Source of the DNA: Octopus sinensis | Lineage: Eukaryota | Direction: 5' to 3' | Length of the DNA: 16,469 nt | Assembly: GCF_006345805.1 (NCBI RefSeq) | Contig: NW_021825172.1 | Location: 1-16,469 of the forward strand | In this document: positions 1-16,469 of the stretch, piece after piece | Layout: the number at the start of each line of letters is the position of its first letter | Numbering within the stretch: the first letter of the stretch is position 1 | Made by a program: the position numbers and the translations under genes | Notes under the pieces: generated by a model | The model's database searches: none | What the model saw: only the letters and a program-made list of their open reading frames with translations | What the model was told of the DNA's origin: nothing

Positions 1-100
1 TTACTATGCATCCGAGGAGAGCGGTGTATTTCAAATTGATGTAATGCTTGCATTGTTCAACTAAATGGAGCCGCGTGAAACGGTCGTAATGCACTAATAA
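1..100 (+). ncRNA. Degenerate type I hammerhead ribozyme motif (Penelope pLTR-like)
   Basis: Stem I TGCAT 7-11/ATGCA 89-93 (extendable to 1/100), core CCGAGGA 12-18 (CUGANGA with U4C), stem II GCGG 21-24/CCGC 71-74, GAAAC 77-81, loop GGTC, GTA 86-88. Confidence 0.6.
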
Positions 101-124
101 CTTGAAATGCTTGTTACTTATTTG

Positions 125-533
125 CTTTACTCTTTTACTCTTTTACTTGTTTCTGTCATTTGACTGCGGCCATGCTGGAGCACCGCCTTTAGTCGAGCAA
201 ATCGACCCCGGGACTTATTCTTTGTAAGCCCAGTACTTATTCTATCGGTCTCTTTTGCCGAACCGCTAGGTGACGTGGACGTAAACACACCAGCATCGGT
301 TGTCAAGCAATGCTAGCGGGACAAACACAGACACACAAACACACACATACATACACACATATATACATATATACGACAGGCTTCTTTCAGTTTCCGTCTA
401 CCAAATCCACTCACAAGGCATTGGTCGGCCCGGGGCTATAGCAGAAGACACTTGCCCAAGGTGCCACGCAGTGGGACTGAACCCGGAACCATGTGGTTGG
501 TTAGCAATCTACTTACCACACAGCCACTCCTGC
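125..533 (-). mobile_element. SINE family A (tRNA-derived, ~410 bp), complete copy
   Basis: Reverse complement aligns end to end with the other copies: A-box-like TGGCTGTGTGG, B-box-like GGTTCAGTCC, internal microsatellite, (GTAAAAGA)n tail. Confidence 0.92.
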
Positions 534-755
534 TTATATATATATATCACATACCAATATATGTGTATGTATACATATTTGAATATTTGTATATAAATAT
601 TAAGTAGACGAAGAGGAATATTGAAAGAACTGTTTGTATTTCGAACATTCGCTCCTCTACGGAAATGAAAAAATTGGGAGAGGAAATTAGGGAGTATAGA
701 ACAATATGTACATAGATAAATAGCGAAATTGATCGACAGACCGACAGACAAATAA

Positions 756-756
<1 letters not shown>

Positions 757-838
<82 letters not shown>
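757..838. repeat. (TAGA)n microsatellite
   Basis: About 20 perfect units. Confidence 0.98.
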
Positions 839-1053
839 TATAGACTGATAAACAAGCCCGTCCACCTAGCTAAGCCTGCATGCATCCTTAGCTAGGTGGA
901 GGTGCTTCTCTCCTCCTTGTAAACATAAGGATACAGGAAATGTGTCAAGACCGACAGGAAGCATTGGTTCTTCCTAGGGCTAAATAGCAGTCGTATGATT
1001 CCCTTCATGGGTTTGTCACATTAAGTTGACAGTATACAACTACTTTACATTCT

Positions 1054-1223
1054 TATATATATATATATATATATATTATATATTGTATGTGTGTGTGTGT
1101 GTTGTGTGTGTGTGGTGTGTATATGTATGTATTATATATGTATGTATGTATGAACATACATGTATATATATATGTGTATTTATACATATATTTACACACA
1201 CACATACACACACAGACACACAC

Positions 1224-1293
<70 letters not shown>
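1054..1293. repeat. Compound (TA)n/(TG)n/(CA)n microsatellite
   Basis: Seen directly; source of several spurious ORFs. Confidence 0.97.
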
Positions 1294-1574
1294 CGAGATC
1301 CCTTGTTCGAATCGTAATCAAACCTCAGACCTTGTTAAATGAACGGAAATCAATTATGTTTGTCCTCTTATTTATTGATTACATCTCTTTGTACTCGTGG
1401 CCGAAGCCAGAAATCGATATTTCCATTTGATTAATGGCGAGAATCGATGAATGAAATTAAGGTTGGTGGCAAATCAAGAATGCGGATCCGTTTCGATCAC
1501 TTAACTTAGTCGGCTTAGACCCCCGGGGAGAAGATAATCACTTTGCTGTAATAAGATTAATGTCAGGAATATAA

Positions 1575-2212
1575 TGTCGTTGTTTAACCCCGGGTCGGCA
1601 CTGATCAAAGACATCATATAACTATGATCAAAAGCTAGTCCTGCCGTCTCTATCCGGTGCATTGTTTTTGACGTAGTCCATCTAAAACTACATTTTCTGA
1701 TGTCTCCTTTGCTGTTGATGTTGTTTAGCCCCCAAGACAATCCTGAATCAGCAGAATTATGATCAAAGTTATTCTTACCGACCTCATCTAACTATATGTG
1801 CTAGGAAAAGTAAGTGTATCTAGAACTACACTAACCAGTGTTTCAATTACACAAATTGTTTAAACGTCTAAGTTCTTCCTGGTCGAGTACATCTATAATG
1901 AAAGATATTACTGACATCCGCATCCAGTAATTGTTATTAGCATAGCGTACCTTAGATTACACTGCACGAAGTGCCTTTCACGCTTGTTTAAACGCCTGGG
2001 CTGCCTCTGAGTAAGATGGTTATTTTCAGTTGTATTCTTCCTGTCACTAATCCAGTAAGTTCTTTTTGGCGTAGATTATCTAACGCTACACCGTCCGATG
2101 TGCCTTTCTTATTGTTAACCATTCAAGATTAATTCTGATTGAACAGACCTTGAGATCAATGACTTCCAAGCTCGGTATATGCATATTTTCGGAGAGTATA
2201 TTTTAGATTAAA
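1575..2212. repeat. Old degenerate tandem repeat, about five units of 128-141 bp
   Basis: TTGTT(T)A anchors at ~1582, 1723, 1858, 1986, 2114. Most units have CTGA...TATGATCAAA-like and ATCTA..ACTACA....GATGTG.CTTT-like blocks. Confidence 0.7.
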
Positions 2213-2250
2213 AAATGAACTTTATCTTTGTTGTTAGTATATTTATTATT

Positions 2251-2334
2251 GAAGGCGGTGAGATGGCAGAATCGTTAGCACGCCGGACTAAATAATTAGC
2301 GGTATTTCGTCCGTCGTTAGGGTCTGAGTTTGAA
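2251..2334 (+). mobile_element. SINE family B head fragment
   Basis: AAGGCGGTGAGATGGCAGAATCGTTAGCACGCCGG...GGTATTTCGTC...CTGAGTT is the reverse complement of the head at 4270-4351. Confidence 0.85.
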
Positions 2335-2384
2335 AGATAAAAGAAGTATGAAAAAAAAACCGCATTATTTATGGGGTGACCCAA

Positions 2385-2665
2385 TATGTATGAGTGTTTG
2401 TGCGCCTCTGTGTGTTTCTGTATGTATGTCTCTGTTAGTCCCCCATCACAGCTTGACCACCGGTGTTAGCGTGTTTCCGTCCACTAAGCTTAGCAGTTTG
2501 GTAAAAATAACAAACAAAACGCACACACAAAAAAAAAAAAAACATACTGGCAGAATAAGTACGAAGCATTAACAGAGTAAGAACTGGGGTCGATTCATTC
2601 TTCAAGGTGATGCTCCAGTATGGCCGCAGACTAATGACTGAAACAAGCAAAGGACAAAACAGATA
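2385..2665 (+). mobile_element. Old, diverged 3' half of a family A-related SINE
   Basis: GTCCCCCATCACAGCTTGACCACCGGTGTT, CTTAGCAGTTTGG, AGAATAAGTAC, GGGGTCGATT and GCTCCAGTATGGCCGCAG..AATGACTGAAACAAG are collinear with family A. Confidence 0.8.
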
Positions 2666-3015
2666 AATGCATAAGAAAATAGAAACCAGCGCCCACTGCA
2701 TTGCCTGTAACTAAGATATATCATGAATATTCAGAGATCGTCCTTTGAGGCCTATGATCGCCGATGCTCGCAGGAATAGCACCTGAAGAGATCAATTGAG
2801 AGTGCGAACGTCCAATTGATCAGCAGTTTATAGAAGAAGATCAAAGACAAAATGCTATGATATGAAAGAATACATATTTTATCGAACCTTGACAACATGA
2901 AACACAAATTAAACCCGACGGGGTTTGTCAATTTGGTAAAGTAAATTTCCATGACTAAGCACTTAATGTACAATTTTCTGGCACACAACCAGTTCTTTCA
3001 ATGCCCGGCTCCACA

Positions 3016-3062
3016 ACTACTACTACTACTACTACTACTACTATTACTACCACCACCACCAA

Positions 3063-3104
<42 letters not shown>

Positions 3105-3106
3105 AG

Positions 3107-3137
<31 letters not shown>

Positions 3138-3154
3138 AGCTACTACTACTACTG

Positions 3155-3192
<38 letters not shown>

Positions 3193-3305
3193 GTTGTTTT
3201 GCTGCTGCTGCTCCTACCACTAGCACTATTACTACAACTACTACTACTGCAGCTGCTGCTAGAACAACAACAACAACAACAACAACTACTACTACTACTA
3301 CTACT
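3016..3305. repeat. (CTA)n microsatellite with (CCA), (CTG) and (CAA) interruptions
   Basis: Seen directly; produces the poly-T and poly-L pseudo-ORFs. Confidence 0.97.
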
Positions 3306-3319
3306 TGGCCAGTCTTACC

Positions 3320-3535
3320 CATTTCTCGGTATGACTGGCCACCCGGTCCGCCACCTCGTCCCAGTTGTTATCAACCTGGGGGTCGGGGCCAAATGAGACA
3401 CCAGACAGTGTCCGCCGACGCCGTCCCATGGCATCGCCCTACGTCTCCAGGAGCCCAACCACAAACCCACCAATTTGTCGGCGTTGATTTTAGCCCCTGC
3501 AACCGACTCATATTCCTTGAGGATGGTGCCGAGAT
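3320..3535 (-). pseudogene. Fragment of a related Tx1-type RT (end of RT domain)
   Basis: LKEYESVAGAKINADKLVGLWLGSWRRRAMP aligns with ORF2 IKSYEAVAGAKVNKNKSVGLQLGNWRGKLMP. After a frameshift, GVSFGPDPQVDNNWDEVADRVASHTEKW aligns with GVWFGPDLQIEKNWSEVAGKVTALTQTW. Confidence 0.9.
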
Positions 3536-3539
3536 AATA

Positions 3540-3626
3540 ATCTTTTCTACTTTCAACTGAGTACGAATGAAATACAACCAAGCATTTTGTCCGGCGCTGC
3601 ATTGATTCTGCTAGCTCGGGCCGTCG
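3540..3626 (-). mobile_element. SINE family B, internally deleted and decayed copy
   Basis: Tail ATCTTTTCTACT is joined almost directly to the head GAAATAC..AAGCATTTTGTCCGGCG..GATTCTGCTAGCTC. Confidence 0.6.
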
Positions 3627-3660
3627 AATAATAATAATAATAATAAACACGAGCAACAAC

Positions 3661-3872
3661 AATAATAATAATCTTTCCTACTACAGACACCAGGACTGAA
3701 ATTTGGGGACGGGGCGGTACTCGATAACATAGATCCCCAGTACTCAACTGGTACTTATTTTATCGATCTCGAAATGAGGAAAGGCAAAGTCGACTCCGGC
3801 GGAGTTTTAACTCAGAACCTAAAGACGGACGAAATATCGCTAAGCATTTAGTCCGCCGTGCTAACGATTCTG
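3661..3872 (-). mobile_element. SINE family B monomer copy
   Basis: Collinear with 3955-4119 and 4183-4351: GAAATTTGGGG, CCCCAGTAC..AACTGGTACTT, AAAGGCAAAGTCGAC, AACTCAGAAC, GTGCTAACGATTCTG. Confidence 0.85.
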
Positions 3873-3954
3873 ACTAACAACAACAACAACACCAACAACA
3901 ACAACAACAATAATAATAAATATATTAATAGGAACAACAGTGCTTTACAATATA

Positions 3955-4351
3955 CTTTTCTACTCTAGGCACAAGGCCCGAAATTTTGGGGGAGGGGGCC
4001 AGTCGATTAGATCGACTCCAGTACGCAATTGCTACTTCATTTATCGACCCTGAAAGAATGAAAGGCAAAGTCGACCCCGCCAGAATTTGAACTCAGAACG
4101 TAAAGACAGACGAAATACCTATTTCTTTACTACCCACAAGGGGCTAAGCACAGAGATGACAAACAAGGACAGAAAACGGATTAAGTCGATTATACCGACC
4201 CCAGTGTGTAACTGGTACTTATTTAATCGACCCCGAATGGATGAAAGGCAAAGTCGACTTCAACGGAATTTGAACTCAGGAAGTAACAGCAGACGAAATA
4301 CGGCTACGCATTTCGCCCGGCGTGCTAACGATTCAGCCAGCTCGCCGCCTT
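3955..4351 (-). mobile_element. SINE family B, dimeric/composite copy
   Basis: The block AGTCGATTA...TCGACCC...GAAAGGCAAAGTCGAC...GAATTTGAACTCAG...CAGACGAAATAC occurs twice (~4001-4119 and ~4183-4301) with different tails. B-box GAGTTCAAATTC on the minus strand. Confidence 0.88.
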
Positions 4352-4884
4352 CAATAATAAAAATACTAACAACAACAACAATAATAAAAATATCAATCAT
4401 AACTCTAGTGCTTTACAATATAACCATAAAAACAACGCGTTCGTGGGAGCGTATACGATCGATTATAATGAACGCAGTATCGGTCCTTTATGGGTCGTGT
4501 TAAATATAGCGCTGCAAGTGCAGTGTTTAATTTTCATCGATCAAATTAATTCTTCCCCCTCTGCTCGTTGATTTAACTAGTAATTATATAAATTTTGATG
4601 TTTCCTTGTCGTGTAATATCGTAATTCTAATAATGCATTGCAAGAAATTTGTCAATTTGATTTTTTAATTTTTTATTTTTACCCGTTATTTCACCTTCCA
4701 TTAAAAATTTCTTTAATATTATAAAATATCACTATTAATATTCATAAAAGTACTTGATATACCAACGCGAAAGAGCAATAAATAAATGAATGAACGAATG
4801 AAAAAAACAAATAAATATATATATAAATAAATGAATAACGAAAAAAATAATATGAATGTTTCATCAACAAAGTTTACGAATATA

Positions 4885-5265
4885 GGCGCAGGAGTGGCTG
4901 TGTGGTAAGTAGCTTGTTCAGTCCCATTGCGTGGCACCTTGTCTTCTACTATAGCCTCGGGCCGACCAAAGCCTTGTGAGTGGATTTGGTAGACGGAAAC
5001 TGGAAGAAGCCCGTCGTATATATGTATATATGTATATATGTATGTGTTTGTGTGTCTGTGTTTGTCCCCCAGCATTGCTTGACAACCGATGCTGGTGTGT
5101 TTACGTCCCCGTTACTTAGCGGTTCGTCAAAAGAGACCGATAGAATAAGTACTGGGCTTAGAAAGAATAAGTCCCGGGGTCGATTTGCTCGACTAAAGGC
5201 GGTGCTCCAACATGGCCACAATCCATGATTGAAACAAGTAAACAAGTAAAAGAGTAAAAGAGTAA
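4885..5265 (+). mobile_element. SINE family A copy with two short deletions in the head
   Basis: Starts GGCGCAGGAGTGGCTGTGTGG and ends in (GTAAAAGA)n. Lacks about 23 nt before GTTCAGTCCC and about 9 nt of CCTTGGGCAAGTGTC relative to the other copies. Confidence 0.92.
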
Positions 5266-6087
5266 TAGGAAAAAAATAAGACTAAAGACAAACAAATAAA
5301 GTAATAAACAATATTCTTGATGTGACCATCCTACACTAGGATATATCACTATTAACAGTTCTCTATTATTTTGGTCCTGAAGAAATGAGTAACACATCAC
5401 ATTTAATTAATTTATTATGTATGCTGACTATGTAATTATGTAAAGGATAACTCTGTATTCCATTGAGACAGTAACCGAAACATTTGAGTTATGAATCGTA
5501 TGTAAGAACATACGCGCTTCCGCTGTTTTCTAATTTAAATATTGATGTTTATGATATTTACAGTCCCAGGGAAATTCAACATTTCTTTTTTTCTTGTTAA
5601 CTGCTCTTGTTACAGTATCGTTTCGCAAGTTTATTGACCTTTATAATACTCTGTTATAATATTAACGATTTAGATTTTATCAGCATTTTTATTCCATTGC
5701 TAAATTTGTTTAAAACGGAACGCTCGACCCTGATTCGTTGTCAAAAATTTCAGTTTTCTTCGAATTGAGATCGATCCCCATTACTTATTGTATGAGTCAG
5801 ACCATTATATTATATTAGGACGTAAAGAAACAAACACCGCAATCCAAACTGCGGGCAGACAAACACAATGTATATGAAATCTTACATACATACATATGTA
5901 CAGATTAGTTACAGAATTCTTTAGAATGTAGTCACCTCAACACGTAAGACTCCAGGACTAGGTTGGTACCATAACATTGAGATCACAGTTGTGGAATAAC
6001 CACCATTACGTAGGGGGTCATATGTTAGTAGTGTACTGCTAAGCATCTATTTATTAAAGTGGAGATATAAGAAAAGCCATTCTATAC

Positions 6088-6089
<2 letters not shown>

Positions 6090-6144
<55 letters not shown>
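6090..6144. repeat. (TA)n microsatellite
   Basis: Seen directly; abuts the 3' end of the CR1-like relic. Confidence 0.95.
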
Positions 6145-6731
6145 TAGCTGATATGTGGCATTTGGTAAATTACGGATTTTGATGTAGCTTTTCTCATCTG
6201 TGTTTCCTGCCTCGAGGTAGGTTTATTTAGAGCTCTTGACGGGAGATACAGTTTTGTTTTGGAAACCCCTCCATCTACCCCGTGTAGTTCTCTTGGACTT
6301 TTTAGGAGGTTATTGAAGAGCTGTGGGTACTTGGCAGTATCTCGTTCTATGTACTGATGGCAATTATTTTCGATTTAGGTACAATTTAGTGGCGCCCCAT
6401 TCTAGTGTTTCCGTAACCTCCAAGGATTTTCCAGATGCATGTCACGACATATATTTCCCGCTTTCGTTCGAGAGAGTAGAGTCTTTCATTTTCCAGCTTC
6501 TCCCAGCAGCTACCTTACTCTTTACTCTTTTACTCTTTTACCTGTTTCAGTCATTTGACTGCGGCCATGCTGGTGCACCGCCTTTACTCGAGCAAATCCC
6601 CCCCAGGACTTATTCTTTCTAAGCCTAGTACTTATTCTATCGGTCTCTTTTTGCCGAACCGCTAAGTTACGGGGACATAAACACACCAGCATCAGTTGTC
6701 AAGCGATGTTGGGGGACAAACAGACACACAA

Positions 6732-6764
<33 letters not shown>

Positions 6765-7029
6765 ATATACGACGGGCTTCTTTCAGTTTCCGTCTACCAG
6801 ATCCACTCGCAAGGCTTTGGTCGGCCCGAGGCTATAGTAGAAGACACTTGCCCAAGGTGCCACGCAGTGGGACTGAACCCGGAACCATGTGGTTGGTAAG
6901 CAAGCTACTTACCACACAGCCACCTTGTCTCAATTGAGACGATCTTCTTTGTGTAAGATTCGCTAGAATTGCTTCGAGTTCCGTCGTTTATTTCACACTG
7001 TTTGGTGACCCTATTTGAGAGCAGTAGTT
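6144..7029 (-). pseudogene. Decayed 3' part of a CR1/L2-like (jockey superfamily) LINE ORF2, interrupted by a SINE
   Basis: Manual minus-strand translation across stops and shifts: NYCSQIGSP..ELEAI..YTKKI [SINE] SCWEKLENERLYSLERKREIYVVTCIWKILGG...PQLFNNL..RELHGVDGGVSKTKL. This matches the YCS-x2-WSP, LE-x2-QR and L-x-SLERRR pattern found downstream of RT in CR1-type elements. Confidence 0.75.
6514..6923 (-). mobile_element. SINE family A copy inserted in a CR1-like LINE relic
   Basis: Full-length match to family A. Flanked by CAGCTACCTT (6507-6516) and CAGCCACCTT (6917-6926). Confidence 0.92.
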
Positions 7030-7539
7030 TATTTAGTCTCTTTGTTGTCTGTGAATTTTTCATTATTATTTATACTTATAACTCTATTGCTTTATAAACG
7101 CCTTCTGTATTTTTTCAGGGCTTTTATTATATCAGTTTAATTTGCTCCTATTCTCTCCTTGCTGCATACGTGGGCCGTTTAATAATCATTATTGTAATTG
7201 CTATGTATATTATTATTATTATTTTGCGGCATTTTTAATTGGATTTTTATACTTTTTTATTTATATATAGATTCTCCTATTGTGTTTTGTTTTTATTTTC
7301 AATTCTTTTCATTATGGCGCTTCTGAGGTTATTTCCTTGTGGTTTCAGTATTTGTTTTTGTTTGTGTAGTTTTTCTGTTGTTATGTTTTCCTCTTCGTTA
7401 AATTTCCTTTAGTTATTGATATCTGCCGATAATGGAGTTCTTTTGTCATTGCAGGTCGATTGATTATCGATCGACGTAGGTATGTATGTACCTACTTACT
7501 CGCATACCTACCGAGCGACTTATTTATCTAATGACCTCC

Positions 7540-7671
7540 ATATATATATATATATATATAAAGTTAATCCAAACAAAAAAACAAAAAGACAACAACGCGA
7601 GGATGTGGAACAAATAAGGTATTATTGGACGCTCAGGAAAGAAGGGAAGAAGGAGGAGGGTATATTGACCC

Positions 7672-7709
<38 letters not shown>

Positions 7710-7795
7710 GTATATATATTTATTTATATATATATATCACATGTACTTATGTACATGCATATACACATACATACATATATATATGTATGTATAAA
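7540..7795. repeat. (TA)n-rich tracts flanking a ~110 bp purine-rich segment
   Basis: (TA)n at 7540-7560 and 7674-7737, with non-microsatellite sequence at 7561-7673 between them. Confidence 0.85.
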
Positions 7796-8770
7796 TAAAT
7801 TTCTATTAAGCTTGAATTTCACAAATTGCACACGTGGGATTCACAAGCAGAGAAATATATATAAAACACCGATTTTTATGTTTATATAGGAAATAAATAA
7901 CCGTTGAATATGATATATAGACAAGACAAATAATAGAAGATAAAAAAATGACAGCAGCATTTGATTAATTTGAGACGTTTAACATTATTGGAGAAGGTTT
8001 ACCAGCATTCAACCGTTAAACATTTTGAAATATTTGAACAAAACTTTCCATTTATGATAGCTGCGATGTATCAGCTCTTATCGATTATTAAGGATGCCTT
8101 CTTCACTAGATGTAAACGTATATCCATTCTTTTAAAGCTATACAGATCATACTCATCGTTTATCTGAGTTTAAGTTTCGACGTATTATTATATTTTAAAA
8201 ATGATATTAAAATTTGCTGATACGCTATTAAAAAACATTTTCAGATATGCTTTGACATATTTGATATCTTTCCAGATATCCGAAAACTATAGATGTGGTG
8301 ATTAAATCTTAACTTAAAAGGACTTTCAGTGAAAAGGTTGATACATTCTTTTGACAGCGATTCGCTTGCTTGTAAATATTTTCTCACAATATGCAATCGA
8401 AGTAGAAAGACATAAATTATTTAAGAGACATTCTAGCGGATTAAAACAATTGCACAAATGGGAAAGATTAACTTGCGATAGATAACTATCTTAGATTCTG
8501 CAATTAATATTTGCTATTTCTGCAGCAACATTTGTGTACACGTTAAATTAATTTAACATTATTTTTATGGAAAGAAAACGCTTGTAATATTTATGGTTTT
8601 TCGGAAAACTTTTTATCTAATAGATGAAAGAAATGTTTCGTGTTATTCGTACGCACATTAAGATTAATCAGAGTATTGTATCAAACAATTTTACGTTTTC
8701 CAAATGAAGCGTTAAAATGCAATGGCTTCAAGGATGCGGTTAATTACATACATACTAAAATTTTATGATT

Positions 8771-9393
8771 TAAGCACAAGGCCAACAAAGTTTAAGGCTT
8801 ACTCTTTACTCTTTACTCTTTGCTCTTTTACTTGTTTCAGTCATTTGACTGTGGCCATGCTGGAGCACCGCCTTTCGTCGAGCAACTCGACCCCGGGACT
8901 TATTCTTTTGTAAGCCTAGTACTTATTATATCCGTTTCTTTTGCCGAACCGCTAAGTGACGGGGACATGAACACACCAGCATCGGTTGTCAAGCAATGCT
9001 AGGGGGACAAACACAGACACACAAACACACACGCACACACACACACATATATATATATATATACATATATACGACGGGCTTCTTTCAGTTTCCGTCTACC
9101 AAATCCACTGACAAGGCTTTGGTTTGACCGAGGCTATAGTAGAAGTCACTTGCCCAAGGTGCCACGCAGTGGGACTGAACCCGAAACCATGTGGTTGCTA
9201 AGGAAGCTACTTACCACACAGCCACGGTATTTTTAACCCCAGCATTTCAAGGCTAATTAATATAACCGAAACCCAGAAGAATACAAATCCCAAAAATAAA
9301 TTGTCTTTAGAAAGGTGATTTGGAACGTAAAGAGCCTGATCGAATGCGACCAAACATTTTTTGAAGCCCTAACGATTCTGCTAATTCAGCGGC
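8771..9393 (-). mobile_element. Highly decayed family B copy split by the family A SINE at 8798-9225
   Basis: Left flank TAAGCACAAGGCC..AAAGTTT resembles TAGGCACAAGGCCCGAAATTTT. Right flank has GAACGTAAAGA, AAACATTTT and CTAACGATTCTGC in family B order. Confidence 0.6.
8798..9225 (-). mobile_element. SINE family A copy
   Basis: Full-length match to family A, with tail (CTTTACT)n on the + strand and head ending ACCACACAGCCAC. Confidence 0.92.
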
Positions 9394-9606
9394 CCAAAAT
9401 CGTAAAAGAGATTACGAAAAAAAAATGGGGGGAAGGAAATGAGAAAAAGATGGACATGGTAAGAATTAAGGATTTCATTGATTAGACGATATCGAAGAGG
9501 ATATTCAAACAAGAGAAGCGACAAAAAGTACTCGGAAAAAAGAGACTGGATTGTGAAGAGAGTGCAACATATTATACTGCACTCCAGCGTTGCAGTACTT
9601 GTGTAA

Positions 9607-9637
9607 GAGTGGCTGTGTGGTAAGTAGCTCGCTAACC
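9607..9637 (+). mobile_element. SINE family A, 5' piece of the copy interrupted by the LINE
   Basis: GAGTGGCTGTGTGGTAAGTAGCTCGCTAACC matches the head of the other family A copies (e.g. 4892-4915). Confidence 0.9.
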
Positions 9638-10297
9638 TTCGTCGAAGTCGGACGTGTTTTTTTGGCGGTGAGTCACACGTGTTATCGCACGTGGATAATT
9701 TTTCTGCTGTTCAACGTTTGTTGTTGAATATTTTTGTGAACTCTGTGAATTTTTGTACTTTTTCCCGGTGACGGGAAAAAGTTTGTTGTAAGACTGAAGT
9801 GATTATATGACTTTATTAATATTGTTGAACTTGTTAAAGCCGTTGTAGGCTTTATTGTCGTGCCCCCCCCCCGGCGGGGGTGGCATTTGAACTGTTATCC
9901 TTATTAAGAGAAAAAAAAAAAAAAAAATATTATAGGCTTTCTGTTTTTTTTGGGATAGCAACTGTTGTTGTGAAAAATAAACTTTAGCCATTGTAGGCTC
10001 TATGTGACATCCGCCCGTAGCACGGGCGAGATTTGAACTGTCGTCGTCGTGTTTTGGAAAAAATATAGGTTTCCCTTTTTGGGGATTTCGTTGTGGTGGA
10101 AATATTAATTTCAAATCGTCGTAGACTTTGTTGCTACGTCTCACCCCCCAGCGGGGGTGGGATTTGAACGTGGGACTGCGAACATTAAAAAAAAAAAAAA
10201 AAAAAAATTAATTAATTACTTTTGTCCTCTGTGAGAGGATAATTTCTTTTTTTCGAAAGGTCTCCCAGTTTTGTGGGAAACCAATTACTTTTCAACC
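9638..10297 (+). promoter_or_regulatory. LINE 5' UTR / putative internal promoter with tandem structured monomers
   Basis: DPE-like GGACGTG 9650-9656, AP-1-like TGAGTCA 9669-9675, two CACGTG E-boxes (9676-9681, 9688-9693), and three monomers each carrying ATTTGAAC (9885, 10031, 10162). Function is inferred. Confidence 0.65.
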
Positions 10298-11721
10298 ATG
10301 TCGGTTGAAATAATACATGAGAAATCTACTCTTGAAGAGAGCAATGTTGATGTTGGCAATTGCGCCAACGCTGTTAAAAAGTTTTCGGCAGTTGCAGAAG
10401 TAGCAACCGAAAATATAGATATCTCTGCAGACATGCTGGAGAGATATTTTAAAAGAATGAAGGAGGAGGGAGGTGATGTTGTGATATCGCCCTCCTCCAC
10501 CGTGCTAGAAACGGAAAAGAGGACCGTGGTGTTTAAAACCTTCTGCCCACAAGACAAAAGGTTTAAGCACTTCGGGAAGGAAACTATAGAAATATGCCTA
10601 GCTCCGATATGGAAGGATATAGTGTATATCTCGAGGGGACGGGCATACGGATCCGTTGAGGTTCAATTCTCAGAGGAAAAGGTGGCTCGCGGGCACTCCG
10701 TGTCCCCCCTGAAGACCAAGGAAGTGGTACTTTTTCCAACGTACATGGGGCGACGAACATCCCGTGTAAGGATTAATGAAATCCCACCCAAAGTAGACCC
10801 GAAAGAGGTGGTGGCCGGCCTGTTGTTTAATAGGACGGACCGGATAAACATATTACAGACCACATGTTCCGCCCAACGGCTGTGGTTAGGGCGGAACATA
10901 ACGGTTTTAATACAAGGAAAACAGGAGGACATTCAGGCCCTACCAGAGAGAGTACTCGTTGGGGAGAATGTGGCTCTTAGGGTACATGTGGAAGGCCGTA
11001 AGCCCACCTGTTACCATTGCGGAAAAAAGGGCCACATTCGAGCTGACTGTGAAGAAAAAAAAAAGTTGTTGCAAACACCAGGCCCCTCAAATAACCAAAA
11101 AAACCCCGCCCCCGCAAACACACCAGCCCCCACAAACACAAAACTCCCACCCCCGTTGTTGAGGTGCTAGTCCCCAAACAAAGCACAGAAAAACCCAGCC
11201 CCGGCACGCACAAGTCCCTACATAAACAAAATGACCCAACCCCCTCGGAAGACCCGGCACCAACGGAAAACACTGCGCCGAAAGAAACTGCCACCAGCCC
11301 CTCAGATAACACCATGGAGGTTTCAGAGGGTGGATTCACACCAGTGGAAAAGAAACGTTCCCGTAGACCTTCCCCACCCATATCCCCCACACAAAACAGA
11401 AAAAACGCACCACAGACAACAAAAAAGAAACCCTGCCCATCTGTCCCGGAAGAAAACAAAAATGCTATGTTAATAGAACACGATACGACAGACACGTATA
11501 CAAATGACGAAACTGTAAAACACAAAAATACTACGCTGAACATCCAACACCATGAGTGCAATGATAGAAGAACCCCTATACCGGGAACTAAAGGACAGGA
11601 ACCAGAAGGCCATATGGAAGATCGCGGATTTACCGAATTACGCGAAGAGAGAGAGGAGAAGAAGGGGACGGATCCACGTGTGGTGAGGTCATGCCCCACA
11701 TCTTCAAAGAAATGTAAGTAG
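10298..11721 (+). CDS. LINE ORF1 (gag-like nucleic-acid-binding protein with zinc knuckle), one frameshift
   Basis: ATG at 10298 in ACCATG context. CYHCGKKGHIRADC is a CX2CX4HX4C knuckle. ORF 10271-11170 joins ORF 11164-11721 if one A is added to the A-run at 11140-11143 (reading ...PAPTNTKTPTPVVEVLVPK...). Pro/Thr/Lys-rich tail, about 474 aa reconstructed. A 17-nt spacer precedes the ORF2 ATG. Confidence 0.85.
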
Positions 11722-11738
11722 AACCTTTACTTTTTGTA

Positions 11739-14700
11739 ATGGCATCTCTTAACCTTGGTTGTTTGAATGTGCGTGGTTTGAGTTCGAAGTGGAAGCAGGC
11801 GTGTTTCCTCGACGATCTCAGATCACATGATATGCATGTGATGGTTGCTACAGAGACCAAGCTGGACGGTCTACAAGCCTTCTCGCCTCTCCTGAATGAC
11901 TACGAGAAAATCATGTCTCCCGGTCAGACCGGAGGACGAGGGGGCGTAGTGGTACTGATCCGTAAAAGCTTGGCTCTGCAGACAAGTACAGTCTATGTGG
12001 ACCCTGAAGGTGGGCTGGTCGTCCTTGATGTGACACACAGCAGTAAGGCCTTCAGGTTGATCGGACTCTATGCACCTTGTGCTAGAGGCTTCCAAACTGA
12101 TTTTTATCGGCGCCTAGAGAACTTTCTCGTGACGTCGAAGACTTTAGTAGTATTAGGAGACTTTAATGCTATCGTTGACGTACACATCGATAGTGTTGGC
12201 TCGATCCATAGGAAAGTGAACTCACGTCTCGTGGACCTGCTTAAGCGGTTTCAGCTGGCAGATCGTTACAGACTTGACCATCCGAACGTCCCAGAGTGGA
12301 CCTGGATGAGTGGCGACGGAAGGTTCAAGTCTTATCTAGACAGGATAGTGATAAGAACTAGAGATAAATCTAGTTTTAGTTGTCCACAGCTTGTCCAGGT
12401 ACCCTATACGGACCATAGAATGGTCAAGTGTAGACTGGACATAGATAGCACACTAAAGATAGGAAACGGCTACTGGAAGCTAAACAAGTCTATTTTGACT
12501 TGTGAGGCATACCGCAGTCGGATTAAGGAGTTAGTGCAGAGGGCGTTAACCGGAGGAGTGGTTAACAACCGGTGGTGGTTCGCCCTGAAAAGAGCCATTC
12601 GATTCGAGTCCATTAGGTTTAGTAAGCAACTAAGACTAGATAGGGCTAGAATAGAAGAGCAATTAGCAAAGAAGTTAGAGGAGGCGTTGAGGTTGGGCTC
12701 TGCATCTCACATTTTGGCGGCGAGAACGGCATTAGACCGTCACCTCAAAACCAAACATGAGGGGTGTAGAATCCGGGCTAAAGTACGAACATTGGGCCGC
12801 GAGGGAATTAATGTTGCCGGATGGGCCCGTACGGTAGAAACCCAGCGTGGCAACAATTCCACAATTAGGTCTCTTGTTGATGGAAACGGATGCACGGTGA
12901 AGGAGCGGGACGAGATGTGTGAGGCACTTTACAAGCACTTCGCCGAGTTGTTCGGGAGGTGCGGGACGCTGGATCATGGTGAGGCCCTTAGGGACTTCCT
13001 GTCTGGTGGCCCGCGTCTCTCGGCACGAGAGGCTGAGTGCTGTGAGGGGCCAATCACAGCCGAGGAAGTAATCGAGGCGTTGGGCGAGTGCCCCGGGGAG
13101 AAGTCGCCGGGTCTCGATGGTCTGCCCTATGAGTTTTTTAAAAGTATGCCAGACTTGTTCGGACACCTGCTGGCTGGCGTCTTCGCCAACTGGCAGCAGA
13201 ATGGGAAAATTCCCAAGTCTGCGAGCCGGGGTGTGGTGACGTTAATCAGGAAGGACCCGAGCAAGGGGGACGAGATAGGCAACTTCAGGCCCATAACTCT
13301 GCTGAACACAGAGTTAAAGATTTTGGCCAATGTGCTGGCGAAAAGGTTGGCGCGGGTCGTGGATAAACTTGTCGGAGAAGCGCAAACGTGCGCTATCCCG
13401 GGCAGGACGATACACGACAATCTCCACCTTATACGCTATTCCTTAGAGCGGGTCGGGAAGCTTTCTGGCGCAGGAGGGGCACTGGTACATTTAGACCAGT
13501 CTAAGGCATTTGATAGGGTCGACCATCGGTACTTGGCGGCGGTCCTCGGGGAGGCTGGCCTGGGCCCGATCTTTCGAGGTTGGATCGCTGCTTTGTATAG
13601 CGACATCGAGTCTGTGGTCAAGGTGAACGGCTCTCTTTCGAAGCCGTTCAGGATCGAGCGTTCAGTCCGTCAGGGGTGTCCCCTGTCCCCGCTTCTATAT
13701 GTGTTGGCTCTTGAGCCTTTGCTACGGAAGTTGGAGGCAATAGGGGGCGCACCGCATGATCTATGGTGTGGAAGAGGAGCTACGGCGTACGCGGATGACA
13801 TCTCCATCATCGTGGCAGATGTGGACCAGCTTCCAGTGGTGGAAGAGGCCATCAAAAGCTACGAGGCGGTGGCAGGAGCAAAGGTGAACAAGAACAAGTC
13901 GGTCGGTTTGCAACTCGGCAACTGGAGGGGCAAGCTGATGCCGTCCAATAACGTAGTGGGGCGTTGGACGGAAGGTCCTGTTAAGCTGCTCGGAGTCTGG
14001 TTCGGGCCAGACCTCCAGATAGAGAAAAATTGGAGTGAGGTAGCCGGCAAGGTGACCGCTCTAACCCAGACCTGGTCTGGACGGCGTTATCCTTGCTAGG
14101 GAGGGCGGAGGTGGTGCAGATGTTCATAGCATCAGTAGTCACCTACCGCCTGACCGTGGTGCCTTGCCCCGATTTGTGGCTGAACAAGTTGGAGAGAATC
14201 CTTTTCCACTTTTTGTGGAAAGGAGGGAAGCCACTTGTAAAGCGCTCTGTCTGCTGCCAGAAACCGCTAAAGGGTGGGCTAGGGATGCCTTGGCTGAAGA
14301 TGCGAAAGGTCGCGTTAAGGTTGAGGCACCTCTGGCTTTACTTGGATGGAGAACAGGTGTGGTCACCGCACGTTCGGTTCTACTTTCCGCGATTAACGTC
14401 CTTAACGGACATTGGTAATTGGATCAAGCAGAGACCTAGGCTGGGGGACTGGCAATTGGAGTGCCGTCAGGCACTTCAACTACTCTCTCGGGCGGGCAAT
14501 GCCGGCAACAGGAGTTCCACGCGGATTTCTATAGCGGGTTAGTGGAGTTTAGTTAAGTCCGAAGACGCCTTGGGGGAGACCCTGGGCTACGATGAAAATC
14601 AGTTGACCAACCTGTTCCGGAGAACGTTCGGGCCGGGGTACCTGGATAATTACCAGAAATCCCTGGCCTGGCAGTGTTTCCGTGCGGCGTTACCTGTTCG

Positions 14701-15139
14701 CGACAAGCTGTCAAGGCACGGAAGTGCCGTCTCGCCGACATGTCCGCGATGTGAGCAGGAGGGGAAACCGTCTTGCACGCATTCGTGGAGTGTCCGGAGT
14801 TATCGGGACTGATTGCTTTCGCCGAACAACTGTTGTCAGTGAATGGAAGAGTACAGCTATCAGCGGAGTCTATCATTGAGATTGTGCCACCTCCTTTCCT
14901 CAGCAGGGAAAGGAAGGCTTGTTTTTCCTGCGTAGTAGCCATACTGAAAGAAACAGTATGGAAGACGTGCACGAAAGGTATAGTGACAGGTACCTTTGTA
15001 TCCGGCCAGGGGTTGGTTAACTTTTTCAGTTACCACCTCGGTAGTAAGATCAGGCTGGAGAAGGTGTCTGTCACGAGACATGTTTGCGAAAAGATGGAAG
15101 TCTGTAGCATGCAAGCTGCGTATATCTGGCACCAGGTAA
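11739..15139 (+). CDS. LINE ORF2: apurinic-like endonuclease + reverse transcriptase + C-terminal zinc finger, frameshifted in the last ~1 kb
   Basis: APE motifs LNVRGL, ATETK, GDFN, YLDRI, YTDH. RT motifs KSPGLDG, FRPITLLN, DQSKAFDRV, VRQGCPLSP, YADD, LLGV. Open for 786 codons, then continues through frameshifts near 14086 (RRLSLLGR), 14523 and 14551 (DFYSGLVEFKSED), 14761 (CPRCEQEGETVLHAFVEC = CX2CX8HX4C) and 15061 (SRDMFAKRW). Inferred stop TAA 15137-15139, about 1130 aa. Confidence 0.93.
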
Positions 15140-15345
15140 GTGTGGCCGGATCAAGAAGTAAAGGTTCTACCCAGATGGCTGGTATCCGTGCCCTACTGTA
15201 TAATAACAAATTTTTAAAACTTTATATTGTAAATATTATATATATTTTATTGTAATCACCAACGTTTTAAGCTACTACACCCTATATGTTTGTCTGTAAT
15301 TGTATGTCCCCTCTATGTAACGCCTTAATGGCGAATCTTTCATGA

Positions 15346-15351
15346 AATAAA
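15346..15351 (+). terminator. Polyadenylation signal at LINE 3' end
   Basis: AATAAA overlaps the start of the right-hand duplication; no poly(A) tail follows. Confidence 0.6.
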
Positions 15352-15497
15352 GTAGCTTGCTAACCAACCACATGGTCCGGGTTCAGTCCCACTGCGTGGC
15401 ACCTTGGGCAAGTGTCTTCTACTATAGCCCCGGGCCAACCAATGCCTTGTGAGTGGATTTGGTAGACGGAAACTGAAAGAAGCCCGTCGTATCTATG

Positions 15498-15535
<38 letters not shown>

Positions 15536-15760
15536 TATATATGTTGTGTGTTTATGTGTTTGTGTGTCTGTGTTTGTCCCCCCAGCATTGCTTGAAAACC
15601 GATGCTGGTGTGTTTACGTCCCCGTCACTTAGCGGTTCGGCAAAAGAGACCGATAGAATAAGTACTGGGCTTACAAAGAATAAGTCCCGAGGTCGATTTG
15701 CTCGACTAAAGGCGGTGCTCCAGCATGGCCGCAGTCAAATGACTGAAACAAGTAAAAGAG
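15350..15760 (+). mobile_element. SINE family A, 3' piece of the copy interrupted by the LINE
   Basis: Continues the consensus: B-box-like GGGTTCAGTCCC, ACCTTGGGCAAGT, central (TA)n/(TG)n tract, 3' tail AAGTAAAAGAG. Confidence 0.93.
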
Positions 15761-16013
15761 TGTGGCTAGCTTTTAATTCATCATCAAATGCAGGAATTTT
15801 GCTTTTCCATTAGATTTGAATTGTGGTTAGGGGACTCACTATGTATATAGATAACGCATATAAATACCAAAATAGAAACCTTGACCGTCGTTCTGTCCAG
15901 TATCCCATATAGTGGCTTAACAAAAATGGCTAAGAAAGAGATAGTAAGGGATTAGCTGTATTACTAAAGAGACAAGACAAAAGAAGACCGAAAGGGAAGT
16001 AAAAGCCGTAACC

Positions 16014-16367
16014 ATCTTTCACATTCGAAGTTAAAATTCAGTCGGGGTTGAATTTACCTTGCATATCTACGGCTTCGGTATAATCGAACAGCATTCCCTA
16101 CAATAAATTGTATCGGTTATAAGATTACCTGGAAGATTCGATGTTAAAATGATTGGAAAAGTAGTAAGATGGTATTGAGGTTCTTTAGCTTATATTGCGA
16201 GTTCAAATCTGGGGAACGGTATTATTCCTTCCGTTTATGTTAGATCAGAGGCCTTCTCGATATCTATAGTGATTTATTGAAATACTGGGAAAGATTTATT
16301 GAAATCCATGGAAATTTTGGTTATAGAGAAAGCGGAGGTCCTTGTGCCTATGTGAGAAATCAATAAG
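16014..16367 (+). mobile_element. Decayed family B-like fragments
   Basis: AGTTAAAATTCAGTCGGGGTTGAATTTACCTTGCAT, GAGTTCAAATC and CCTTGTGCCTATGTGAGAAA resemble the family B body and tail. Confidence 0.5.
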
Positions 16368-16469
16368 AGCTGACAAAAAGAAAAATCGGTTAAAAAAATC
16401 GTACGAATATAAAAATATATCGTGTGGGTAAGTTATGGAGAAAAAAAATATACCAAAAGCATTAAGAAG

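Follow-up and report, generated by a model that had tools for sequence, protein, structure and literature searches.

A Tx1-like LINE in the head of an octopus tRNA-type SINE, with a DPE-like word near its 5′ end and a possible transcription start inside the target duplication

How target-specific LINEs outside the rDNA are transcribed, and how they form precise 5′ junctions, is the question raised by a split SINE in Octopus sinensis. For the SINEU families mobilised by Tx1 elements, both transcription and the precision of the 5′ junction have been described as an open question (PMC4494074). The window analysed here is the whole 16,469-nt stretch of contig NW_021825172.1 (assembly GCF_006345805.1), and all features described below lie on its forward strand unless stated otherwise. 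A sequence-only reading of this locus had proposed that the duplicated target supplies the initiator for a downstream promoter element (DPE) inside the LINE, and that the left duplication may have been copied from RNA.

The window contains five copies of a single SINE, which we take to be of tRNA origin, and one of the five is split by the LINE. The 5′ end of the host SINE (9607–9621) matches the heads of the four other copies and includes a box A-like word (9610–9620), and the remainder of the SINE (15366–15761) carries a box B-like word (15380–15390), these box labels likewise being our assumption; the insertion point thus lies between the two words. The left copy of the target duplication (9622–9637) has C at 9630 and is identical at 15 of 16 positions to the right copy (15350–15365), which has T at that place. 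Both copies bear the diagnostic A of the host SINE subfamily, an A that they have in common with SINE copy 529. ARAGORN predicted no tRNAs in the window, and Rfam returned no matches there at gathering score; searches of the 5′ region and of one SINE head gave matches at chance level only, with no ribozyme in the 5′ region. Another SINE copy (4892–4925) lacks 23 nt between boxes A and B, the gap beginning inside the same 16-mer target. Elsewhere, the window includes a fragment similar to the 3′ portion of an ORF2 relative (3315–3677, minus strand), three copies of a different repeat of ~136 bp (3735–4334) and a long (ACT)n array (3016–3305).

The element itself (9638–15349; 5,712 bp) is a decayed, 5′-complete, Tx1-like LINE. 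At 12 nt inside its 5′ end stands the DPE-like word GGACGTG (9650–9656), of which relatives carry variants, followed by a run of seven T (9657–9663) at which any Pol III transcript reading through from the head of the SINE would terminate. Two CACGTG words, which we take to be E-box-like, form the arms of one hairpin (9676–9693) and are two of the four such words in the window. The 5′ UTR further includes three diverged repeats of ~140 bp (9762–10180; 68% column identity), each ending in a hairpin and the invariant ATTTGAAC, which, taken on the minus strand, presumably resembles a Pol III box B; these repeats have fold z-scores of −3.1, −2.0 and −2.7 against shuffles and belong to no Rfam family, and the junction region folds no better than shuffles (z −1.3 to −0.2). 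ORF1 (10298–11721) encodes a CCHC zinc knuckle, and its open frame shifts between 11095 and 11170, a break deduced from two overlapping frames. ORF2 (11739–15255, the 3′ end being approximate) encodes an apurinic-type endonuclease and a reverse transcriptase and is broken near 14082, 14520, 14548, 14760 and 15061, as judged from indels relative to contigs of other copies. The frame breaks of this copy reflect either decay or assembly errors. The LINE ends without a poly(A) tail in the DNA, and the last two bases of its AATAAA (15346–15351) are the first two of the right duplication. Element tails in the tandem junctions described below end in the same way, with AATAAA completed by the target and no poly(A).

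Profile matches to ORF2 (PF03372 for the endonuclease and PF00078 for the reverse transcriptase) and comparison with solved structures, among which human L1 ORF2p is the closest (E 2e-54, versus 2e-22 for R2), place the element in the L1 group. The ORF1 knuckle (PF00098, E 4.6e-05) has look-alikes in CCHC, RRM and ZCCHC3-type clusters, and we take a CCHC knuckle in ORF1 to be a feature of the L1 group and of Tx1. In a quick tree of 54 rows, built without any named Tx1 reference, the reverse transcriptase falls, apart from plant L1s, in a 27-row clade (SH-aLRT 98) that also holds the loci L007 and L008. We regard membership of the Tx1 clade as likely. Both loci are Tx1-like, lie in (TC)n microsatellites and have a CGTG word ~20 nt inside the 5′ end (L007, ~740–830 and ~6385–6430; L008, ~60–190); L007 has (TC)n on both ends, like Kibi, and for L008 the reading covers just the left end. 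The nearest named relative of ORF2 is from Argonauta hians, with 50% identity over 65% of the query. The metagenome relatives that we took, 80 of 297 confirmed loci, are distant (23–48%) and have no SINE or 5′ DNA in common with the window; a check of 17 loci for duplications gave a clear picture for one alone, the (TC)n-flanked L007, and no tRNA was found in the 24 that were scanned. ORF2 had no confirmed relative among viral contigs, the junction pattern had no matches in metagenome contigs, and the SINE-head pattern had none in prokaryote genomes. Octopus vulgaris has been reported to be rich in SINEs and to have recently active L1-Tx1 families (PMC13282606).

Other copies of the family were read from contigs of public sequencing runs (24 listed), of which four were aligned per region, with abundance expressed in single-copy depths. 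At a likeness cut-off of 85%, which favours conserved, gap-free junctions, 15, 33, 23 and 0 contigs from the four runs, 71 in all, aligned to 9619–9765; the run with none was X3, presumably an RNA run, and its zero carries no weight for expression. The depth ratio of the last target bases to the first element bases was 1.00 in run X1, 0.90 in X2 and 0.87 in X10, and in all three runs with cover 87–100% of the 5′-end depth was joined to the 16-mer, a figure that refers to the 5′ side only. Each run holds at most about 18–39 single-copy depths of 5′ ends, a figure inflated by contig overlaps. Target specificity has been defined by a single sequence type in over 20% of flanks (PMC4494074), and on its 5′ side this LINE family lies above that mark. 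No indels between 9633 and 9655 were listed among the 71 contigs and no loose end at 9638 was present among the 18 of 25 loose ends listed, which indicates that full-length 5′ junctions are precise. Nor did any of these listed loose ends show extra 5′ bases before the element start in other 5′-complete copies. Since other copies share both the boundary and the target, 9638 is the 5′ boundary of the family, this copy is untruncated, and the family is target-specific on the 5′ side. A simple 5′ truncation of this copy, in which other full-length copies would carry extra 5′ bases of their own and which the sequence-only reading had named as fatal to its proposal, is rejected on the loose ends listed.

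Loose ends at 9622 (X1, X10) read like the 3′ tail of the element, giving the order tail, 16-mer, head; from their sequence, these are head-to-tail copies sandwiching a single 16-mer. Many pieces in X2 begin at 9633–9635, which means that the left 16-mer differs from copy to copy and does not belong to the element as a constant component. Several further elements have the same target and agree over their first 22–35 nt before diverging (loose ends behind 9660–9673), some of them with another CACGTG-like word, and this sequence pattern suggests a 5′ module common to several families. Among contigs aligned to 9560–15420, SINE contigs dominate both junctions, and the targeting of the family was read from the 5′ side. 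The whole-element alignment reveals a multicopy family in which depth from the ORF2 start onward is 15–22-fold above that just before it (three runs). This rise from 11716 onward means either that many relatives share ORF2 without this ORF1 and 5′ UTR or that many copies are truncated there.

The proposed promoter depends on the position of GGACGTG relative to a start in the duplication. As claimed in the sequence-only reading, the word fits the DPE consensus RGWYV(T) and G9650 is at +28 from A9623. That reading had also taken A9623 for the first duplicated base, but the duplication begins at 9622 and A9623 is its second base. The TAAGT proposed as initiator (Inr) is present at 9621–9625, although the six-base word (9621–9626) matches the consensus TCAKTY at only four of six positions and has no pyrimidine at −1. 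Against BBCABW it has one miss, with A at −1 where a pyrimidine is required; because of this A, A9623 as the exact +1 is weakly supported. A pyrimidine-purine start is provided by T9621/A9622, and from A9622 the word sits at +29; RGWYV(T) falls at +28 to +32/33 for A9623 only. CGG occupies +27 to +29 from A9623, so that half of the revised MTE is matched (CGG present, CGANC at two of four). At the element boundary the bases at −1/+1 are C/T, which would make a poor Pol II start. In the tandem junctions A precedes the 16-mer, so the Inr match is worse still there. In Drosophila, RGWYV(T) is placed at +28 and a one-base shift reduces activity several-fold (PMC5580651). An annelid uses pyrimidine-purine starts, and its DPE promoters had no special features, the authors considering that the element might be non-functional (PMC7854359).

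Loose pairs of TCAKT (at most one miss) with RGWYVT at +28 number five in the window on both strands, against 5.55 in 20 shuffles. When the target was held fixed and shuffling was confined to the first 120 bases of the element, the chance of a qualifying A was 0.7% for the 6-mer and 1.6% for the 5-mer, and under looser rules, by which every A or YR start of the duplication counts and the word may lie at +28 or +29, it was 4–20%, reaching 9% for the 6-mer or 20% for the 5-mer. The Inr–DPE coincidence is suggestive, not striking.

Relatives add information on the word itself. The change G9650A accounts for 35%, 24% and 14% of depth in three runs, a diverged relative found in both X1 and X2, and probably representing a single locus, has AGACAT at 12 nt from the target although its spacer differs at 6 of 12 positions, and another relative has GGACCT, the last two being comparisons made by eye. 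RGWYVT allows each of the three kinds of change in the word, as only 5 of 18 single changes would be (P about 0.02–0.06), and two of the three are CpG-type transitions. The spacing is kept in one relative, and one single-copy locus with an extra T in the target has it shifted by 1 nt.

The C at 9630 had been offered as a sign that the left duplication was templated by RNA. The observation itself is correct, as the right copy and the four other SINE heads in the window all have T. However, the expected recurrence of C in left duplications at other loci was seen in neither of the two junctions that are readable there, both of which have T, and C9630 as a shared family base is accordingly rejected. 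These two are loose-end junctions, the table of variant letters being confined to positions at least 31 nt from the end of a piece. Among the 15 contigs of X1, a single one reaches 99% likeness or more, without cover of 9630, and no X1 contig covering 9630 is identical to the window. A second X1 record (depth 280, ~6 closest copies, 9622–9711) has one difference from the window, which depth bookkeeping places within 9622–9651 and which we infer to be position 9630. At 1–3% decay, one mismatch in a 16-bp duplication has a probability of 0.28–0.62. This copy also has several frame breaks private to it. From these readings C9630 is likely to be a later private point mutation. It gives no support to RNA templating and speaks no more against it, as a copy templated by a T-bearing donor would look normal.

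We tentatively favour a Pol II start at A9622 or A9623, within the left duplication, directed by the conserved DPE-like word, with C9630 as a later mutation. In the standard target-primed model, nicks 16 nt apart yield a 16-nt duplication. After such nicks the left arm would end in a 3′ overhang consisting of the 16-mer. If the DPE-like word sets the start within the left duplicated bases, the RNA would begin in the duplication, the end of its cDNA would be complementary to the left overhang, and second-strand priming could be precise. Each on-target copy would then rebuild its own start site from duplicated bases, and the 16-mer would double as the site at which a further copy could land. The conserved word and its spacing, the C/T at the boundary as a poor start, and the precise junctions count in favour of a start in the duplication; the weak Inr, its worse context in tandem junctions, loose Inr–DPE pairs that are no commoner than in shuffles, the doubt about the annelid DPE and the precision of ancestral R1 count against it. 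A precedent exists in melanogaster-type R1, in which target bases on the RNA give precise junctions, but R1 elements of the ancestral type, with a 14-bp duplication, have no target bases on their RNA and yet most of their full-length junctions are precise (PMC2718515), so precision alone proves little. It is rather unlikely, though worth considering, that the Pol II core promoter is truly split, with the DPE contributed by the element and the initiator rebuilt from duplicated SINE bases.

A realistic, if doubtful, alternative is an ordinary Tx1-type LINE, target-specific but with its promoter wholly inside the element, which would start at or within a few bases of 9638 and have both duplications made from DNA; GGACGTG, at +13, would then be a factor site or an RNA signal and its +28 fit a matter of chance. 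The pairing does arise by chance in 1–20% of cases depending on strictness, the Inr is poor, both duplication copies carry the diagnostic A of the host subfamily, and the two CACGTG words and the structured repeats downstream could supply such a promoter. It sits less well with the C/T at the boundary, with a spacer whose length is kept in one relative while its sequence diverges, and with changes in the word that follow the degeneracy of the DPE. We consider it improbable that the element has no start of its own and that its RNA is trimmed from upstream host or tandem-array transcription, the target bases being carried as in R2 or melanogaster R1. Tandem junctions exist, dependence on flanking transcription has been proposed for SINEU mobilised by Tx1-Mar and is known for R2 (PMC4494074), and the 5′ UTR repeats are structured, but the 5′ region has no Rfam ribozyme match and the junction region lacks folding beyond that of shuffles. 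The Pol III form of such read-through, from the SINE, is unlikely and was rejected on the seven-T run, oligo(T) being a terminator of Pol III (PMC4494074); the box B is moreover 5.7 kb away. The strongest form of the earlier proposal, in which RNA was the template for the left 16-mer of this copy and C9630 marks a lineage by inheritance, appears very improbable. The two duplications differ at exactly one base, and the place of 9630 outside the variant table leaves room for a minority C lineage; against this stand the T in both junctions read, the sole closely matching X1 contig, which does not reach 9630, and the fact that decay alone predicts a mismatch.

Returning to a start inside the duplication, the element can be compared with known systems. 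Like Tx1, Keno, Kibi, Koshi, Tx1-Mar and SINEU-3, it is an animal L1-group element at a fixed site in a multicopy repeat, and as in SINEU-3 the duplication is 16 nt long and is sandwiched between tandem insertions (PMC4494074). The Tx1 clade targets listed there are piggyBac, Mariner, Harbinger and LTR elements, U2, U5, 5S, satellites and microsatellites, whereas here the target is the head of a tRNA-type SINE, between boxes A and B; no promoter word is reported there for SINEU, in contrast to the DPE-like word found here. DPE-bearing non-LTR elements include jockey, Doc, G, I, F, SART1 and TRAS1 (PMC4748587), and these, together with the Pr77 of L1Tc, resemble the octopus element in that a DPE-type word built around CGTG lies close to the 5′ end (PMC4748587, PMC5580651). 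In those elements the word is at +25 to +32 from a start at their own 5′ end, whereas here it is at +13 of the element, so that the start would fall in target DNA. In melanogaster-type R1 and in R2, target bases at the 5′ end of the RNA pair with the cut target, which makes the junctions precise (PMC2718515), as we propose may happen here; melanogaster R1, however, combines a 9-bp target deletion with rDNA co-transcription, in contrast to the 16-nt duplication and candidate split Pol II core promoter of this element. The promoter geometry is a candidate reason for RNA carrying target bases.

A literature search, with most subscription papers, Repbase and Dfam outside its range, found no LINE targeting a SINE head in cephalopods and no core promoter completed by target duplication. 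If the start maps elsewhere, a Tx1-like family specific for the SINE head remains, which would be a modest addition. If the split promoter is true, one 16-mer would serve as start site, guide for 5′ joining, completion of the 3′ AATAAA and landing pad, and off-target copies would be born silent. A promoter completed by duplication, if true, would make expression depend on correct targeting, would account for the stacking of tandem copies at a SINE site where they do no harm, and would provide a short candidate DPE from a mollusc.

Follow-up and report, generated by a model that had tools for sequence, protein, structure and literature searches.

The window analysed here, a stretch of 16,469 nucleotides from Octopus sinensis, contains a SINE split by a LINE, both on the forward strand. 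The left part of the SINE head (9607-9621) displayed the A-box-like motif TGGCTGTGTGG at 9610-9620 and was followed by a left target copy, AAGTAGCTCGCTAACC (9622-9637), carrying a C variant that is characteristic of full-length copies at their 5' junction. The LINE itself (9638-15349; 5,712 bp), an L1/Tx1-type non-LTR retrotransposon that was full-length but decayed and had no poly(A) tail, displayed a 5'-terminal hairpin (TTCGTC-GAA-GTCGGA, 9638-9652), ORF1 (10298-11721), ORF2 (11739-15136) and a 3' stem-loop (CGCC-TTAAT-GGCG, 15321-15333); its last base can be placed only to within 2 nt. An AATAAA sequence (15346-15351) spanned the junction, composed of the element end GAAATA and AA from the target. 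The right target copy, AAGTAGCTTGCTAACC (15350-15365), led into the remaining SINE (15366-15760), with the B-box-like motif GGTTCAGTCCC (15380-15390), the body, an internal (TA)n and a tail ending in GTAAAAGAG. The insertion lay between the two boxes, as the sequence-only reading had it.

That reading had also claimed that excision rebuilds an intact SINE of the family called A. With 9638-15365 removed, three other copies of the window could be aligned end to end with the rebuilt SINE (85-88% identity), and a fourth matched the greater part of it (82%), but the rebuilt SINE began at 9607 (GAGTGG), without the approximately nine first bases (ATAGGCGCA) found in most copies, and was therefore nearly, not fully, intact. 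Likewise, the proposed 16-bp duplication was present as copies on both sides of the element (one mismatch over 16 bp), but it is not a plain target-site duplication, since in full-length copies the left one often agrees with the element and not with the local target (see below); the one at 9622-9637 is likely a partly element-borne leader.

ORF1 displayed a frameshift near 11125-11212 and a CCHC zinc knuckle (PF00098, E 4e-5), which was also found in the sister copy. Searches of both ORF1s gave no Transposase_22 match and no RRM was detected in them; a CCHC-knuckle (type I) ORF1 without Transposase_22 is consistent with Tx1 in animals (PMC5203782). ORF2 comprised an N-terminal APE endonuclease (PF03372, E 8e-12), whose catalytic N, E, Y, D, D and H positions aligned with L1-EN, a reverse transcriptase (RT) with a YADD motif (PF00078, E 4e-29), an arrangement that places the element in the L1/Tx1 group, and a C-terminal region that scored as zf-RVT in the sister copy. 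Its lesions were frameshifts near 14084, 14761 and 15059-15084 and a stop at 14540. The best solved relative of ORF2 was human L1 ORF2p (PDB 8uw3 and others; E 2.7e-65, residues 6-867), compared with E 6e-20 for R2, so that the RT is nearer L1 than R2 within the PDB set, which is without other clades. Human L1 differs from the present LINE by its promiscuity (TTTT/AA, according to portions of PMC1950540), its poly(A) tail and its Transposase_22 ORF1. The domain layout fits membership of the Tx1 clade; protein searches with the SINE-targeting LINE gave no match named Tx1. Among the copies read, none could be identified as fully intact and autonomous; the most open one (L269) had long ORFs, but its RT motifs displayed substitutions and one stretch was locally altered.

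The target SINE (~400 bp) is short, highly repeated and dispersed, with a simple-repeat tail. Five copies were found in the window, where its family accounted for 2,125 bases (12.9%, the earlier estimate having been over a tenth), and its 29-mer had 55,098 exact occurrences genome-wide. Published octopus SINEs include OK and OR2. A further one, OR1, is named in PMC4824008. The box-like motifs occurred at tRNA spacing and could be aligned with tRNAs of the genome, best with Ala-TGC, at weak and close scores; ARAGORN and Rfam gave no tRNA call on the SINE. The parent tRNA gene, initially put forward as an alternative target, found no support, since no insertion in tRNA genes was recorded among the flanks read and the target site, in its SINE context, was absent from 27 distinct tRNA sequences (seven amino-acid types), a small sample drawn from 30 of 46 Rfam matches. 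tRNA-Phe displayed AAGTAGCT at its A box. A role of the LINE as mobilising partner of the SINE was rejected because the two share no meaningful sequence (only three matches of 15-25 nt, E 0.29).

A genome search with a query devoid of target letters uncovered 39 other copies, 37 of them at the identical SINE position and two at look-alike sequences (GCGT/AAGTGG and GGCT/AACTAG, the slash marking the junction). All 39 were followed by AAGTAG with up to one mismatch; 32 continued directly into the SINE B-box, three did so after a stacked element and two further ones were placed at the site by the SINE head upstream. The expected chance of landing at this position is ~1e-5 to 1e-4 per insertion. 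The proposal that this family uses an abundant SINE as its target was thus upheld across the genome. In the sister subfamily, AAGTAG followed 81 of 90 ends when six-letter matches were counted, and reading the flanks of the remaining nine revealed a mutated target in seven (88/90 on target in total). Both sets exceeded the 20% of flanks that sections of Kojima 2015 (PMC4494074) use as a threshold for target preference. Across several subfamilies, almost every copy had the same orientation and site, about 95% of copies hitting the SINE at one nucleotide. The genome contained 928 exact end-plus-target junctions (29 of the 30 inspected were true ends) versus 55,098 exact empty SINE sites; this fixed position is occupied by the LINE family and its short dependents in at least several hundred places. 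At the variable nucleotide of the site, the occupied set, which was partly found using target letters, displayed 85 T (AAGTAG) and no A (AAGAAG), compared with 64 T and 3 A in empty sites (p 0.08); one occupied A-type site was recorded (L345). In contigs of four runs (DNA or unlabelled; organisms A-D), depth was observed in 30/30 bins and the SINE swamped the insertion joints.

Identical SINE sites were used by ORF1-only derivatives (about 1.5-2.9 kb) and miniature ones (93 and 264 bp), which shared both the 5' hairpin and the 3' stem-loop of the autonomous LINE. One stem pair of the hairpin alternated between T-A and A-T across subfamilies (11 and 8 of 23 distinct sequences). Among 100 ends, the outer pair of the 3' stem-loop was T-A in 67 and C-G in 25; of its five stem positions, two were fixed by the selection filter and have no evidential value. 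Copies also occurred in tandem stacks with one target copy between each pair, an array of at least five elements being found at L105; an intact A plus B promoter is therefore not needed for insertion. SINE-targeting copies formed one group in a quick tree that contains no named Tx1 reference (Tx1L, Keno, Kibi, Koshi; SH-aLRT 99), with L091 on a long branch. Families adjoining this group displayed different endonuclease hairpin loops and different targets, the loops compared being WMSGDGRFKS, WARNDGSSRS and WSNNDGSHRS. One close relative in the same genome was followed by (CT)n (24/30 by a strict filter) and another by mixed short-motif sites. A homologue also exists in Argonauta. The loop differences are only suggestive, because a Tx1L loop grafted into L1-EN failed to transfer specificity (portions of PMC1950540).

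In full-length copies, the left 'duplication' appears to be partly carried by the element. The C variant, CTCG, was observed in 9 of 41 independent full-length junctions compared with 213 of 55,311 empty sites (0.4%; p about 6e-14). Single insertions with a left C displayed T in the right copy in all six cases, and A/T discordance was one-sided, left A with right T occurring six times and the reverse never. By hand count, target variants were copied in 3/4 truncated versus 0/9 full-length insertions, a comparison that is biased because the search pattern forces a near-canonical left side, seven loci of the left/right set having also been chosen for their CTCG; a Fisher test (3/3 versus 0/7) was discarded since it had omitted a contrary case (L083). 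Since part of the left copy comes with the element, insertions of this kind cannot be dated from their apparent target-site duplications. An HDV-like ribozyme at the 5' end was not supported: Rfam gave no ribozyme match there, a nested double pseudoknot in a fixed register was not found, and a loose descriptor matched 16/49 real and 24/147 shuffled sequences in inconsistent registers. When leader and 5' UTR were folded together, the leader paired with GGCGGUGAGU in the minimum-energy structure, which is no evidence for such pairing because z was only -0.52.

From the sequences compared, copies probably (roughly 0.8) occur at this fixed position of the SINE head because the element's own APE endonuclease recognises and nicks the sequence, the nick priming reverse transcription. 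ORF2p would bind the 3' stem-loop and, acting in trans, that of the derivatives as well, and the bottom strand would be nicked at 5'-CTACTT/ACCAC-3' or within 2 nt, a T/A step as with L1-EN, the top strand being cut 0-16 nt from this nick. The first 8 nt or more of full-length RNA would be target-like, and the cDNA copy of this stretch may anneal to the target and prime the second strand. Such annealing would create uniform 16-17 nt 5' junctions with element-specific variants, and truncated cDNAs without the leader would give ragged ones. Insertion would part the A and B boxes and silence that SINE copy; tens of thousands of dispensable SINE sites would provide a low-cost target, and the SINE could serve as a 'safe harbour'.

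Targeting might instead be guided by RNA, read-through SINE sequence at the 3' end of the transcript pairing with the target and the endonuclease being loosely specific. The absence of a poly(A) tail together with AATAAA over the junction makes read-through into the SINE plausible, and in other elements co-transcription of target RNA reinforces targeting (sections of Kojima 2015, PMC4494074). Yet, local SINE variants (TACC, AACC, TACG, TATC) were kept in the right flanks, so that read-through sequence is not copied in, and off-target sites resembled the target over ~6-8 nt around the nick only. We consider this account unlikely on its own; RNA guidance can be compatible with recognition by the endonuclease, both acting together. 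Tethering by RNA polymerase III factors is a model for tRNA-gene-targeting retroelements, and factors on the A and B boxes, rather than DNA sequence, might bring the LINE to the SINE. A site fixed between the two box-like motifs would suit this, but stacked insertions with one box kilobases distant, sequence-like off-target sites without boxes and the lack of true tRNA genes among the flanks read make it very improbable. Concerning copying of a composite, the 32 5'-truncated copies displayed 29 distinct breakpoints, and a SINE head was present directly upstream in 22 of them and in 7/7 full-length copies versus 0.6% of random windows; the other ten were without a scorable head, some having only its first bases and some having lost it. 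As truncated copies mostly retain the head at many breakpoints, insertions were independent and did not hitch-hike. That one LINE hit one SINE by chance and was then multiplied as a unit or by segmental duplication is refuted by these truncated copies. The abundance of the SINE (12.9% of the window) and one contig cluster (C30), a real segmental repeat with 10/50 junction matches, would favour it, but beyond the SINE the flanks were unrelated and came from many contigs, and the site was common to different subfamilies as well as to non-autonomous families.

Transposon-targeting Tx1 elements are already known, and a SINE is a target of a new type for this established habit; our literature search found no published SINE target for a Tx1-type LINE. 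As described in sections of Kojima 2015 (PMC4494074), Tx1L targets Tx1D in Xenopus, Tx1-Mar targets Mariner-N4_AMi, Tx1-9_AMi occurs in Harbinger elements and Tx1-8_Crp and Tx1-4_AMi in LTR elements. Like the SINE-targeting LINE, these are APE-type L1/Tx1 elements with interspersed-repeat targets, target-sharing non-autonomous passengers and tandem stacking, and their independence was tested in the same way with truncated copies. They differ from it, as far as those sections go, by the target, here a SINE head with an on-site fraction far above the 20% threshold, and by their passengers, snRNA-headed SINEs instead of ORF1-only or internally deleted LINEs. The same sections place Keno in U2 snRNA genes and Kibi and Koshi in (TC)n and (TTC)n. 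All three share sequence specificity in multicopy targets with the present LINE, and the (CT)n following its close relative is like Kibi's target; however, they hit a host gene or microsatellite, whereas this LINE hits a selfish retroposon. Uniform 5' junctions and an inherited target copy with variants resemble R2, where parts of Eickbush et al. 2013 (PMC3774820) attribute both the uniformity of the 5' junctions and the substituted, inherited target 'duplications' to annealing of the cDNA with the target (e.g. a 22-bp copy of downstream target with three substitutions in earwig R2). Yet, R2 has a single ORF, a restriction-like endonuclease and a leader generated by an HDV-like ribozyme, in contrast to the APE endonuclease, two ORFs and no supported ribozyme here. 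The ORF1-only derivatives are, like HAL1 (half-L1; parts of PMC5753468), non-autonomous and encode ORF1 only, but they insert site-specifically, and identity between their ORF1 and the autonomous one is only 24-34%.

We would give even odds to a broader reading, in which a whole Tx1-type radiation (autonomous, ORF1-only and miniature) lives as an obligate parasite on the dominant SINE's Pol III promoter. Its members would pass on a target copy at the RNA 5' end in which the SINE head survives in an older (CpG) form, and close relatives would have moved to (CT)n or mixed sites. If true, it would provide a natural series to map target change in APE endonucleases and, to our knowledge, the first case of an APE element with an R2-like target-homology leader. 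Site-specific LINEs are in demand for gene insertion, and for the question of how APE endonucleases come by their specificity domain-swap tests are direct here, because three families ~75% identical in RT protein within one genome differ in target (one fixed SINE position, (CT)n or short motifs of mixed type). Cephalopod repeat annotation is also affected, since LINE-in-SINE composites would be split or mislabelled. The notion of 'transposons as targets' is extended to SINEs, by a LINE that would disable the promoter of its host SINE.

Targeting of the family A SINE by the L1/Tx1-type LINE of the window is real and strongly supported. The final 350 bp of the element, target letters excluded, served as query against the window's own genome, and 40 of 447 candidate places were scored. 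AAGTAG (at most one mismatch) continued after the element in all 39 other scored places, of which 32 ran directly into the SINE B-box. Three more (L064, L067 and L091) reached the right half of the SINE after a second, stacked element, and two (L077 and L097), whose right side was rearranged or deleted, had a SINE head upstream, giving an on-target total of 37/39. The two off-target copies lay at look-alike sequences (GCGT|AAGTGG and GGCT|AACTAG). With 55,098 exact empty target sites in the genome, or ten times that number, the chance per insertion of landing on target would be 1e-5 to 1e-4. The sequence-only reading had put SINE targeting forward as a candidate to be checked through the flanks of other copies; that check, run with the element 3' end, confirmed it.

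A protein search yielded 13,277 candidates, 150 of which were scored. Among 30 loci taken from it, 27 had the assigned target motif at the element end, the others displaying a SINE deletion, a SINE brought nearer through internal deletion and a missing 3' end (one each). In the main sister subfamily, AAGTAG directly followed 81 of 90 exact 3' ends. Mutated target stood after seven of the remaining nine, and the last two ended at a look-alike and at unrelated DNA. A 19-mer spanning element end and target occurred 928 times in the genome, and 29 of 30 inspected matches were true element ends (one lay in another repeat). These junctions and the empty sites, both exact-match lower bounds, stand in a ratio of about 1.6%. 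A few false junction matches came from another repeat whose body contains a similar motif, GTGAAATAAAGT...CTTGCTCAAG (L154, L254:6316, L261:6138).

The target site was also occupied by many elements of about 1.5-2.9 kb that lack ORF2 and code for an ORF1 only distantly related (24-34% identity), and by minis (93 and 264 bp) with internal deletions. These elements were found by following full-length 5' junctions. An ORF1-only derivative, HAL1, is known for L1 (PMC5753468). ORF1-only elements and minis shared the 5' hairpin and the 3' stem-loop. Among 100 ends, the outer pair of the stem-loop was T-A in 67 and C-G in 25; among 23 distinct sequences, one 5'-hairpin pair was T-A 11 times and A-T 8 times. 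These counts come from related sequences rather than independent events. Further short families at the target (L101, L102, L130, L137, L178, L247, L262, L265) differed in their 5' ends (AGGTTGCTTC..., GCACATGCGCAG..., CCCATGAG...) and had the same 3' stem-loop where read. Elements were stacked in tandem with a target copy between each, at least five of them in locus L105. An intact Pol III promoter might tether the LINE to the SINE, but stacked copies place one promoter box kilobases away, which is evidence against such tethering.

A LINE-in-SINE composite copied as a unit would strip the head from truncated copies, and was rejected since 22 of 32 5'-truncated copies, with 29 distinct breakpoints, kept a SINE head directly upstream, by a score that 0.6% of random windows also reached. 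The ten without a scored head included both off-targets and several retaining merely the first head bases. All seven full-length copies examined had the head directly upstream. One true segmental repeat, on contig C30, provided 10 of 50 full-length-junction matches and was counted once; there (8849387-9346299), seven of the ten copies of a single 5' junction lie about 12 kb apart, in a tandem repeat carrying the element.

In the window, the LINE occupies 9638-15349 (5,712 bp) between target copies AAGTAGCTCGCTAACC (9622-9637) and AAGTAGCTTGCTAACC (15350-15365). Excision of the element with one target copy restored a repeat of about 400 bp, 85-88% identical end to end to three other window copies and 82% to a fourth. 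Family A covers 12.9% of the window, in line with the tenth or more initially estimated. Its head, described as tRNA-like, does carry A-box-like (9610-9620) and B-box-like (15380-15390) motifs, but ARAGORN and Rfam made no tRNA call on it, and its alignment to 27 distinct tRNA sequences of this genome was only weak. The family A copy at 4880-5265 has a deletion beginning inside the target, AAGTAGCTTG being joined to TTCAGTCCC. A second repeat family (2228-2330, 3627-3954 and 4001-4422) has (AAC)n/(AAT)n tails and copies nested or stacked around 3900-4375. A related SINE head, AAGAAG...TTCCC, dominates contigs of all four sequencing runs (loose ends, window 15376-15381). Elsewhere, at least six tRNA-Cys genes or pseudogenes cluster within 3 kb (L197, C12:22959503-22962574).

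Left duplications ranged from none (or small deletions) to 16 nt in truncated copies and measured 16-17 nt in full-length ones. The 16-bp duplication reported for the window stands, yet its left copy is probably in part inherited with the element. Two signals were free of bias. In one, CTCG was present at 9/41 independent left junctions versus 213/55,311 empty sites (p about 6e-14), and the right copy read CTTG in all six single insertions with a left CTCG. In the other, the A/T position was left-A/right-T six times and never the reverse, and a 17-nt form, GCTTAACC, occurred at 5/50 junctions. Left and right copies were identical in 8/25 single full-length insertions, seven of the full-length junction loci having been fetched for their C variant. 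By hand count, target variants were copied leftwards in 3/4 informative truncated insertions versus 0/9 full-length ones, a contrast biased because the search pattern admits only near-canonical left sides. Speculatively, the C variant may represent an older form of this head, given the usual decay of CpG to TpG in the SINE.

At its 5' end the element RNA would carry 8 nt or more that resemble the target, and the cDNA of this stretch would anneal to the target and prime the second strand. The same model has been put forward for R2 elements whose junctions are uniform, and it covers inherited duplications that carry substitutions (PMC3774820). No ribozyme was supported at the element 5' end. Bottom-strand nicking would occur at 5'-CTACTT/ACCAC-3'; because the TTACC target form GGTAAGTAGCTTGCTTACC is near-palindromic (14/19 positions), a symmetric top-strand cut could follow 13 nt away. 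Since element and SINE share no meaningful sequence similarity, the LINE is a parasite of the SINE and not its partner.

The window element codes for an ORF1 with a CCHC knuckle and an ORF2 with APE endonuclease and RT; zf-RVT was additionally recognised in a sister copy. The window copy is dead, as both ORFs are frameshifted and a stop lies at 14540. Human L1 ORF2p was the best solved relative (E 2.7e-65; R2 at 6e-20); among named homologues the closest was that of Argonauta hians, at 64% over the RT region. The LINE probably belongs to clade Tx1. Splice-donor-like motifs follow the 5' T-run (GGTGAGT at 9664-9673; GGTAAGA in the sister subfamily, L268-L272) and CTTACC is a possible pairing partner of both; GGTAAGT is present within the target itself. 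A fragment of a related reverse transcriptase (3319-3521, minus strand; 53-58% identity to sister ORF2) adjoins a long (ACT)n array at 3016-3305.

A quick RT tree placed the 11 SINE-targeting rows in one group (SH-aLRT 99; L091 on a long branch), next to two other families of the same genome. The first had 353 exact ends, with (CT)n next in 24/30 loci under a strict filter; most of the misses were also CT-rich, and CT repeats lay upstream of 9/16 scored truncated copies. The second, with 68 ends, displayed mixed flanks with short recurrent motifs, and in 7/30 loci (L282, L292, L297-L299, L307 and L310, within L281-L310) it occupied a single position within another repeat. Many copies of this second family lie clustered on contig C28 (4.4-5.5 Mb). 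The endonuclease hairpin loops of the three families all differ (WMSGDGRFKS, WARNDGSSRS, WSNNDGSHRS). In L1-EN this loop touches DNA, and these differences are a lead only, since specificity was not carried over when the Tx1L loop was grafted (PMC1950540).

Tx1 targets in the available text of Kojima 2015 (PMC4494074) comprise a piggyBac-type element, Mariner, Harbinger, LTR elements, U2, U5 and 5S genes, satellites and microsatellites, with no SINE among them. L1-Tx1 families number 80 in an O. vulgaris repeat annotation (PMC13282606), whose available text and one supplement contain neither "target" nor "nested". The accessible literature yielded no description of a LINE that targets a SINE, whether in cephalopods or in other organisms, although a Repbase note may exist. 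The mode of action is that of Tx1L and Tx1-Mar, the difference being the SINE head as target. What goes beyond the behaviour of these elements is the scale, the ORF1-only passengers, a leader that is probably inherited, and a change of target between close relatives.

Follow-up and report, generated by a model that had tools for sequence, protein, structure and literature searches.

What are the repeated blocks that precede the first open reading frame of a LINE in Octopus sinensis, and would they act as RNA or as DNA? We analyzed a stretch of 16,469 nucleotides (NW_021825172.1, forward strand; hereafter the window) for which the initial annotation had described three tandem monomers that keep two hairpins each despite changed sequence, and had proposed a structured RNA or a promoter module resembling the monomers of mouse L1, possibly an undescribed motif. 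To our knowledge, the leaders of invertebrate Tx1 elements have hardly been described. In Octopus vulgaris, L1-Tx1 families have been active recently, with 13 families and 421 insertions reported in the accessible part of PMC13282606. We found that the monomers are apparently an undescribed form of repeated LINE leader module, with a putative function and some evidence of conservation.

A Full-Length yet Broken LINE within a tRNA-Type SINE

An L1/Tx1-type LINE spans 9638-15349 (its right end lies at about 15349). The element is full-length yet broken, and it splits a tRNA-type SINE and is flanked by a 16-bp target duplication. Both halves of the split SINE agree with intact SINE copies in the window, which is rich in microsatellites and SINE copies. 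A second SINE-like repeat occurs in three or four nested copies on the minus strand (3735-4345 and 2228-2330), and the octamer ATTTGAAC is its likely B-box.

The zinc knuckle of ORF1 was matched by the Pfam model zf-CCHC (E 4.6e-05), and an open frame at 11095-11721 resembles the lost tail of this protein. A CCHC zinc knuckle in ORF1 is typical of Tx1-clade LINEs. Both matches to ORF1 were from Octopus (2/2). ORF2 matched Exo_endo_phos, RVT_1, and zf-RVT in Pfam, and its best solved structure was human L1 ORF2p (E 2e-54, 188 bits); the score against the ORF of a U2-inserted element, L048, was higher (290 bits). We file the LINE as probably Tx1-type, an assignment made from ORF2 bit scores. The contig of L048 is filed under a bacterium, and at 3887-5476 it carries a Keno-like LINE whose short A-tail abuts a U2 gene cut at its 5' side, with U1 and 5S genes beyond it; insertion into the U2 gene is described as a habit of Keno in the available text of PMC4640811.

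The SINE-LINE junction was also spanned by two diverged contigs from run X5 and by one joint found in runs X5 and X9, and the presence of several contigs over one junction may reflect repeated insertion at this SINE site. At 15269-15276 the 3' UTR contains AAGCTACT, the complement of an 8-nt stretch in the landing site, with a 7-mer match at 15270. This complementarity may have arisen by chance in an element of 5.7 kb.

Three Diverged Copies of a Two-Hairpin Unit in the Leader

The 660-nt leader of the LINE, upstream of ORF1, contains three units (Table 1), in agreement with the proposal that a module is repeated in the 5' leader. Each unit consists of hairpin A with an RTYGTA loop, a linker of 7-9 nt, a C-rich/G-rich hairpin B, the octamer ATTTGAAC, and an A-tract, in that order. 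All six stems were present where the initial annotation had placed them, the loops of hairpin A read GTTGTA, ATTGTA, and GTCGTA, and the octamer was indeed invariant, with spacings of 146 and 131 nt (148 and 128 nt for hairpin A). The A-tract is 17 and 21 nt long in units 1 and 3 and just 6 nt in unit 2; the tracts start 17-19 nt past the octamer.

Table 1. Features of the LINE and of its insertion site (positions in the window)
Feature	Position	Strand	Details
Target tRNA-type SINE, 5' part	9607-9637	+	A-box-like TGGCTGTGTGG at 9610-9620; matches intact window copies
Target-site duplication, left copy	9622-9637	+	16 bp; 1 mismatch to right copy
Unique head of leader	9638-9825	+	DPE-like GGACGTG 9650-9656; E-box palindromes 9676-9681 and 9688-9693; hairpin 9757-9782
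Donor-like sites in head	GTGAG 9668; GTAAG 9788	+	Sequence motif
Unit 1	9836-9927	+	Hairpin A 9836-9853; hairpin B 9861-9885; ATTTGAAC 9885-9892; A17 9911-9927
B-box-like motif (GTTCAAAT)	9882-9893	-	Invariant motif read on minus strand
Unit 2	9986-10063	+	Hairpin A 9986-9999 (4 bp); hairpin B 10010-10031; ATTTGAAC 10031-10038; A6 10058-10063
Unit 3	10113-10207	+	Imperfect hairpin A 10113-10129; hairpin B 10139-10162; ATTTGAAC 10162-10169; A21 10187-10207
Tether to ORF1	10222-10297	+	Hairpins 10222-10242 and 10259-10282; weak acceptor-like AG 10259 and 10269
ORF1 with CCHC zinc knuckle	10298-11170	+	Premature stop
ORF2 (AP endonuclease, reverse transcriptase, zf-RVT)	11739-15255	+	Four pieces; breaks near 14060-14099, 14540, and 14760-14812
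AATAAA at LINE end	15346-15365	+	Overlaps right target-duplication copy 15350-15365; SINE resumes there

Under a null that is agnostic to the motif, any 8-mer present three times at a spacing of 110-170 nt, dinucleotide shuffling of the leader reproduced the arrangement 10 times in 2000, and the periodic conserved blocks thus exceed chance. Between pairs of units, 40/63, 45/65, and 34/63 core columns are identical (54-69%), and these conserved blocks alternate with spacers that cannot be aligned. The array was undetected by Tandem Repeats Finder, and GC content over 9601-10400 is 0.39-0.40. We rejected a fourth unit upstream, for which the best match of the monomer model was at 9708-9745 with an E value of 3.8. 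An upstream ORF of 13 codons (9807-9848) ends within hairpin A of unit 1, and an upstream ATG at 10002 is followed immediately by a stop.

Rfam holds no RNA family that matches the units, in keeping with the suggestion of an undescribed motif: none was reported at the gathering score, and the 19 weak matches up to an E value of 10 were unrelated (best E 0.32). A literature search that left Repbase entries, subscription papers, and supplements outside its scope found no description of the module.

Folding and Covariation of the Units

The local fold of each unit included hairpin B. Hairpin A has seven pairs in unit 1 and four in unit 2; that of unit 3 contains one mismatch and is absent from the predicted fold because its loop pairs downstream. 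When the whole leader was folded, hairpin A of unit 3 and hairpin B of unit 2 were absent. The fold z-scores of units 1, 2, and 3 were -2.8, -1.1, and -3.4 on the plus strand and -2.8, -2.0, and -3.2 on the minus strand. Neither strand is thus favored, and unit 2 is not unusual on the plus strand.

It had also been noted that stem sequences differ while pairing is retained, as if by covariation. Both sides do change in 3 of 17 pairs, and to that extent the observation stands; the count was reached in 68 of 500 shuffles and is not significant. The percentage of paired positions across the three units was reached by 17 of 500 shuffles, and 28 of 500 attained the covariation score. These figures are no more than suggestive of covariation.

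Recurrence of the Module in Other Copies

Other copies were seen through contigs of public runs, in which part of the stretch was contained in 20 of 24 runs from nine studies; seven runs were compared. The assignment of some runs to RNA is a guess, as none is on record as RNA, and contigs give no strand and display no transcription starts. Run X2 contained at least nine joined forms in which hairpin A of unit 1 is combined with a different hairpin-B sequence and the ATTTGAAC side. Most of these forms keep a C-rich/G-rich stem, one of them with the arms CCAC/GTGG, as judged by eye only, because the short sides (18-27 nt) may hide mismatches. Contig depth in X2 was 15816 at hairpin A of unit 1 versus 1500-2900 at the head and ORF1, figures that cannot rank the parts and give no copy count.

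Variants relative to the stretch were taken from the matches listed, which comprise 40 of 122 and 40 of 59 difference rows. Among these matches, pairing is kept by 9869 C>T together with 9879 G>A, a change from C-G to U-A in one contig form that occurs in two runs guessed to be RNA, from two studies; the linkage of the two changes in one form is inferred from equal depth. The matches listed also include 9867 C>A, which restores a pair, three variants that are compatible with G-U pairing (the common 10143 A>G and 10113 A>G, and 10140 C>T), and five that break stems (10013 G>A, 10024 G>A, 9848 G>T, 10145 C>A, and 9861 T>C). Two of the latter, 10013 G>A and 10024 G>A, are of the CpG type and, by change counts, are uncompensated in run X13. 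Genomic copies of LINEs decay freely once inserted, so the stem breaks neither refute nor support selection on an active lineage.

In runs guessed to be RNA, contigs extend through the units uninterrupted by a joint (record 7 of X17, 9815-10193). The loose ends before the module agree with one another (0.69-0.85) and are rich in TTGTT, and those after it contain a third small hairpin and an A-tract. This agreement indicates that the module is a part of the leader common to several families and not a free-standing insert with random flanks. Further loose ends, at 9663 and 10251, belong to families with a different leader middle that have in common with this LINE either the head, as far as the T-run following GGACGTG, or the final 50 nt upstream of ORF1. 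Leaders thus appear to be swapped in modules.

Among viral contigs, we found no match to the hairpin A pattern and no relative of ORF2. When metagenome contigs were scanned for a pattern, eight matches were obtained, none of the eight with similarity to ORF1 or ORF2, and we took these matches to be chance.

Paired Leaders in Distant Relatives

A scan of genome contigs yielded 42 loci, of which 39 are head-to-tail LINE arrays in contigs of a single bacterial-genome record. The arrays (L009-L047) are of Tx1 type, with a period of about 6.4-6.9 kb, at least 11 leader types, and, in most, 42-43% ORF2 identity; their contigs are evidently host DNA that contaminates the bacterial record. We sorted 45 upstream regions into 14 clusters and dropped three in which the start codon was misplaced, which left 11 leader types. 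Ten of these were aligned for stems, L011 being left out as unalignable.

The leaders of these relatives are U-rich tracts interrupted by GC-rich stems of 10-14 bp, in which the stems are fixed and the loops vary by tens of bases. At the ORF1 start codon, 10 types have a stem with 94% pairing and nine two-sided cells, which surpasses all 500 shuffles and every slid control; this result is not a probability, because the rows are related and related rows can beat shuffles without structure. In L016 (5411-5431) and nine other leader types, the last base of this covarying hairpin is the A of that start codon, and in 4 of the 10 a pyrimidine-TAG resembling an acceptor lies in the 5' arm. The start-codon hairpin is a candidate translation or splicing switch.

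Five leader types contain a C-run/G-run hairpin, mostly followed by a TTGAA-like motif and an A-tract. A model built from this block matched unit 1 with an E value of 0.05 in the leader and 1.3 in the whole window, and it missed units 2 and 3. In the reverse search, the monomer model gave no match among 13 related loci, and the relatives' leaders have no hairpin A. Pairing in leaders is thus a habit of the lineage, and the homology of the relatives' block to the units is a hint only.

The donor-like site GTAAG occurs in 10 of the 11 leader types (0.24-0.65 expected in each) and is often closed within a stem. In L015 (4550-4633), L019, L009, and L026, a 14-bp stem closes GTAAG and a second stem begins at a U-rich, acceptor-like CAG, which places each end of a possible leader intron in a stem.

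Promoter-like and Splice-like Signals around the Units

The head of the leader is common to other copies seen in contigs. In insect LINEs, the DPE lies at +28 to +32, according to the accessible part of PMC4748587. Applied to the DPE-like motif, this spacing (+28) puts +1 at 9623, where the target duplication begins. Such an arrangement suggests that the head contains the core promoter, with an initiator perhaps taken from the target, and that the units would be transcribed; the units themselves are likely not the core promoter.

Three donor-like sites were found in the head, versus 0.9 expected. Neither AG in the tether (10259 and 10269) passed the pyrimidine filter, and there is no strong acceptor near the ORF1 start codon. 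Of 22 joints, 15 were examined (DNA runs, among the matches listed), and none of them removes the array.

RNA Hairpins, DNA Sites, or Relics?

The explanation that we prefer, tentatively and at slightly less than even probability, is that the units are diverged tandem copies of one leader module that act as RNA hairpins, with a putative function. Its observed basis is the element boundaries, the internal position of the array, the two stems and invariant octamer of each unit, the recurrence in copies, and the stems of the relatives. Transcription would start at the head, with its DPE-like motif, and would place all units within the RNA. The hairpins would then hold the conserved loop and an unpaired UUUGAAC for protein binding, and the bound protein, a host RNA-binding protein or perhaps the element's own zinc-knuckle ORF1 protein, would steer processing, packaging, or translation of the leader RNA; folding in the cell, binding, and the effect on the fate of the RNA are steps that we infer. 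Selection would act on active lineages only, and single genomic copies would decay. The shuffle-tested periodic blocks, the prediction of hairpin B in every local fold, the further joined forms, and the compensatory change at 9869/9879 all argue for RNA hairpins, as do relatives at 43% ORF2 identity that keep stems around variable loops and a covarying stem at the start codon. Against them stand the nonsignificant covariation among the three units, folding that is equally good on the minus strand, the stem-breaking variants in copies, and the absence of hairpin A from the relatives' leaders. In addition, hairpin A is conserved in sequence, loop included, which would fit a DNA site equally well.

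The last point leads to a rather unlikely alternative, in which the units are enhancer or barrier monomers at the DNA level, composed of an inverted B-box-like TFIIIC site, a palindromic factor site, and nucleosome-excluding poly(dA), with incidental hairpins. The octamer is the reverse complement of the B-box core, conservation stops at the first G of the B-box, and the octamer also occurs at 4085 and 4268 in SINE-like repeats. The retention of hairpin A in sequence and the lack of strand bias in folding agree with DNA sites, and two- or threefold duplications of 70-100 bp are known in mammalian L1 5' UTRs (PMC5381506, available text). On the minus strand, GWTCRANNC is complete in units 2 and 3 (two of three units; 0.20 expected in shuffles), and a single B-box match is weak because many motifs were looked for. 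Unit 1 is without the last C, a position called critical where the available text of PMC12498455 gives the B-box consensus, and this counts against TFIIIC sites. By eye there is no conserved A-box 30-60 nt upstream on the same strand, where a T-run and an AT-rich spacer lie instead, and an ARAGORN scan reported no tRNA. TTTGAAC is present in 4 of the 11 related leader types without a full B-box there, and hairpin B changes its sequence and loop length yet stays paired, unlike a factor site. It is unlikely, too, that the units are functionless, tolerated relics, either old duplications or captured pieces (tails of neighboring elements or the 3' end of 5S rRNA), in which palindromes survive or template switching restores them. 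Crocodilian Tx1 families have captured U1/U2 heads, as the accessible text of PMC4494074 describes. The nonsignificant covariation and the many stem-breaking variants are what relics would display; C-runs and G-runs pair easily, and an A-tract closes every unit. The 3' half of hairpin A resembles the 3' end of the 5S rRNA of L048 (2/300 and 12/300 shuffles; 18 tests), and unit 2 resembles a hairpin in the 3' tails of relatives (11, 15, and 18 of 300 shuffles; 72 tests), and neither likeness survives multiple testing. Neutral decay predicts neither conserved blocks between unalignable spacers at 54-69% identity nor their recurrence in at least nine forms, and the agreement of the loose ends contradicts a free-standing insert. 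We also rejected an origin from the SINEs of the window, the target SINE, or the LINE's own 3' UTR (no likeness above shuffle level), and from U1/U2 snRNA or SL RNA (no Rfam match; alignments to U1 and U2 of L048 at shuffle level or in A-runs only).

Two further proposals concern what the leader RNA might do. It is improbable that the units form a psi-like packaging signal within a leader intron, such that ORF1 would be made from spliced RNA and the zinc-knuckle ORF1 protein would select unspliced RNA with the hairpins, with promoter and intron thereby retained in each new copy. This proposal draws on the donor-like sites in the head, on GTAAG in 10 of the 11 related leader types, and on the unspliced contigs; its precedents are SART1, whose CCHC knuckles package its mRNA according to the accessible text of PMC4120745, and an analogy with retroviruses. 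It is opposed by the weak acceptor in this copy and by the absence of a spliced form among the contigs, the runs guessed to be RNA having been compared over 9800-10200 only. An undescribed class of self-cleaving ribozyme in every unit seems very improbable. Ribozymes in the leaders of other LINEs (R2, L1Tc, and the Schistosoma twister variants, from partly available sources), the conserved loop and linker, and a three-way junction that units 1 and 3 could close (judged partly by eye) speak for it. Unit 2 does not retain the closing helix, Rfam offers no match, and we found no hammerhead core, HDV-like fold, twister motif, or pistol motif on either strand, using descriptors of our own. The units also lie 200-530 nt inside the element and are crossed by contigs; a cut within them would remove the head from the RNA, which counts against self-cleavage.

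Comparison with Known Systems

In retroviruses, psi is a cluster of hairpins between the splice donor and the start codon of a zinc-knuckle protein. The layout of the octopus leader would be analogous, with no sequence relation, a donor-like site that is predicted, and a weak acceptor. If the module acts in packaging or splice control, it would be a retrovirus-like cis signal for LINEs. The leader ribozymes of R2 and L1Tc (HDV-like) and of Schistosoma (twister variants) likewise put structured RNA in a LINE leader; the octopus units are without a matching fold or catalytic motif, and the HDV-like cases known from the accessible sources lie at the very 5' end.

The A module of Dictyostelium TRE5-A is tandemly repeated. 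Like the octopus LINE, TRE5-A is an L1-type element, and its 5' region, made up of modules A, B, and C, is modular and tied to Pol III-type loci (PMC5633606, available text). The same text reports a demonstrated Pol II promoter function for the A module, which can be replaced by another promoter; for the octopus units such a function is hypothetical. Tx1L, Keno, and Tx1-Mar, as far as the accessible parts of PMC4494074 and PMC4640811 describe them, share with this LINE an AP endonuclease and reverse transcriptase and insertion into another repeat, here with a 16-bp duplication; the target here is a tRNA-type SINE, and a triplicated hairpin leader is not described for them in those parts.

Rodent L1 monomers are closely similar to each other. 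The likeness to mouse L1 monomers that had been proposed proved weak: the octopus units occupy no terminal position, are not nearly identical to one another, and lack the character of a CpG island, and the promoter-like motifs are found upstream of them, in the unique head. Rodent monomers, by contrast, make up the 5' end of the element and contain CpG islands together with start signals (PMC5381506, accessible text). The mouse and rat arrays of that text and the octopus leader have in common a tandem arrangement within the 5' leader of a LINE, a unit length of 130-150 nt, and a short tether to ORF1; here the units are internal, behind a unique head of ~190 nt, with cores that are 54-69% alike and about 39% GC, and they are built on hairpins. 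The duplications in L1 of horse, elephant, opossum, hyrax, and rat (PMC5381506) are closer in their low copy number within an L1-superfamily leader, so a repeated leader piece is not new as such. Those mammalian leaders are GC-rich with a YY1 head, and conserved hairpins are not described for them in the available text; the octopus element belongs to an invertebrate, is of Tx1 type, and encodes a zinc knuckle in ORF1. If the units are just a duplicated promoter piece, they extend the pattern known from mammals. As a compact, triplicated module reused across families, they provide a test object for how a LINE might mark its own RNA or insulate its promoter.
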